Origin: Alistipes sp.
GTDB taxonomy: Bacteria; Bacteroidota; Bacteroidia; Bacteroidales; Rikenellaceae
DNA length: 64,000 nucleotides
NCBI GenBank assembly: GCA_017621455.1
Contig: JAGATC010000017.1
Coordinates: forward strand, 113,172-177,171
Direction of reading: 5' to 3'
Positions 1 to 64,000 of this stretch are shown here, in pieces (positions within the stretch are counted from its first letter, which is position 1; every line of letters begins with the position of its first letter). Both the position numbers and the translations under genes were made by a program. Below the pieces are notes generated by a model, which did not search any database, was not told the origin of the DNA, and saw nothing but the letters and a program-made list of their open reading frames with translations.

Positions 1-2
1 CA

Positions 3-818
3 CTCCGCATCATACGATACCGCCGCAGCGTCATCATCGAAAACATAACACTCTCATTCCCTGAGAAGAGCCCCAAGGATATTAAGCGCATAGCCAAGGG
101 TGCATACAAGACGCTTGCCGAGGTTATCGTCGACACCATCTGTTTAGCGGGTGCACCCAAGCGAGGCGACCTAAAGCATATCACATGGATCAACCGCGAG
201 GAGCACCTCGCACGCACCAAAGGGCGCGACTGGATAGCCATGGCCTCGCACTACGGCTGCTGGGAGTACCTACCACTATGGAGCCTCGAGGACCCCGATG
301 CCCACTTTATGGGTGTATATCACAGACTTAAGAGCGATGTATTTGAGCACTTCTACCGCCGCCTGCGTGCCTTAGCGCCGAACATCCACCAGGTGGAGAT
401 GAACGACACTATACGTCATTACATCAAGAACCGCGGACAGAATAAGGGCATCATCCTCGGCCTTATCTCAGACCAGTCACCACTGCTGCGTCCCGACACC
501 GAGTGGTTCGACTTTCTCAATCGCAAGACAGCATTTATCGACGGCAGCGAAAAGCTCGCCATGCGCTTCCATATCCCCGTCTACTTCTTATATATCGAAC
601 GTATCGAGGCGGGATACTACAGCGCACGCTTCGATGAGATATACGACGGCGTGGAGGAGGTGGCACCCAACGAGATTACACGCCGCTATGCCGTAGCCCT
701 CGAGGAGATGATTAAGCGATGCCCCGAGCTGTGGATGTGGTCGCATAAACGCTGGAAACACTACCCCGCGAAGCAGCTACGACGATTCGGCAAAATGACC
801 AAGAGTGGCGAGTGCTAA
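3..818 (+). CDS. Lipid A/lysophospholipid acyltransferase (LpxL/HtrB family), 5'-truncated by window edge
   Basis: Frame is open from base 3 (LRIIRYRRSVIIENITLSFPEKS...). Motifs HYGCWE, LISDQSP and PELWMWSHKRWK. Confidence 0.85.
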   Translation, partial: LRIIRYRRSVIIENITLSFPEKSPKDIKRIAKGAYKTLAEVIVDTICLAGAPKRGDLKHITWINREEHLARTKGRDWIAMASHYGCWEYLPLWSLEDPDAHFMGVYHRLKSDVFEHFYRRLRALAPNIHQVEMNDTIRHYIKNRGQNKGIILGLISDQSPLLRPDTEWFDFLNRKTAFIDGSEKLAMRFHIPVYFLYIERIEAGYYSARFDEIYDGVEEVAPNEITRRYAVALEEMIKRCPELWMWSHKRWKHYPAKQLRRFGKMTKSGEC

Positions 819-850
819 CAGCCCCGCCTAAACAACCCAAACTACTGAGT

Positions 851-1801
851 ATGAGTAACAACAAATATAGACTATCACTCATCACGACTATCTATGGCGT
901 TGAGCCATACATAGCCAAGTTTGCTGAGAGTTTTCTCGGTCAGACCTCCATTATGCCTGGCTGTGTTCAGTTCATCTTCGTGAACGACGGCACCAAGGAC
1001 CGCTCTATGGAGATACTCAATAGAGTTATCGAGGAGCGTTTCGAGCACCTAAATGAGCATATCACCATCATCAACAAGGAGAACGGCGGTCTGCCCCTCG
1101 CCCGCAAGAGTGGCTTGGATAGAGCTGAGGGCGAATATATACTCTTTGCCGATGCCGACGACTGGTTGGAGCTCGATGCAGCACACAAGATTATCGACAA
1201 AATTGATGAGACGCATGCCGACATCATCTACTTCGACATTGTCAAGGAGTATGGCTACAAGCAGAGCATCAAGCACGAACGCGAATACACTGCCGAAAGC
1301 CGATACCTATGGATAGAGAACATCTTTAACTATCGCTCGCACGGCTACACCGCGACAAAGTGTTTCCGACGCTCGCTATACACCGACAACAAGATATTTA
1401 CCCCTAAGTTGGGCATGCATGAGGATATGTACCTCATGTCGCAGATTATCGCCAAGGCCGAGAGCATCGTTCACCTGCATGAGGTGCTATACCACTACCG
1501 CAAGGATAACGAGAACGCCATGTGCTCACAGCGCCGCAAGGTGCGACATATAGCCTCGTCGCGCAACCTCCTGGACCTATACTCAAAGTTTATGGACGAC
1601 CTTGCAGATAGCCCCATACGCGATGTCGCCGATGGCATAGTTCTGCGTGCTGGCTGGCATCAGATTATCCACAAATGCGACCTCTATGGCGAGTATCCAT
1701 GGCTTGGCGAGGCCATACGTCGTGCCCATGTCAGCACCCGCTACCGCACTCCCCTACTCTTTCAGCTCATCGTGAAGTGCTACAACAGGATGTTCCATTA
1801 A
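851..1801 (+). CDS. Glycosyltransferase family 2
   Basis: FVNDGTKD, NGGLPLARKSG and FADADDW (DxD) motifs; start taken at MSNNKY. Confidence 0.85.
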   Translation: MSNNKYRLSLITTIYGVEPYIAKFAESFLGQTSIMPGCVQFIFVNDGTKDRSMEILNRVIEERFEHLNEHITIINKENGGLPLARKSGLDRAEGEYILFADADDWLELDAAHKIIDKIDETHADIIYFDIVKEYGYKQSIKHEREYTAESRYLWIENIFNYRSHGYTATKCFRRSLYTDNKIFTPKLGMHEDMYLMSQIIAKAESIVHLHEVLYHYRKDNENAMCSQRRKVRHIASSRNLLDLYSKFMDDLADSPIRDVADGIVLRAGWHQIIHKCDLYGEYPWLGEAIRRAHVSTRYRTPLLFQLIVKCYNRMFH

Positions 1802-1856
1802 CAGGGACATCACTCACTTTCGAGCTGTTTTCTATTGCACTTTCGCAGATTTTTCT

Positions 1857-1864
1857 TAACTTTG
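1857..1864 (+). promoter_or_regulatory. Bacteroidota -7 promoter box upstream of valS
   Basis: TAACTTTG matches TAnnTTTG, 77 nt before the valS ATG. Confidence 0.6.
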
Positions 1865-1941
1865 TCGGTTGTGCGCGTGCATTACGCGCGCGACGCACGA
1901 GATTTGCTCAAGGAAAATAACAAACAAAAATATAAAGAGTT

Positions 1942-4692
1942 ATGCAGTTAGCAGACAAGTATTCACCCGAACAGATTGAGCAGAAGTGGTACGACTTCTG
2001 GATCAAAGAGAACCTATTCCACTCGGAGCCCGATGCTCGCGAGCCATATACAATCGTTATCCCACCACCCAACGTCACAGGTATGCTCCACATGGGTCAC
2101 ATGCTCAACAACACCTTGCAGGATGTACTCGTACGTCGCGCCCGCATGCAGGGCAAGAACGCCTGCTGGGTGCCTGGCACCGACCACGCATCTATCGCCA
2201 CAGAGGCAAAGGTGGTGAAGAAGCTCTCGGAGCAGGGCATCAAGAAGAGCGACCTCACGCGTGAGGAGTTCCTCAAGCACGCATGGGAGTGGACAAACGA
2301 GCATGGTGGCATCATCCTCAAGCAGTTGCGCAAGCTCGGTGCTTCGTGCGACTGGGAGCGCACAGCCTTCACCATGGATGAGATTCGCTCGAAGAGCGTA
2401 ATCCGCGTATTCTGCGACCTCTACAACAAGGGACTCATCTACCGTGGCCTACGCATGGTGAACTGGGATCCCAAGGCACAGACAGCACTAAGCAACGAGG
2501 AGGTAATCTACCGCGAGGAGAAGAGTAAGCTCTACTACTTGAAGTACTACGTAGATGAGGCTGCGGGCTCTACCGACGGCGAGGAGGCTGATGCCGTAAC
2601 ACTCAGCGCAACAGATGCCTTCGACCCCACGGTTAAGCACCAGATACTCCACCGCGATGCCGAGGGTCGTCGCTATGCCGTAGTGGCAACAACACGTCCT
2701 GAGACAATCATGGGCGACACCGCAATGTGTATCAACCCCAAGGACCCCAAGAATACTTGGCTTAAGGGTAAGCGCGTAATCGTGCCCCTCGTAAACCGCG
2801 TGGTGCCCATCATCGAGGATCGCTACGTTGAGATTGAGTTCGGTACGGGTTGCTTGAAGGTGACTCCCGCGCATGATGTCAACGACTACATGCTCGGCAA
2901 GAACCACAACCTTGAGACCATCGACATCTTCAACGCCGACGCCACAATCAGCGAGGCGGGAGGCCTATACGTGGGCATGGACCGCATGGATGTGCGCAAG
3001 CAGATTGTCAAGGACCTCGCCGAGGCAGGCCTCTTGGAGAAGGTAGAGGACTACGACAACAAGGTGGGCTACAGCGAGCGTAATGCCGACACTGCCGTAG
3101 AGCCACGCCTCTGCATGCAGTGGTTCTTGCGTATGCAGCACTTCGCAGACATCGCACTACCTCCCGTAATGAACGACGAGATTAAGTTCCACCCCGCAAA
3201 GTACAAAACTACATACAACAACTGGCTCACCAACATTCAGGACTGGTGTATCAGCCGCCAGCTATGGTGGGGACACCGCATCCCTGCATACTTCCTCCCC
3301 ACGGCTGAGGGCACTGAGGAGAAGTTCGTAGTGGCTGAGAGCCGCGAGGAGGCATTGGCACTCGCCAAGGCTATGCCAGGCTATGAGAACATCACCGCCG
3401 AGGAGCTACGCCACGACGAGGATGCCCTCGACACATGGTTCAGCTCATGGCTATGGCCTATATCGCTCTTCAACGGCATTCTCGAGCCAGGCAACAAGGA
3501 GATTAGCTACTACTACCCCACCAACGACCTCGTAACAGGTCCCGACATCATCTTCTTCTGGATTGCACGTATGATTATGGCGGGCTACGAGTGGTGCGAC
3601 AAGAAGCCTTTCTCTAACGTCTACTTCACGGGTATCGTTCGCGACAAGCTCGGCCGCAAGATGTCGAAGCAGCTCGGCAACTCGCCCGATCCCCTCGACC
3701 TTATAGCTAAGTATGGCGCTGATGGTATGCGTGTAGCGATGCTTATGTCTACATCTGCCGGCAACGACGTGATGTTTGACGAGGCACTCTGCGAGCAGGG
3801 ACGTAACTTCTGCATAAAGATATGGAACGCCTACCGCCTTATCAACATGTGGGAGGTGGACACAACAATAGCACAGCCCGAGGCTTCAAAGGAGGCCATC
3901 GCATGGTTCGACGAGGTGATGCTCGAGCGCATCGAGCGCATCAACCACGACATGGAGCAGTATCGTATCTCGGAGGCATTCACCGAGCTCTACCGCTTGT
4001 TCTGGGATGACTTTAGCGGCTGGTACCTCGAGATGATTAAGCCTGCATATCAGGCACCTATCGACGCCGAGACCATAGCTCGCACCAAGCACTACTTCGA
4101 CCAGCTGTTGCGCCTATTGCACCCCTTCATGCCATTCGTTACGGAGGAGATTTGGCAGGACCTCAAGCCCGAGGCAGATGTTAAGTCTATCGTCGTTGCA
4201 CTCCAGCCCAAGGCTGAGCGCAAGGCCGACGAGAAGATATTGGCACGCTTCGCACTTGCCGAGGAGATAATTAGCGCCGTGCGTAACGTCCGCAAGCAGA
4301 AGAATATAGCACAAAAAGAGGCGCTCACGCTAAACTACATTGCCGACGAGAACTACCCCGCAGAGTTCGAGCCCGTAATCAAGAAGATGGGTAACATCAA
4401 GGAGGTAGCTGCCGTAGCAGAGAAGGACCCCGCAGCTGCAGCATTCATCGTAAAGACCACGCAGTACTTCATACCACTCGAGGGTAACATCGACAAGGAG
4501 GCAGAGCTTAAGAAGCTCGCTGCCGATTTGGAGTACCTTGAGGGCTTCCTCTCTTCGGTAATGAAGAAGCTATCGAACGAGCGCTTCGTTTCGTCAGCAC
4601 CTGAGAAGGTTGTCGCCAACGAGCGCGCTAAGCAGGCAGATGCCGAGGCTAAGATTGCCGCCATCAAGGCTCAAATCGACGCCCTTAAATAG
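1942..4692 (+). CDS. valS: Valine--tRNA ligase
   Basis: [13 protein letters not shown] (HIGH-like), [20 protein letters not shown] (KMSKS-like), C-terminal coiled coil. Confidence 0.98.
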
Positions 4693-4705
4693 CGATTGCT
4701 CTATA

Positions 4706-5161
4706 ATGGCAGACATCACCATATATACCGACGGCTCGGCTCGTGGCAACCCCGGGCCGGGCGGTTATGGTATTGTGCTCATGTCGGGGCCCTATCGCAA
4801 GGAGCTCTCGGCAGGCTACCGTCTCACCACAAACAACCGCATGGAGCTTATGGCCGTATGTGTGGCATTAGAGGCGCTTAAGTACGACGGCTCGAACGTC
4901 ACGCTCTACTCCGACTCGAAATACGTAATCGAGGCGGTAAACCAGCGCTGGGTATTCGGTTGGGAGCGTAAGGGCTTCGCCGGCAAGAAGAACCCCGACC
5001 TATGGATGCGCTTCTTGAGGGTCTACCGCCGCCATAACGTACGCTTTGTGTGGGTCAAGGGTCACGCCTCAACTGTTGAGAACAATCGTTGCGATGAGCT
5101 TGCCGTAGCCGCAGCACTCGGTGCAACACTACTCGAAGATGTGGGCTACGACGGCCAATAA
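4706..5161 (+). CDS. rnhA: Ribonuclease HI
   Basis: IYTDGSARGNPGPGG, TTNNRMEL, SDSKY, WVKGH, NNRCDELA. Confidence 0.97.
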   Translation: MADITIYTDGSARGNPGPGGYGIVLMSGPYRKELSAGYRLTTNNRMELMAVCVALEALKYDGSNVTLYSDSKYVIEAVNQRWVFGWERKGFAGKKNPDLWMRFLRVYRRHNVRFVWVKGHASTVENNRCDELAVAAALGATLLEDVGYDGQ

Positions 5162-5186
5162 ATCAACAGCGTTAACCAAAGATAAT

Positions 5187-5792
5187 ATGAGTAACAACGA
5201 ACAACCTACGCGCAAGCAGTCGTGGAAGCCAGGGACGTTAATCTACCCTCTGCCTGCTGTGCTGGTATCGGTGGGAGCGACGCCCGAGGAGTATAACCTG
5301 CTGACAATAGCCTGGACGGGCACCATCTGCACCGACCCACCGATGTGTTATATCTCGGTACGCAAGGAGCGCCACTCGTACGACATCATACGCCGCACGG
5401 GAGAGTTTGTCATCAACCTCACGACCGAGGCTATGGCACGTGCTACCGACTGGTGCGGTGTACGCTCGGGACGCAACAAGAATAAGTGGGAGGCAGCGAA
5501 GCTTACGCCTATGGCTAATCCGCATGTCTCAGCACCCATCATCGCTGAATCTCCCCTCTCTATCTGCTGCCGCGTGCGTGAGGTTAAGGAGCTTGGCTCG
5601 CACGACATGTTTATCGCTGATGTTGTTGGCGTCGAGGCCGATGAACGATACATCGACCCTGAGACGGGTAAGTTCTCGCTCGACAAGGCCTCGCCCATAG
5701 TCTACTCACATGGCGAGTACTACACCCTCGGCAAGCTTATCGGTCACTTTGGCTGGTCGGTACGAAAGAAGAGAACCAAAAGAGGTAAATAA
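5187..5792 (+). CDS. Flavin reductase-like family protein
   Basis: PLPAVLVS, TIAWTG, FVINL and GSHDMFIA motifs. Confidence 0.85.
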   Translation: MSNNEQPTRKQSWKPGTLIYPLPAVLVSVGATPEEYNLLTIAWTGTICTDPPMCYISVRKERHSYDIIRRTGEFVINLTTEAMARATDWCGVRSGRNKNKWEAAKLTPMANPHVSAPIIAESPLSICCRVREVKELGSHDMFIADVVGVEADERYIDPETGKFSLDKASPIVYSHGEYYTLGKLIGHFGWSVRKKRTKRGK

Positions 5793-5809
5793 TAGAATAT
5801 TGATTTGAT

Positions 5810-6385
5810 ATGAATACCGAACAACACGATCTACTAAATAAATACGAGGAGGGTCTACGCAAGGCCCTTATCGACTTCCTATCGAAGGAGGGCATGATGG
5901 AGGGACGCATACTTGAGGTTGAGGAGCTTAACGAGAAGTGGCGTACCTCGGCACCATCATATATGGTCGATGCCGTACCCGAGGTTGCTAAGTACCCACT
6001 TGTTGCCATTGCCTGGGCTATGTACGAGGGTATGGGTGCTGCCGTATTGTGGGATAAGGAGTGGAACCGCTATGCCGATGTTGAGGACCTGCATAAGCTC
6101 TTCACCGAGCCCCGCGGCTTCGACTGCATGGACGAGTACATCACCGAGATACTCCTATGCCACCCCCTGGAGAGCCCCGAGGCTGTGAAGGTTGAGAACC
6201 TTATACGTTCTACGGCCGAGCTTGCCTTGTCGCTTATCCGCAAGGAGCAGGTCGAGGCACAGAGCGTCATGGCATTCCACGTCTTTGCGCGCACCACAAA
6301 GGTTATGTTTGAGCTCGGCGTGTCAGTAGAGCTTAAGCGCCTGGGTTACAACTATGTTAAGGTAAATGCCGAGGTGGTGAACTAA
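5810..6385 (+). CDS. Hypothetical protein
   Basis: 191-aa ORF with backbone-like codon usage; no motif recognised. Confidence 0.7.
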   Translation: MNTEQHDLLNKYEEGLRKALIDFLSKEGMMEGRILEVEELNEKWRTSAPSYMVDAVPEVAKYPLVAIAWAMYEGMGAAVLWDKEWNRYADVEDLHKLFTEPRGFDCMDEYITEILLCHPLESPEAVKVENLIRSTAELALSLIRKEQVEAQSVMAFHVFARTTKVMFELGVSVELKRLGYNYVKVNAEVVN

Positions 6386-6394
6386 CCTAATCTA

Positions 6395-6524
6395 TATTTT
6401 TTGTTAGAAGGGATTAGATTTAATCCCGATAAAGAAATTTCCCCCGGATGGGACATACGTAACGTATTTCCCATTCGGGGGAATGATTTAGGGGCTAAAG
6501 ATAGCCCCTTATCACAAAAAATTA
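6395..6524. mobile_element. MITE-like element, family A copy 1
   Basis: Ends TTGTTAGAAGGG ... CCCTTATCACAA; internal palindrome CCCCCGGATGGGA..TCCCATTCGGGGG; abuts the rplT stop codons. Confidence 0.65.
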
Positions 6525-6869
6525 CTATTTAACTGCATTAACAATTGCCTCAAACGCCTTAGGCTCGTTGAGAGCGAGGTCCGCCAAAACCTTACGGTTG
6601 AGGGCGATACCCTTGTTGTTCATCTTACCGATAAACTCTGAATAGGTCATACCATACATACGAACTGCAGCATTGATACGAACAATCCACAATGAACGAT
6701 AAGTACGCTTCTTCTCACGACGGTGAGAGTAAGCAAACTGTAAACCCTTCTCGACAGTATTTTTCGCAACTGTCCATACGTTTCCCCTTGAACCAAAGTT
6801 ACCCTTGGCAAGCTTCAAAACCTTCTTTCTTCTTGCGCGTGACGCAACAGCGTTGACTGAACGTGGCAT
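6525..6869 (-). CDS. rplT: 50S ribosomal protein L20
   Basis: [16 protein letters not shown] ... LWIVRINAA ... NRKVLADLA. Confidence 0.98.
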
Positions 6870-6994
6870 AAATTAAAAGTTTTTGATAGAGTTGGTAGCG
6901 GTGTGATTCTCTCACACTCTTTAGGGCTACTGCGCTCCGTTGTTAAAAAAAATGTTGTTTGTTTAGTTACTACTACTTTACAGCGGTCTGTTAA

Positions 6995-7189
6995 TTACTT
7001 AACGAGCAACTGCTTGATCTTAGCCTCATCAGCTGGAGATACGATACCTGAGTAGCAAAGGTTACGCTTACGCTTGTTAGTCTTTTTTGTCAGGATGTGA
7101 CTGTGATAAGCGTGCTTACGCTTGATCTTACCTGTGCCGGTGAAAGAAAAACGCTTCTTTGCAGCGGCATTTGTTTTCATTTTTGGCAT
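6995..7189 (-). CDS. rpmI: 50S ribosomal protein L35
   Basis: [29 protein letters not shown]. Confidence 0.98.
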
Positions 7190-7223
7190 TGTTACAAAAG
7201 TTAATTTAGTTAATAATAGCGCG

Positions 7224-7254
7224 CAAAGGTAAAAATTAATTTCGAGACTGCAAA
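7224..7254 (-). promoter_or_regulatory. Promoter for rpmI-rplT
   Basis: Minus strand TTTG-N19-TACCTTTG. Confidence 0.75.
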
Positions 7255-7293
7255 ATTATCGAATCCATTTTTTACATGACAGCGACTCTTTTG

Positions 7294-8460
7294 CTACTCT
7301 TCTGCTATGATAAACTGCGTAGCAACGGGGAGGTGATCCGAGAGCACTACCTCTTCGTTTGCGTCGTAGTTGATAGGCTCAAGACCCTCCGAGTAGAGGA
7401 TGTAGTCGATACGCAACCAACCCCACATTGGACGATAGGTACGGCCATAGCCACTACCCATCTCAACGAAGGCATCGTTGAGATTCTCGGTCATCACGTT
7501 GTATACATACGACATGGGGGCATCGTTGAAGTCACCCACGACAATATGGCGATATGGTGTAGCGTCGATAACCTTACGCAAAGAGTCTACATGGTTGATA
7601 CGCACAATAGAGTTGTGCTCAACGCGGTCGATGATGCTCATCATGCGGTCGCCATCGCTGAGGATGGTACCCTGTGAGATGTTATCCACATCGTCGACGG
7701 TGATGCTCATGGTGTAGAAGTGGTTGTTGAAGATACGCATCGTATCGCGCTTATCCTTGATAATATCCACCCACTGCGATGTGCCACGGTTTGTTCCCGA
7801 GATGCCACCATCGGCAATGATGGGATAGCGGCTATAGGTACGTAGCACCACATTCTCCGACTCATGCACATCGCGCACATATACCTCATTAAATACGCCA
7901 CGTATAAGCGAGTCTACCAGCTCCACGCCGTCAGCATCTATGGAGAACTCCTGCAAGCAGATCACATCTGCCGCCTTTATTCTATCGGTAAAGGGGTTTG
8001 AGTTGGCTATAAACTCGGCATAGTCACCCACCTTGCGTGTGCCATCGTCGGTGTAGAAGCCACGCACGTTGTACGAGAGCACCGTGAAGGCGTGCTTATT
8101 ATCCGAGTCGCTACCGCGGAAGAAGTTGATATTGTAGAACTGCGAGAAGTAGAATAGTCCGGGGATGAGCACAATGGCCACAGCGCCAGCCACCTTCCAC
8201 TCTCGGGCAATAAGCCAGATAAGCAGCGAGACCAATACACCAACGAAGAGTATTGGGGCGAAGTGTCCCACGATGGTTAGTGATCCGAAGCTCTCGGGAG
8301 AGATATAGGGCGTAAGGTATGAGATGATAAGAGCCACAGCCAGCGATATGGTTAGCGCCAAGTGGACAATAAAGAGTATCATCCCGAAATAGGTACGCTT
8401 CGACTTCTCCTGAGATTCGCCCAATGGCGAGTTACTGTAGGTTTCGCTATTATTTGACAT
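7294..8460 (-). CDS. Endonuclease/exonuclease/phosphatase family membrane protein
   Basis: N-terminal TM helices; SYNV, CLQE, GDFND, RIDYI and SDH motifs. Confidence 0.88.
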   Translation of the reverse strand: MSNNSETYSNSPLGESQEKSKRTYFGMILFIVHLALTISLAVALIISYLTPYISPESFGSLTIVGHFAPILFVGVLVSLLIWLIAREWKVAGAVAIVLIPGLFYFSQFYNINFFRGSDSDNKHAFTVLSYNVRGFYTDDGTRKVGDYAEFIANSNPFTDRIKAADVICLQEFSIDADGVELVDSLIRGVFNEVYVRDVHESENVVLRTYSRYPIIADGGISGTNRGTSQWVDIIKDKRDTMRIFNNHFYTMSITVDDVDNISQGTILSDGDRMMSIIDRVEHNSIVRINHVDSLRKVIDATPYRHIVVGDFNDAPMSYVYNVMTENLNDAFVEMGSGYGRTYRPMWGWLRIDYILYSEGLEPINYDANEEVVLSDHLPVATQFIIAEE

Positions 8461-8543
8461 GGTGTTTTGGTTTTAGCACCCGAGTGGGAGGCTCGCTTGT
8501 GCAGGTTATTGTTTGTGTCCGTTAGTCATTATTTGGGGTTCGC

Positions 8544-9224
8544 CTAAAAGTAGTAGTTGCGGCGACGGCGGTCGATATGACGCCATAGGAGCAGCAGGAG
8601 CCAGCCCCAGAACATGCCGCCGAGGTGGGCGAAGTGTGCCACGCCGCTCATTGTGCCCGACACGCCAAGGAGTAGCTCCAAGGCGCCATAGATGATGACA
8701 AACCACTTGGCTTTCATTGATATAGGCGGGAAGATGAGTGATATTATGGCATTAGGGTGCAGCATGCCGAATGCCAACAATAGGCCGAATATAGCACCCG
8801 AGGCACCCACCGTGGGTATGCCCATATAGTAAGCCCATTCTTGAGACCACACTGGCATATTCGATAGGTCTATCTGCGCAACGCCCATCTGGAACAGTGC
8901 TGCTCCCACACCACATACGAGGTAATAGATTAGGAAGCGCTTCCAGCCCAGCTCATACTCCAACATACGGCCGAACATCCACAACGAGAACATGTTGAAG
9001 AAGAGGTGCGTGAAGCCGCCATGCATAAACATATATGTAAACGGCTGCCAGATGTTGAAGAGTGTACAATTGGCATCAAGGCAGCGAAGGTCTACGTTAT
9101 ATAGCGCAAAATTCTCCCACATGGGAGCCTCAAAGAGCATCTGCGCCAAAAAGACCACAGCGTTTGCTATTAGCAGGTTCATCACCACGGGGGGTGTTGA
9201 CGAGTGTGTTCTGAATATTGACAT
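8544..9224 (-). CDS. Rhomboid family intramembrane serine protease
   Basis: HLFFNM, GASG (catalytic Ser) and AHLGG (catalytic His). Confidence 0.93.
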   Translation of the reverse strand: MSIFRTHSSTPPVVMNLLIANAVVFLAQMLFEAPMWENFALYNVDLRCLDANCTLFNIWQPFTYMFMHGGFTHLFFNMFSLWMFGRMLEYELGWKRFLIYYLVCGVGAALFQMGVAQIDLSNMPVWSQEWAYYMGIPTVGASGAIFGLLLAFGMLHPNAIISLIFPPISMKAKWFVIIYGALELLLGVSGTMSGVAHFAHLGGMFWGWLLLLLWRHIDRRRRNYYF

Positions 9225-9260
9225 AGCCTATAGTTAGGTTAGTTTTATCTTATTAAATCC

Positions 9261-11177
9261 TTAATTCTTAGTTAGTTTAGCCCTTATCTCCTCGGTTGTA
9301 AGCTCAGCCATGATGGGCGCTCCCGAGGGTGCGAAGCTCGGATTAGAGCACTTCGCGAGGCGGTGCAGCAGCTCCAATGCCTCTGCCGACTTTACGCCAC
9401 GGCCATAGCCCCAGCTACCACGGCGCGCCATAAGCTCCGCAAGGCGCTCACGCTCACGCTCCAATGGCATCGTACCATCCTCAATGCCGTGAAGCATCTC
9501 GTATAGGAGCTCGTCCAGTGGCGTCGCCACATCGAGAATCGCAGGGCGACCAATAACCGAGATATGTCCCTCGCCACGATACTCCACCTCGAAGCCCAAG
9601 GCGGCAAACTCCGTGGCATGCTCCTCCATTAACGCATACTCATCCTTGGCTAAGGTCAGCTCCTCGGCAAAGAACATACGCTGCGTAGGCACTGAGCCCT
9701 TGACAATGGTCGAGAGTATCTCCTCGTAGAGGATGCGTTCCTTAGCTCGGCGCAACGCTACAACCACACCACGGCCACCATACGTAGCCACAGCATAGCC
9801 CTCGCCCAGCACCATGCACTCGCCAAAGGTTAGCTCCTCGACACTCTGCATCGACGACGACACTATGTCGAAGAGCGACTCCTCATCCTCCGCCTCGTCG
9901 TCGATAAACTCCATCACGCTACCCGAGGCCATCACCCCTGACTGCGGTGCCACATCCTTAACAACGCTCACCTCAGCACGCTTCATAGCGCCATCGTAGG
10001 GCACATCGAAGCCCGTAAACGGCACATCGGGCATAGGGGCAGTGGGGTCGATATACTCCTCCAAGAAGGGGTTATACGACACGTTTGTTGCGGTGCGTGG
10101 CTCACGATAGCTACGACTGCCACCGTCACGCCCATATACCGGGATGTCAACAGCACCCTCCGCCGAGAAGTCCATCATGGGCACTGCGCCAGTCTTAGCC
10201 AAGGTCTCGCGCACTGCCGCCTGAAGTATCTCGAGGATGACATCCGTATCGGCAAACTTCACGGTGGTCTTCTGCGGATGCACGTTGACATCTACCCTAT
10301 CGGGATCCACCGTGATATATATAAAATAGGAAGGCATGCAGCCCTCGGGTATAAGCTTCTCATAGGCACGCACGATGGCTCGTTGCATTGCCTGCGAGTA
10401 GAAGTAGCGTCCGTTGACGAAGAGATACTGCTCGTTGTTGCGTCTCTTGGCAGCAGCGGGACGGCCCACAAAGCCCTCGATACGCACCACCGATGTATCC
10501 ACCTCAACATCAAGCAGATTTTGACGTATATGCTTACCCACAACGTCCACAATGCGGCCACGACGATTCGTAGGCTGCAACATATATAGTGGGGCATCGT
10601 TCTGGCGTAGCTCGAACTCCACCTCGGGGTTACATAGCGCCACACGCTGGAACTCGCTCTTAATCTGCGAAGCCAGGCGCGAGTTATCGCCATCGATAAA
10701 CTTACGGCGCGAGGGGACATTATAGAAGAGGTTGCGCACCATAAACTGCGAGCCCTTCGAGCACGACACAGGCGTCTGACTACGAAACTCGCCACCGGCA
10801 ATCTCGGTTATCGTGCCCAGTTCATCCTCCTCGCGGCGTGTGCGCAGCTCCACCTCTGCCACAGCGGCAATCGAGGCAAGAGCCTCACCTCTAAAGCCGA
10901 AGGTGTGTAGCTGATATACATCCTCTATCGAGCGTATCTTCGACGTGGCGTGGCGGTCGAATGCCATGCGTGCATCTATGGCCGACATACCAACACCGTC
11001 GTCGACAATCTGGATAAGGTCCTTGCCACCATTGCGGAAGTTGACACGCACCGAACGAGCACCGGCGTCAATGGAGTTCTCCATCATCTCCTTGACGACG
11101 TTCGAGGGGGCGTTAACAACCTCACCTGCAGCAATCTGGTTTGCCACAATCTCTGGCAGCAGTCTTATTTTATCCAT
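9261..11177 (-). CDS. mutL: DNA mismatch repair protein MutL
   Basis: NQIAAGEVV, KEMMENSIDAG, GFRGEALASI, DVNVHPQK. Confidence 0.96.
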   Translation of the reverse strand: MDKIRLLPEIVANQIAAGEVVNAPSNVVKEMMENSIDAGARSVRVNFRNGGKDLIQIVDDGVGMSAIDARMAFDRHATSKIRSIEDVYQLHTFGFRGEALASIAAVAEVELRTRREEDELGTITEIAGGEFRSQTPVSCSKGSQFMVRNLFYNVPSRRKFIDGDNSRLASQIKSEFQRVALCNPEVEFELRQNDAPLYMLQPTNRRGRIVDVVGKHIRQNLLDVEVDTSVVRIEGFVGRPAAAKRRNNEQYLFVNGRYFYSQAMQRAIVRAYEKLIPEGCMPSYFIYITVDPDRVDVNVHPQKTTVKFADTDVILEILQAAVRETLAKTGAVPMMDFSAEGAVDIPVYGRDGGSRSYREPRTATNVSYNPFLEEYIDPTAPMPDVPFTGFDVPYDGAMKRAEVSVVKDVAPQSGVMASGSVMEFIDDEAEDEESLFDIVSSSMQSVEELTFGECMVLGEGYAVATYGGRGVVVALRRAKERILYEEILSTIVKGSVPTQRMFFAEELTLAKDEYALMEEHATEFAALGFEVEYRGEGHISVIGRPAILDVATPLDELLYEMLHGIEDGTMPLERERERLAELMARRGSWGYGRGVKSAEALELLHRLAKCSNPSFAPSGAPIMAELTTEEIRAKLTKN

Positions 11178-11225
11178 ACCTTATCTGGTTCCTTCGCTTA
11201 TTGGATGGTGTCCTTATCTGAGGCT

Positions 11226-11789
11226 CTATTTCTCCACACGCTTACCATCCACAATCTCGACATCATCCGAGTATATTGTGAGCGTGTGGTTTTGGTTCCA
11301 CTCCTCAATCTCGTTTATAATCTCGGGTGATAGTGTCTCAAACTCCGTAAAGTCAATATCGCCATGCTGCTCATTCAGAATCATGGTGTGGCCGCCACCT
11401 GCGGGAGCGTCAGCATCGCTACTAAAGGCTCTACCCTCGGCGCCACCCTCCACGCTCTCCACAGCATTAGGCTGCTGCATGATACGCTCCAAAAAGGAGG
11501 TAATGCGCGGGAAGAGATACATCATAGCCATGCCTACAATAATGATAAGCAGGGCGTAGCGCAATAGGCGGTTTGTCGCGGCGTTAGAGTCGGACTCACG
11601 CGCCTCACGACGGGCATCGCGCTGCGTGCGCAGGTAGTTACCCGGCTGATAGGGCATGTTATCACTCTCGCTCGATGTGCCATGCAGCTCCCTACGGCGC
11701 TGCTCCATAGCCTCCTTCTGGGGGTCGTAGAAGCGTGGCGTGTAGTTGAACTGACGTGGCTTCGTCTTATGCGGCCTAAATATTGACAT
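11226..11789 (-). CDS. Hypothetical single-TM protein
   Basis: PRQFNYTPRFYDP N-terminus, one hydrophobic helix, acidic C-terminus. Confidence 0.65.
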   Translation of the reverse strand: MSIFRPHKTKPRQFNYTPRFYDPQKEAMEQRRRELHGTSSESDNMPYQPGNYLRTQRDARREARESDSNAATNRLLRYALLIIIVGMAMMYLFPRITSFLERIMQQPNAVESVEGGAEGRAFSSDADAPAGGGHTMILNEQHGDIDFTEFETLSPEIINEIEEWNQNHTLTIYSDDVEIVDGKRVEK

Positions 11790-11897
11790 AACGTTTTATT
11801 GTTTTTATTCTTAAAGCGTGCTCCTCAAGCTATTTTTTGCGCGACTCTTGGGTTACGATGGGGTTCTATATATTAACTCATCTTATCCCATTGTTTC

Positions 11898-12026
11898 AAT
11901 TTGTTGTCAGAAGGGTGGTAGATGTGGCGCCAAGTCGAAATTGACACGGATGGGACATACTTGAAGTATTTCCCATTCGGGGCAATGAGCTTGGTGCCGC
12001 AGATGCCCCCTTATCACAACAAATTA
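11898..12026. mobile_element. MITE-like element, family A copy 2
   Basis: AATTTGTTGTCAGAAGGG ... CCCTTATCACAACAAATT imperfect TIRs; internal GGATGGGACATAC/GTATTTCCCATTC; right end includes the dnaJ TAA. Confidence 0.7.
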
Positions 12027-13196
12027 CCGAAAGAAGTTCTTCAAACGGCTAAATATATCGGGACTATCGCGGCGCTCCACACGCTGGAAGTTGGGCTCCT
12101 TGCTGAGCTGCTCAACAAGTTTACGCTCCTCCTTATTTATGCTTGTGGGGATGACAATGTCCACCACAACGATAATATCGCCACGACCACGGCCATTAAC
12201 ATCGGGCAGACCCTTACCTCTGAGGCGCAAGACCTTACCCGACTGTGTGCCTGCATCTATCGAGATGCGCACGCGACCATCGATGGTAGGCACCTCAGCC
12301 TCGCCGCCGAGTATCGCCGTAGTTACCGATATATCGAGGTTGTAGACAAGGTCGTTACCCTTACGCTTAAAGTCGGGGTGCTCCTCCTCCTTGATAACAA
12401 CGATAAGGTCGCCATTGATGCCGCCATGACGCGCAGCATTACCATGACCCTGAAGCGTGAGTGCCATGCCCTCCGACACACCTGCCGGAATACGCACCTC
12501 AACAACCTTATCGCCACGCTCCGTGCCCTCGCCACCGCAATAGGTACACTTATCCTTGATGATGCGACCCTCGCCATGGCATGTGGGACAGACACTCTGC
12601 GTCTGCATGCGACCAAAGAACGAGTTCTGCACCGTGATAACATATCCCGAGCCACCACACTGCGTACATGTGGTGTATGCCGACTTATCCTTAGCACCCG
12701 TACCACCGCAGTGCTCGCACTCTACAATCTTGTTGATTTTTAGCTTCTTGGTTACGCCCTCGGCAATCTCCTTAAGCGACAGCTTCACCGTAATGCGCAC
12801 ATCGCTACCACGGTTTACCCTCTGGCGGCCACGACCACGTGAGCCGCCACCAAAGCCGCCACCAAAGGCACCGCCAAAGATGTCACCAAACTGCTCGAAT
12901 ATATCGTCCATCGTGAAGCCACCAGCGCCACCAAAGCCGCCAAAGCCGCCAGCACCACCTCCAGGGCCATTCATGCCGGCATGACCGAAGCGATCGTAGC
13001 GAGCACGCTTATCGTCGTTCGACAGCACGTCGTACGCCTCGGCAGCCTCCTTAAACTTCTCCTCTGCCTCCTTATCACCAGGGTTCTTATCGGGGTGATA
13101 CTTGATAGCAGCCTTACGGTAGGCCTTCTTTATGGTGTCAGCATCGGCATTACGCTCAACGCCCAGCACCTCGTAGTAGTCTCTCTTCTCTGCCAT
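12024..13196 (-). CDS. dnaJ: Chaperone DnaJ
   Basis: J domain with HPD, G/F-rich linker, four CxxCxGxG repeats; start taken at MAEKRDYY. Confidence 0.98.
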
Positions 13197-13210
13197 AACA
13201 TCCAATTCAA

Positions 13211-13831
13211 TTATTCGCCAACAACGACCTTAGCGTAGCGCAATACGTGGTCGCCCATCTTATAGCCGCGCTGCACGCAGTCGATAACAAGGCCGCGCTT
13301 ATCCTCTCCCGCCGCAAAGCGAGCCACGGCCTCCTGCTCATCCTCATTGAAAGGCTTACCTACGCAGTCGATGGCGGTGATACCCGCAGCATTAAGCACG
13401 CTCTCAAACTTCTTCATAACCAAGGTTTCGCCCTCACGCAACGCAACAATATCCTCACTCTTTGCCGAGGCTACTACTGCACGCTCCATATCGTCAAGAA
13501 TGGGCAGCACAGCCTTCCAAGCACCCTCCGAGCCACGCTCCACAAGTTCCATCTTCTCCTTGATGGTGCGCTTACGGAAGTTGTCAAACTCGGCCTGCAG
13601 ACGCATATACTTATCGCGCCATACGGCAATCTGCTCCTCAAGCGATGGCTCTGCGGGCTCCGCAGCTGACATATTGTCATCTGCAAGCTCCGCATCGACT
13701 GCCACATTGTCATTAGTCTGGGCAGTCTCGGTCTGCGCAGCTGCCTCCTCGTTTATCGATGTTTTCTTCATATCTCTCTCTTTATCAATCTTTTTCCTAT
13801 TCATAAACGGCATAAATTTAAATTGATTCAT
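13211..13831 (-). CDS. grpE: Nucleotide exchange factor GrpE (true start probably downstream)
   Basis: [40 protein letters not shown]. Confidence 0.95.
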
Positions 13832-13846
13832 ATATATATGAACAAA

Positions 13847-14563
13847 TTATATGCCTAATAAAAATATCGTCGGGCGCTTCTCTATCTGTGGCACTCCCAC
13901 CTTACGCCACTCTCCCACCGTAAGCGTACGTATAAACTCATCGGGGGCAGTTATGTCGGCTGCCACTGTTAGCCTCATTCGTGGCGAGAGGCTCTTAATG
14001 AGCGTATCAAAGAGCTTAATATTGCGGTACGGCGCCTCGATAAATAGCTGCGACTGATGCTCCTCCACAACCCTACGCTCAAGCTCCTTGAGCCTACGTC
14101 CGCGCTCGGGCTCCTTGATAGGCAGGTAGCCCACAAAGGCGAACGACTGGCCGTTAAGTCCCGATGCCATTACGGACATAAGTATCGACGAGGGACCAAC
14201 AAGCGGCACCACACGCACACCATGGCGGTGCGCCAAGGCAACAATAGCGGCACCAGGGTCGGCAACACCCGGAACACCCGCCTCGGAGATAACACCTGCC
14301 GAGCGGCCCTCAACCACGGGGCGAAGCATGCGCTCCACCTCGCGCTCATCTGTAGTATGCTCGTTGAGCTCCACAAACTCCAGTTCCTCGATGCGGCGCT
14401 TAACACCCGCCTTCGAGAGAAACCTACGCGCCGAACGCGTATTCTCTACGATGAAGTAGTCGAGTGAGTCCATAACCTTGCGGTTAGCCTCCGGCAGCAC
14501 ATCCCACACTGGCGTCTCATCCGATATGGGACATGGAATCATATATATCGTACCCTTGGTCAT
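13847..14563 (-). CDS. Tetrapyrrole-methylase/RsmI-like SAM-dependent methyltransferase
   Basis: ISEAGVPGVADPGA, VPLVGPSS, FIEAPYRN. Confidence 0.85.
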   Translation of the reverse strand: MTKGTIYMIPCPISDETPVWDVLPEANRKVMDSLDYFIVENTRSARRFLSKAGVKRRIEELEFVELNEHTTDEREVERMLRPVVEGRSAGVISEAGVPGVADPGAAIVALAHRHGVRVVPLVGPSSILMSVMASGLNGQSFAFVGYLPIKEPERGRRLKELERRVVEEHQSQLFIEAPYRNIKLFDTLIKSLSPRMRLTVAADITAPDEFIRTLTVGEWRKVGVPQIEKRPTIFLLGI

Positions 14564-16923
14564 CGCTCTGCATATATTCGTTTTACTCGTGCCGAAATCG
14601 AGGTCATAATCTCATACGAGATGGTGTCGAGCACACGTGCCATATCCTCAAGCGTATTACCCGCCTCGGGGCCAAATATGGTCACCGTGTCACCCACTTC
14701 CACTCCCGCAATGCCCGTGATGTCAATCATGGCGCTATCCATACATACGCGGCCAATAATCGGGGCACGCTTGCCTCCCACAATCACCTCCCAACGGCCA
14801 TTGCCAAGATGGCGGTCGAGACCATCGGCATAGCCCACAGGTATGGTTGCCGTAACTGTCTCGTGCTCGGTGCGTGCCGCACGGCCATAGCCTATCGACT
14901 CTCCCGCAGCGAGGTTCTTAATCTGCACGATGCGTGTCGAGAGCGTAGCAACAGGTATAAGGCTGTCGTTATGCTCAAAACCAAAGCCATAGAGGCCTAA
15001 GCCTAAACGGCACATATCGAAGTATGCCTCCTTGAAACGCACGATGGCTGCCGAGTTGGCAATATGGCGCAGAGGCTTGTAGTCGAGCCACTCGGTGAGC
15101 TGCTGGCTCATATAGTCGAACGCCGCAATCTGCTTGCGTGTAAAGTCATCCTCCTCAACAACATCGGCACTCGACAGATGTGAGAATATTGATGCAACAC
15201 GCAGCGTAGTGTCGAGGTGAATGGCGCGACCCAAGAGGTCTATCTCGTCATCCACAAAGCCGAGGCGGTGCATGCCTGTGTCGAGCTTGATGTGTATGGG
15301 GTACGCCTCGCGGTGGGCATGGTGCACGGCGCGACGGAAAGCATCCAACGAATGGAAGCTATATATCTCAGGTTCAAGGTCGTGGGCAATCATCATATCG
15401 AAGCTATCCTGGTCGGCATTGAGCACTACGATAGGCATTGTTATACCCTTCTTTCTCAACGTAACGCCCTCATCGGCAAAGGCTACAGCTAAGTAGCGCA
15501 CGCCCTCATGCTGAAGCATGCGTGCCACATCCACATCACCCGTACCGTAGCTACCAGCCTTGACCATTGCCACTATCGGGTGGTGCTGAGGCAGATGCTG
15601 ACGGAAGTAGTTCAAGTTCTTCTTCATCGCTGCAAGGTCTACCTCCAAGGTGGTGGTATGCGTACGGCGCTCCAATAGGCGCGTGAGGCGCTCAAACCTA
15701 CTATCGCGGCTACCCTTAACCAATATCACCGACTTAGCCCAACGCTCACGGTCGAAGTTCTCGATAAGTTCATCTGTCGAGAGGTAGAACGACGAGCCTC
15801 GTGGGAAGAGGTGCGCAAACGACGATATGGTCTCGCCAACGCCTATAAGGTGATCGACAGCAGCCTTCTTAACAGCCACTGCCACACGGCCATATAGCTC
15901 CTCGCTCGGTATGCCACTCTGGCGAATATCCGAGATTACAGCCACCCTACGGCGGCCCATCGACTGCACATAGAGGGCGTTAAGTGCCACGGCCACGGAG
16001 TTAATATCCGAGTTATACGTGTCGTCGATAATCATCGAGTCGTCGACACCCTCCTTCAGCTCAAGGCGCATGGCCACATTTGCCGAGAATACAGCATCGT
16101 CAACGCCATAACCCAAGCGGCGCATAAGTGCCGAGACATGTAGCGCATCCACCGATAGAGCATCGCTCAACTCAAGCTCATCCTCTACCGACTCTATGCT
16201 ACTATCTATAAGCTCACGGTCGCCATATAGCTCCTCCACGGCTTCGGCCAACGACTGATACTCGCTACTATATATAATGGTATGCGCGCGACGTGCCAAG
16301 AGTAGCTTCTCCTCAATCTTCTGGCGCTCGGACTTAAAGTTTGCCGAGTGCGCATCGCCAATCGAGGTCACCACCACTATGTCGGGGCGAATCATAGCCT
16401 CGAGGCGCTCCATCTCACCAGGCTCCGAGATACCCGCCTCGATGAATGCCACCTCCTCCGTGCCATCGAGCATCAAGAGCGATAGCGCCACACCGAGCTG
16501 CGAATTGTAGCTCTTGGGCGAGGCGAACGAACGCACCGTATCGGGCATCGAGCGCGACGCCCACTCCTTAACAATGGTCTTACCATTCGAGCCAGTGATG
16601 GCCACCACCCTACCTCTGAAATCGCGACGATGGTGTGCAGCAAGCCTCTGTAGCGCAACTATCGCCGAGGCAACAACCACAACACCCACACCCTCAGCGG
16701 GCATATCCACCTCACGCTCCACGATAAAGGCCTTAACGCCACGTGCAACCATTGCAGGGATGAAGTCGTGACCATCGTGGTGCTTACCATTGATCGCCAC
16801 AAATATTACATCGTCGGACGAGAGTACACCGCGCGAATCGGTAACGACCTCCTTCACACGAAGGTCACAACCACGATGCTCACCACCCACGATACGGGCA
16901 ATTTCAGACAATAGGTAATTCAT
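14560..16923 (-). CDS. alr: Bifunctional MurF / alanine racemase
   Basis: TDSR, ITGSNGKT, DTYNSD, VKGSR; AMVKAGSYG (PLP Lys), HIKLDTGMHRLG, GESIGYG, GRVCMD. Confidence 0.95.
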   Translation of the reverse strand: MNYLLSEIARIVGGEHRGCDLRVKEVVTDSRGVLSSDDVIFVAINGKHHDGHDFIPAMVARGVKAFIVEREVDMPAEGVGVVVVASAIVALQRLAAHHRRDFRGRVVAITGSNGKTIVKEWASRSMPDTVRSFASPKSYNSQLGVALSLLMLDGTEEVAFIEAGISEPGEMERLEAMIRPDIVVVTSIGDAHSANFKSERQKIEEKLLLARRAHTIIYSSEYQSLAEAVEELYGDRELIDSSIESVEDELELSDALSVDALHVSALMRRLGYGVDDAVFSANVAMRLELKEGVDDSMIIDDTYNSDINSVAVALNALYVQSMGRRRVAVISDIRQSGIPSEELYGRVAVAVKKAAVDHLIGVGETISSFAHLFPRGSSFYLSTDELIENFDRERWAKSVILVKGSRDSRFERLTRLLERRTHTTTLEVDLAAMKKNLNYFRQHLPQHHPIVAMVKAGSYGTGDVDVARMLQHEGVRYLAVAFADEGVTLRKKGITMPIVVLNADQDSFDMMIAHDLEPEIYSFHSLDAFRRAVHHAHREAYPIHIKLDTGMHRLGFVDDEIDLLGRAIHLDTTLRVASIFSHLSSADVVEEDDFTRKQIAAFDYMSQQLTEWLDYKPLRHIANSAAIVRFKEAYFDMCRLGLGLYGFGFEHNDSLIPVATLSTRIVQIKNLAAGESIGYGRAARTEHETVTATIPVGYADGLDRHLGNGRWEVIVGGKRAPIIGRVCMDSAMIDITGIAGVEVGDTVTIFGPEAGNTLEDMARVLDTISYEIMTSISARVKRIYAER

Positions 16924-16943
16924 TGTTATACTGTTATTTATCT

Positions 16944-19442
16944 TTATAAATCTCTTTTAAACGTCACTACCGTGATGCCGGCGCCACCTCTATCGGCATG
17001 GTCATCCTTGATGCTCTCGATGTCACGTATCGTGCGCAGATACTTGCGTATCTCCTCCTTCAGAGCACCCGTACCCTTACCATGGAGTATCGTAACACCC
17101 GACACACCCACCATAAGGGCATCATCCACAAGGTCTTCGACTGCTGCTAATGCCTCCACCGCGCGCATACCGCGCACATCGATGCTATCACGGAAGTTGA
17201 GCTTGCGCTCGCGTATATCCACCGATACCACCGTGCGTGCCGTCGTGGGACGTGTAGCCTCACGGTACTCTGCCGACGATACGCCCTTCAACCTATCGAG
17301 CTCCACCATTATCATCATCTGGCCGAAAGCCACCTGCGCCCTCTTACCCTTAATCATCTGCACCACGCCAGGCACATCCTGACCCTCGATCTTCACCTTC
17401 GAGCCAACCTCAATCTTTACGGGCTTCACCTCCGCGGGCTTTGTCTCCGCCACAGCGCCACTCTCACGCTCTGCGGCACGCTGCTCACGACGCTCACGAC
17501 GACGTGCCAAGCGCTCCATCTCGCGCTCTATGCGCTCATCTTTAGCACTCTTCGCGCCATCCTCCACAGCCTCAGCGAAGCCCACAAGCTCTTTGCGGGC
17601 AAGGCGCGTAAGCTCCTTATCGGCTTGCGACTCGCGGATGGTGCGTATCGTATTCTCAATCTGGCGGTTAGCCTCAGCAATCAGGGCATCTGCCTCCTTG
17701 CGTGCCTTATCCAATATCTCCTTACGCTCGTCGCGTATCGACTGCAGACGGTCGGTGTAGGTCTGCTCCAACTGCTCCACCTTGCGGTCGGTTTGACGTA
17801 TGCGGTCGCGCTTCTCTGCCCAGTAGCGCTTGTCGCGGGCAATCTCGCGCAACTGCTTCTCGAGGTTGATATGGTCCTCTCCCGCCTTATCCATGGCCTT
17901 GCGAACAATATCTTCGGGAAGACCAATCTTACGCGCCACCTCTATGGCAAACGAGCTACCAGGCTTACCCATCTCGAGGCTAAAGAGCGGCTGTATCTGC
18001 TTCACGTCGAACGACATAGCTCCGTTAGCCACGCCCTCGTTACGCGAGGCGAAGTACTTTATGTTGGCGTAATGCGTGGTGATTACACCATAGGCCTTGC
18101 GCTCAACAAAGCGTTCGAGTATCGACTCCGATATGGCGCCACCAATCGTAGGCTCTGTACCTGAGCCAAACTCATCAATCATGATGAGCGTCCTCTCGGA
18201 TGCCTCCTGTAGCATCGCCTTCATATTGACGAGGTGCGACGAGTAGGTCGAGAGGTCGTTCTCCAACGACTGCTGGTCGCCGATGTCTATCATCAGCGAG
18301 TCGAAGAGCGGAAACTCCGAGTTCTCCAAGCAGGGGACTAAAAATCCGCACTGCACCATATATTGCAGTATGCCCGTGGTCTTGAGGCATACCGATTTAC
18401 CACCAGCATTAGGTCCCGAGATAACCAAAATGCGACGCTCGGCATTTAGCTCCATGTCGAGCGGCACGATAGCCTTTCCCTGCGCCTTCAGGGTCTGCTC
18501 CAGAAGCGGGTGGCGTCCCTTACGCACCAAGAGGCGTCCCTCGGTCGAGATAATGGGCTTCACGGCACCATTATCGAGTGCCCAGCGCGCCTTAGCACGA
18601 AGCAGGTCTATACGCGTCAGGTACTCCTCGATACGGCTAAGGCCCTCAACATCAACGCGTAGCTCTGCCGTAAGTTCTGTGAGTATACGCACAATCTCGC
18701 GCATCTCGGCATACTCCAGTTCGCGTAGCTCGTTGTTTAGCTCCACCACCTCCACGGGCTCGACATAGAAGGTACGTCCCGTTGCCGACTCATCGTGAAT
18801 AAATCCCGCTAACTTACGCTTGTTTGCCGCAGCAACGGGGATAACCGCATGGCCATCACGTATCGAAATCATGGCATCAGCCTCAACGATACCCGCCGCC
18901 TTAGCTCGCTGCAACACCTGCTGCAGGCGCTTTGCCACCTGTCCCTCATGCTCTCGTATCGAGTGGCGTATGGTCGATAGCTCCGAAGATGCAGACGAGC
19001 GCACCTCGCCCTTATCGTCTACGACAGCCTCGATGCGACGTTGCAGCTCTGGGAAGAGCACCACGCGCTCGGTCATGCGTTTAAGTGCCGGATAGCTACC
19101 CTCGCGGCGCGAACGAATGAAGCCCACTATGATACTCACCCCGCGCAACGCTCTGAGCAACACCGCACACTCATCAGCCATGAGGTAGGCACCCTCAACG
19201 GCAATCTTGTCGATGATTGAACGCAGGTCCTCCTGCTCGCCAATCTCCGCACCTGGCTCCATGGCCAGCACCGTGCGCATCTCATCGGCAAGCGTAAGGC
19301 GCTCCTCGACCTCACGGCGTGAGCGCGAAAAGCCCTCATTCGCCATAAGTTCGCGCGCCGAGAGCATCGAGCATCGCTCTATAATCTGCTCACGGATGCG
19401 GTCGAAGCCGACCCTCTGTTCAAAATTCGACGGATAAATCAT
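16944..19442 (-). CDS. mutS2: Endonuclease MutS2
   Basis: ISGPNAGGKS, IDEFGSGTEP, TTHY, C-terminal Smr domain (HGKGTG); start taken at MIYPSNFE. Confidence 0.95.
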   Translation of the reverse strand: MIYPSNFEQRVGFDRIREQIIERCSMLSARELMANEGFSRSRREVEERLTLADEMRTVLAMEPGAEIGEQEDLRSIIDKIAVEGAYLMADECAVLLRALRGVSIIVGFIRSRREGSYPALKRMTERVVLFPELQRRIEAVVDDKGEVRSSASSELSTIRHSIREHEGQVAKRLQQVLQRAKAAGIVEADAMISIRDGHAVIPVAAANKRKLAGFIHDESATGRTFYVEPVEVVELNNELRELEYAEMREIVRILTELTAELRVDVEGLSRIEEYLTRIDLLRAKARWALDNGAVKPIISTEGRLLVRKGRHPLLEQTLKAQGKAIVPLDMELNAERRILVISGPNAGGKSVCLKTTGILQYMVQCGFLVPCLENSEFPLFDSLMIDIGDQQSLENDLSTYSSHLVNMKAMLQEASERTLIMIDEFGSGTEPTIGGAISESILERFVERKAYGVITTHYANIKYFASRNEGVANGAMSFDVKQIQPLFSLEMGKPGSSFAIEVARKIGLPEDIVRKAMDKAGEDHINLEKQLREIARDKRYWAEKRDRIRQTDRKVEQLEQTYTDRLQSIRDERKEILDKARKEADALIAEANRQIENTIRTIRESQADKELTRLARKELVGFAEAVEDGAKSAKDERIEREMERLARRRERREQRAAERESGAVAETKPAEVKPVKIEVGSKVKIEGQDVPGVVQMIKGKRAQVAFGQMMIMVELDRLKGVSSAEYREATRPTTARTVVSVDIRERKLNFRDSIDVRGMRAVEALAAVEDLVDDALMVGVSGVTILHGKGTGALKEEIRKYLRTIRDIESIKDDHADRGGAGITVVTFKRDL

Positions 19443-19502
19443 ATCTTTAACGACCATGCACCACACCCCGCAACTACGGAGCATGGTGCACGTATTAAAT
19501 CA

Positions 19503-20474
19503 TTAGTTTGCAGCCTTCTCTGCCCTTGCAGCCTCTCTTGCAGCGCGCTTCTCAGCCTTAGCCTTAGCCTTCTCCTCCGACTGACCGAATACCGAGATGT
19601 TGATATAGCGCTTAGGATTAGTCTTAATATCCTCGAGCAACAAGCCAAGGTTGTCGCTTGCGGTGTTGAGCGAGTTGTAGAGCTCCTCGTCGTTAAGAAG
19701 CTTACCCACAGAGCCCTCACCCTCCTGGATAGATGCAAGCACAGCATTGAGCGAGTCGACAGTTGCTGTAAGCTGATTTACAAGGTCAGCATCTGCCAAG
19801 TCGCCACTGAAGGTCTCGAGGTTTGCAAGCATAGCCTCGATGCGCTCCGAGTTCTCCGAGAGCGTTGTGGTGAATGTGTGGAGGTCGTTGAGAGCGCCCT
19901 CGATGTCGCCGCTCGACGCCGACAACAAGTTGTCGATAGACGATGTCATAGACTCTAAGTTAGCAATCATCTGACCAATCTCCTCGCTATTATCGTCAAG
20001 CAACGCATTGACGTTGGTAACCGTAGTATTGAGGTTCTCAAGAAGAGCGCCACCCTGGTCTGCCAATGAGCCAAGCATATCGGGACGAACACGGCCCTCA
20101 AACTCGCCACCATCCTTCATCACTGTCTCCGAGTCACCCTGGATGATGTAGATCTCCATACCACCCATAAGACCCGACGAGCCAAGCTCAGCAACAGAGT
20201 TATCGGGAATCATATCGGCATACTTATCCTCGATGGCAATCTCCACCTCTACCTTGTCACCCAAAAGCGTGATAGAGCGAACGTTACCCACCTCTACGCC
20301 ACGCAGCTTAACACGCGACGACTCCTGCAAGCCCGACACATCGTCGTAGTGAACATAGTAGATATTGTCAGACAAAAGGATGTTCTGACCACCGAGCCAC
20401 TTGATACCCCACCACGATACCAAGATTACGATGACGGCAAATGTGCCGACCTTCAACATACTGCTAATCTTCAT
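19503..20474 (-). CDS. MlaD/MCE family protein
   Basis: N-terminal TM, VSGLQESSRVKLRGVEVGNV MCE motif, helical tail ending DIKTNPKRY. Confidence 0.88.
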   Translation of the reverse strand: MKISSMLKVGTFAVIVILVSWWGIKWLGGQNILLSDNIYYVHYDDVSGLQESSRVKLRGVEVGNVRSITLLGDKVEVEIAIEDKYADMIPDNSVAELGSSGLMGGMEIYIIQGDSETVMKDGGEFEGRVRPDMLGSLADQGGALLENLNTTVTNVNALLDDNSEEIGQMIANLESMTSSIDNLLSASSGDIEGALNDLHTFTTTLSENSERIEAMLANLETFSGDLADADLVNQLTATVDSLNAVLASIQEGEGSVGKLLNDEELYNSLNTASDNLGLLLEDIKTNPKRYINISVFGQSEEKAKAKAEKRAAREAARAEKAAN

Positions 20475-20518
20475 AATTTATTCTGTTTTTTGTTATTATC
20501 ATTGAGTCTGTGTGGCAA

Positions 20519-21628
20519 CTACTGCGTAACGATATTACCGCCCTTGAATCTAACCACGTAGGCATCCTTAAAGGTCTTTTTAGCCTCCTCAAGGTCGCGC
20601 TTAGCAGCCTCACGCGAGGCGTAGCTACCGTAGCAATACTTATATTTGTATCGGCCCGTGCTCATCAGCAATCGCACACGGCCCTTATACCCCTTGAACT
20701 GATAGTCGTTCGTGTCAACCTCGTGCGTTGCCGATATTAGCTGAATGGTATAACCCTCCTCCAACGCCTCGTCACTCGCCGCAGGCTGTGCCTCACTCAC
20801 ACTCTGCTCCTCGGTTGTTGCCGACACATCTCCCGACAGCGCATCGAGACTCTCAAAGAAGCTAACAATAGCATCGCTAATAGCCCCCGCAATCTCCTTC
20901 TTACCCTTTTCCGAAGAGATATAGGCAAGGTCCTTAGCATTTGTCATATAACCCACCTCGATAAGCACGCCGTGACCCTCCAGATAGTAGAGCATGGTCC
21001 AAATCTTTCCCGACTTGACACCGAGGTTCTTAAGTCCCAACTTATTAATATTGTCGCAGCACTGCTGTGCAAACATACGGTTGCGAGGCTCGTTGTCGAG
21101 CTGGCGTGTGAGCACCTTGATAAAGCCCATCGACTTGGTGTCGAGGTCGTTGATGTCGAGCGCATCGCCATCGTCCGCAAAGAGGTTTGCACGGGCATTA
21201 TTCTGTTTCATCAGCGACTCGTCGAGCGACAATACCCACGCCTCACAGCCATTAGTGGTGGTGTTACCTATGGCGTTGGCGTGAATACCTACCGTAAGGT
21301 CAGCACCCTTGCTGTTGGCAAACTCAGCACGCATACGGTTATCCTTAGTCTGGTCGGCATTGTAGGCAGAATCGCAGTGGCGTGTGAGGTAGACATCCAA
21401 TTCGGGCATCTTCGTAGCGAGCTGACGACGCACCTCCTTCGATATGTCGAGGACAATATCCGCCTCATGCACCTTGCCCACAACCTTACCAGGACGGGGG
21501 CCTCCATGACCTGGGTCGAGTACCACCACTCTTTTTCGTGAGCTATCGACAACATTTCCCGCCTGTTGAGCGTTAGCAACAACAGGTAGCATAAGCGACA
21601 CAAGGAGTGCTATTATGAGATTTCTCAT
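20519..21628 (-). CDS. N-acetylmuramoyl-L-alanine amidase (Amidase_3) with C-terminal SPOR-like domain
   Basis: LDPGHGG, HEAD, GIHAN and LIEVGYMTN Zn and catalytic residues. Confidence 0.9.
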   Translation of the reverse strand: MRNLIIALLVSLMLPVVANAQQAGNVVDSSRKRVVVLDPGHGGPRPGKVVGKVHEADIVLDISKEVRRQLATKMPELDVYLTRHCDSAYNADQTKDNRMRAEFANSKGADLTVGIHANAIGNTTTNGCEAWVLSLDESLMKQNNARANLFADDGDALDINDLDTKSMGFIKVLTRQLDNEPRNRMFAQQCCDNINKLGLKNLGVKSGKIWTMLYYLEGHGVLIEVGYMTNAKDLAYISSEKGKKEIAGAISDAIVSFFESLDALSGDVSATTEEQSVSEAQPAASDEALEEGYTIQLISATHEVDTNDYQFKGYKGRVRLLMSTGRYKYKYCYGSYASREAAKRDLEEAKKTFKDAYVVRFKGGNIVTQ

Positions 21629-21781
21629 AAAATATTCCGGTTAATACAAAAAATTTACTATATTTGCGGGTTGTTCGCGCCATACGAGCGCGCACTCCCA
21701 TACGCAGGAGCGAGTGTTAACACTCAGTCCCTGTCGGGTTTGCCGACATGCGTCGGCAAAGTTACAAAAAATAATTGAATT

Positions 21782-24457
21782 TTGAGACGTTTTTACGTAA
21801 AATATCTCCCATCGGTGCTACTTGCCATGGTATTTCTGAGCTTCTGCTTTGGCCTTACTGCCGCAAGCAGAAGCACTTTCAGCATGCTATGGTCGAGTGA
21901 CTCCACAGCTATGTCATCCCCCCTTAGGGACACAACTGACGACAAAAGAGAGAGTCCCCAAGGTGAGCGCAAGCCCAGCGGAGGCGTCCGCTTTACGGAT
22001 ATTGTCGAGGGTAAGGCTGTGGACTCTGTCGTGTTCGATGCCCGCAACAAGCTCATTCATAGCTACAAGAGCGGCGATGTGACATACCAGGGCATGAATC
22101 TCAAGGCCGACTATATGCGTGTGGATATGCAGACAAAGGACATCTTTGCGCATGGCTACACCGACACCGTCAACCTCAAGGAGGATGGCACGCCCACAAC
22201 CACACAGCCCGAGTTCTCGGATGGTGGCACACCCTACTCTATGGATACCATCACCTACAACCTCGACTCGCGCAAGGCTAAGATTAAGGGTATCGCCACA
22301 CAGCAGGGCGACGGCTGGCTTATCGGTAGTAGCGTAAAGATGCACCCCGACGAGACCATACATATCGGTCACGGTATGTACACCACGTGTGACTGTGTCG
22401 ACCACCCCCACTTCTACCTTGCCATGACCCAGGCAAAGGTTATCCCTGGCAAGAAGGTGGTTACGGGCTACGCCTACCTCGTCATGGAGGATGTCCCCAT
22501 CTACTTCCCTGGTATTCCCGAGGGCTTCTTCCCCGTGCAGACAGGCCCTAAGTCGGGTCTTTTGATGCCCACCTATGGTGAGGATGCCAAGGGTTTCTTT
22601 ATACGTGATTTGGGCTACTACTTCACCTTTGGTGAGCACATGGACCTCGCCATACGTGGTGGTATCTACACACTCGGCTCGTGGGAGGTATCTGCCGTAT
22701 CGCAGTATGTTAAGCGCTACAAATTTAAGGGTAACTTCAACCTTATGTACTCGGCGATACGCACGGGCGAGAAGGGACAACCCGACTTTGTACAGCAGAA
22801 CAACTATAAAATCCAGTGGACACACTCACAGGATGCTAAGGCAAACCCTGGTTCTACATTCTCCGCCTCGGTGAACCTCACGTCAAGTGGTTATAGCCGC
22901 TACTCGGCGACTAACGTGAGCGACATCCTTGCTACGCAGACCAACTCATCTATCTCATATTCAAGAAACTGGGAGGGCACACCCTTCTCACTCGCTTTGA
23001 ACATGTCGGTGTCGCAGAACTCGCGCGATAAGACCATCGCCGTGACGCTGCCTACCATCACCTTCAACGTGGCGAGCTTCAACCCCTTCAAGCGTAAGGA
23101 GGCTGTGGGTAAGACTCGCTGGTATGAGAAGATTAAGATGAGCTACTCGATGAAGATGACCAACTCGGTGAATACTAAGGAGAACGAGATATTCACGCGT
23201 GAGACCCTCAACAAGATGAAGAACGGTATACAGCACACCATCCCCGTCTCTACATCGTTGTCGTTGTTCAACTACATCAACATCAGCCCCTCGTTCAACT
23301 ATACCGAGCGTTGGTACTTCAAGAAGGTGCGTCAAGAGTGGAACGAGGAGGCCCACAAGGTGGAGACCCTCGACCCGGAGTATGGCTTCTGGCGTATATA
23401 CAACTACAACGCCTCGGTGTCGGCAAATACCACCATCTACGGTACCTACACCGCAAAGAAGAAACAACGCAAGCTGCAGGCCGTGCGTCATACGCTTACG
23501 CCCAACATCGGCTTAAGCTATGCCCCCGACTTCAGCCGCCAGATGTATGGCTTCTACGAGACGGTGCAGACCGATACCACGGGTCGCTTCAAGGTCTATT
23601 CTCCATTTACCGACAACGCCTATGGCGTGCCAGGTAGTGGTCAGCAGTTTAGCATCAACTTCGGCCTGTCACAGTCGTTGGAGGCTAAGGTTCGCACCAA
23701 GGATACGGTCAAGAAGGTCAAGATTATCGACCAGCTCTCAATCACGGGCTCTTATAACTTCCTCGCCGACTCTATGCGTCTGTCGTCGCTCCCCATCCAG
23801 TTGCGTACGACGGTCTACCAGAATATCGCACTCAACCTATCGCTCACTCTCGACCCCTACGAGGTGTCGCCCCAGGGTGTGCGCTACAATAAGCTTATGT
23901 GGCGCCGCGGTCTGCCTGGCCGTATACAGTCGGCAAGCTGGAGCTTCGGTTATACGTTTAAGTCGCGCGAGGATAAGTCGAAGGTTGCGGGCAACGACAT
24001 CACGTCGCTCCCTGCCGAGTACTTCAACTCGTGGTCTGACCCCTATGGCCAGCTTAATCCCGCTATGCGACGACAATGGATGGCGGGCCAATACTATGAC
24101 TTCTCCATACCGTGGAACTTCGGGTTCAACTATAGCTTTAGCTATAATGCCCGCTATGTGAATAACGGAACCACGGGATATACGAAGAACATACAGCAGA
24201 CCATCAACTTCAATGCCAGCGTCAAGCTCACGCCCAAGACGATGATTACGGCGACGTCGGGTTACGACTTCACCTCCCGCAAGATGTCGATGACCTCTAT
24301 ATCTATTACGCGCGACCTGCACTGCTGGCAGATGTCGTTCACGTGGATACCCTTCGGTAACCACCGTAGCTGGGCCTTTAATATCGGCGTTAAGGCGGCA
24401 TCGTTGGCCGACTTGAAGTACGATAAGAGCTACTCACAGTACGACTATATGTATTAG
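21782..24457 (+). CDS. lptD: Putative LPS-assembly protein LptD (Bacteroidota type)
   Basis: YTTCD..HPHF, large beta-barrel, RDLHCW near the C-terminus; divergent from amidase-mlaD. Confidence 0.85.
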   Translation: MRRFYVKYLPSVLLAMVFLSFCFGLTAASRSTFSMLWSSDSTAMSSPLRDTTDDKRESPQGERKPSGGVRFTDIVEGKAVDSVVFDARNKLIHSYKSGDVTYQGMNLKADYMRVDMQTKDIFAHGYTDTVNLKEDGTPTTTQPEFSDGGTPYSMDTITYNLDSRKAKIKGIATQQGDGWLIGSSVKMHPDETIHIGHGMYTTCDCVDHPHFYLAMTQAKVIPGKKVVTGYAYLVMEDVPIYFPGIPEGFFPVQTGPKSGLLMPTYGEDAKGFFIRDLGYYFTFGEHMDLAIRGGIYTLGSWEVSAVSQYVKRYKFKGNFNLMYSAIRTGEKGQPDFVQQNNYKIQWTHSQDAKANPGSTFSASVNLTSSGYSRYSATNVSDILATQTNSSISYSRNWEGTPFSLALNMSVSQNSRDKTIAVTLPTITFNVASFNPFKRKEAVGKTRWYEKIKMSYSMKMTNSVNTKENEIFTRETLNKMKNGIQHTIPVSTSLSLFNYINISPSFNYTERWYFKKVRQEWNEEAHKVETLDPEYGFWRIYNYNASVSANTTIYGTYTAKKKQRKLQAVRHTLTPNIGLSYAPDFSRQMYGFYETVQTDTTGRFKVYSPFTDNAYGVPGSGQQFSINFGLSQSLEAKVRTKDTVKKVKIIDQLSITGSYNFLADSMRLSSLPIQLRTTVYQNIALNLSLTLDPYEVSPQGVRYNKLMWRRGLPGRIQSASWSFGYTFKSREDKSKVAGNDITSLPAEYFNSWSDPYGQLNPAMRRQWMAGQYYDFSIPWNFGFNYSFSYNARYVNNGTTGYTKNIQQTINFNASVKLTPKTMITATSGYDFTSRKMSMTSISITRDLHCWQMSFTWIPFGNHRSWAFNIGVKAASLADLKYDKSYSQYDYMY

Positions 24458-24572
24458 TGATGAGCCGCCTTTCGAGAGGTGGAGGAGATAGAAAGTTTGT
24501 TAGGGAGAGTAAATAGTTTAGGGAGTTTAGGGGAATTTACCTTAAGCTCCCTAAATTATCTAAAGCCCTCTT

Positions 24573-24707
24573 TAATCTTTGAAGTCAGAAGGGGCATAAT
24601 TTGGCGCTGATAAAGAGAAAGAGCGGATGGGACATACTTGGCTGGCGTATTTCCCATTCGCTCTTTGGATTGAGGCGTCGAAGGATGCCCCTTATCACTT
24701 CAAATTA
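24573..24707. mobile_element. MITE-like element, family A copy 3
   Basis: TTTGAAGTCAGAAGGGG ... CCCCTTATCACTTCAAATTA; internal GAGCGGATGGGA/TCCCATTCGCTC; overlaps the TAA of the last Ehr gene. Confidence 0.7.
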
Positions 24708-25454
24708 CTTGCGGAGTTTGGTTATACCATCAATAAAACACAATGGATGCGTGGGGGCGCCAGGCAACCATAGGTCGACATGATATTTATCGAGGAAGGT
24801 GCGGTCGATGGCGGGGCTATCAGCGTAGAGACCACCAGATATAGCCTCTGAGCCACATACGACCAGGATTTTAGGCTCAGCTATAGAGTTGTAGCAGATG
24901 TCGAGAGCCTCAGCCATATTGGCTGATATGGGACCCGTGAGCACAAGGCCATCGGCGTGGCGGGGAGAGGCGGTGAAGCCTACGCCATAGCGGCCAAAGT
25001 CGAAGTTGACGTTGCCTGTGGCATTTAGCTCCATCTCTACCGAGGCATCACCACCGGCAGATACCTCGCGCAGTTGGAGTGTCTGACCGAAATACTTGGC
25101 TATCTCGGGGCGCACAGCATCCTTCGTAAAGCATGGCTTTGTTTGACCTGCCATAACTACAAGGTCCTCACGACGTGTTGCAGCGAGGCGGTGCTCGTTC
25201 GTAAAGCGTATGTTCTTAGGGGCACAGCGCTGACACTCACCACAAAAGAGACACTTACCCATGTCAAGAGTTAGTGGCGAGGTGGTGATAGCCTTTGTAG
25301 GGCATATCGCCGCAGCACGCTCAATGTCGCTCTTATCGTCGGTGACGGTGAGCAGCGGGAAGCCACGAAACTCCTCAGTGAGGGTCACATTGTCGAGGTT
25401 GGGAATATACTGCCAGCCATGGCTGTGCAGAATCTTAAATTTTCCGAATATCAT
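24705..25454 (-). CDS. Ehr/Hyf-like ferredoxin + small-subunit fusion (HyfH/HyfI-like)
   Basis: CLFCGEC ferredoxin motif fused to a NuoB-like domain (FTASPRHADGLVLTGPIS). Confidence 0.85.
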   Translation of the reverse strand: MIFGKFKILHSHGWQYIPNLDNVTLTEEFRGFPLLTVTDDKSDIERAAAICPTKAITTSPLTLDMGKCLFCGECQRCAPKNIRFTNEHRLAATRREDLVVMAGQTKPCFTKDAVRPEIAKYFGQTLQLREVSAGGDASVEMELNATGNVNFDFGRYGVGFTASPRHADGLVLTGPISANMAEALDICYNSIAEPKILVVCGSEAISGGLYADSPAIDRTFLDKYHVDLWLPGAPTHPLCFIDGITKLRK

Positions 25455-25486
25455 AACTACTAAATATTCAAATGGTTATGCCGCGA

Positions 25487-27001
25487 CTATAGGTCGTGAC
25501 CGCAATACGACAGGTTGAAACTCTTGTTGTTGATGGGGAAGTCGGAGATACCCTCCGAGCGCACAGCGATGGCAAGGCCGAGCCAGTTATGCACACTGGG
25601 GTCCTTTACCTTATACTTGGCGATGGCTCCCTCCTTGTCGGTGAGTGCCACGTGGCATATCTCGCCACGCCAACCCTCTACAAGCGAGAACGATAGCGCC
25701 TCGGGCATAAGAGAAGCATCGTAGTCGGGGGCCTCGATGGTTGTAGATGGCTTATAGTTGGCAAGCACCTGGTGGATGTAGTCGATACTCTGCAGCACCT
25801 CGTCCATGCGCGTAGCGAGGCGCGACATTACATCGCCGTCGGTGCGCAGTATGGGCTCGTGGCTGAACTCCTCGGCATAGAAACCCGATGGGTGCGTAGC
25901 ACGCAGGTCACGCTTTAGTCCACTGGCACGTGCTACCTGACCCACGCCACCTATGCGCTGCATCTCATCCTTCGACACTAAGCCGCACTGCTCGAAACGC
26001 GCCAAAAGCGTCTGTGCCTCAAGTATATCCTCGCGCACCTCGTTATAGCGGCGGCGCACATCTGCCATATTTGTACGGATGGTCTCAATCTTAGCCTCAG
26101 TAAGTGGGAAGTTAGAGCCGAGAGGACGTATGAGGCTCTTACCGAAGCGGTTACCGCACCACGCCTGCGTGGTGTTGATGGTGACGGTACGCAGTGCCTC
26201 GCACGCCACCTGGTAGAGCTGGAAGCCAATATCGGTAGCGAGGGCACCCGTGTCGGCTAGGTGCATGGCGATGCGCTCGAGCTCGATGGCCACAAGGCGC
26301 TCACGCTTCAAGTCGTCGCCGATATCCTTGCCCGCGAGCTTCTCAACGAGCTCGGCGTATGCTGTGGTGTGACCTACAGCCGTATCGCCAGCAATGGACT
26401 CGGCGATAAGTGTCTGGCGCAGGCGGTTACCGTTGCGTATCATCTCGCTCTCGACGCCGCGATGCTGATAGCCTAAGGCTATTTCGAGGTGGAGCACCTG
26501 CTCACCGTCGCAGATAAAGCGGAAGGCTCCGGGTTCGATAATACCCGCATGGATAGGACCCACGTTCACCTCGTGAAGCTCCTCACCCTCGATGACATAG
26601 AATGGGTAGCTATCCATCGTCGATGTCTTGTCGCGTCTGTCGTGCGAGAAACGCAGAGGCTTAAGCCATGGGTGGTTATCGAAGGGTACGCCATAAAGCT
26701 CGAATATCTCACGCTCGAAGGGGTGGAACTGCTGGTGCACAGCCGTAAGCGACGCCAAGCCCTCGGCGTAGTAGTCGGGGACAAACGAGGTGATAAGCAC
26801 CTCACCCGTCTGGTCGTCGAGCAGTATCATGTAGAACCTCAAACCGTTCTCCACCTCCGTAGCAAAGTAGTGACCTACGTGGTAACGAGGGTCGTTCATG
26901 CGCTCCTTAAGGTCGTTATATAGCGCCACATAGTCGACAACAGGAATGTCGGCAATGGCTACAGCCGAGGCTGTATTGTTCGTAACATAAAACATCTCCA
27001 T
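25487..27001 (-). CDS. Ehr large subunit (HyfG/NuoCD-like, no NiFe ligands)
   Basis: VGPIHAGIIEPGAFRF, YQHRGVE, VEGWRGE, YKVKDPS, DFPINNKSFNLSYCGHDL. Confidence 0.88.
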   Translation of the reverse strand: MEMFYVTNNTASAVAIADIPVVDYVALYNDLKERMNDPRYHVGHYFATEVENGLRFYMILLDDQTGEVLITSFVPDYYAEGLASLTAVHQQFHPFEREIFELYGVPFDNHPWLKPLRFSHDRRDKTSTMDSYPFYVIEGEELHEVNVGPIHAGIIEPGAFRFICDGEQVLHLEIALGYQHRGVESEMIRNGNRLRQTLIAESIAGDTAVGHTTAYAELVEKLAGKDIGDDLKRERLVAIELERIAMHLADTGALATDIGFQLYQVACEALRTVTINTTQAWCGNRFGKSLIRPLGSNFPLTEAKIETIRTNMADVRRRYNEVREDILEAQTLLARFEQCGLVSKDEMQRIGGVGQVARASGLKRDLRATHPSGFYAEEFSHEPILRTDGDVMSRLATRMDEVLQSIDYIHQVLANYKPSTTIEAPDYDASLMPEALSFSLVEGWRGEICHVALTDKEGAIAKYKVKDPSVHNWLGLAIAVRSEGISDFPINNKSFNLSYCGHDL

Positions 27002-27003
27002 AG

Positions 27004-28575
27004 CTATTCGAGATTTTCTGCGTTAACATCTTCATTCTCTGTTGGCTCTTCCACTACGGGAACTGCGGAAGTATTGGGCGCCGTATGCTCTACAGCGGGC
27101 TGCTGCTTCTCGGCGAATACGACAATATTCTGCTCAACGACCTCCGTCTTAGCCTTAACAATGGGCGTATCGGTGATAATCGTGTCGATCATATCCGTAA
27201 GGAACTTAGGCTGCCAGAGACCCAGCACAACGGCCACAACCAGAGGAATTGATGCAATATACGAGAGGCGGCGATTTACGGCCGTGAGGTGAAGCTCATC
27301 CTGGTTGGAGTGGTAGCTGAGGCGCAACGAGCGCGACCATATAGAGTAGAGCACAACGCACATAAGCACCAACATAAGGATAAGTAGCCACCACTTACCC
27401 ACCGTGACAATCTCCGAGAAGATCATAATCTCCGAGACGAAGAGTGGCGAGGGTGGGAATGCCAAGAGCACAAGCGTGCCGACAATAAAGCCGATAGCAC
27501 CCACGCGGTTGATGTTCATATAGTTACCAATACGGTTGATGCTATAGCTGTCGTAGACATGTCGCATGATGCCAACGTGGAAGAACATCGAGCTCTTAAC
27601 AAACGTGTGGCACACGACATGGAACACCGCAGCCCAGAGCGCAACGCCACCGATGCCGAGGCCTATGGCCACGATACCCATATTCTCCACGGTAGAGTAC
27701 GACAGGAATCGTTTGTAGTTGTTCGCACGGCGCAGGAACATAGCACCCACAGCCAACGACAGCACACCGATGAGTATCAAGAGGTGGCGCGCCCATACAA
27801 ACACCTCACCCGCCGAGGCGTAGAGGTTGTATATACGCATTATCGACAAGAAGCCCGCGTTGACAAGTGCCGTAGAGATGAATGCCGAGGCGGGGGCAGG
27901 GGCTGCGTAGTTAGCATCGACACCCACGGTATACAAGGGGAAGATCTCCATCTTACAGCTGTAACCCACAACCATAAGCAGGAAGGCGACCTTCAAATAG
28001 AGGGGGTTACCCTCAACGATAGCCTCCTTGAGCGAGGCGTAGTCCAGTGCGCCCTCCGTAGCCACGGTAGAGAGCAGCAATATGCCGAGGTATGCCATAG
28101 CGATACCCGTAGAGCAGACGAAGACATACTTCCATGTAGCCTCCAACGACTGCTTGAACTCGCGGTGGTAGATGATACCCGCCGAGCAGATGGTCGTAAG
28201 CTCGAGGAACACCCATGTCATGGCGATATTGTCGGAGTAATATACGCACGTGATGGCCACAGCGAGGAGCATGAGTAGCGTGTAGTATGCCTTATAGGAG
28301 CGTGTAGATATGCCCTCGGCCTTGAGGTATGACGACGAGTGCAGAAGCGAGAAGCCCAACACCGCGGTCATAAGTGCATGGAACAGGAGCGCCATGCTGT
28401 CGGCACGGAAGATAGATAGTAGCACTGTGTCTACCCTATCGAAGTAGAAGACGAGAGCTATGCCCACCACCTGAACGAGGAAGAAGAGCGCCGCAATGAT
28501 GTTGGTCAAGCGCTCGGTGCGCACCACGAGGGGCAGGACTGCCAGAATTACCGAAATTATTAAATATGTAAGCAT
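27004..28575 (-). CDS. Ehr/HyfF-like antiporter-type membrane subunit
   Basis: WVFLELTT, ATWKY, AAPAPASA, KRFLSYSTVENMG. Confidence 0.85.
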   Translation of the reverse strand: MLTYLIISVILAVLPLVVRTERLTNIIAALFFLVQVVGIALVFYFDRVDTVLLSIFRADSMALLFHALMTAVLGFSLLHSSSYLKAEGISTRSYKAYYTLLMLLAVAITCVYYSDNIAMTWVFLELTTICSAGIIYHREFKQSLEATWKYVFVCSTGIAMAYLGILLLSTVATEGALDYASLKEAIVEGNPLYLKVAFLLMVVGYSCKMEIFPLYTVGVDANYAAPAPASAFISTALVNAGFLSIMRIYNLYASAGEVFVWARHLLILIGVLSLAVGAMFLRRANNYKRFLSYSTVENMGIVAIGLGIGGVALWAAVFHVVCHTFVKSSMFFHVGIMRHVYDSYSINRIGNYMNINRVGAIGFIVGTLVLLAFPPSPLFVSEIMIFSEIVTVGKWWLLILMLVLMCVVLYSIWSRSLRLSYHSNQDELHLTAVNRRLSYIASIPLVVAVVLGLWQPKFLTDMIDTIITDTPIVKAKTEVVEQNIVVFAEKQQPAVEHTAPNTSAVPVVEEPTENEDVNAENLE

Positions 28576-28579
28576 GGCG

Positions 28580-29206
28580 TTAGTCTTTAATAGAGGTTAA
28601 TGCTTCGCTCTCATCCGTGTTCATATCGTTATCCATACGGCGCAAGAACATGCCGAGCACAAGGATTGAGATAAGAATATCGAGCATAATTGCAAGGTTG
28701 ATAAGCATAGGTAGCTCCACACCTATCGCCATTGAGAACAGAAAGACACCATTTTCAATAACGAGGAAGCCGACAAGGTGGGCAAAGACACGCTTACGCA
28801 TAACGATAAGGATAAGTCCCGAGAGCAAGGCGTAGAGTGCCACACCAAACGATATGATGTCGGTGCTGTCGTCATGCATATAGTAGGTGATGGTACAGCT
28901 CGCCACAAGTGCCACGACAGACATCACCAACGAGCCGAACTGAGAGGACGAGCTGGTGATGCGGTTAATCTTCGTCTTGCGGATAACGTGTATAAGGATG
29001 ATGGGGATGATTATCGCCTTGAAGACAAGCGTTTCGACGATGATAAAGCCCATCTCCACTGGGTGGAACTCGTGCATACGAGCTATGGCCAAGCCGAAGA
29101 GAAGAAGTCCCTGCAGGGCAAGTATCATCGTATGCGTACGGAAACGGTCAGCCATCGACAGATAGATGAGCGTCAAAACGTATAATATAATGAGTGACAG
29201 TATCAT
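28580..29206 (-). CDS. Ehr/HyfE-like membrane subunit
   Basis: Highly hydrophobic; GFLVIENG motif. Confidence 0.83.
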   Translation of the reverse strand: MILSLIILYVLTLIYLSMADRFRTHTMILALQGLLLFGLAIARMHEFHPVEMGFIIVETLVFKAIIIPIILIHVIRKTKINRITSSSSQFGSLVMSVVALVASCTITYYMHDDSTDIISFGVALYALLSGLILIVMRKRVFAHLVGFLVIENGVFLFSMAIGVELPMLINLAIMLDILISILVLGMFLRRMDNDMNTDESEALTSIKD

Positions 29207-29212
29207 AATTGC

Positions 29213-30139
29213 TTAAATCTGAATATCTTGCATAAGTAGGAAGCCTACAAGGAGCACCAACGCCGAGAGCGCCGAGAGGGTGAGTATGTAGGTGATGTTT
29301 CGCGAGAGCTTATTGCGCGCACGTAACGACTCGACAACACCCACCGAGATACCTGCGCCAAGTATTGCCAAGGGCGCGGCAAAGCCCCAGTGGAAGCAGA
29401 ATACCGCCGAGACAGCATTCGCAGCGATGATGGCAAAGATGGCATTCTTAAGCCAGCCAGCCATCTGTATCATAGCCAGGTCGATACCCGAGTAGTCGAG
29501 GCACATAACCTCGTGAATCATCGTAAGCTCAAGGTGGGTCTTGGGGTCATCAACGGGCACGCGGCCACCCTCGATAAACATAATGATGACGAAGATGTAT
29601 GCCACCAAGAGAAGCACTATTGTGAGGTTAACGTCGAGCACCTGGCCCTCCGAGAATATCTCGGCAAATGAAGAGTCGCCACAGAATAGCGCCAACGTAG
29701 CAAGGCCAATCATCAGCGCAGGCTCAACAAGAGCTCCATAGAGCGCCTCACGCGCAGCACCCATACCCTCGAACGAGCTACCCGTATCCATCGCTGCGAG
29801 AATAAGCGCCAAGCGCGAGAATGCTAACAGGTAGGCCACCAAGATTATATCGCCGTGGAACGACAACAGCGGCTCGAGGTTGGCAATGGGAATAAATAGG
29901 AACGCCATGAGCGCAGCGCCCAGATATACGCAGGGGGCGATGCGGAACAGCGCCGTAGTAGTTGTTGAGTATACCGAGCCCTTACGCAAGAGTAGGCGCA
30001 CGTTATAGATATGTTGCAAGAAGCGAGTACCACGACGACCAGCCAGCAGAGCACGTGTTCGGTTGATAACACCCGTAATAGAGAGCGCTACGACAACCAT
30101 CAGCAGTGTATTGAGTAGTTTTATCAGCATAGCAATCAA
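29213..30139 (-). CDS. Ehr/HyfC (NuoH-like) membrane subunit
   Basis: GSSFEGMGAARE, GRVPVDDPKTHLELTMIHE. Confidence 0.87.
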   Translation of the reverse strand: MIAMLIKLLNTLLMVVVALSITGVINRTRALLAGRRGTRFLQHIYNVRLLLRKGSVYSTTTTALFRIAPCVYLGAALMAFLFIPIANLEPLLSFHGDIILVAYLLAFSRLALILAAMDTGSSFEGMGAAREALYGALVEPALMIGLATLALFCGDSSFAEIFSEGQVLDVNLTIVLLLVAYIFVIIMFIEGGRVPVDDPKTHLELTMIHEVMCLDYSGIDLAMIQMAGWLKNAIFAIIAANAVSAVFCFHWGFAAPLAILGAGISVGVVESLRARNKLSRNITYILTLSALSALVLLVGFLLMQDIQI

Positions 30140-30149
30140 TATTTTAGGG

Positions 30150-32132
30150 TTACAATACTCCGAAGAGGGTTAGGACTAATACAACAACAAGGAACACCAG
30201 AGCGAAGGTAATGTAGTTGTTTACCCTACCCGTTCTTAGGCGCATGACATACTCGTTGATGCGGTGCATCATCTGCACCCACCAACGACCAAGCAACGAG
30301 TCAACCTTATCGCTATGCTTGATGCGGTAGCGGTGTGGCGCAGGGAAAATCTCGCCCTTATCCACAGCACGACCATCCACCGTATCCTTCATTAGCGGGC
30401 GACCAATGCTCTCCAGACCCTCCGAGAACGACTCGCCGGTATACTGCATGCGGGTGTTTAGCGCCGTGAAGCCACAGCCCCACGTAGGACCTTCGGTCAC
30501 AACACGCTTGCGCTGTGCTCTACGCTTCAATACATAGAGCAACGCAACCACCGCAACGAAGGCGATTCCTATGTAGCTGAGCGTCTCGAGTGACGAGCCG
30601 AAGTGTATCGACGCCAACGTGGGATCAGTGCCTGTAACGGCCTCAGCAACAAGCGCTATAGGGTGAATAACAAACTGTGGCATTAGGCCAATCATAAGGA
30701 TAAAGGCTGCGGGGATTGCCATAGCCACTATACGCTGATTATCCACTTCGGTGCACTCAGCGACATGGTGTGAGCGAGGCGAACCGAGGAATACCACGCC
30801 ATATAGTTTCGTGAAGGCAAGCACCACAAAACCACCAATAAGCGAGAGTGCGATGATACCCGTAACCGAGTACAACACCTCGTGACCGCTACCCACGCCA
30901 TTAAACATGCCTATATAAATAAGGAGCTCCGACACAAAGCCATTGAGCGGAGGCAAGGCACAGATAGCCACCGTGGCAAAGAGCATCATAATAGCCGTAA
31001 TGGGCATATGTTTGGCAAGACCACCCATCTCGTTCATCGCCGTGGTGTGCATCTTCGAGTAGATGTTACCTGCACTGAAGAAGAGCATCGTCTTAAAGAG
31101 CGAGTGGTTTACCATGTGCAGTAGAGCGCCACACATGCCACACATACCCACAATAGGGCTACCCGCAGCGTGACCCACGGCAGCGATACCAAGACCGATG
31201 AGTATCACACCCACGTTCTCGATACTTGAGTATGCCAACATACGCTTAATGTCGTTCTGCATGGCGGCAAGTATTACACCCCAAAGGCCTGTAACAGCAC
31301 CCGAAATAAGGATGATAAGACCCACCGAATATAGCAGCGAGCCATCCTCAACAGCCTGCATTAGGCGGATGATGCCGTAGACACCCGTTTTAATCATCAC
31401 GCCCGACATAATCGCCGACACGTGTGATGGTGCTGCGGGGTGAGCCTCAGGCAGCCATATATGCATTGGGAAGAGGCCAGCCTTCATACCGAAGCCGATA
31501 AAGAGGATAACAAAGAGTGGTAGTGGCGCCTCAAGGTGAAAATAGTCCTGGATGGCTTCGAAGTTTGCCGAGCCTGTAACATTGTAAAGAAGCACGAAAC
31601 CTGCCACCAAGAATATAAAACCTATATGCATCATTACCAGGTAGTTGAGCGCAGCACGGCGCACATCCTGACGCTCCGCCTCAAACAGAATGAGTATGAA
31701 CGATGCGATGGTCATCAGCTCCCACGAGAAGAGGAACGAGAAACCACCACTCGACATAACCACCAGCATCATCGACACCACCAACGTAACCAACGCCGTA
31801 TAGTGGATGGAGATGTGTGCCGAGGAGAAACGCTCAAGGTAACCCGCGACATAACCGCGCGAGTATAGCACCGTAGCCACCGATGCCACCGAAATGATAA
31901 CGAGCATAAGCGCCGTGAGCTTATCTATGGCGAAGCTCTCCGCACCGAAGAGCGTCGTCGTAAACTCCACTGCATCGAGCTTCATGTCGCAGAATGCCAT
32001 GACTGCCACAGCAATGGCCGCCACAGCAACAAGCGATACCACGCCCGTTGCCACCCACACCTTGAGCCTCTTCGGAACAAGGAAGATGAGGAAGATGACG
32101 AGCATCGCCGCAAGTAGTGAATACAAATACAT
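30150..32132 (-). CDS. Ehr/HyfB (NuoL-like) antiporter subunit
   Basis: WELMT, KAGLFPMHIWLPEAHPAAPSHVSA, KRMLAYSSIENVG, WGCGF. Confidence 0.88.
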   Translation of the reverse strand: MYLYSLLAAMLVIFLIFLVPKRLKVWVATGVVSLVAVAAIAVAVMAFCDMKLDAVEFTTTLFGAESFAIDKLTALMLVIISVASVATVLYSRGYVAGYLERFSSAHISIHYTALVTLVVSMMLVVMSSGGFSFLFSWELMTIASFILILFEAERQDVRRAALNYLVMMHIGFIFLVAGFVLLYNVTGSANFEAIQDYFHLEAPLPLFVILFIGFGMKAGLFPMHIWLPEAHPAAPSHVSAIMSGVMIKTGVYGIIRLMQAVEDGSLLYSVGLIILISGAVTGLWGVILAAMQNDIKRMLAYSSIENVGVILIGLGIAAVGHAAGSPIVGMCGMCGALLHMVNHSLFKTMLFFSAGNIYSKMHTTAMNEMGGLAKHMPITAIMMLFATVAICALPPLNGFVSELLIYIGMFNGVGSGHEVLYSVTGIIALSLIGGFVVLAFTKLYGVVFLGSPRSHHVAECTEVDNQRIVAMAIPAAFILMIGLMPQFVIHPIALVAEAVTGTDPTLASIHFGSSLETLSYIGIAFVAVVALLYVLKRRAQRKRVVTEGPTWGCGFTALNTRMQYTGESFSEGLESIGRPLMKDTVDGRAVDKGEIFPAPHRYRIKHSDKVDSLLGRWWVQMMHRINEYVMRLRTGRVNNYITFALVFLVVVLVLTLFGVL

Positions 32133-32163
32133 ATAACTTATTTAGTTTATCTAACGAGCTGGG

Positions 32164-32874
32164 TTATAGCTTATTAACAGTCGACACAACGGTCGTGGCA
32201 ACCACTGCCGCAGTCTCGGTACGCAAGCGTTCACGACCGAGCGTGATGGCAGTAAAGCCATTTTGGGCTGCAAAGTTAATCTCTTCTTTCGAAAAGTCAC
32301 CCTCTGGGCCTATTAAAATTAGCGTATCACGCGATTTTTTTACCAATTTACCTAAATACTCCTTATGGCCGAAGCTCGAATCGCAGTGCGCGATGAATTT
32401 ATCGCCCTCGAAATCCATGGCGATAACGTCGCGTACCGAGGTCATGGGGTGGAGTATGGGGTGGTACGCCTTAAGTGACTGCTTGACTGCTGCTGTTATC
32501 ACCTTCTCTTCACGCTCATCCTTAATCTGTCGGCGCTCGCTGTGCTCACACTCGATGGGATAGATCTCAGAAACACCTATTTCCGTAGCTTTTTCCAAAA
32601 ACCACTCAAACCTATCGATAATTTTTGTGGGTGCCACGGCCATCACAAGTCGGTAGTCCAAAGGCTCATACTCGGGAGTCGTCTCAACCACCTCCACCAC
32701 ACAACGTTTTGCGTTGTCTTCCACCACTTTACAGCGATGCATAGCACCTCTGCCGTCGGTCAAATGGAGCTCATCACCGACGGTCATTCTGAGCACTCTG
32801 ATGCAGTGTTTCGACTCCTCCTCCGTGAGCGTGTGACGCGGGAGTGAAATTTCTGGGGCATAAAATAGTTGCAT
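32164..32874 (-). CDS. rsmE: 16S rRNA m3U1498 methyltransferase
   Basis: HCIRVLR, KATEIGV, IGPEGDFS, LGRERLRTETAA. Confidence 0.95.
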   Translation of the reverse strand: MQLFYAPEISLPRHTLTEEESKHCIRVLRMTVGDELHLTDGRGAMHRCKVVEDNAKRCVVEVVETTPEYEPLDYRLVMAVAPTKIIDRFEWFLEKATEIGVSEIYPIECEHSERRQIKDEREEKVITAAVKQSLKAYHPILHPMTSVRDVIAMDFEGDKFIAHCDSSFGHKEYLGKLVKKSRDTLILIGPEGDFSKEEINFAAQNGFTAITLGRERLRTETAAVVATTVVSTVNKL

Positions 32875-32923
32875 TGGTCAATAATTTTTTTAACTTTGCA
32901 AAGTTAATTAAAAAATATCATAG

Positions 32924-35173
32924 ATGAAACCTATTTTGCTATTATCATCACTATTGTGTGTTATGACACTAAACTATTCATGCGCCGAAGAGGCTGCACC
33001 CGAGAAGGGTAACCCTCTTATGGAGGAGTGGACTACCGAGTATGGTGTGCCACCATTCGACGAGATTCGTGCCGAGCACTTCGCCCCAGCATTCACCGAG
33101 GCTATTGCTATGCACACTGCTGAGATTGACGCTATTGTCGCCTCAGAGGAGGAACCCACGTTCGACAATACCATCGTGGCTTTGGACAACGCCGGCATCA
33201 AACTCTCGGAGATAAGCCTCCTCTTTGGCATGCTCTCATCATCGGACCTCACACCCGAGATGGAGGCAGTACAGACAGAGATAACCCCCATCTTGGAGGA
33301 TCACTTCAACAGCATCATGCTTAACGACGCACTCTTCCAGCGCGTTAAGGCGGTATACGACAAACGTGCATCACTCAAGCTCGACGACGTTCAGATGCGC
33401 TTAGTGGAGAAGACCTACAACGACTTTGTACGCTCGGGAGCACTGCTCGAGGGCCAGGATAAGGAGCGCCTAAAGCAGATAAACGCCGACCTCGCCATGC
33501 TCACCGTAGAGTTCAACAAGAACCTCCTTGCTGAGAATGGTGCCTTCACGCTCCTCGTTGAGGAGAACCAGGTTACCGAGCTTCCTGAGGGTGTGAAAGC
33601 TCAGGCACGCGAGGCTGCCGAGGCTGAGGGCAAGACGGGCTACCTCTTCACGCTTGACAAGCCCTCGATGCTACCCTTCCTCACCTACTCATCGAACCGC
33701 GACCTTCGTCGTGAGCTATACAACGGCTACCTTATGCGTTGCAACAACGACAACGCCCACGACAACAAGGAGATTGTCAAAAAGATGACCGAATTGCGTA
33801 TCGAGAAGGCCAATCTTCTTGGCTTCGATTCATACTCGGCATACGTCACGGCCGACCAGATGGCAGGCACTCCCGAGGCCGTTTACGAACTCTTGAACGA
33901 GATATGGGAGCCCGCCGTGGAGTCTGCCAAGGAGGAGTTGGCACAGATGAAGGCTATGTTTGAGCGAGAGCATCCCGGACAGACCTTCGAGATGTCGGAC
34001 TGGTGGTACTACGCTGAGAAGGTGCGTAAGCAGAAGTATCAGCTCGACGAGGAGGCCGTACGTCAGTACCTCTCGTTGGACAACGTACGCGAGGGCATGT
34101 TCTACCTTGCTAACCGCCTCTATGGCATTACGTTCCGCCCCATCACCGTACCCCGCTACCACAAAGAGTGCACCGTATATGAGGTTCTCGACCACGACCA
34201 GTCACACATCGGCGTGCTCTACATCGACCCATATCCCCGTAAGGAGAAGAGCGGCGGCGCATGGTGTGGCAACTTCACCGAGCAGCGCTATGTTGATGGC
34301 GTGCGCAAGGCCCCCGTTGTAGGCATCGTTTGCAACTTCACACCTCCCACGGGCGACACCCCATCGTTGCTCTCGTTCGACGAGGCAGAGACCATGTTCC
34401 ACGAGTTTGGCCACGCGCTACACTTCCTCTTCGCTGATGTCCGCTACCGTGGTCTCACTGAAGTTGAGGGCGACTTTGTGGAGCTCCCATCGCAGATTAT
34501 GGAGAACTGGGCCTTCGAGCCTGAGATTTTGAAGATGTACGCTAAGCACCACCGTACAGGCGAGGTTATCCCCGATAATCTTATCGCTAAGATTCAGCGT
34601 GCTTCGCTCTTCAACCAGGGCTTCACCACCACGGAGCTTGCAGCTGCGGCACTTATCGACATGGATATCCACACCTTGGAGCAGATGCCCGCAAACTTCG
34701 ACGTTGTAGCCTTCGAGAAGTATAACCTTGCACAGCGTGGCCTTATCCCCGAGATTGCACCCCGCTACCGCTACACCTACTTCGCACACATCTTTGCTGG
34801 TGGCTACTCTTCGGGCTACTACTTCTACCTCTGGGCTGAGGTACTCGACAAGGATGCCTTCGAGGCATTTAAGTCGAGCCGCGACATCTGCGACCGAGAG
34901 CTTGCCAACAGCTTCCGCTACGACCTCTTGGCACAGGGTGGCCAGCGTCCGGGCATGGAGATGTATCGCACATTCCGAGGTGCCGACCCCGACAAGACGC
35001 CTATGCTCAAGGCACGTGGCCTATGGAAGGAGCCCGAGCCCGTTGCAGACACCCTCGCAGAGGGCACTACAGAGCTACAGCCTACTGTGCAGCCTGGCAG
35101 ACCTATGCTTAAGACCGAGCCTAAGGCTGGTCGTCCCATCAAGCCCACAGTTAAGGACAACAGCCCCAACTAA
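32924..35173 (+). CDS. M3 family metallopeptidase (Dcp-like), probable lipoprotein
   Basis: Lipobox LNYSC, HEFGHALH, FVELPSQIMENW, GGYSSGYY. Confidence 0.92.
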   Translation: MKPILLLSSLLCVMTLNYSCAEEAAPEKGNPLMEEWTTEYGVPPFDEIRAEHFAPAFTEAIAMHTAEIDAIVASEEEPTFDNTIVALDNAGIKLSEISLLFGMLSSSDLTPEMEAVQTEITPILEDHFNSIMLNDALFQRVKAVYDKRASLKLDDVQMRLVEKTYNDFVRSGALLEGQDKERLKQINADLAMLTVEFNKNLLAENGAFTLLVEENQVTELPEGVKAQAREAAEAEGKTGYLFTLDKPSMLPFLTYSSNRDLRRELYNGYLMRCNNDNAHDNKEIVKKMTELRIEKANLLGFDSYSAYVTADQMAGTPEAVYELLNEIWEPAVESAKEELAQMKAMFEREHPGQTFEMSDWWYYAEKVRKQKYQLDEEAVRQYLSLDNVREGMFYLANRLYGITFRPITVPRYHKECTVYEVLDHDQSHIGVLYIDPYPRKEKSGGAWCGNFTEQRYVDGVRKAPVVGIVCNFTPPTGDTPSLLSFDEAETMFHEFGHALHFLFADVRYRGLTEVEGDFVELPSQIMENWAFEPEILKMYAKHHRTGEVIPDNLIAKIQRASLFNQGFTTTELAAAALIDMDIHTLEQMPANFDVVAFEKYNLAQRGLIPEIAPRYRYTYFAHIFAGGYSSGYYFYLWAEVLDKDAFEAFKSSRDICDRELANSFRYDLLAQGGQRPGMEMYRTFRGADPDKTPMLKARGLWKEPEPVADTLAEGTTELQPTVQPGRPMLKTEPKAGRPIKPTVKDNSPN

Positions 35174-35202
35174 GCAAGACGAAACTAACTAAAATATCAA
35201 CT

Positions 35203-37320
35203 ATGACAACAACAGCACTTATTATGTCAGCATTGACAGCTATGTCGACATGTGGCGATAAGCCCCTTGTTGATGTGCCCGAGTCACTCAAGGGCAACCC
35301 ATTGGTTGAGGAGTGGAACACACCCTACCAGACACCTCCATTCTCGGAGATTGAGTATGCACACTACGAGCCAGCGTTCGACTACGCAATTGAGCTCAAC
35401 CGCGCCGAGATTGACGCCATCGTTAACAACCCCGAGGCTCCAACGTTTGAGAACACCATCGTGGCTATGAACAACTCGGGCGAGTTGCTCGGCCGCATCT
35501 CTGGCGTATTCTTCGTGCTCAACAACTGCATGTCATCGCCCGAGATGCAGCAGATAGCTATGAACATCACCCCAAAGCTTACCGAGCTCTCGAACGACGT
35601 GTCGCTCAACCCCGCACTCTTCGAGCGTGTGAAGGTTGTGTACGACCAGCGCAAGAAGCTCCACCTCGACCAGGAGGATATGATGCTCTTGGAGGAGACC
35701 TATAAGGGCTTCTCACGCTCGGGTGCTCTGCTCGAGGGTGAGGCTCGCGAGCTCTACCGCCAGTACTCTTCGGAGCTCTCACAGCTCACACTCCAGTTTG
35801 GCCAGAACGCTCTTGGCGCTACCAACGCCTTTTCGTACAACATCACCGACCCCGCAAAGGTTGCCGAGTTGCCCGACTTCGTAAAGGATGGCTTGGCTGC
35901 TGAGGCTGCGGCACGTGGCGAGGAGGGCTGGACCGTAACTCTTGACGCACCCAGCTATGGTCCCTTCATGACCTACTCTACACAGCGTGACATCAAAGAG
36001 GCACTCTACCGCGCTTACAACACCCGTGGCATCGGTGGCGAGTTCGACAACACCGAGAACATCCGTCGCATCGCTGAGCTCCGCCTCAACATCGCCAACC
36101 TCCTCGGCTACAAGTGCTATGCAGACTACGTCCTCGAGGACCGCATGGCTGAGAGCACCAAGACCGTGAATGGCTTCCTCAACCAGCTCAACAAGGCTAC
36201 GCTAAGCTATGCTAAGCGCGATGTTGCCGACGTTACCGCCTACGCTCACTCACTCGGCTTCGAGGGCGAGCTTATGCCTTGGGACTTCGGCTACTACAAC
36301 GAGAAGTATAAGGAGGCTATGTACTCTATCAATGACGAGCAGATTAAGCCCTACCTACAGCTCGAGAACGTTAAGCAGGCGGTATTTATGCTTGCTGGCG
36401 AGCTCTACGGATTGACATTCACCGAGGTGGACAACATCGAGACATACCACCCCGAGGCTACCGTATACGAGGTACGCGACGATAAGGGTGAGCTTATGGC
36501 TATCCTCTACCTCGACTTCTTCCCACGCGAGTCGAAGCGTCAGGGTGCTTGGATGACCGAGTTCCGTGGCGTTAAGGTTCAGGATGGCGAGGAGCAGCGT
36601 CCTTTAGTTCAGCTCGTTATGAACTTCACCAAGCCCACTGCTAACACTCCATCGTTGCTCACCTTCGACGAGTTCACCACCTTCCTCCACGAGTTTGGTC
36701 ACGGCCTCCACGGCATCCTTGCTCACGGTAAGTATGAGTCTATCAACGGCACATCGGTTAAGCGCGACTTCGTGGAGCTCCCATCGCAGATTATGGAGAA
36801 CTGGGCTACCGAGAAGGAGTATCTCGACCTCTGGGCTAAGCACTACGTTACTGGCGAGCCTATGCCCGCAGAGCTTATCGAGAAGCTCGTAGCTGCTAAG
36901 AACTACCTTGCTGCTTACTACAACGTGCGCCAGCTCTCATTCGGTATGCTCGATATGAAGTGGCACACCATCACTGAGCCATACAGTGGCGACATCCTCG
37001 AGTTCGAGGCTAAGGCTATCTCTCCTACTCAGGTATTGCCTATCGTAGATGGCACAGCTATGGGTCCCGCCTTTACGCACATCTTCAGCGGTGGCTATGC
37101 TGCTGGCTACTATGGTTATAAGTGGGCTGAGGTACTCTCTGCTGATGCCTTCTCATACTTCAAGGAGAAGGGCATCTTCTCAGACGAGGTTGCGGGCAAG
37201 TTCCGCCACGAGGTATTGGAGAAGGGTGGCCACGAACACCCCATGACTCTCTACAAGAACTTCCGCGGTCACAAGCCCAAGACTCAGGCTCTTATCGACC
37301 AGATGGGTCTTAAGAAGTAG
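35203..37320 (+). CDS. M3 family metallopeptidase (Dcp-like), paralog
   Basis: HEFGHGLH, FVELPSQIMENW, GGYAAGYYGYKWAE. Confidence 0.92.
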   Translation: MTTTALIMSALTAMSTCGDKPLVDVPESLKGNPLVEEWNTPYQTPPFSEIEYAHYEPAFDYAIELNRAEIDAIVNNPEAPTFENTIVAMNNSGELLGRISGVFFVLNNCMSSPEMQQIAMNITPKLTELSNDVSLNPALFERVKVVYDQRKKLHLDQEDMMLLEETYKGFSRSGALLEGEARELYRQYSSELSQLTLQFGQNALGATNAFSYNITDPAKVAELPDFVKDGLAAEAAARGEEGWTVTLDAPSYGPFMTYSTQRDIKEALYRAYNTRGIGGEFDNTENIRRIAELRLNIANLLGYKCYADYVLEDRMAESTKTVNGFLNQLNKATLSYAKRDVADVTAYAHSLGFEGELMPWDFGYYNEKYKEAMYSINDEQIKPYLQLENVKQAVFMLAGELYGLTFTEVDNIETYHPEATVYEVRDDKGELMAILYLDFFPRESKRQGAWMTEFRGVKVQDGEEQRPLVQLVMNFTKPTANTPSLLTFDEFTTFLHEFGHGLHGILAHGKYESINGTSVKRDFVELPSQIMENWATEKEYLDLWAKHYVTGEPMPAELIEKLVAAKNYLAAYYNVRQLSFGMLDMKWHTITEPYSGDILEFEAKAISPTQVLPIVDGTAMGPAFTHIFSGGYAAGYYGYKWAEVLSADAFSYFKEKGIFSDEVAGKFRHEVLEKGGHEHPMTLYKNFRGHKPKTQALIDQMGLKK

Positions 37321-37334
37321 TCTTAGTTAGAGCT

Positions 37335-37382
37335 AAAACCAAAACGGAGTCAGCCACCGCGGCTGACTTCGTTTTGGTTTTA
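37335..37382. terminator. Bidirectional intrinsic terminator
   Basis: AAAACCAAAACGGAGTCAGCC-accgc-GGCTGACTTCGTTTTGGTTTT between convergent genes. Confidence 0.8.
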
Positions 37383-37421
37383 GCACTGATGTGATGATTT
37401 TTAATTTTCTGCAGCAAGAGA

Positions 37422-37826
37422 TTATCTGCCATATGAATTAGGGGCACTCCAAGTGTAATATTTACCTTTGTGATAAAAATTACCACGCGTTACAGATTGT
37501 ATAAACCCTGCATCGCGAATAGTTTTTAACGTATGTCTATCTATATAATCTTCTTCATTATTATTATAAATATCAATATCAATACGAATATAATTACCAT
37601 CCTTCTCATATATTGCGTAGGGCCTACCAAAATCGTCTTCTACTTCACTAAACGTGGAGACAAATCTAACATCCCCCATATAAGACCAACCGTTAGCTTC
37701 TAACTCTTCTCTGGCAGATATGAAACCTTTTTCATCTTTATTATCATCTTTCTTTTTATCCTCACCACATGAGATGTTCAATACCATGCTTACTAATAAA
37801 GTACTTATAAATAATAATTTTCTCAT
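37422..37826 (-). CDS. Hypothetical lipoprotein, AT-rich
   Basis: MRKLLFISTLLVSMVLNIS-C lipobox followed by a charged linker. Confidence 0.7.
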   Translation of the reverse strand: MRKLLFISTLLVSMVLNISCGEDKKKDDNKDEKGFISAREELEANGWSYMGDVRFVSTFSEVEDDFGRPYAIYEKDGNYIRIDIDIYNNNEEDYIDRHTLKTIRDAGFIQSVTRGNFYHKGKYYTWSAPNSYGR

Positions 37827-37886
37827 AATTACAAATCATTTACTGCTTAATATTCAATATTGTACACACAACGTCCACATAAATAA

Positions 37887-38119
37887 TTACGCACAAAAAA
37901 AAGCGCGGGACAATTAGTTATATTCCCGCTCAGAGGTGTTTGGCGTAACCCGACAGAATAATACAACAAAAAGCCCACGCTATACAGCGCGAGCATTCCA
38001 ACTATTATTCCTTCTGTCTATTAGTCGCCAAACTTCCTGAGCAGCAGAATAAAGCTAAAACGCTTTTCCAATATGTCTAAAATGTGCGTATCAACTATAC
38101 GCTATGCTTCATAGGCAAT
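37887..38119 (-). ncRNA. Putative structured 5' leader RNA with terminator, family B copy 1
   Basis: ~235-nt repeat of 47771-48004; nested stems with compensatory changes; ends GCGGGA..TCCCGC-GC-T8. Confidence 0.65.
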
Positions 38120-38198
38120 GTTTGTTTAAGTATTGATTATTAAGGTGTCTTATTTAAAAAACCTTAAACCCATATTGTCTTCGTCTCCAATATTAATG

Positions 38199-38229
38199 CA
38201 AATGTAATAAAAAGTTATAAATATACAAA
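38199..38229 (-). promoter_or_regulatory. Promoter upstream of leader B1
   Basis: Minus strand TTTG-N19-TACATTTG. Confidence 0.7.
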
Positions 38230-38322
38230 ATATTGGAATGATCTGCTCTTTATACGTACATATTTGGATGATTACAATAGATTTCGTATATCTGTAGTAT
38301 TAATTACAACCTTATAGTCTGC

Positions 38323-38708
38323 ATGGACCTCAAATTATTCAAAATAGGATATACGAAATTCGCGGGCAAAGGGTGATGCTCGACTTTGACTTGGCAGAGT
38401 TATACCAAGTGGAGACGCGAGCCCTAAAGCAAGCCGTGAGACGTAATATCGAGCGATTCCCAGAAGATTTTCTATTTAGATTAACCAAAGAAGAGGCTAA
38501 TAGACTGATTACCATAGGGGTATCACAAAATGTGATACCCCCCGACTACAATATTGGATCATCGGAGGAGAATATGGAGGCTGTAAACGACCTCTCGGAG
38601 GATATGCGCAAGGAACTTGACAATATCTACCAAGCCATTGCCGCACTCTCGGTAAAGCCCCCACAACCACCCCGTGCGCCCATCGGTTTCAAAACGAACG
38701 ATAAATAA
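38323..38708 (+). pseudogene. ORF6N-domain protein, frameshifted and apparently internally deleted
   Basis: ATG GAC CTC then a 1-nt shift restores (Q)[24 protein letters not shown]; the usual central AFTEQGVAMLS-type segment is absent; ends PIGFK. Confidence 0.75.
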
Positions 38709-38766
38709 CAACAATGGGGTGACTAAAAAGTAAATTAGCCACCCCCACTTTGTCATGAGGTTGAAG

Positions 38767-38846
38767 AAAAAGATGTAGTTTTAGGCATGCGAAGTCCGAA
38801 AAAGCGGAGTTTACTCGACGTAAATGAGCATTTTGAGGGCGAGCAT
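38767..38846. repeat. 80-bp dispersed repeat, family C copy 1
   Basis: Near-exact reverse complement of 42846-42926. Confidence 0.8.
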
Positions 38847-39015
38847 ATTTGTTGGGAGAAGGCATTAGATACAACACTCGACAAATTTCGAGGCGATGGG
38901 CTGTACTTTGACGTACTGCCCATTGCCAAGATAATTTGTTAGCGGCAGTAGATGATGCCTTATCTCAACAAAGAACGACAAAATACACTTATTATTCAGC
39001 CTCTTCATAATTTCT

Positions 39016-39621
39016 CTACCGTGAGCGTTTACGGCGCGGAAGCTCGATATACTCCGTGTAGACGAGCTCCGTATTGGGATTCGACGACCACACCTCCTGG
39101 CGGATAGCCTTAGTGCCGTAGCGTATAAACCAAAACTTACGCGGCACGCGGTGGATGACCTGATGCAGCGTGTCGACGCTATGCACGGCGTAGCTAAGGC
39201 TATCGCCATACAATATGCCCTCCACCCTACTCCACGCATCCGCAGCAGCAAAGTAGCGATAGGCCCGAGGCAGACTATCGCGCACTACGACCGTATCGCG
39301 CACCACAACCGTGTCGGCTATGGTCGTAATCATGGCACTCTTAGCGTAGCTCTCGGCACGGCGCAGGCGTATGCCGAGCGACTCTATCTCCTTGGCATCG
39401 CGCTCATGCGCCTCGCGAAACTCCGCCACGGTAAGCTCCAGCGCCTCAATCGAGGCGGCAGACCTATCGTTCTCAGTACGATAGAGTTGCACCTCACCCA
39501 TAAGCGCCCGCTGGTTACGCTCCAAGCGGCCATTCTCCTCGATAAGGCGGCTAATAACAACGCCACACACAACGGCAACAATAGTGGCAATGGCTGCCAC
39601 CCACAACAAAATTTTCTTCAT
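39016..39621 (-). CDS. Membrane-anchored coiled-coil/beta protein resembling Bacteroidales phage lysis-module (spanin-like) proteins
   Basis: N-terminal TM, heptad coiled coil, DTVVVRDTVVVRD repeat, KFWFIRYGTK; family assignment is from recall only. Confidence 0.45.
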   Translation of the reverse strand: MKKILLWVAAIATIVAVVCGVVISRLIEENGRLERNQRALMGEVQLYRTENDRSAASIEALELTVAEFREAHERDAKEIESLGIRLRRAESYAKSAMITTIADTVVVRDTVVVRDSLPRAYRYFAAADAWSRVEGILYGDSLSYAVHSVDTLHQVIHRVPRKFWFIRYGTKAIRQEVWSSNPNTELVYTEYIELPRRKRSR

Positions 39622-39815
39622 ACGATTAGGATTTTATGCTCGATTATGCGACAAAGATAGCAGTGTGCGATGCGGTCGTTTTCCAAAAATTGTATAAAAA
39701 GCACATTTTATTGCCCGAATAATTGGCAGTTTGATAAAAAAGTCCTACCTTAGCCTAATATTATGGACATGTCTATTCGGACACAAACAACTAAATAAAC
39801 ATAAACCTAAAGACT

Positions 39816-41246
39816 ATGATTAATTATTCAGGCAAGACTCGCGTTGAGAGCGACCTTCTCGGCGAGATGGAGGTGCCCGTTGAGGCCCTTTATGGTGTGC
39901 AGACATTGCGCGGTATCGTAAACTTCCCCATTAGCCGCTTCCACCTAAACGACTATCCATTGTTTATCAATGGCTTAGCTATGACTAAGCTCGGTGCTGC
40001 TGAGGCTAACCACCAGCTCGGCCTCCTCACCGACGAGCAGTTCGATGGCATCTCAAAGGCTTGCCTCGAGATTATGCAGGGCCAGCACCACGACCACTTC
40101 CCCTGCGACATGATTCAGGGTGGTGCAGGTACTACCACCAACATGAACGCTAACGAGGTTATCGCAAACCGCGCTCTTCAGATTATGGGTCACCAGCCTG
40201 GCGAGTATCAGTACTGCTCACCCAACGACCACGTAAACTGCTCACAGTCAACAAACGACGCATACCCCTGCGGTATCCACCTCGGTCTCTACGCTACACA
40301 CAAGGCATTCATGGGTCACTACAACGAGCTTATCGAGGCATTCGAGAAGAAGGCTAAGGAGTTCGCACACATCCTTAAGATGGGTCGTACTCAGCTTGAG
40401 GACGCTGTGCCTATGACCCTCGGTCAGACATTCGGCGCATTTGCTCAGATCCTCAAGGAGGAGCGCAAGAACCTCGAGTTCGCAGCAGAGGAGTTCCTCA
40501 CAGTGAACATGGGTGCTACAGCCATCGGTACAGGTATCTGCTCAGAGCCCGAGTACTCAGAGAAGTGCATCGCAGCGCTCCGCCAGATCACCGGTTGGGA
40601 CATCAAGCTCGCTGAGGACCTCGTAGCAGCTACATCGGACACCACTTGCATGGTGGGCTACTCTTCAGCACTTCGTCGCGTGGCTGTTAAGCTCAACAAG
40701 ATCTGTAACGACCTCCGTCTCTTGGCTTCAGGTCCTCGTTGCGGTCTCCACGAGTTCGACCTCCCCGCACGTCAGCCCGGCTCATCTATCATGCCAGGTA
40801 AGGTTAACCCCGTTATCCCCGAGGTTATGAACCAGATATGCTACAAGGTTATCGGTAACGACGCATGTGTGGCTATGTGCGCACAGGAGGCTCAGATGGA
40901 GCTCAACGCCATGGAGCCTACAATGGCACAGTGCTGCTTCGAGTCTGCTGAGATCATGATGAACGGTTTCGACACCTTGCGCGTAAACTGCGTTGAGGGC
41001 ATCGTTGCTAACGAGGCACAGTGCCGCAAGTATGTTGAGGATAGCTTCGGCATCGTAACAGCGCTCAACCCCATCATCGGCTACAAGAACTCTACAAAGA
41101 TTGCTAAGAAGGCAATGGCAACTGGTGGCCGCGTTTACGACATCGTACTCGAGGACGGCATCCTAACAAAGGAGGAGCTTGATACTATTCTCTCACCCGA
41201 GAATATGATTAAGCCTGTAAAGCTTAACATTAAGCCCCGCCGATAA
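39816..41246 (+). CDS. aspA: Aspartate ammonia-lyase
   Basis: QGGAGTTTNMNANE, KMGRTQLEDAVP, GSSIMPGKVNP. Confidence 0.95.
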   Translation: MINYSGKTRVESDLLGEMEVPVEALYGVQTLRGIVNFPISRFHLNDYPLFINGLAMTKLGAAEANHQLGLLTDEQFDGISKACLEIMQGQHHDHFPCDMIQGGAGTTTNMNANEVIANRALQIMGHQPGEYQYCSPNDHVNCSQSTNDAYPCGIHLGLYATHKAFMGHYNELIEAFEKKAKEFAHILKMGRTQLEDAVPMTLGQTFGAFAQILKEERKNLEFAAEEFLTVNMGATAIGTGICSEPEYSEKCIAALRQITGWDIKLAEDLVAATSDTTCMVGYSSALRRVAVKLNKICNDLRLLASGPRCGLHEFDLPARQPGSSIMPGKVNPVIPEVMNQICYKVIGNDACVAMCAQEAQMELNAMEPTMAQCCFESAEIMMNGFDTLRVNCVEGIVANEAQCRKYVEDSFGIVTALNPIIGYKNSTKIAKKAMATGGRVYDIVLEDGILTKEELDTILSPENMIKPVKLNIKPRR

Positions 41247-41282
41247 TTTTCGATTATAAGGCAGACATCTACTGCCGCTAAC

Positions 41283-41337
41283 AAAAAGTCCCGACAATGA
41301 GCAGTACCACCAAGTACAGCCCATCGTCGGGATTTTT
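41283..41337 (+). terminator. Probable terminator after aspA
   Basis: AAAAAGTCCCGAC...GTCGGGATTTTT (long loop). Confidence 0.5.
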
Positions 41338-41373
41338 GCCGAGCGTTGTATCTGCAGCCTTCTAATCAAAAAT

Positions 41374-41502
41374 TAATTTGTTGTGATAGTGGGCCTCCTT
41401 CGACGCCTCAATCCAAAGCCCGAATGGGAAATACGCAAAGTATATCCCATCCGGGCTTTCTCTTTATCGGCGCCAAATTAAGCCTCTTCTGACTTCAAAT
41501 TA
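41374..41502. mobile_element. MITE-like element, family A copy 4 (opposite orientation)
   Basis: TAATTTGTTGTGATAGTGGG ... CCTCTTCTGACTTCAAATTA; interior closely matches the reverse complement of copy 3. Confidence 0.7.
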
Positions 41503-41648
41503 GGTCGTGGGGTAGGGTATGTCATCACAAAATGATAATTCAATGAATACCACCATCTTTTCTTGATTATTTAGAAAATCTTTACTATATTTGTATAGCT
41601 ATCAGCCAGGTTAGCAATTACACTATTCCCATTAAAAACTACAACGTT

Positions 41649-42791
41649 ATGAAGAGACTATTCCTACTTTTAATTTTGTGCGGCACACTCGGTGCAGTAA
41701 ATCTATTTGCGCAAGATCTCTATAAAGTTACCTCTAACTCGGGGTTAAATGTGCGTAGCGCGCCAAATACTAATAGTACAATCTTGGGAAGATTGGCTAA
41801 TGGGCAACTTATTGAGGTGGATACGTTTGTTGGCGATTGGGCTGAGTTTCAGTACAATGACAAAACAGCCTATGTCTATTCTAAGTATATAAGCAAGGTA
41901 GAGTCCAATGCAGAGGGAGACACCAAGACTGATATATATGAAGTTATAAACGCATCATATCTTAACGTGCGCAGTCAGCCTACCACACAGTCGAGCGTAA
42001 TAGGCTCATTGGCAGCAGGCGACAGGGTCGAGGTAATCTCTACCACCACCTACTGGGCAAAGATTATATATAAGGGGAGGGAGGCATATGCCAGTCTCAA
42101 ATACCTAAAAAAGATTGAGGAGGAGCCTCTTGATGAGCAACGCATCCCCATTGACGTCACCGATACTTCAGAAAAGAGAGCGAACACAAACAACACTACT
42201 ACTAAAACAAATTCCACTGCTGATAGCAAACCTATTAATGGTGTCTCATTTAGAATAGTATACTCTCAGCCTTTTAAAGACAATGATGTATCATCGATTA
42301 CTTATTCTTTGCACTATGTCCACAATATTATTGGGCCGTTATATGGTTCATTGGGTTTAGGTATCGATCACACGTTAACATCCAGGTATTTAGGATACAA
42401 TAGCTATGCAGCATATGACACAATTGACTCATCTACAACTGCGTTAACTATACCTCTTGAATTAGGAGTACGCCTACCGTGGGATGGCAACTTTGCACTA
42501 AACCTATATACAGGTCCTCGTTTCGATATACTCCTTGGCGGAAAGACCAAGTATAAGTACGGAGGAGAGGTTATTGAAACTATAAAGATAAATGAACGGA
42601 TAAGAAAGCAAGATAAAGATGACGAGAACAGAATCAGACGAGGCTCAAGTTCATGGGTCTTCGGTGCAGCAGTAAACATCTATGGTTTCGATCTTGGTTG
42701 TCAGTTCGGCTTAAAAATGTCTCAACGTGATAAAATAGGAAACACCGCCGATTCTTGGGGTGTATACATAGGCTGGACGGCGTTATTTTAA
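41649..42791 (+). CDS. Secreted protein: two SH3b domains plus C-terminal outer-membrane beta-barrel-like domain
   Basis: Signal peptide; LNVRSAP..W..Y.YSKY and LNVRSQP..W..YASLKY; T/N-rich linker; alternating beta-strands ending GVYIGWTALF. Confidence 0.75.
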   Translation: MKRLFLLLILCGTLGAVNLFAQDLYKVTSNSGLNVRSAPNTNSTILGRLANGQLIEVDTFVGDWAEFQYNDKTAYVYSKYISKVESNAEGDTKTDIYEVINASYLNVRSQPTTQSSVIGSLAAGDRVEVISTTTYWAKIIYKGREAYASLKYLKKIEEEPLDEQRIPIDVTDTSEKRANTNNTTTKTNSTADSKPINGVSFRIVYSQPFKDNDVSSITYSLHYVHNIIGPLYGSLGLGIDHTLTSRYLGYNSYAAYDTIDSSTTALTIPLELGVRLPWDGNFALNLYTGPRFDILLGGKTKYKYGGEVIETIKINERIRKQDKDDENRIRRGSSSWVFGAAVNIYGFDLGCQFGLKMSQRDKIGNTADSWGVYIGWTALF

Positions 42792-42845
42792 TAGTCTCTT
42801 CCGTTAAACAAAGGGGAGTGAATAAAAAGTGTATTTTTTTTCGTT

Positions 42846-42926
42846 ATGCTCGCCCTCAAAATGCTCATTTACGCTTAAGTAAACTCCGCTTTTTCGGGCT
42901 TCGCATGCCTAAAACTACATCTTTTT
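42846..42926. repeat. 80-bp dispersed repeat, family C copy 2 (inverted)
   Basis: Reverse complement of 38767-38846 with a few substitutions. Confidence 0.8.
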
Positions 42927-42991
42927 ATTCACTCTCTTAGATATCAAGGGCTGGCTAAGTAACTTATTAGTCAGCCCCTTTGTTTGTTGTC

Positions 42992-44401
42992 TTAGTGCGT
43001 AAAGACCTTACCCATCTGTCTCTCTTGGCGCTCATACTGTAGGCGCGAGTTGGTGGGATAGGTGAGCTTGTCGAGCTCCTTGGCAGCATCCTCAATATCG
43101 CGCAGAAGCATATCGGCCATATCTCGTGACATGCCTTGGCGCACAACAATACGCATAACGACCATATCCTCAATGCTCTTAGGCATGGAGTAGGCGGGCA
43201 CCATCCAGCCACTCTGCTGCAGGCGCGCCTGTAGGTCGTACAACGTCCACTTAGCACTCTTGTCGTAGCCTGCCCTCATCGTCCAGACAAAGAGCGGGTT
43301 AACCACCTCCTTTGCGTAGTTCTCGAAGTATGGCATAGCACCTATGCGCTCGTGGCAGTAGCGGGCAATCTCCATGGAGTTGCGGTGCACGTTCTCATAG
43401 CCCTTGCGGCCGAGGCGGATAAAGTTGTAGTATTGTCCAAGTATCTGCGCTGCGGGGCGCGAGAAGTTGAGGCCCACCTGCGTAACCTCCGCACCGAGGT
43501 AGTTCACCGAGAAGCTCATCTCCTCGGGCAGATAGCTCTTATCGCGCCATACCACCCAGCCGAGACCAGGATATACCAGGCCGAACTTATGTCCCGAGGT
43601 AGAGATAGACACCACCCACTTTAGCCTAAAGTCCCACTTCGTGTCGGGGCTGACAAAGGGGAGAATAAAGCCTCCTGAGGCTGCATCCACATGAATAGGG
43701 ATGTTGTAGCCCGTGCGCTTATTGTAGTCGTCCAACGCCTTATCTAAGGCCTCCACATCATCGTTAAGGCCAGTCCACGTAACGCCCGCAATGGCGACAA
43801 CGGCAATGGTGTTCTCGTCGCACATCTTCAGCGCGTCGTCGGTGCATAGCGTGCGCTTCTCACGCGTGAGGGGCACCTGGCGCAGCTCTATCTGCCATAG
43901 CTTGCAGAACTTCTCCCACACGACTTGTAGGCCAGTGCTTATGACAAGGTTGGGCTTATCGGTGGGCTTGCCCTCCTTCTCGCGGCGATGACGCCAGCGG
44001 AGCCATGCGGCGACACCACCAAGCATGCAGGCCTCCGAGGAGCCTATGCCCACGGCACCCGTCATCGACTCGCTCTTCTCGGGGCTGTGCCAGAGGTTGG
44101 CGATGATGTTGATGCAGCGCGAGGCCATAACGGCAACACGCGGATACTCCGTCTGGTCGATGTAGTTGATGGCGATAGCCTCGTTCATAAGACGCGTGGC
44201 GTGGTCGTCCATATAGGTTGTCACAAATGTTGCGAGGTTAAGCTGTGGATTGGTCTCCACCATGGCCTCATCCTTAACCATGCGGTAGGCAATCTCGGGC
44301 ATGGTCATCTCCTCGGGGATTGTTGTTGTAGGCGCGGGGCGAAGCATCTCCTCCGACCCGTAGACGGCAGCTGTTGCCGTAGAGCATCGTTTTTCGTTCA
44401 T
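42992..44401 (-). CDS. gadB: Glutamate decarboxylase
   Basis: NLATFVTTYMD, NYIDQTEYP, IHVDAASGGF, SGHK(PLP)FGLVYPG, LNFSRP; start taken at MNEKR. Confidence 0.93.
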   Translation of the reverse strand: MNEKRCSTATAAVYGSEEMLRPAPTTTIPEEMTMPEIAYRMVKDEAMVETNPQLNLATFVTTYMDDHATRLMNEAIAINYIDQTEYPRVAVMASRCINIIANLWHSPEKSESMTGAVGIGSSEACMLGGVAAWLRWRHRREKEGKPTDKPNLVISTGLQVVWEKFCKLWQIELRQVPLTREKRTLCTDDALKMCDENTIAVVAIAGVTWTGLNDDVEALDKALDDYNKRTGYNIPIHVDAASGGFILPFVSPDTKWDFRLKWVVSISTSGHKFGLVYPGLGWVVWRDKSYLPEEMSFSVNYLGAEVTQVGLNFSRPAAQILGQYYNFIRLGRKGYENVHRNSMEIARYCHERIGAMPYFENYAKEVVNPLFVWTMRAGYDKSAKWTLYDLQARLQQSGWMVPAYSMPKSIEDMVVMRIVVRQGMSRDMADMLLRDIEDAAKELDKLTYPTNSRLQYERQERQMGKVFTH

Positions 44402-44517
44402 AATAGTGTAAAATTTAAGTGTTATACAACGCCTCCGACCGACACAAACCATGCCACCCGCAATGCTAGAATTATGCTGCGGGGTACCTCTTTAGTTAAT
44501 ATAAAACATATACAATT

Positions 44518-44889
44518 ATGAAACGGCTGTTTACAATCTTTACTATAACACTTGCGCTACTAACCATTGATTATGCCTCTGCGGCAGATTCAACAACGGC
44601 TGATAACACCATAGATAAGACCGAAATCACAGGTCGTGTGAGTGCAAACGACTGCCACATTATCGCCTATGATGCTACCAAAGGTGAGAAAATTATAGTA
44701 GAACTATATGGCGATGGCGATACAGACCTCGCACTATATGTCTACGATAAGGAGGAAAGGCTAATTGTGGATGATGAACTCAGCGATGATGGCACCTATG
44801 GTTGGACGGCAGAGTATACAGGTAAGTATTATATTGTTGTAAAGAATCAAGGTGACGTGTATAACGAATTTAGGATGGTTATCCAGTAG
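44518..44889 (+). CDS. Small secreted protein with pre-peptidase C-terminal (PPC)-like domain
   Basis: Signal peptide; GDGDTDLALYVYD and TGKYYIVVKN motifs. Confidence 0.6.
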   Translation: MKRLFTIFTITLALLTIDYASAADSTTADNTIDKTEITGRVSANDCHIIAYDATKGEKIIVELYGDGDTDLALYVYDKEERLIVDDELSDDGTYGWTAEYTGKYYIVVKNQGDVYNEFRMVIQ

Positions 44890-45073
44890 CCCCACGACTG
44901 GTTATTATTTTCCATACGATAAAATAGTGGCCTATTTATCGCAAAATAGATAGATGCAAACAATTTTATTTTACACTCAATCGTTATATTGGCACGAGTA
45001 TTGCAAAAGACTCTGACAGCTACGTTGGCAACGAGACAACGTAGTTAGGTTTCTTCATTTATTTAAGTTTGGG

Positions 45074-45798
45074 TTAGTAGTTTTTACAGAATTTGTTTCT
45101 GGAAGGCGAGCGGCAGTCGTGAGACTCCCGCTCGTTCTTTTTTATGACAAATTCTGTAAAAACTATGACTGCTCCCGCGGCGTGGCAGAGTAACCTGCGA
45201 GTTTGTATGATAGTTTGGCGTATTGCTACGCAATAAGCGTGGTTGTGCCGTAGGTCTTTTGCAAACAAGTTCACATAGACCAACGACACAACCACACACG
45301 TCTTCGTCGTCGCCAAACCATCATACCTCCTCTTGCTCTGCGCAAACCTTAAGGAGAGTTAGTAGTTTGTTAAAGGTGTTACGCTGCGCTCCACAAAAGT
45401 ATTAATAGAATTTGTTTCTGGAGAATAGGCGGCAGTTGTGAAACTCCCGCCTATTTCTTTTGTTTATTTCTGTAAAAACTATGACGATTCGGTGGCGGCT
45501 CGGATGACTTATCTTGTGTATTGTGTGGCAAAGATGCTATGCATCCAATGTGTCTGCTTTGACACCAAGCACCTCATATAAATATGGCTGACTTGTTGCC
45601 AAATCAGCCACACATCTACGATGTTGCGCCACACAACACCCTGCGGTCACCTCTCGCCTGCTGCGAACGTTAGTAGTTTTGGCGTGCTACCCCGCTGGTC
45701 GTGCGTAGCACAAACAGTTGTCCTATGAAATAGTTTTTTACAGAATTTGTTTCTGGAAGGCGAGCGGCAGTCGTGAGACTCCCGCTCGTTCTTTTTTT
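45074..45798. repeat. Non-coding mosaic of interrelated structured repeats
   Basis: Core GAATTTGTTTCTGGA at 45089, 45408 and 45743, each followed by a GCGGCAGT.GTGA.ACTCCCGC hairpin; family-B-like stem at 45205-45326. Confidence 0.8.
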
Positions 45799-46950
45799 TT
45801 ATTCCTTTTCATTTATTGTATATAGTATATCATGCAGATAGTCAAATATCATTTGTTTACTTTGACATAGATGGTCGACCTCACTAATATTTTGTCCTTC
45901 ACTAGCGATGAAAGAGTGGTATGGACACCCTCCATTACAAATATAAAAGTATCCACATTTGTTTTGTGCACACTTGTTTATAGCCTCTACTCTTTGATCT
46001 ATTAACTCGCACATTTTTTTTGATTCCACGGATAATAACTCCAAAAGAGTAGACTGCTGAATATTTCCCAACATCATATTATCAGAACCAGTAAATTTGG
46101 GACACAAATAGGCATCTCCATTTGGAGTTAACGCAACAAAATTAGTCAAACACCTACCGCCATATGTACAAATGGTATCGCTAATAGGTGCTTGTTTTTG
46201 CAGACATTTAATAATGTCATACACAGTTCTAGGCACTGGTGAAATTTTTCCTCGCTCAACCCAGGCATTAAATTCAGATATAAAGTATCTCGCTACATCT
46301 TCTTTTGACAATGCAATGCTATTATCTTTGACATTATTCTTTTCATAGTATATATATGGATTACTATGAAAAGAATTCACCTCAAGTTGTTGAAAACACT
46401 CAAGCATCTCATTTTCAAACCCCAAATTATTTTTTGTGATAGTACTAATAAAACCGCAAGACGCTCCTTTATCTCGAATATAATTCATCGTTTTAACAAC
46501 AGCATCATACGAACCTTGATTAGTGTTGGTTGGTCGATTCTGATTGTGAATTGTACGAGTGCCATCTATGGTTGTTGATATTGAAAATTCATTCTCTATC
46601 AAAAAATCAATAAGTCCAGGATCAAAAAGATTACCACTTGTTTGGACACAATTTTCATATGGTTTAGTTGAGTGTTTCTTCTGGAGTTCAATAACATTCT
46701 CAAAGAAATATTTGCCAACCAAAAGAGGCTCTCCTCCAGTCCATTCAAAAACTACATAACTATGATTTGTTTGAAATGCTTGGTATATGGCCTGATCTAA
46801 CAACTCTATTGGGAATGTTATAGGCTTACCATTATGCGTTCCTTTGGCGAAACAATATTTGCACGAAAGAACACATTTATCCGTAAGTTGAAAGATAACA
46901 TTTAATGTATTACACTCTCTTAATCGTGAGATATATTCGGTTCGCAACAT
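45799..46950 (-). CDS. Radical SAM/SPASM domain protein, putative peptide maturase
   Basis: CVLSCKYC (CxxxCxxC), WTGGEPLL, STTIDG; SPASM cysteines CTYGGRC..GDAYLC..CAQNKCGYFYICNGGCP..HLC; start taken at MLRTEY. Confidence 0.92.
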   Translation of the reverse strand: MLRTEYISRLRECNTLNVIFQLTDKCVLSCKYCFAKGTHNGKPITFPIELLDQAIYQAFQTNHSYVVFEWTGGEPLLVGKYFFENVIELQKKHSTKPYENCVQTSGNLFDPGLIDFLIENEFSISTTIDGTRTIHNQNRPTNTNQGSYDAVVKTMNYIRDKGASCGFISTITKNNLGFENEMLECFQQLEVNSFHSNPYIYYEKNNVKDNSIALSKEDVARYFISEFNAWVERGKISPVPRTVYDIIKCLQKQAPISDTICTYGGRCLTNFVALTPNGDAYLCPKFTGSDNMMLGNIQQSTLLELLSVESKKMCELIDQRVEAINKCAQNKCGYFYICNGGCPYHSFIASEGQNISEVDHLCQSKQMIFDYLHDILYTINEKE

Positions 46951-46969
46951 ATAGGTAATATTAAAAATA

Positions 46970-46998
46970 GGGGGCGATTTCATACAACAATCGCCCCT
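46970..46998 (-). terminator. Stem-loop/partial terminator between precursor and rSAM genes
   Basis: GGGGCGATT/AATCGCCCC stem followed by TATTTTT on the minus strand. Confidence 0.65.
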
Positions 46999-47067
46999 TG
47001 TTGTCATTTAGAAAACATTAATTGCTCTTATACATCTTCCTGCAACACTCTTTCTGGATTATATAGA

Positions 47068-47538
47068 TTAGTTACATTCGTAATAAGAATCCCTATTTGA
47101 ATGTTTATCTGTGTGGTGTTTATTTCCAGAATTAGTGTGACTTTGAACAGGATTTCTATTTGTATGCCTATCAGAATGAGGATCACAAAATTCAACCCTT
47201 TCCTGAGTTCCATCATCCTTCGTTACCCACTTATAGCTACTCTTGGCGTTAGTATTACTGTGGCTGTCTGAATGATTTGTATTAGCATGATGGTCAGCGT
47301 GATTATTACCAATGTTTGTGTGCACATCTGAATGAACCATTAATCCAGATTCGGAAGTATAATTACTATGTAATGGACTTATCAGATCAATAACTTCATT
47401 TTTACAAACTTCCATTATATCTTGTTCTGGCACCTGCAGCATAGTGGGTTCCGCTGCATTCGCAGCTGAGATTGATAACACACTTGCAGGTATTGTAATG
47501 CCTAATTTTATAGCAATTTCTTTTGCGCTCTTTTTCAT
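47068..47538 (-). CDS. His-rich repeat protein, putative RiPP precursor (H-x-D-x-H-x-N repeats)
   Basis: Signal-like leader ending AANA-A; 12 H-[STA]-[DN] motifs; lies directly upstream of the rSAM/SPASM gene. Confidence 0.8.
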   Translation of the reverse strand: MKKSAKEIAIKLGITIPASVLSISAANAAEPTMLQVPEQDIMEVCKNEVIDLISPLHSNYTSESGLMVHSDVHTNIGNNHADHHANTNHSDSHSNTNAKSSYKWVTKDDGTQERVEFCDPHSDRHTNRNPVQSHTNSGNKHHTDKHSNRDSYYECN

Positions 47539-47550
47539 AGTTATCAAATA

Positions 47551-47703
47551 TTAGTCATCAAACACACTTTCATCTCCAGTTAGTCCATAATTGTATCCAT
47601 CCCAAAATGCCTCATACTCCTCAGGTGTACAAGATGTTGTCAATAGACATATAGACACTGATAAAATGATTACAAAGAACATTGATTTTATTAACTTTTT
47701 CAT
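47551..47703 (-). CDS. 50-aa small lipoprotein (not in ORF track)
   Basis: Hand translation MKKLIKSMFFVIILSVSICLLTTS-CTPEEYEAFWDGYNYGLTGDESVFDD*; AT-rich run before the ATG; stop 12 nt before the precursor ATG. Confidence 0.7.
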   Translation of the reverse strand: MKKLIKSMFFVIILSVSICLLTTSCTPEEYEAFWDGYNYGLTGDESVFDD

Positions 47704-47770
47704 AATTAAAGTTAGGATACCAAATCATTTTTGCTCAATTCAATCCCGTTACTCCAATCTCATCTCACTT

Positions 47771-48004
47771 TTACGCACAAAAAAAGCGCGGGACAATTAG
47801 TTATATTCCCACTTCGAGGTGTTTGGCGTAACCCAGGTAGATGAATAACTAAAAGCCCGCACCGAATAGTGCGAGCATTTCAACTATTATTCCCATCTAC
47901 CTTTTTTAGTCGCCAAACTTCCGAAGTGATAGAATAAAGCTAAAACGCTTTTCCAATATGTCTAAAATGTGCGTATTAACTATACGCTATGCTTCATAGG
48001 CAAT
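47771..48004 (-). ncRNA. Putative structured 5' leader RNA with terminator, family B copy 2
   Basis: Repeat of 37887-38119 with compensatory stem changes; ends GTGGGA..TCCCGC-GC-T7. Confidence 0.65.
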
Positions 48005-48080
48005 ATCTCTTTAAGTGATTTACAAAATTCATGTCGGCCCTAAATACCATCAATACACTGCATATTTCACAATGATAGTA

Positions 48081-48112
48081 CAAATATACGAATTTCTTAT
48101 GCAAAAACCAAA
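48081..48112 (-). promoter_or_regulatory. Promoter upstream of leader B2 / RiPP operon
   Basis: Minus strand TTTG-N20-TATATTTG. Confidence 0.7.
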
Positions 48113-48197
48113 TGTTTACCCACCATAATTTGTTTCTGGAGAGGGAGTGTGGATATATAAAATAACAAACCGTCAAGATAACTTAACGGTTTGAATT

Positions 48198-48800
48198 TTA
48201 TAGACGCTCCTTTATGATTTTTGCCCATTCGGGAATTGGTCCACTGTACTCCTTCGCGACTTTGCCTTCGACTGTTCTAAATAGTGGTCGAGCATCGCAA
48301 TTCTCTGCCGAGTTATCGTAGAGATAGCAACGATCGACTACACGGGCTACCTCAACACAATTAGCGATAGATAGATTGTAGCGTGAGATAATTTTAGATA
48401 TTGGCACATCGTGACCACCTTGCATAACTCGTCGAGCAATACGCGATGCATTTATCGTGGGAGACTCCGTGCACACAAAGAACACCCTAACAAAGAATCC
48501 AGCCGCCTTTGCTCTACGGATATAATCGACCTTATCTTTACGCGAAAGTACCGTTTCGAAGATAAGACTCTTACCCTCAGCAAGAGATTTCTCGCGCAAC
48601 GCCTCACAGTAAGCGATAGACTTCTTAACAGCCTCCGCCGAGTTCCAATCACCAAATTGCTCTTGTGCAACGATATCAGGATTGATATATATAGCATCCT
48701 CCATCCACTCGTGACGCAAGATCTGTTCTGTCACAGTCGTTTTGCCCGACCCGTTGGGCCCAGCGATAACTATCAAAACAGGTTTGTGATTATTTACCAT
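48198..48800 (-). CDS. Zeta-toxin-like/AAA_33 P-loop protein
   Basis: AGPNGSGKT Walker A, YINPD, FETVLS, RVMQGGHDVP, LYDNS; start taken at MVNNHK. Confidence 0.85.
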   Translation of the reverse strand: MVNNHKPVLIVIAGPNGSGKTTVTEQILRHEWMEDAIYINPDIVAQEQFGDWNSAEAVKKSIAYCEALREKSLAEGKSLIFETVLSRKDKVDYIRRAKAAGFFVRVFFVCTESPTINASRIARRVMQGGHDVPISKIISRYNLSIANCVEVARVVDRCYLYDNSAENCDARPLFRTVEGKVAKEYSGPIPEWAKIIKERL

Positions 48801-48987
48801 CGCTACAAGTGTACTCTGCCAAATTGTCCGACACCAACTGCTCCAACTCGGCGCGGAATTTTGCCTCAACCTCGGCACCACGACGACGAGCCTCCTCGCC
48901 CGCTGCGTGCATCAAGGCTTCAAGCTGTTCATCTGTAGGCTCTTCAATACCAGTGAGACGATATTTCTTTAACTCTTGCTCCGACAT
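48790..48987 (-). CDS. Small helical protein, putative antitoxin
   Basis: 65 aa (EEPTDEQLEALM); overlaps the start of the P-loop gene; own promoter TTTG-N20-TAACTTTG containing an ATTATT/AATAAT palindrome. Confidence 0.6.
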   Translation of the reverse strand: MSEQELKKYRLTGIEEPTDEQLEALMHAAGEEARRRGAEVEAKFRAELEQLVSDNLAEYTCSDGK

Positions 48988-49070
48988 AATGAGAATCATT
49001 GGTTTCTGCAAAGTTAGCAATTATTAAGCAATAATACAAAACTCGCTCTATTTTTATTGCTCGGGAGTTT

Positions 49071-49161
49071 TCTTGCTCTGCGCAAACCTTAAAGAACGTT
49101 AGTAGTTTATAAAAGGTGTTACGCTGCGCTCCACAAAAGAGTTAATGAATTTGTTTCTGGA
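49071..49161. repeat. ~92-bp direct repeat of 45331-45422
   Basis: About 8 differences in 92 nt by manual alignment; ends in the GAATTTGTTTCTGGA core. Confidence 0.85.
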
Positions 49162-49167
49162 AGGCAG

Positions 49168-50055
49168 TTAATACCTTACCTTAAAATAGTCGAGTACCGC
49201 TTTGTAGTTATCTTGTGCCGTTAGGCAGGTATCGCGCAGATACTCCTTAATGCGAGGCCACTCACGCAGACCACGATAGTAGAACATTTTTAGTTCATCG
49301 GTGATGATAAATGGCACATGGCCATTTGCCAGGCACTCCTTGAACATCACAAGGCGGCCTACACGACCATTGCCATCCTGGAATGGGTGTATCGCCTCGA
49401 AACGCTGATGCAGGTCGATAATATCCTCGAATGACTTTCGCTTCTTGCCGTTATACTCCTTGAAGAGTGCCTTTATCTCACGATGTACATCTTCGGGTGC
49501 GGTGGTCTCGTTGCCACCCACCTCGTTAGGGAGACGTTTATAGTCGCCAACGGTAAACCAATCCTTGCGACTATCCGAAGTGCCCATCTTTAGCGTCGAG
49601 TGCAACTCCTTGATAAGGCTCTCGGTAAGTCGCTCCTCTGCTCGGTCGATAATAAGGTCGATGCAACGGAAGTGATTAGTAGTCTCGATGATATCATCCA
49701 CACGCACGCTCTCACCCTCGATGCCAATAGTATTGGTCTCGAAGATGTAGCGTGTCTGGTCGTGTGTCAGACGACTGCCCTCGATATGGTTGGAGTTATA
49801 TGTAAGGTCGATTTGTGTCTTGTGATAGATGCCACCTTTGAGCTTCGCTTCCTTCTCTTGGCGCAGAACAACAAGCAATGGCATCGCCTTGCGCTGCCGA
49901 GGCTTACGCCCTGGCAACTCCGCATCGGCAGGGATGTTCCACGTCTTACCCACAAGGGTTGCGCCCTCAATCTTTCCGAGAGCACAATAATTACGCGCTG
50001 TACGCTCCGAGACGCCATACTTGGCAGCAAAATCTGTTACTGAAATATACTTCAT
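49168..50055 (-). CDS. HTH + Fic family protein
   Basis: N-terminal HTH (VSERTARNYC); HPFQDGNGRVGR Fic motif. Confidence 0.92.
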   Translation of the reverse strand: MKYISVTDFAAKYGVSERTARNYCALGKIEGATLVGKTWNIPADAELPGRKPRQRKAMPLLVVLRQEKEAKLKGGIYHKTQIDLTYNSNHIEGSRLTHDQTRYIFETNTIGIEGESVRVDDIIETTNHFRCIDLIIDRAEERLTESLIKELHSTLKMGTSDSRKDWFTVGDYKRLPNEVGGNETTAPEDVHREIKALFKEYNGKKRKSFEDIIDLHQRFEAIHPFQDGNGRVGRLVMFKECLANGHVPFIITDELKMFYYRGLREWPRIKEYLRDTCLTAQDNYKAVLDYFKVRY

Positions 50056-50311
50056 ACGCTACGACTATCGGCAAGTTTAAGGCCGATTACTCGATGCAAA
50101 TATAGCAATTCTTGCCGATAACGGCAAATTAATCCTGTGTTTTCAATGATTTATTTACCTCATTATATCTTTCCCTTATAGCGCCATAAGAATATATGAT
50201 TAATGATTTTAACCAAAAACACTTGTGCTTTTATTTTTTATTTATACTTTTGCATCGGAATAATATTTGATTATACCGTAAGCAAACAAAATAAATAAAA
50301 GATATACTACT

Positions 50312-50902
50312 ATGAACATTAGAACAAAGAGCTGCTGCTGCAGCGCGAACAAGCAGAAGTCAATCTACGATTTTGAGGTAATGGCAATGGGAGGCAAGAG
50401 TGTTAGCCTCGCAGACTACAAGGGTAAGGTATTGCTTATCGTAAACACCGCGAGCAAGTGTGGCTTCACACCACAGTATGCCGACCTTGAGGCTATCAAC
50501 AAGCGTTTTGCCGACAAGGGTCTTGCCATCCTCGACTTCCCCTGCAACCAGTTTGGCAACCAGTCACCCGAGAGCGATGCCGAGACTGTGCAGTTCTGCC
50601 AGCTAAACTACGGCACCACCTTCCCACAGTTCAAGAAGCTCGAGGTGAATGGCGAGAATGAGGCGCCGCTCTACACATGGCTTAAGGGCCAGAAGGGCTT
50701 TGCGGGCTTCGACAAGGATCACACCCTCACACCCATCCTCGAGAAGATGCTCGCGGAGGCCGACCCCGACTACGCATCGAAGGCCGACATCAAGTGGAAT
50801 TTTACCAAGTTTCTCGTTGACCGCGAGGGTAACGTCGTTGCGCGCTTCGAGCCCACAGCGCCGATGGAGAGCGTGGCAAGCGCCATCGAGGGCCTGCTAT
50901 AG
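50312..50902 (+). CDS. Glutathione peroxidase family (Cys type)
   Basis: NTASKCGFTPQY, FPCNQFG, WNFTKFL. Confidence 0.95.
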   Translation: MNIRTKSCCCSANKQKSIYDFEVMAMGGKSVSLADYKGKVLLIVNTASKCGFTPQYADLEAINKRFADKGLAILDFPCNQFGNQSPESDAETVQFCQLNYGTTFPQFKKLEVNGENEAPLYTWLKGQKGFAGFDKDHTLTPILEKMLAEADPDYASKADIKWNFTKFLVDREGNVVARFEPTAPMESVASAIEGLL

Positions 50903-51025
50903 TGGTTGCATAACACATACAACAAGTGCCGTTGGAGCTATCTCCGACGGCACTTGTTGTATTGGCATAGACGCTCTCCGCACCACATAAAAAAAAGAAA
51001 AGCGGCAACCTAAGTTACCGCCTTG

Positions 51026-51099
51026 TGACTCCGCCAGGATTCAAACCTGGAACCGCTTGATCCGTAGTCAAGTACTCTATTCAGTTGAGCTACGGAGCC
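51026..51099 (-). tRNA. tRNA-Arg(ACG)
   Basis: GGCTCCG acceptor stem; anticodon arm CTTGA-CTACGGA-TCAAG; GGTTTGAATCC T-arm. Confidence 0.95.
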
Positions 51100-51227
51100 A
51101 TTTCTTTGCTTTTGCGAGTGCAAATGTAGGGCAAATATTTCAATTCACCAAACTTTTTGCAATCTTTTTTCAAAAAAAATGTAGCGGCCGAAACCGCTAC
51201 ACTCTCTAAATGCTCTGTATCAGTCTA

Positions 51228-51722
51228 TTAGTCGAGGTATGACGAGAGTATTTTTTTTATATCCTCGCCGCGCAACTGTGTTGCAACAATCTCGCCCGAG
51301 GGCGAAACAAGGAAATTTGAGGGGATATACTCCACGCCATAGTCCGCGGCAGCCTTCGACTGGCCACCCTCATAGCCCCATACGTTCACCCACGTCATAC
51401 CGTTATCCTTAACGAAAGCCTTCCACGCACCCTCACGGCCGGGACCGCAGAGCGACACGCCATATATCTCAAGACCCTTGGCCTTGAACTCGGCGTATGC
51501 ATCCACAAGATGGGGAATCTCAGCACGGCAGGGGCCGCACCATGTAGCCCAGAAGTCTATGAGCACCCACTTGCCATCCTCCAGAAGCTCCGAAATAGTA
51601 ACAACGTTACCCTGGGCATCTGCGAGGCTGATGTCGGTATATTTGTCGCCCACCTCTGGCTTCGCAGCCATAGCCACGTTGATGGCCATAAGGCAGCAGA
51701 CAAGTGCAATAATTCTCTTCAT
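51228..51722 (-). CDS. TlpA-family disulfide reductase (secreted)
   Basis: Signal peptide; DFWATWCGPC. Confidence 0.9.
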   Translation of the reverse strand: MKRIIALVCCLMAINVAMAAKPEVGDKYTDISLADAQGNVVTISELLEDGKWVLIDFWATWCGPCRAEIPHLVDAYAEFKAKGLEIYGVSLCGPGREGAWKAFVKDNGMTWVNVWGYEGGQSKAAADYGVEYIPSNFLVSPSGEIVATQLRGEDIKKILSSYLD

Positions 51723-51757
51723 AGTCCTATAGTTATTAGTTGTTATGTAGCGCGATG

Positions 51758-52819
51758 CTACTTAATATGCTCGGCGAGAATCTTCTCTATATCCTCACCA
51801 CGCAAGTTCTTTGCCACAAGCTTACCCTCGGGCGAGTAGAGGAAGTTGGCGGGGATGGCGTTAACGTTGAGGTGCTTAGCCACGCTCCAGCCACCCTTCT
51901 CGTCTGTACCCCAGACGTTGATCCATGTCATGTTATTCTCCTCGACAAACTGCTTCCAACGCTCCTCAGTGCCATTGTTATCAAACGATACGCCGTAGAT
52001 CTCCAAGCCCTTGGGTGCGAACTTCTCGTACGCTGCTACAAGGTGGGGAATCTCACCACGGCAGGGGCCGCACCATGTTGCCCAGAAGTCAACAAGCACC
52101 CACTTGCCACTCTTGCAGAGCTCGGCAACGCTAACCTCGTTGCCTGCAGCGTTCTTAAGACGTATATCCACGAGGTCGGCACCGATGGCTGTATTCACAG
52201 CATTCTCCACCTGCGACTTCTGCTCCTGGTAGAGGTAGAGGTGGTCGAAGTCGCCCTCAATCATGTTGAAGAGCTCGGCATAGCGCACGCTGTCGCCACC
52301 AAACATATTGTAGTACTGCAAGAAATAGATAGCCGCCGCGCTATTCTTATTTGCCACGACAAAGTCGTCGATATAGCCAAGGATTGTCTCCTCCGTAGCT
52401 GACTCGTCGTATAGCACCTTCATAAAGCCATCCATAGCATCGCGGAGTTTGCTGTGGAGCTCAGAGCCCTCACAGTCAAATTGGTCCTTCTCGGCATTGT
52501 AGCTAACGGTCATATCGTTGCCATCCAAGGCCAACAGAGCCACGTGATTGTCGTTTATAGCGAGCGATGCAAACTGCACCTTATCGACATTGATGTCAAG
52601 GACGAAGCTCAAATCCTCGGCGATAGCAGTCTCGGCAATGACTTCGTCGCTACCCATAATCGTAATCTGCGCCTTGTCGCCAGCCTTTACGTGCTCCACA
52701 CCCTCGAAGTTACCCGAGATAGTGATGCCATCATCGACACTCTCCTTAACATTATTACCGCCACAGCTCACCATAAGAGCCAGGGCGAAAAACATAAAAA
52801 TCTTTTTCATTGTATTCAT
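51758..52819 (-). CDS. TlpA-family disulfide reductase lipoprotein with N-terminal extension
   Basis: Lipobox MVSC; DFWATWCGPC. Confidence 0.9.
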   Translation of the reverse strand: MNTMKKIFMFFALALMVSCGGNNVKESVDDGITISGNFEGVEHVKAGDKAQITIMGSDEVIAETAIAEDLSFVLDINVDKVQFASLAINDNHVALLALDGNDMTVSYNAEKDQFDCEGSELHSKLRDAMDGFMKVLYDESATEETILGYIDDFVVANKNSAAAIYFLQYYNMFGGDSVRYAELFNMIEGDFDHLYLYQEQKSQVENAVNTAIGADLVDIRLKNAAGNEVSVAELCKSGKWVLVDFWATWCGPCRGEIPHLVAAYEKFAPKGLEIYGVSFDNNGTEERWKQFVEENNMTWINVWGTDEKGGWSVAKHLNVNAIPANFLYSPEGKLVAKNLRGEDIEKILAEHIK

Positions 52820-52877
52820 AGCATTTAGGTTTTACACTCAGATATAACGCTAATATATAGGTCTTTATTGCGCCATA

Positions 52878-53489
52878 TCACTTTTTTACCCTATCGGGGT
52901 TCGACTCCACAAACGACTTCCAGGACGAACTGCCCTTGCGCGCCTTGCTGTCGCCACCTAAGCCCTTGCGCTTGTCGCCCGCTGTTAGGCGTGTAAGCAG
53001 ATTGGAGGTTGTAAACCAGTGACATAGCGCCACGGCCATACCATCCGTAGCATCGAGCTTACGCGGCTGGTAGTCGGTAGAGAGTATGGAGTTAATCATC
53101 GTTGCCACCTGCTGCTTCGATGCCGAGCCGCGACCCGTAATCGCCTGCTTGATACGCATCGGTGCATACTCTTCGATGGCTATATCGTGGCTCACACTCA
53201 AGACCGCAGCTATGGCGACACCCTGCGCTCTGCCCAGCTTAAGCATTGACTGCACATTCTCGCCAAAGAATGGCGACTCGAATGCCACCTCCGAGGGTTG
53301 GTAGGTCTCCACAAGATTACGCACACGCTCGAAGATATAGGCGAGCTTCTGGTGTGCATCCTTGATTTTGTGCATATCTATCTCGCCCATAACCAACGCC
53401 TCGGGCTTGCCATCGCGAATCTCGACAATGCCATAGCCCATATAGTTGGTACCGGGGTCGATGCCCATTATACGCACACACTCAGCCAC
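52878..53489 (-). CDS. ruvC: Holliday junction resolvase RuvC
   Basis: MGIDPG, FESPF, LKLGRAQG, KQAITGRGSASK, DATDG. Confidence 0.96.
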   Translation of the reverse strand: MAECVRIMGIDPGTNYMGYGIVEIRDGKPEALVMGEIDMHKIKDAHQKLAYIFERVRNLVETYQPSEVAFESPFFGENVQSMLKLGRAQGVAIAAVLSVSHDIAIEEYAPMRIKQAITGRGSASKQQVATMINSILSTDYQPRKLDATDGMAVALCHWFTTSNLLTRLTAGDKRKGLGGDSKARKGSSSWKSFVESNPDRVKK

Positions 53490-53493
53490 GTCG

Positions 53494-54525
53494 CTACTCC
53501 TCGAGTTTTGCTATGCGCTTCTCCATCTCGCGCATCTTCTGCGACATCTCGGGCAGCTGGCGGAATACGGCAAACGAGCGGTGATACTGCAAGCCAGGAA
53601 GTGCGGGATAGCCGAAGCGAATCTCGCCATCGGGGACATTCTTGTCGATGCCCGACTTCGAGCCTATCTGCACCTTGTTGCCTATGGTTACATGGTCAGC
53701 AACACCCACCTGACCCGCTACGAAGCAGTTAGAGCCAACCTTCGAGGTGCCAGCGATGCCCACCTGTGCCGACATAACGGTGTCGGAACCAATCTCCACG
53801 TTGTGGCCAATCTGTATGAGGTTGTCGAGCTTCACGCCGCGACGAATGATGGTAGAGTCGGTCTTAGCGCGGTCGATACATGTGTTTGCACCAAGCTCAA
53901 CGTCATCCTCGATGATGACATTACCGAGCTGAGGAATCTTAGCGAACGAGCCATCCTCACGGGGTGCGAAGCCGAAGCCATCAGCGCCAATAACAACACC
54001 CGCATGGAGGATGCAGTTCTTACCTACCGAGCAACCCTCATAAATCTTCACGCCAGGATAAATCTTCGTGCCCTCGCCAATGGTTACATTGTCGCCAATA
54101 TAGCACTGGGGATATATCTGCACGTTTGCGCCCACCTTAGCACCCGCCTCGATAACGGTAAAGTCACCCACGTAGCAGTCGTCACCCACGGTGGCACCCT
54201 CGTTTATTGACGCGAGCTTCGAGATACCCGTCTTGCGGGGACGCGTAGCGTTATACATCTCAAGGAGGTTGAGCACGCACTGACCCACGTTCTCCACCTT
54301 GATAAGCGTGGTCTTCACCTCATCCTTAGGTTCAAACGTATTGTCTACCAAGACGATAGAGGCCTCAGTGGTATAGACATACTGCTCATATTTGGGATTA
54401 GTTAGATATGCCAACGAACCGGCCTTACCGCCGTCGATGGATGATACGGTTGAAACTGTGGCGTTCTTGTCGCCCACGATTGTGCCGTTAAGTAGTCCGG
54501 CAATCATCTCTGCTGTAAACTGCAT
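53494..54525 (-). CDS. lpxD: UDP-3-O-acylglucosamine N-acyltransferase
   Basis: Hexapeptide repeats, [28 protein letters not shown]. Confidence 0.96.
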
Positions 54526-54564
54526 CTCTATTTTCGTAGTTAATTATTTACACTGTGTTGTTGC

Positions 54565-55059
54565 CTATAGGTAGTCCTCGAGGCGTATGCCTTTGGGTAG
54601 CAGTCCTTCGGTCGTATGACCAAAGGCATGTAGCTCTCTTACGAGCGACGAGCTGATGTGCTCCAACTCTGCGGGGGCGATAAGCACCACGGTAGATATA
54701 TCGCTGAACACATGGCTGTTAGCATGTGCTAAGGTGCGCTCATAGTCGAAGTCGGCAGCGTTGCGTGCGCTGCGAATCATCGCCGTAGCACCCACACGAC
54801 GCGCCTCGTCACCCGTAAGCGAGGTGTAGGTGGTGACCTCCACACGGTCGTCACCCTCGTAGACACGTTCAATAAGCGCCTTACGCGCCTCTACCGACAG
54901 CATGCCGCGCTTCTGGGGGTTGTAACCGATGGCTACGACCACCCTATCGAAGAGCTTCAGTGCCTCCTCTACCACAGCCTGATGGCCACGTGTGAATGGA
55001 TCGAACGACCCAGGGAATATTGCAACTCGCTGCATACCTATATTAATACAATTTTGCAA
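54565..55059 (-). CDS. coaD: Phosphopantetheine adenylyltransferase
   Basis: FPGSFDPFTRGH, ISSSLVREL. Confidence 0.95.
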   Translation of the reverse strand: MQNCINIGMQRVAIFPGSFDPFTRGHQAVVEEALKLFDRVVVAIGYNPQKRGMLSVEARKALIERVYEGDDRVEVTTYTSLTGDEARRVGATAMIRSARNAADFDYERTLAHANSHVFSDISTVVLIAPAELEHISSSLVRELHAFGHTTEGLLPKGIRLEDYL

Positions 55060-55167
55060 AGATAGTAATTTTTCTCTTTAACACACACATATATGGCAAA
55101 AAAGTAGGGAGATTGGGAGAAATGTAAAAAACAAAAGCGGAAGAGCTAAACTCCTCCGCTTCTCTCG

Positions 55168-55251
55168 TGCCCAGGACAAGACTCGAACTTGCACGAGCTA
55201 ATGCTCACTACCCCCTCAAAGTAGCGTGTCTACCAATTTCACCACCTGGGC
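55168..55251 (-). tRNA. tRNA-Leu(GAG)
   Basis: GCCCAGG acceptor stem; anticodon loop TTGAGGG; long variable arm; GTTCGAGTC T-loop. Confidence 0.95.
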
Positions 55252-55387
55252 TTTGTGGTTTGGGTGTGCAAATGTAGTAACTATTTTCTAATCTGCAAAC
55301 TTTTTTGCGAAAAAGTTTTAGTAAAAAATAAGGCTCCGCATCTAATCGACTGATGCAGAGCCTTATAGTAATAGAGTAGTTTTGTTA

Positions 55388-56683
55388 TTAATTTAGGCCG
55401 AACTCATGCTTTAGGCGGTCAACCTCATCAATCTTCTCCCACGAGAAGAACTCAACCTCCTTAGCGAACTCCTTGCCCTTATCGCCCACGAAGCGTACAA
55501 GCTCGGTGTAGGGGCGACGACCAAAGTGGCCATACGAAGCTGTAGCCTCGAAGATGGGATACTTCAAACCGAAGCGCTCGACGATAGCTGCGGGGCGTAG
55601 GTCGAATAGTGCGCTAATCTTGGCAGCAATCTCGCCATCGGTCATATCTACATTTGCCGTGCCGTAGGTGTCGACATATACCGAGAGGGGCTGTGCGATA
55701 CCTATGGCGTAGCTCACCTGTACCAACACCTCGCGTGCGATGCCCGCAGCAACCATATTCTTAGCAATGTGGCGTGCTGCATAGGCTGCCGAGCGGTCCA
55801 CCTTCGACGAATCCTTACCCGAGAAGGCACCACCACCGTGTGCGCCACGGCCACCGTAGGTATCGACAATAATCTTACGGCCAGTAAGGCCAGTGTCGCC
55901 ATGAGGACCGCCGATTACGAACTTACCCGTGGGGTTAACGTGAAGGATGTAGTCGTCGCCAATAAGCTCTGCCACCTTGTCGCCCGCGCGCTCCAGGCGT
56001 GCCTTAACGCGGGGGATAAGGATGTTACGCACATCGTCGGCAATGATGCGCTGCATCTCGCGCTCGGCCTCGGCCTCGGTACGAGTGCGTGTGGGCAGGA
56101 TAAACTCGTCGTGCTGCGTAGATACCACGATGGTATGCACACGCTTAGGACGGCGGTCGTCACCATACTCTATGGTCACCTGACTCTTAGAGTCGGGACG
56201 TAGGTAGGTCATAAACTCGCCACCACGGCGGATGTCTGCCAACTCCTTGAGGATGACGTGCGAAAGGATAAGCGTTGCGGGCATAAGCTCGCGTGACTCA
56301 TCCACAGCGTAGCCAAACATGATACCCTGGTCGCCAGCACCCTGGTCCTCGCCATCCTTGCGGTCTACGCCCTGGTTGATGTCTGCCGACTGCTCGTGGA
56401 TTGCCGAGAGTACGCCACACGATGCTGCATCGAACTGATACTCGCTGCGGTTGTATCCTATGCGGTCGATAACGCGGCGTGCCACGCCCTGGATGTCAAC
56501 ATAACCCTCCGAGCGTACCTCACCCGAAACGACAGTTAAGCCTGTGGTACACAGCGTCTCGCATGCCACCTTAGAGTTAAGGTCGCGACGGAGAAACTCG
56601 TCGAGGATAGCGTCTGAAATCTGATCGGCCACCTTATCGGGGTGACCCTCTGAAACTGATTCTGATGTGAATAAAAAAGCCAT
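55388..56683 (-). CDS. metK: S-adenosylmethionine synthetase
   Basis: [45 protein letters not shown]. Confidence 0.98.
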
Positions 56684-56739
56684 ACGTTAAATTCAATTAC
56701 AAGTTATAAACGTATGGAAGGGGAATTGCGTATAAAATA

Positions 56740-56790
56740 TGCCTTTTAGCAATTTTTTATTGTGGTTGCAATAAGTCCAAATCCTTCCAC
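56740..56790 (-). promoter_or_regulatory. SAM-II-type riboswitch in the metK leader
   Basis: GUGG-AAG-GAUUU-GGACUUAU-UGCAA-CCAC-AAUAAAAAAU-UGCUAAAAGG matches the SAM-II core (P1 GUGG/CCAC); TACCTTTG promoter box at 56806-56813. Confidence 0.75.
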
Positions 56791-56918
56791 ATTGGTTTTC
56801 GGCTGCAAAGGTAATAAAAAAAAGTGACGGGCAAATATTTCGGTAAAATTATTTTCTTATAGTGACATAGGCAGGGCTGATAGCATAATCGGAGAGGGGT
56901 GCTATTAGCACCACAAAC

Positions 56919-57120
56919 TAATTTTTATGAGAAGAGATTAGATCTTTCGACTACGCTTCGCTACGCTCAAGATGACATGTAGTGAGGCCCCCACGACCTA
57001 ATTTCTTGTCAGAAGGGGTTAGGCTTGGTCTATCACAAGCAAGATAGTACAAAGACGTACAGCCTGCGACACTCTACTTTTAGTGATGGGCCGAGAATGA
57101 CACCTTATCACAAGAAATTA
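56919..57120. mobile_element. Composite repeat: REP-like palindrome unit plus family A MITE-like copy 5
   Basis: AGATCTTTCGACTACGCTTCGCTACGCTCAAGATGAC unit, then TAATTTCTTGTCAGAAGGGG...CCTTATCACAAGAAATTA. Confidence 0.7.
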
Positions 57121-58226
57121 TGCAGTAGGTAGCTAATCTTATCACTCGGACACTCATCCTCTCTTACGCGTGTGGCGTAGCCATCCTTGCTGATTACCAC
57201 GCGCTTTGTGGGGCTTTGGTTCTCCACGGCTATATCTATATGGAACTCGCCCTGGCTATTGGTGGTGGCGGTCACGCCCTCCACATCGACGGTAACACCC
57301 TCAATAGGGATGCCATTGTCATCGAGGACAACACCAGCATAAGTACCGAAGCTATCATCGCGGCTGAGCGCTATGGCAACGCTGTTACTTATGCCTGCAG
57401 TGAGAGGAATGGGCTCCACTATATCGTTATAGTATGTCGCAGCGAAACGCAGCTCCACATCACGCAGACGATAGTAGCCTGGGAGGTCATCAATAACAAC
57501 ACTCTGGTCGAATGATGCAATGCTATATTTACGCCCCGCAACCTCGATATAAGCCTCCTCGGGCATGGGGAGGTTGTTGTGGTTTGCGTCGCGTAGCTCT
57601 ATGGTTAGCGACACAGGTACTGCAAACCAGTAGATGAGAAATAGCGAGAATAGGCCAAGAGTACTACCCAACAGCGTGTTGCGTCGACGCTCCCTGAGGT
57701 GACGGCGCCACAGCTCGTCAAACTCAATGTCAAGCATGCGCGACACCACACGGATATATGCCTTGGTTGCCCCAGCCTCGCGTATATCTACGCTAAGCAG
57801 CTCCTTATCTGGATTCGCCGCGTAGTGGTCGCGAAGTACGGGAGGTATGGGGTTGTCGGCACCCTCGGAGGTGATGTCACCACCAACGATAAAGGGTATG
57901 ATATACTCATCCCTACCCCACTCCAAAAAGGTACGTATCTCGTTGTTCACCCACTCTGAGGCCGCCGCCTGCGGGGAGCATACAACGATAAGGAACTTGG
58001 AGCTATCGAGGTGCTTGCGTAGCTCATGGTTTAGAACACCAGCCCCCAGGTCGGCACGGTCGCGAAAGATGGGACGCAGATAGCGGCTATCCTCAAACTC
58101 GTTGTGTATCTCAGCAGGAAGTTTATACGACTCCAACCTACGCTGTAGCCATCGGGCATGTCGTGTATCGCGGTGGCTATAGCTGATGAAGGCGTACTTC
58201 TTACGTGCTGTGTGCATCTCGGCCAT
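57108..58226 (-). CDS. TIR-domain membrane protein (TIR - TM - predicted periplasmic beta-sandwich domains)
   Basis: AFISYSHRD, IFRDRADL, LIVVCSPQAAASEWVNNEI; TM LLGSTLGLFSLFLIYWFAV; C-terminal GVVLDDNGIPIEGVTV...TTNSQGEF. Confidence 0.88.
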   Translation of the reverse strand: MAEMHTARKKYAFISYSHRDTRHARWLQRRLESYKLPAEIHNEFEDSRYLRPIFRDRADLGAGVLNHELRKHLDSSKFLIVVCSPQAAASEWVNNEIRTFLEWGRDEYIIPFIVGGDITSEGADNPIPPVLRDHYAANPDKELLSVDIREAGATKAYIRVVSRMLDIEFDELWRRHLRERRRNTLLGSTLGLFSLFLIYWFAVPVSLTIELRDANHNNLPMPEEAYIEVAGRKYSIASFDQSVVIDDLPGYYRLRDVELRFAATYYNDIVEPIPLTAGISNSVAIALSRDDSFGTYAGVVLDDNGIPIEGVTVDVEGVTATTNSQGEFHIDIAVENQSPTKRVVISKDGYATRVREDECPSDKISYLLHNFL

Positions 58227-58234
58227 GGTAGAGA

Positions 58235-60388
58235 TTAGTTATTTGTGGCACCAAACATATCGTACAGAGGCGATGGGATAGTGACATAGAAGTTAGCATC
58301 TGCCTCTATTGCAAGACGATACATCTGCTCCGCCTTTTTTGTTTTACCCGATAATAGTGCCATCTCACCCTGGATATTGTAGTATTGCGCACACTCGCCA
58401 TACATCGACTTGTATCGCTCCAATGCACTCTTCACATCGCCCGTACGACCCGAGCCGTGAAGAGCAATGATATAGCCTCTATATGCCAAGCCATGCTCAT
58501 AAGCCACCGCCTCGGCACCGTACGTCGCGTATAGCTCATCCATAATGCCTACCGCTGCTTCAGCCTTTTCGAGCGACTTTACGTACTTTGCCTGGTCGTT
58601 GTAGAGCGACATAAAGTTGATGTTTATGCGTGCATACTCGAGCTTCACATCGGGCAGTGGTGAGCGCTCGTAAAGTTCGCTGATAAAGCCCAAGGCGCGG
58701 TCGTAGTATATTTCGCTCTTAGCATATAGCTTACTCATATAGGCGAGGTATCCCAAGTTGTTGAGCGTCTGGTAGTAGCTCATACCATGCATACCAGGGC
58801 TCTGCTTATATAACTTCTGCACATACTCGTATGCCTCTTCCATATACTCCAACGCCTTAACATTATCACCCAGAGCGTTATACATATAGCCCATGTTTAA
58901 GTGAATTTCAAAGAGGCTGGTGTTATACTTTTCGGGATTGTACGTATATAACATATCGCATAACTCTATAGCAAAGTCGTATGACTTAAGTGCAGCGTCG
59001 AAGTCACCTATCTCGGTATATGCTCTTGCAAGTCCTGAGTATGCCACCATAAGTGAGTGCTGCGACTCAATCTTATCGATCATCACAGCACTATCCTTCG
59101 CTATACTAGTATACAAAGCTGCCTGTATATTAAAGACATCAATAGCCTCACGCCACATGCCTCGTACCACATACATATAACCCAACGAGTTGGCCGCACT
59201 CGACCTGGCTATAGGGTGCGCATACTCCGCGTCGAGAATGGGCGTAAGCACCTCTATCGCCTTATCGAACTCACCTTTGATTACGTATATCTCGCCCATG
59301 TTCTGCAGATGGACGTAATACATAGCCTCATCCTCCGAACATACCGCTAAGCCCGCCATTGCATACTCGAGAGCCTTATCTGCATCGCGTAATAAGATAT
59401 AGGCACTCGCGAGGTTGTGACATGCGTCAGAGTAGGTGTCAACATCGGGATTAGACTGCAATACGAGTAGCGACACCTCCACCGAGCGCTCTACGTCGCC
59501 CTGCTGAATGAGGAAGCTGGCGTAGTCGCTCGCAGCCTTAGTGTTGGTGACATCTACCGCAAGGATTTTCTCATATAGGTCGTAGACCTTTTGGAAGTTC
59601 TCCTCGCCTCCCGCCAATAGGTATATAAGCACCTGACGCTCAATGGCCTCGTAGGTCTGCGCAATCTCGGCATTCATCTTATCCAACTCCTCGTTACGCT
59701 GCTCCACCTGACGGATATATGTCTCGAGAAACCTCTGGTCTTCGTACATCTGTATCGCTTCATCTATGCGTCCCTCCTCTATGGCTGCCACAATCTCCTT
59801 CTCTACAACCGACAGGTTCTCAAGGTCGATGCGCGCAAAGCGGTCGATGTAGCTTGTGAGGTCCTGCAGGCGCTGCTCATACTCGTTCACAAGGCGTGTA
59901 CGCTCCTCTTCGTAGGCCTGCTCCGAGATACGATTCTGCTGACGCTCCTGCTCGAGGCGTTCCAACATGCGCTCATGCTGCACACGGTAGCTATTCGAGC
60001 AGTTTGAGTAGTAGCGGTCGCATAGATTCTTGAAATTGGCACTCTTTACCATAACGATAACAAAGGGCTCATCTACGCTGATGTTCCACTGCTCCAGTGC
60101 GTCGAGGTTAAGAATCTCGTAGCCCTCCTTTACGATGCTTGTCACGCTCACACGCTGTCCTGGTCGCATGGTGCGGAACTCGAGGATAAAGCGACCATCT
60201 TGTGCCGACACAGTAGAGCCCGCATTCTTGATGTTTATCTCTACGCCCGAAAGGGGAGTCTTCTGGTTTTCACCGTTATACTCTTTGATGTATCCGACCT
60301 GCTGGGTCTGTGCCTCGGCCGTGAATATACCCACCTGTGCAACGACTATCGCTGTTGCGAAAAGGGTTTTGAGGAGATTTCGTCTCAT
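58235..60388 (-). CDS. Secreted TPR-repeat protein with N-terminal carboxypeptidase-regulatory-like domain
   Basis: Signal MRRNLL...AEA; PLSGVEI..STVSAQDGRF; coiled coil; many TPR-like repeats (ANSLGYMY, NNLGYLAY); -7 box TATATTTG at 60413-60420 favours the 60388 start. Confidence 0.82.
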   Translation of the reverse strand: MRRNLLKTLFATAIVVAQVGIFTAEAQTQQVGYIKEYNGENQKTPLSGVEINIKNAGSTVSAQDGRFILEFRTMRPGQRVSVTSIVKEGYEILNLDALEQWNISVDEPFVIVMVKSANFKNLCDRYYSNCSNSYRVQHERMLERLEQERQQNRISEQAYEEERTRLVNEYEQRLQDLTSYIDRFARIDLENLSVVEKEIVAAIEEGRIDEAIQMYEDQRFLETYIRQVEQRNEELDKMNAEIAQTYEAIERQVLIYLLAGGEENFQKVYDLYEKILAVDVTNTKAASDYASFLIQQGDVERSVEVSLLVLQSNPDVDTYSDACHNLASAYILLRDADKALEYAMAGLAVCSEDEAMYYVHLQNMGEIYVIKGEFDKAIEVLTPILDAEYAHPIARSSAANSLGYMYVVRGMWREAIDVFNIQAALYTSIAKDSAVMIDKIESQHSLMVAYSGLARAYTEIGDFDAALKSYDFAIELCDMLYTYNPEKYNTSLFEIHLNMGYMYNALGDNVKALEYMEEAYEYVQKLYKQSPGMHGMSYYQTLNNLGYLAYMSKLYAKSEIYYDRALGFISELYERSPLPDVKLEYARININFMSLYNDQAKYVKSLEKAEAAVGIMDELYATYGAEAVAYEHGLAYRGYIIALHGSGRTGDVKSALERYKSMYGECAQYYNIQGEMALLSGKTKKAEQMYRLAIEADANFYVTIPSPLYDMFGATNN

Positions 60389-60499
60389 ATTGTTGGGATT
60401 GTAATATTTATGCAAATATATACATTTTTTTTAAATCGTACAACACCTTGCCCCACGACCATTTTTTTATCAACAGGGGTAATGACCCATTATCACAAT

Positions 60500-60712
60500 A
60501 AATTTCTTGTCAGAAGAGATTAGATCTTTCGACTGCGCTTCGCTACGCTCAAGATGACATGCAGTGAGGGCACCACGGCCTAATTTCTTGTCAGAAGGGT
60601 GCCGAGTGCAACACTCGGCAAAAATACCACCGATGGGTAGTACTTAGACGTACGTCCCATTGGTGGCATTTTTTGTTAGGGGCCGCAATCGACCCCTTAT
60701 CACAAGAAATTA
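60500..60712. mobile_element. Composite repeat: REP-like unit plus family A MITE-like copy 6
   Basis: 60500-60600 is a near-identical direct repeat of 56919-57018; ends CCCTTATCACAAGAAATTA. Confidence 0.7.
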
Positions 60713-60713
60713 T

Positions 60714-61373
60714 CTACTCGATGTAGTATGCCTTCGAGGCATCACGCGCAGGGGCAGCGGGAGCTTCACCTGCGGGATAGCCAAAGGCGATAGCTATCTG
60801 TAGGTGGTAACCCTCGGGGAGGTCGAGACGCTCGAGGTAGGGCTTTGCAGCGTCGGAGTTCATCACAGGGATGACACTACCAAGGCAGCATGAGCCTATG
60901 CCCATGCTCCACGCCGAGAGCATCATATTCTCGGCCAAGAGACCAGAGTCGAACTCACCGCTATAGCTCTCATCCGGCACGGCGATAAATGCCACGGTGG
61001 GAGCATTGCGGAAGAAGTTGCGGAAGTTGGGTTGCTCCTTAAGCTGGGGCATCTGCTCCACAGCGATAGCTGTCACGCCATCGATAAAGTCGGGAGCATC
61101 GACCACACGCACCGCCCACGCCTGCATATTCATAGCGCTGGGGGCGTAGATGCCGCACTCAAGAATCTTTGCCATCTGGTCGCGGTCTACAGGCTCTGCC
61201 TTATAGTCGCGCACCGAACGACGCGTCATAATATTCTCAACAACAGCACTCTCCTTGTCGCAAGTGCACTGCTCACACTCTTTTTCGGCGCACTCGTTCG
61301 AGCAGCAACCAACCATTGTCGCAGCACCTACAAAGGCTACTGCAAATTTAGCCAACTTGTTCATAACCATCAT
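60714..61373 (-). CDS. Nitroreductase family protein with lipoprotein-like signal
   Basis: TRRSVRDY, APSAMNMQAW, SAWSMGIGSC, AFGYP; MVGC lipobox. Confidence 0.88.
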   Translation of the reverse strand: MMVMNKLAKFAVAFVGAATMVGCCSNECAEKECEQCTCDKESAVVENIMTRRSVRDYKAEPVDRDQMAKILECGIYAPSAMNMQAWAVRVVDAPDFIDGVTAIAVEQMPQLKEQPNFRNFFRNAPTVAFIAVPDESYSGEFDSGLLAENMMLSAWSMGIGSCCLGSVIPVMNSDAAKPYLERLDLPEGYHLQIAIAFGYPAGEAPAAPARDASKAYYIE

Positions 61374-62614
61374 TATAAGTTAATTAGTTTACCTTTAAGT
61401 ACTATGTCGCGAATAATGGGGGTCTGATGTGCATAGGGCAGGTATGCCAACGAGGGCAGAGGCTTCGTTAAGTAGAAGTTGGCCACCTTACCGCGCGTGA
61501 TAGAGCCGTAGTCGCGACTCTCACCCATAGCGCATGCCGAGTTAAGCGTAGCAGCGTTGAGTGCCTCGGCGGGTGTCATCTTCATCTTGATGGAGCCGAG
61601 CGATACCACAAAGCGCATATTGCCCGAGGGTGCGGTGCCAGGGTTGAAGTCCGAGGCGAGAGCCACGGCCAAGCCCGCATCTATCATCTTGCGTGCAGGA
61701 GGGTATGTGATGCCGAGGAAGAAGGCGCAACCGGGCAGCATAGTGGGCATCGTCTCCGTGCCACGCAACGCCTCAATCTGCTCATCACCCATCGACTCGA
61801 GGTGGTCGACAGATAGGGCCTTATGCTCCACGCCAATCTCCACGCCACCAGAAACGGCAAGCTCGTTAGCATGAATCTTCGCACGCATACCATACTTCGC
61901 TCCCGCAGCCATAATCTTTGCCGTCTCCTCAACGGTGAAGAAGCCACGGTCACAGAATACGTCGACAAAGTCGGCAAGACCCTCTGCGGCAACCGCGGGA
62001 ATCATATCGTTGCACACGTGGTCGACATACTCCGCCTGACGACCCTTATAGGCGCGGCCCACGGCATGTGCGCCAAGGAACGTAGCACGCACGGCGATAG
62101 GTGCCGTCTCGCGGATGCGGCGGATAACGCGCAAGATTTTGAGCTCGTCCTCCAACGTGAGACCATAGCCCGACTTAATCTCCACAAGGCCTGTACCCAT
62201 TCGGATAATCTCCTCGACACGCTCCATAGCCTGACGATATAGCTCATCCTCCGAGGTATCGTGCAGGCGGTCGGCAGAGTTAAGGATGCCACCACCACGC
62301 TTTGCTATCTCCTCGTATGAGAGGCCGTTAATCTTATCGAGGAACTCCTGCTCGCGGCTACCAGCATAGACAATGTGTGTATGCGAGTCGCAGAACGAGG
62401 GGAAGAGCCAACCACCCTTGGCATCGAGGATGTCGCAACCCTCCGCAGAGGGTAGCGACTCCATAGTGCCATAGTCCTTAATACGCTCGCCATCCGTAAG
62501 CAGCCACGCATTCTCAAGGGTTGCAATGTCAGCCATCGCCTTACCCTCGACCTTGAGGCGGCCACTCTCGTCGATGCCGACGAGCACACCTATGTTTTTA
62601 ACGAGCAAGCTCAT
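61373..62614 (-). CDS. hutI: Imidazolonepropionase
   Basis: DSHTH, GGGILNS, EIKSGYG, FLGAH, HANEL, ALASDFNPG. Confidence 0.95.
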   Translation of the reverse strand: MSLLVKNIGVLVGIDESGRLKVEGKAMADIATLENAWLLTDGERIKDYGTMESLPSAEGCDILDAKGGWLFPSFCDSHTHIVYAGSREQEFLDKINGLSYEEIAKRGGGILNSADRLHDTSEDELYRQAMERVEEIIRMGTGLVEIKSGYGLTLEDELKILRVIRRIRETAPIAVRATFLGAHAVGRAYKGRQAEYVDHVCNDMIPAVAAEGLADFVDVFCDRGFFTVEETAKIMAAGAKYGMRAKIHANELAVSGGVEIGVEHKALSVDHLESMGDEQIEALRGTETMPTMLPGCAFFLGITYPPARKMIDAGLAVALASDFNPGTAPSGNMRFVVSLGSIKMKMTPAEALNAATLNSACAMGESRDYGSITRGKVANFYLTKPLPSLAYLPYAHQTPIIRDIVLKGKLINL

Positions 62615-63998
62615 AGTCGTTAAGGAAGGTTACAGATGTTGCAATATGTGGGTACATAACGGTGTCGTTATCCACGAAGGGGACAACCTTGCGGTATGCC
62701 TCGAAGATAGCCTCAACGGCAGCCGACGACTTAAGCGAGGTCATCTGGTGGCGGAACTCGAGTGCCTGTGCCGAGTTCATAAGCTCGATAGCCAACACGC
62801 GCTCGGTGTTCTTAACCACTCTCCAGAGCTTCGTAGCGGCATTAGAACCCATACTTACGTGGTCCTCCTGACCCTGCGACGAGGGGATAGAGTCGCACGA
62901 AGCAGGCCAGCACAAGCCCTTAGTCTGGCTAACGATAGATGCCGCCGTATACTGTGGAATCATAAAGCCCGAGTTAAGACCAGGGTTAGCCACGAGGAAG
63001 TTAGGCAGGTTACGAGCGCCAGAGATTAGTTTGTAGGTACGACGCTCCGAGATATTGCCCAACTCCGCCACGGCGATAGCCAAGAAGTCCATGGCTACGG
63101 CGATAGGCTGGCCGTGGAAGTTGCCTGCAGAGATAACCTCGTCGGTATCGGGGAATACGGTTGGGTTGTCGGTAGCCGAGTTAATCTCGGTCTCGAGCAC
63201 CGATGCTACGTATGCAATGGTATCCTTCGACGCACCGTGTACCTGTGGGATGCAACGGAACGAATATGGATCCTGAACGTGCTGCTTGGGCTGCTTTGCA
63301 ATCTCCGAGCCCGCCAGGAGCTCACGGAAGTTGCGCGCGGTCTCAATCTGGCCGTTGTGAGGACGGATGGCGTGCACGTTGTGCTCGAAGGGCTCCATGC
63401 GACCATCAAAGGCATCGAGCGACATGGCACCGATAGAGTCAGCCCAACGGCTCAAGCGCTGTGCGTTGATAAGCGAGTATACGCCGTATGCCGACATAAA
63501 CTGTGTGCCGTTAAGTAGAGCAAGGCCCTCCTTCGAGCAGAGTGTGATAGGCTCCCAGCCCATCTTCTCCATCATTACGCTACCCTCGACCACCTCGCCG
63601 TCAATCTCCACGTGGCCGAGGCCAAGCAGTGGCAAGCACATATGTGCCAAGGGTGAGAGGTCACCCGAAGCACCCAACGAGCCCTGCTCGTAGACTACGG
63701 GGATGATGTTGTTGTTGAACATCTCGATAAGGCGCTCTACGGTAATAAGCTGCACGCCCGAGTGGCCATAAGACAACGACTGCACCTTGAGCAGAATCAT
63801 CAATCGAGCAATCTCCGAGGGCACACGGTCACCAGTACCGCAGGCGTGCGACATGGTGAGGTTCTTCTGCAACTGCGACAGCTCCTCCTTACCTACCGAG
63901 ATGTTACACAACGAGCCGAAGCCTGTGGTTACGCCATAGATGGGACGCCCAGCATCCTCCATCTTTCTGTCGAGGTACTCACGGCACTTATTGATGCG
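62598..63998 (-). CDS. hutH: Histidine ammonia-lyase, 5' end beyond window
   Basis: YGVTTGFG, GASGDL (MIO triad), QDPYSFRC, GNFHGQP, QEDHVSMG; frame stays open to the window end (RINKCREYLDRKM). Confidence 0.96.
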   Translation of the reverse strand, partial: RINKCREYLDRKMEDAGRPIYGVTTGFGSLCNISVGKEELSQLQKNLTMSHACGTGDRVPSEIARLMILLKVQSLSYGHSGVQLITVERLIEMFNNNIIPVVYEQGSLGASGDLSPLAHMCLPLLGLGHVEIDGEVVEGSVMMEKMGWEPITLCSKEGLALLNGTQFMSAYGVYSLINAQRLSRWADSIGAMSLDAFDGRMEPFEHNVHAIRPHNGQIETARNFRELLAGSEIAKQPKQHVQDPYSFRCIPQVHGASKDTIAYVASVLETEINSATDNPTVFPDTDEVISAGNFHGQPIAVAMDFLAIAVAELGNISERRTYKLISGARNLPNFLVANPGLNSGFMIPQYTAASIVSQTKGLCWPASCDSIPSSQGQEDHVSMGSNAATKLWRVVKNTERVLAIELMNSAQALEFRHQMTSLKSSAAVEAIFEAYRKVVPFVDNDTVMYPHIATSVTFLNDYELAR

Positions 63999-64000
63999 AG

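Follow-up and report, generated by a model that had tools for sequence, protein, structure and literature searches.

A gut Bacteroidales bacterium carries a gene for a membrane-anchored TIR protein next to a gene for an exported TPR partner, and the two together seem to be a TIR signalling system of an undescribed kind, leading from outside to inside; the RyR genes found in relatives' operons also appear to be new here. The chances seem evenly divided as to whether the pair forms an accessory, horizontally mobile, trans-envelope TIR module, in which periplasmic sensing through the partner activates the TIR domain and RyR proteins read the product. A literature search found no paper joining membrane TIRs, exported TPR partners and host RyR proteins.

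The window analysed is a 64,000-nt stretch of an Alistipes sp. contig. Within it the two genes occupy 57108–60388 on the minus strand, with the ORFs as the preliminary description gave them. Gene 1, for the exported partner (58235–60388; 717 aa from its ATG), is followed after 8 nt by gene 2, for a TIR protein with a transmembrane helix and a double sandwich (57108–58226; 372 aa), for a module of two genes and 3.3 kb; both assignments draw on ORFs, Pfam, AF2 models and Foldseek. A Bacteroidetes-type −7 promoter box, TATATTTG, matches the motif at 60413–60420 (minus strand), 25 nt upstream of the gene 1 ATG. The TTG start of a longer ORF, at 60415, falls within this box, so the end coordinate at the ATG, 60388, is the right one. 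Across the window there are 53 matches to TAnnTTTG, where 26.8 would be expected. A second −7-like box, TATGTTTG (58252–58259, minus strand), lies within gene 1, close to its end and 26 nt upstream of the TIR start codon, and its motif match makes it a possible internal promoter for the TIR gene.

The module sits inside a 3.8-kb strain-specific segment (56874–60713) with no counterpart in the closest sister species; homology ends at 56873 and restarts at 60714. Its neighbours are housekeeping genes – metK, coaD, a nitroreductase and hut genes. In the sister species the metK-side and nitroreductase-side flanks are on different contigs and no empty site can be reconstructed, so insertion here is inferable only from where the homology ends. 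A 106-nt direct repeat made of dispersed REP/MITE-like elements flanks the module, with a downstream copy at 56912–57017 and an upstream copy, 89% identical to it, at 60494–60599. These repeats were considered as borders of a mobile cassette and rejected, since parts of them occur dozens of times across the genome. The module is accessory and patchily distributed, being present in 6 of 301 genomes of the order and, among congeners, in 1 of 24 sister species, where the copy is only 34% identical. Searches with tblastn found no copies in phage records, and in plasmid records the matches were limited to the TIR domain of unrelated proteins.

The preliminary description had proposed a co-occurrence analysis of the two genes, and its outcome was clear. 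Partner-type genes, one or two of them, adjoin the TIR ortholog in 24 of 28 non-redundant loci, while four have no detectable partner. The gene order varies between loci, and linkage in spite of this argues for function rather than inherited synteny. Both genes are under purifying selection, with dN/dS of 0.08–0.16. The flanking repeats and the strain specificity of the segment might suggest that the genes came to lie side by side by chance, or that they are mobile-element cargo in decay. Both readings are already contradicted by the linkage and the dN/dS values, and the repeats are ordinary dispersed intergenic elements. Such an origin is very improbable.

The partner protein begins with a signal peptide (aa 1–26; 60311–60388), which has a hydrophobic segment at residues 5–23 and a cleavage site between AEA and QTQQ. 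The Ala26–Gln27 junction is invariant in 34 partner homologs and fits the Bacteroidetes Q-rule. Next come an N-terminal beta-sandwich (aa 27–116; 60041–60310; AF2 strands 28–115 and HHalign), a long-helix region (aa 117–261; 59606–60040) and an array of about 11 TPRs (aa 262–717; 58238–59605), all on the minus strand. The array scores 64 bits with the Pfam family TPR_12 and 61 bits with TPR_1, among others, which places the protein among TPR proteins, and in Foldseek it matches TPR superhelices. The signal peptide, sandwich and long TPR array of the preliminary description are all confirmed. The coiled coil it added corresponds to long helices in the AF2 model between residues 116 and 259 (116–150, 156–185 and 220–259), and the region may be called coiled-coil-like on the strength of those modelled helices. 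Pfam and the AF2 model gave no enzyme domain in the partner, and Pfam and PADLOC gave no signal-binding or killing domain of a known type.

Residues 1–168 of the second protein form a TIR domain (57723–58226, minus strand), as had been proposed. It scores 50.9 bits with Pfam TIR_2 (cut-off 28) and 46.6 bits with ThsB_TIR (cut-off 21.2; E 4.8e-12), and in Foldseek its AF2 model matches MAL, AbTir, L7, RPS4 and B. cereus TIR structures. The stretch SEWVNNEI (residues 90–97) lines up with SSWCLDEL of the Arabidopsis TIR 3jrn and puts Glu96 (codon at 57939–57941, minus strand), the conserved Glu already pointed out, at the catalytic position of enzymatic TIRs (SxWVxxE). Trp92, Val93, Glu96 and FRD..DL..G in the BB-loop region are invariant across 44 homologs. 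The protein thus carries the sequence marks of enzymatic TIRs, an alpha-C-helix Glu in SxWxxxE and the BB-loop, from which NADase activity is predicted. Conservation of the TIR domain is unusually high. Identity stays at about 55% from family to family, a level that suits a core signalling protein better than a gene in an arms race.

The TIR domain is followed by a juxtamembrane helix and the single transmembrane helix that had been described (aa 169–204; 57615–57722, minus strand). The sole hydrophobic segment is at 185–203, with RRHLRERRRN directly N-terminal to it, and in the AF2 model an unbroken helix at 169–202 spans the region. Because the N-terminal TIR has no export signal and the helix has this positive-inside cluster, the TIR is placed in the cytoplasm, and both sandwiches of the TIR protein and the whole TPR protein are predicted to lie outside the inner membrane. 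The protein does not fit a secreted TIR virulence factor of the Tcp/Btp type, as the anchor is predicted to keep the TIR cytoplasmic and there is no N-terminal export signal. The two extracytoplasmic beta-sandwiches (aa 205–292 and 293–372; 57111–57614, minus strand) were delimited with Pfam, AF2 and Foldseek. The second is transthyretin/CarboxypepD_reg-like and ends with the invariant motif RxDECP. By its modelled fold it belongs to the transthyretin-like/CarboxypepD_reg domains (Foldseek TM 0.76–0.77 to 5aq0, which is the transthyretin-like domain of carboxypeptidase D, and 0.76 to 9hfj, a SusC NTE domain), with the CarboxypepD_reg profile at 32.0 bits, just below the cut-off of 32.3.

The topology had been likened to that of a Toll receptor, and the predicted cytoplasmic TIR and exported sensing parts agree with this; the orientation is reversed, however, and with its N-terminal TIR this is a type II membrane protein. 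Like animal Toll-like/IL-1 receptors it is single-pass, with a recognition part outside, a TIR in the cytoplasm and a soluble or co-receptor partner. Unlike them it has an ectodomain without LRR or Ig, and a TIR of the enzymatic type (the plant, SARM1 and bacterial motif) rather than a pure adaptor. The likeness is best taken as an analogy, which does not imply common ancestry of the receptor plan.

The resemblance noted earlier between the sandwiches of the two proteins is real. The last sandwich of the TIR protein is homologous to the N-domain of the partner (profile–profile HHalign 94.4%, E 8.9e-8), and a homologous domain in both exported parts fits a co-receptor model as far as sequence can tell. 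Between strains, the part most diverged is the middle of the TPR array (aa 386–545; dN 0.11, dS 0.60), while the N-domain and helices of the partner have dS of 0.035–0.046; domain-level dN/dS gave no positive selection, with all values below 0.3. Recombination has made the array a mosaic that differs between strains, as would suit a part with a recognition function. In distant relatives the TIR-transmembrane unit is kept and the ectodomain exchanged, as happens in sensors.

These patterns bear on the idea that the TIR detects an intracellular phage cue, as ThsB does, and that the anchor, ectodomain and TPR protein serve only to localise or stabilise it. The ThsB_TIR match is in keeping with Thoeris-like cytoplasmic sensing of this kind, and validated Thoeris types couple the TIR to membrane or ion-channel effectors (10.64898/2025.12.03.692087). 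Yet the conserved exported partner has a domain in common with the ectodomain, it is the exported TPR array, rather than the TIR, where the variation between strains is concentrated, and the exchange of ectodomains is sensor-like, so that cytoplasmic sensing is distinctly unlikely.

RyR, papain-like/RyR or channel-like genes share an operon with the TIR gene in 9 of the 28 loci and in a congener. The types found are small RyR proteins, a papain-like/RyR protein behind a sigma-like gene, and channel-like proteins. All six carrier genomes have RyR genes, compared with 23 of 301 overall (Fisher p = 1.0e-7, counting genomes without phylogenetic correction). The window has no RyR or channel gene beside the pair; the RyR genes of this genome are on another contig (C11:89750–91748). 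They encode a 97-aa RyR protein and a 377-aa papain-like/RyR/zinc-ribbon protein, both at C11:89750–91184, and the gene of the latter stands behind one for a 182-aa sigma-like protein. The genome carries three further TIR genes, which could equally be the partners of these RyR genes. The preliminary description had also stated that no ThsA-type effector is adjacent. None adjoins the pair among the ORFs of the window or by PADLOC, but the absence of an effector holds for the immediate neighbourhood only, as relatives' operons and contig C11 do carry RyR-domain genes.

According to two 2026 preprints, cADPR isomers made by TIRs are bound or cleaved by RyR domains of phages (PMC13232231; 10.64898/2026.06.04.730250), and a phage RyR sponge binds 3'cADPR, 2'cADPR and cADPR (10.64898/2026.06.04.730250). 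The co-occurring host proteins belong to the same domain family as phage RyDEP/RyR-Tad (PF02026 R12-domain) and retain the H..W, H and D ligand-contact residues defined for RyDEP (PMC13232231). Unlike those phage proteins, which are counter-defence glycosidases or sponges, the RyR proteins here are host-encoded, often fused to outputs and genomically tied to a TIR. The channel-like family (665–783 aa) occurs in relatives (loci L006, L014, L015, L018, L044, L122 and L123), and tblastn found nothing of it in this genome. Pfam left the family unrecognised save for a Slo-like RCK match in one member, our own RyR HMM stayed below significance on it, and HHalign of RyR against the family gave a probability of 9.7%, though the H..W, H and YD motifs align. 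What links it to RyR is L123, a protein of 778 aa with matches to the family as well as to Pfam RyR. Fusions of RyR to outputs adjoin TIR-transmembrane genes as a papain-like peptidase, as RCK channel-like proteins and, at locus L077, as TPR-S plus guanylate cyclase with RyR, and they look like receivers, not buffers.

Receiver-like fusions of this sort speak against a direct suicide NADase – a membrane TIR acting as an abortive-infection effector that depletes NAD+ when the envelope sensor fires and makes no messenger, the RyR proteins being merely safety devices (sponges, glycosidases) or unrelated. NAD+ depletion is the mode of action of many bacterial TIRs, the window has no adjoining receiver gene, and the top PADLOC domain match of the TIR protein is SAVED_TIR, a CBASS TIR effector model. 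On balance, direct killing is unlikely.

The PADLOC search put forward earlier as a check for a defence system gave no matching system model for the pair. With PADLOC and NCBIfam, both proteins and the associated RyR, sigma-like and channel-like proteins had domain-level or far sub-threshold matches only. By its neighbours the locus does not appear to lie in a defence island; one relative's locus adjoins an R-M pair. A defence role is plausible, and a role in conflict or stress is rated more likely than a housekeeping one.

Another reading is a non-enzymatic envelope complex for envelope maintenance, with the TIR as a protein–protein adaptor and the TPR/helical protein as a periplasmic scaffold like CpoB/YbgF. 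CpoB/YbgF is a periplasmic coiled coil and TPR protein of the Tol-Pal system, and the partner has the same plan of signal peptide, helical oligomerisation region and TPR. The sandwiches resemble periplasmic SusC NTE domains, and some related operons contain PrsW and MscS-like genes. Unlike CpoB/YbgF, the partner has one more sandwich, at its N-terminus, a TPR array of much greater length and an accessory distribution; no sequence match between the two was obtained, and the window has no Tol-Pal genes near the pair. The invariance of the catalytic Glu and its surrounding motif, the patchy distribution and the specific co-occurrence with RyR, a nucleotide-binding domain family, also speak against such a complex, which we consider improbable and place slightly below Thoeris-like sensing.

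The favoured trans-envelope module could work as follows. A periplasmic ligand would be bound by the TPR array of the partner, which would dock onto the ectodomain of the TIR protein through the shared sandwich and the helices. Docking would cluster the TIR protein and so assemble a composite active site, as clustering does, to our knowledge, in all enzymatic TIRs. NAD+ would then be converted to an ADP-ribose-type nucleotide, probably a cADPR isomer, and RyR-domain proteins would read or terminate this signal. The candidate readers are the two RyR proteins of contig C11 in this genome and the channel-like RCK/RyR membrane proteins in relatives; candidate triggers are an environmental cue or an insult to the envelope, whether by phage or of another kind. 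The complete outside-in pathway, from TPR co-receptor and TIR receptor through a cADPR-type messenger to RyR (Repeat12) control of a protease/sigma-like regulator or of RCK-type channels, is a tentative extension of the module and somewhat doubtful as a whole.

Among known systems, the Thoeris anti-phage systems comprise types I–XI, type X being a TIR with a predicted ion channel (10.64898/2025.12.03.692087). As in Thoeris, the presumed role of a TIR with the catalytic-Glu motif is to send an NAD-derived signal to a separate receiver, and relatives of the module adjoin channel-like proteins. Unlike in Thoeris, the TIR sits on a membrane anchor and comes with an ectodomain and an exported TPR partner, and the candidate receivers carry RyR domains, which have no occurrence in the Thoeris account (10.64898/2025.12.03.692087). 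Thoeris has the TIR in an operon with an effector bearing a signal-binding domain, whereas here the sole operon partner is the exported TPR protein and the receiver candidates are on the other contig; an ion-channel gene as in type X was not found in this genome by tblastn with the channel-like family, and channel-like genes occur in relatives. A TIR gene with a TPR gene is also the arrangement of BcTir/BcTpr of Bacillus cereus (10.1101/2023.05.26.542521) and of E. coli TIR-II, which often occurs with an ATPase (PMC11350192). Those proteins are cytoplasmic (10.1101/2023.05.26.542521; PMC11350192), and BcTpr performs NAD chemistry with an N-terminal glycosidase domain (10.1101/2023.05.26.542521). 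The partner described here is instead exported, and its N-terminus is a signal peptide and beta-sandwich with no nucleoside-hydrolase/glycosidase domain.

In all characterised bacterial TIR systems that we know of, both sensing and action take place in the cytoplasm. According to a 2024 survey of those in E. coli, features of Toll receptors, a transmembrane domain among them, seem to be missing from bacterial TIR systems (PMC11350192). If the present reading is true, an ectodomain together with an exported TPR protein that diversifies fast connects a TIR to the periplasm, and TIR signalling would extend to envelope-level sensing. The module would also supply a cellular context for host RyR-domain proteins; cADPR isomers were not recognised as the ligand of this domain until 2026, and then for phage proteins only (PMC13232231; 10.64898/2026.06.04.730250). 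Should the outside-in pathway itself be true, prokaryotes would have their own counterpart of Toll-type receptor logic and of the disputed cADPR–ryanodine-receptor axis of animals, and possibly the forerunner of both.

Both genes of the interval lie on the minus strand in the same orientation. Gene 1 runs from an ATG at 60388 to 58235 (717 aa), and gene 2 (58226–57108, 372 aa) starts 8 nt past the gene 1 stop. A Bacteroidetes-type −7 box, TATATTTG (60413–60420, minus strand), is found 25 nt upstream of the gene 1 ATG. The TTG start of the longer gene 1 ORF in a mechanical ORF list falls within this box, so the ATG start given in the preliminary description is the correct one. A second −7-like box, TAnnTTTG (58252–58259, minus strand), sits within the TPR gene at its 3' end, precedes the TIR start codon by 26 nt and may be an internal promoter from which the TIR gene can be expressed alone.

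The gene 2 protein has an N-terminal TIR domain (Pfam TIR_2, 50.9 bits against a cut-off of 28; ThsB_TIR, 46.6 bits; both residues 13–117). Across 44 aligned homologs the cytoplasmic part is exceptionally conserved, with invariant positions in the AFISY strand, in the YLRPxFRDxxDL strand and its BB-loop, and at S90, W92, V93 and E96 within SEWVNNEI. A profile search of PDB sequences aligned this last stretch to SSWCLDEL of an Arabidopsis TIR, which puts E96 at the position of the catalytic glutamate in plant, SARM1 and bacterial TIR enzymes. In the AlphaFold2 model (pLDDT 84) the TIR fold (10–165) is followed by a single unbroken helix (169–202) and two beta-sandwiches (205–292 and 293–372). 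In Foldseek searches the TIR part matched MAL, AbTir, L7, RPS4 and a B. cereus TIR, and the last sandwich matched transthyretin-like domains of carboxypeptidase D and a SusC transporter's periplasmic NTE domain (TM 0.76 for each); the Pfam CarboxypepD_reg match to this sandwich (residues 297–356) scored 32.0 bits, slightly below the 32.3 cut-off. The sole hydrophobic segment (185–203) comes just after RRHLRERRRN, and no N-terminal export signal was found in the protein, so the TIR is predicted to be inside and the sandwiches outside. The reading of gene 2 as a TIR with a conserved Glu, one TM helix and C-terminal sandwiches is thus upheld.

The partner encoded by gene 1 begins with a signal peptide (residues 1–26). 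Ala26|Gln27, the cleavage context of the Bacteroidetes Q-rule, is invariant in 34 partner homologs, and the signal peptide has no lipobox cysteine. In the AF2 model (pLDDT 88) a beta-sandwich (28–115) is followed by helices of 30–40 residues across 116–259 and by 22–24 TPR-type helices (262–716). The latter part matches many Pfam TPR families and, by Foldseek, TPR superhelices, in agreement with the signal peptide and long TPR array first described. The N-terminal sandwich is not recognized by Pfam. Profile-profile comparison matched it to the TIR protein's final sandwich (94.4% probability, E 8.9e-8), which makes the earlier impression that the two proteins carry sandwiches of similar type correct.

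Co-occurrence of the two genes, proposed earlier as a check, is common. In loci drawn from species-representative genomes, contigs encoding database homologs and metagenomes, 24 of the 28 non-redundant loci with a full-length TIR ortholog have one or two adjoining partner-type genes, defined as sharing the signal peptide, sandwich and helical region of the partner. Often there are two, of which the short one (~265 aa) lacks TPRs and the long one (600–1000 aa) has them. The TIR gene may be first or last in the module, which argues for functional linkage over frozen synteny. One metagenomic contig (L042:7147–19437) has two modules in tandem, the first with a 948-aa TPR partner and a 369-aa TIR-TM protein, the second with a 1026-aa TPR protein, a 377-aa TIR protein and a 97-aa RyR protein.

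The window was compared with L119 and L120, two conspecific loci that share its flanks, and with L121, from a more distant strain. dN/dS was 0.08–0.16 for both genes, indicating that both are maintained by selection. Relative to L119, dS was 0.035–0.057 in the partner N-domain, the partner helices and the whole TIR gene but 0.24–0.60 over the TPR array, peaking at residues 386–545; this rise points to recombination having replaced alleles in the array, the presumed recognition surface. On one 10.7-kb conspecific contig the partner gene is called in two pieces of 413 and 303 aa (P0173 and P0176, cluster of P0125), so some strains may have a broken TPR gene next to an intact TIR gene.

Homologs are found in gut and rumen Bacteroidales (Alistipes, Prevotella, Bacteroidaceae, MAGs). 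The TIR family is rare and accessory in its distribution: in an even draw of 301 genomes across the order, six match at E ≤ 1e-20, and only one of 24 sister species of the genus has a relative (34% identity). Nucleotide homology to the closest sister species stops at 56873 and restarts at 60714, with the two flanks on separate contigs in that species. Direct repeats of 106 nt (56912–57017 and 60494–60599, 89% identical) were considered as borders of a cassette. This was rejected because they are pieces of dispersed intergenic REP/MITE-like elements, which have dozens of copies and occur on most contigs; the repeats may have mediated rearrangement. The 3' ends of neighboring genes run into a common TAATTTCTTGTGATAAGG motif. 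No full-length copy was found in phage or plasmid records. The neighbors are housekeeping genes (metK, coaD, lpxD, nitroreductase, hutI/H), and one relative elsewhere adjoins an R-M pair. Trans-envelope sensing or defence had been proposed for the pair; on the defence side, PADLOC matched no known system model to the locus, which lies outside any defence island.

Related loci repeatedly contain extra genes in the orientation of the module, and in 9 of the 28 ortholog loci RyR or channel-like genes lie within a few kb. In the closest ortholog groups (L033 and L031), the order is a sigma-like protein (182–189 aa), a papain-like (Peptidase_C39_2-type) protein with an RyR domain (338–372 aa, also with a zinc ribbon in L033), one or two TPR partners and the TIR-TM protein; L033 has a second TIR gene after this, and both have a small RyR protein a few kb downstream. 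Other loci encode a channel-like family of 665–783 aa with 2–3 N-terminal TM helices, one member of which has a Slo-like RCK match. In a congener, a single operon (L122, G314:C51:92000–107000) encodes a TIR, an exported TPR, a TIR-TM, a PrsW, an MscS-like, a channel-like and a 96-aa RyR protein. PrsW-family intramembrane protease genes are inside the TIR/TPR/RyR operons of both L122 (131 bits) and L031. At L123 a 778-aa protein beside a 1727-aa TIR protein has matches to the channel-like family as well as to Pfam RyR (48.8 bits), and so ties the two together; direct profile evidence for an RyR domain in the other channel-like members is weak. In a soil metagenome (L077, 9959–14118), a 629-aa TIR-TM relative is directly followed by a 751-aa RyR/TPR-S/adenylate/guanylate-cyclase protein, which resembles a fusion of an RyR sensor with a second-messenger output.

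No channel-like gene was found in the Alistipes genome itself. Outside the window, at C11:89750–91748 (minus strand), are three genes in a row for a 182-aa sigma-like protein (sigma-70-region-4-like, weak Pfam match of 17.5 bits), a 377-aa papain-like/RyR/zinc-ribbon protein (RyR 99.9 bits) and a 97-aa RyR protein (117.9 bits). They are 52–54% identical to the L033 copies; in L033 and other Bacteroidales the orthologs are operonic with the module. Cys, His and Asp of a papain-like triad are conserved in the three sequences aligned and may form an active site. The REP-like repeat beside the module is also found near these genes. The 2.1-Mb genome has three further TIR genes (C18:7177–7503, C15:50703–50984 and C20:39030–39323): a Macro-TIR fusion (361 aa; Macro 67.6 bits) and two more TIR-TM-ectodomain proteins, of 388 aa (weak Lcl_C match) and 474 aa, so receptor-like TIRs form a small family here.

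RyR genes are present in 23 of the 301 genomes, and all six TIR-family carriers are among these (p = 1.0e-7 by Fisher's exact test without phylogenetic correction; five families are involved). Within the genus, too, TIR_2 co-occurs with RyR (counts 6/2/3/15, p = 0.008). According to two preprints of 2026, RyR (R12, PF02026) proteins of phages bind 2'cADPR, 3'cADPR and cADPR at nanomolar affinity or cut the ribose-ribose bond (PMC13232231; 10.64898/2026.06.04.730250); the contacts in RyDEP are His75, Trp78, His100 and Asp117 (PMC13232231). Host RyR proteins linked to the TIR family retain VH(E/D)xW and YDR, and the small ones have the second His as well, within K(H/E)HPCL. Read most simply, the TIR would make a cADPR-type nucleotide that RyR domains receive or, in the small proteins, terminate.

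In how it works, the module would most resemble Thoeris-type TIR signalling. However, an adjacent effector is a Thoeris criterion and no effector gene adjoins the module in the window, where the absence of an adjacent ThsA-type effector had been noted before; its sensor side is also without precedent in Thoeris. The Bacillus cereus BcTir/BcTpr and E. coli TIR-II pairs are cytoplasmic and contain enzymatic or ATPase parts, and their TPR proteins stay inside the cell, while that of the module is exported. The suggested Toll-receptor-like topology holds in logic only, as the polarity is reversed, with the TIR N-terminal to the TM helix.

In the proposed mechanism, the TPR array of the partner would bind something in the periplasm, and the partner would engage the ectodomain of the TIR protein through the homologous sandwich and oligomerise through its helices. 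The clustered TIR domains would then turn active and produce an NAD-derived signal; to our knowledge, clustering activates TIR domains in all known TIR enzymes. RyR-domain proteins would transduce the signal, here perhaps through the protease and the sigma-like regulator. In Bacillus, PrsW acts as site-1 protease on an envelope-stress anti-sigma factor, and the PrsW and MscS-like genes of related operons hint at envelope stress as the trigger. In the literature, we found no paper that describes a membrane TIR with an exported TPR partner, or that links host RyR proteins to such a TIR-made signal. The complete TIR-to-RyR pathway stands a real chance of being a new signalling route.
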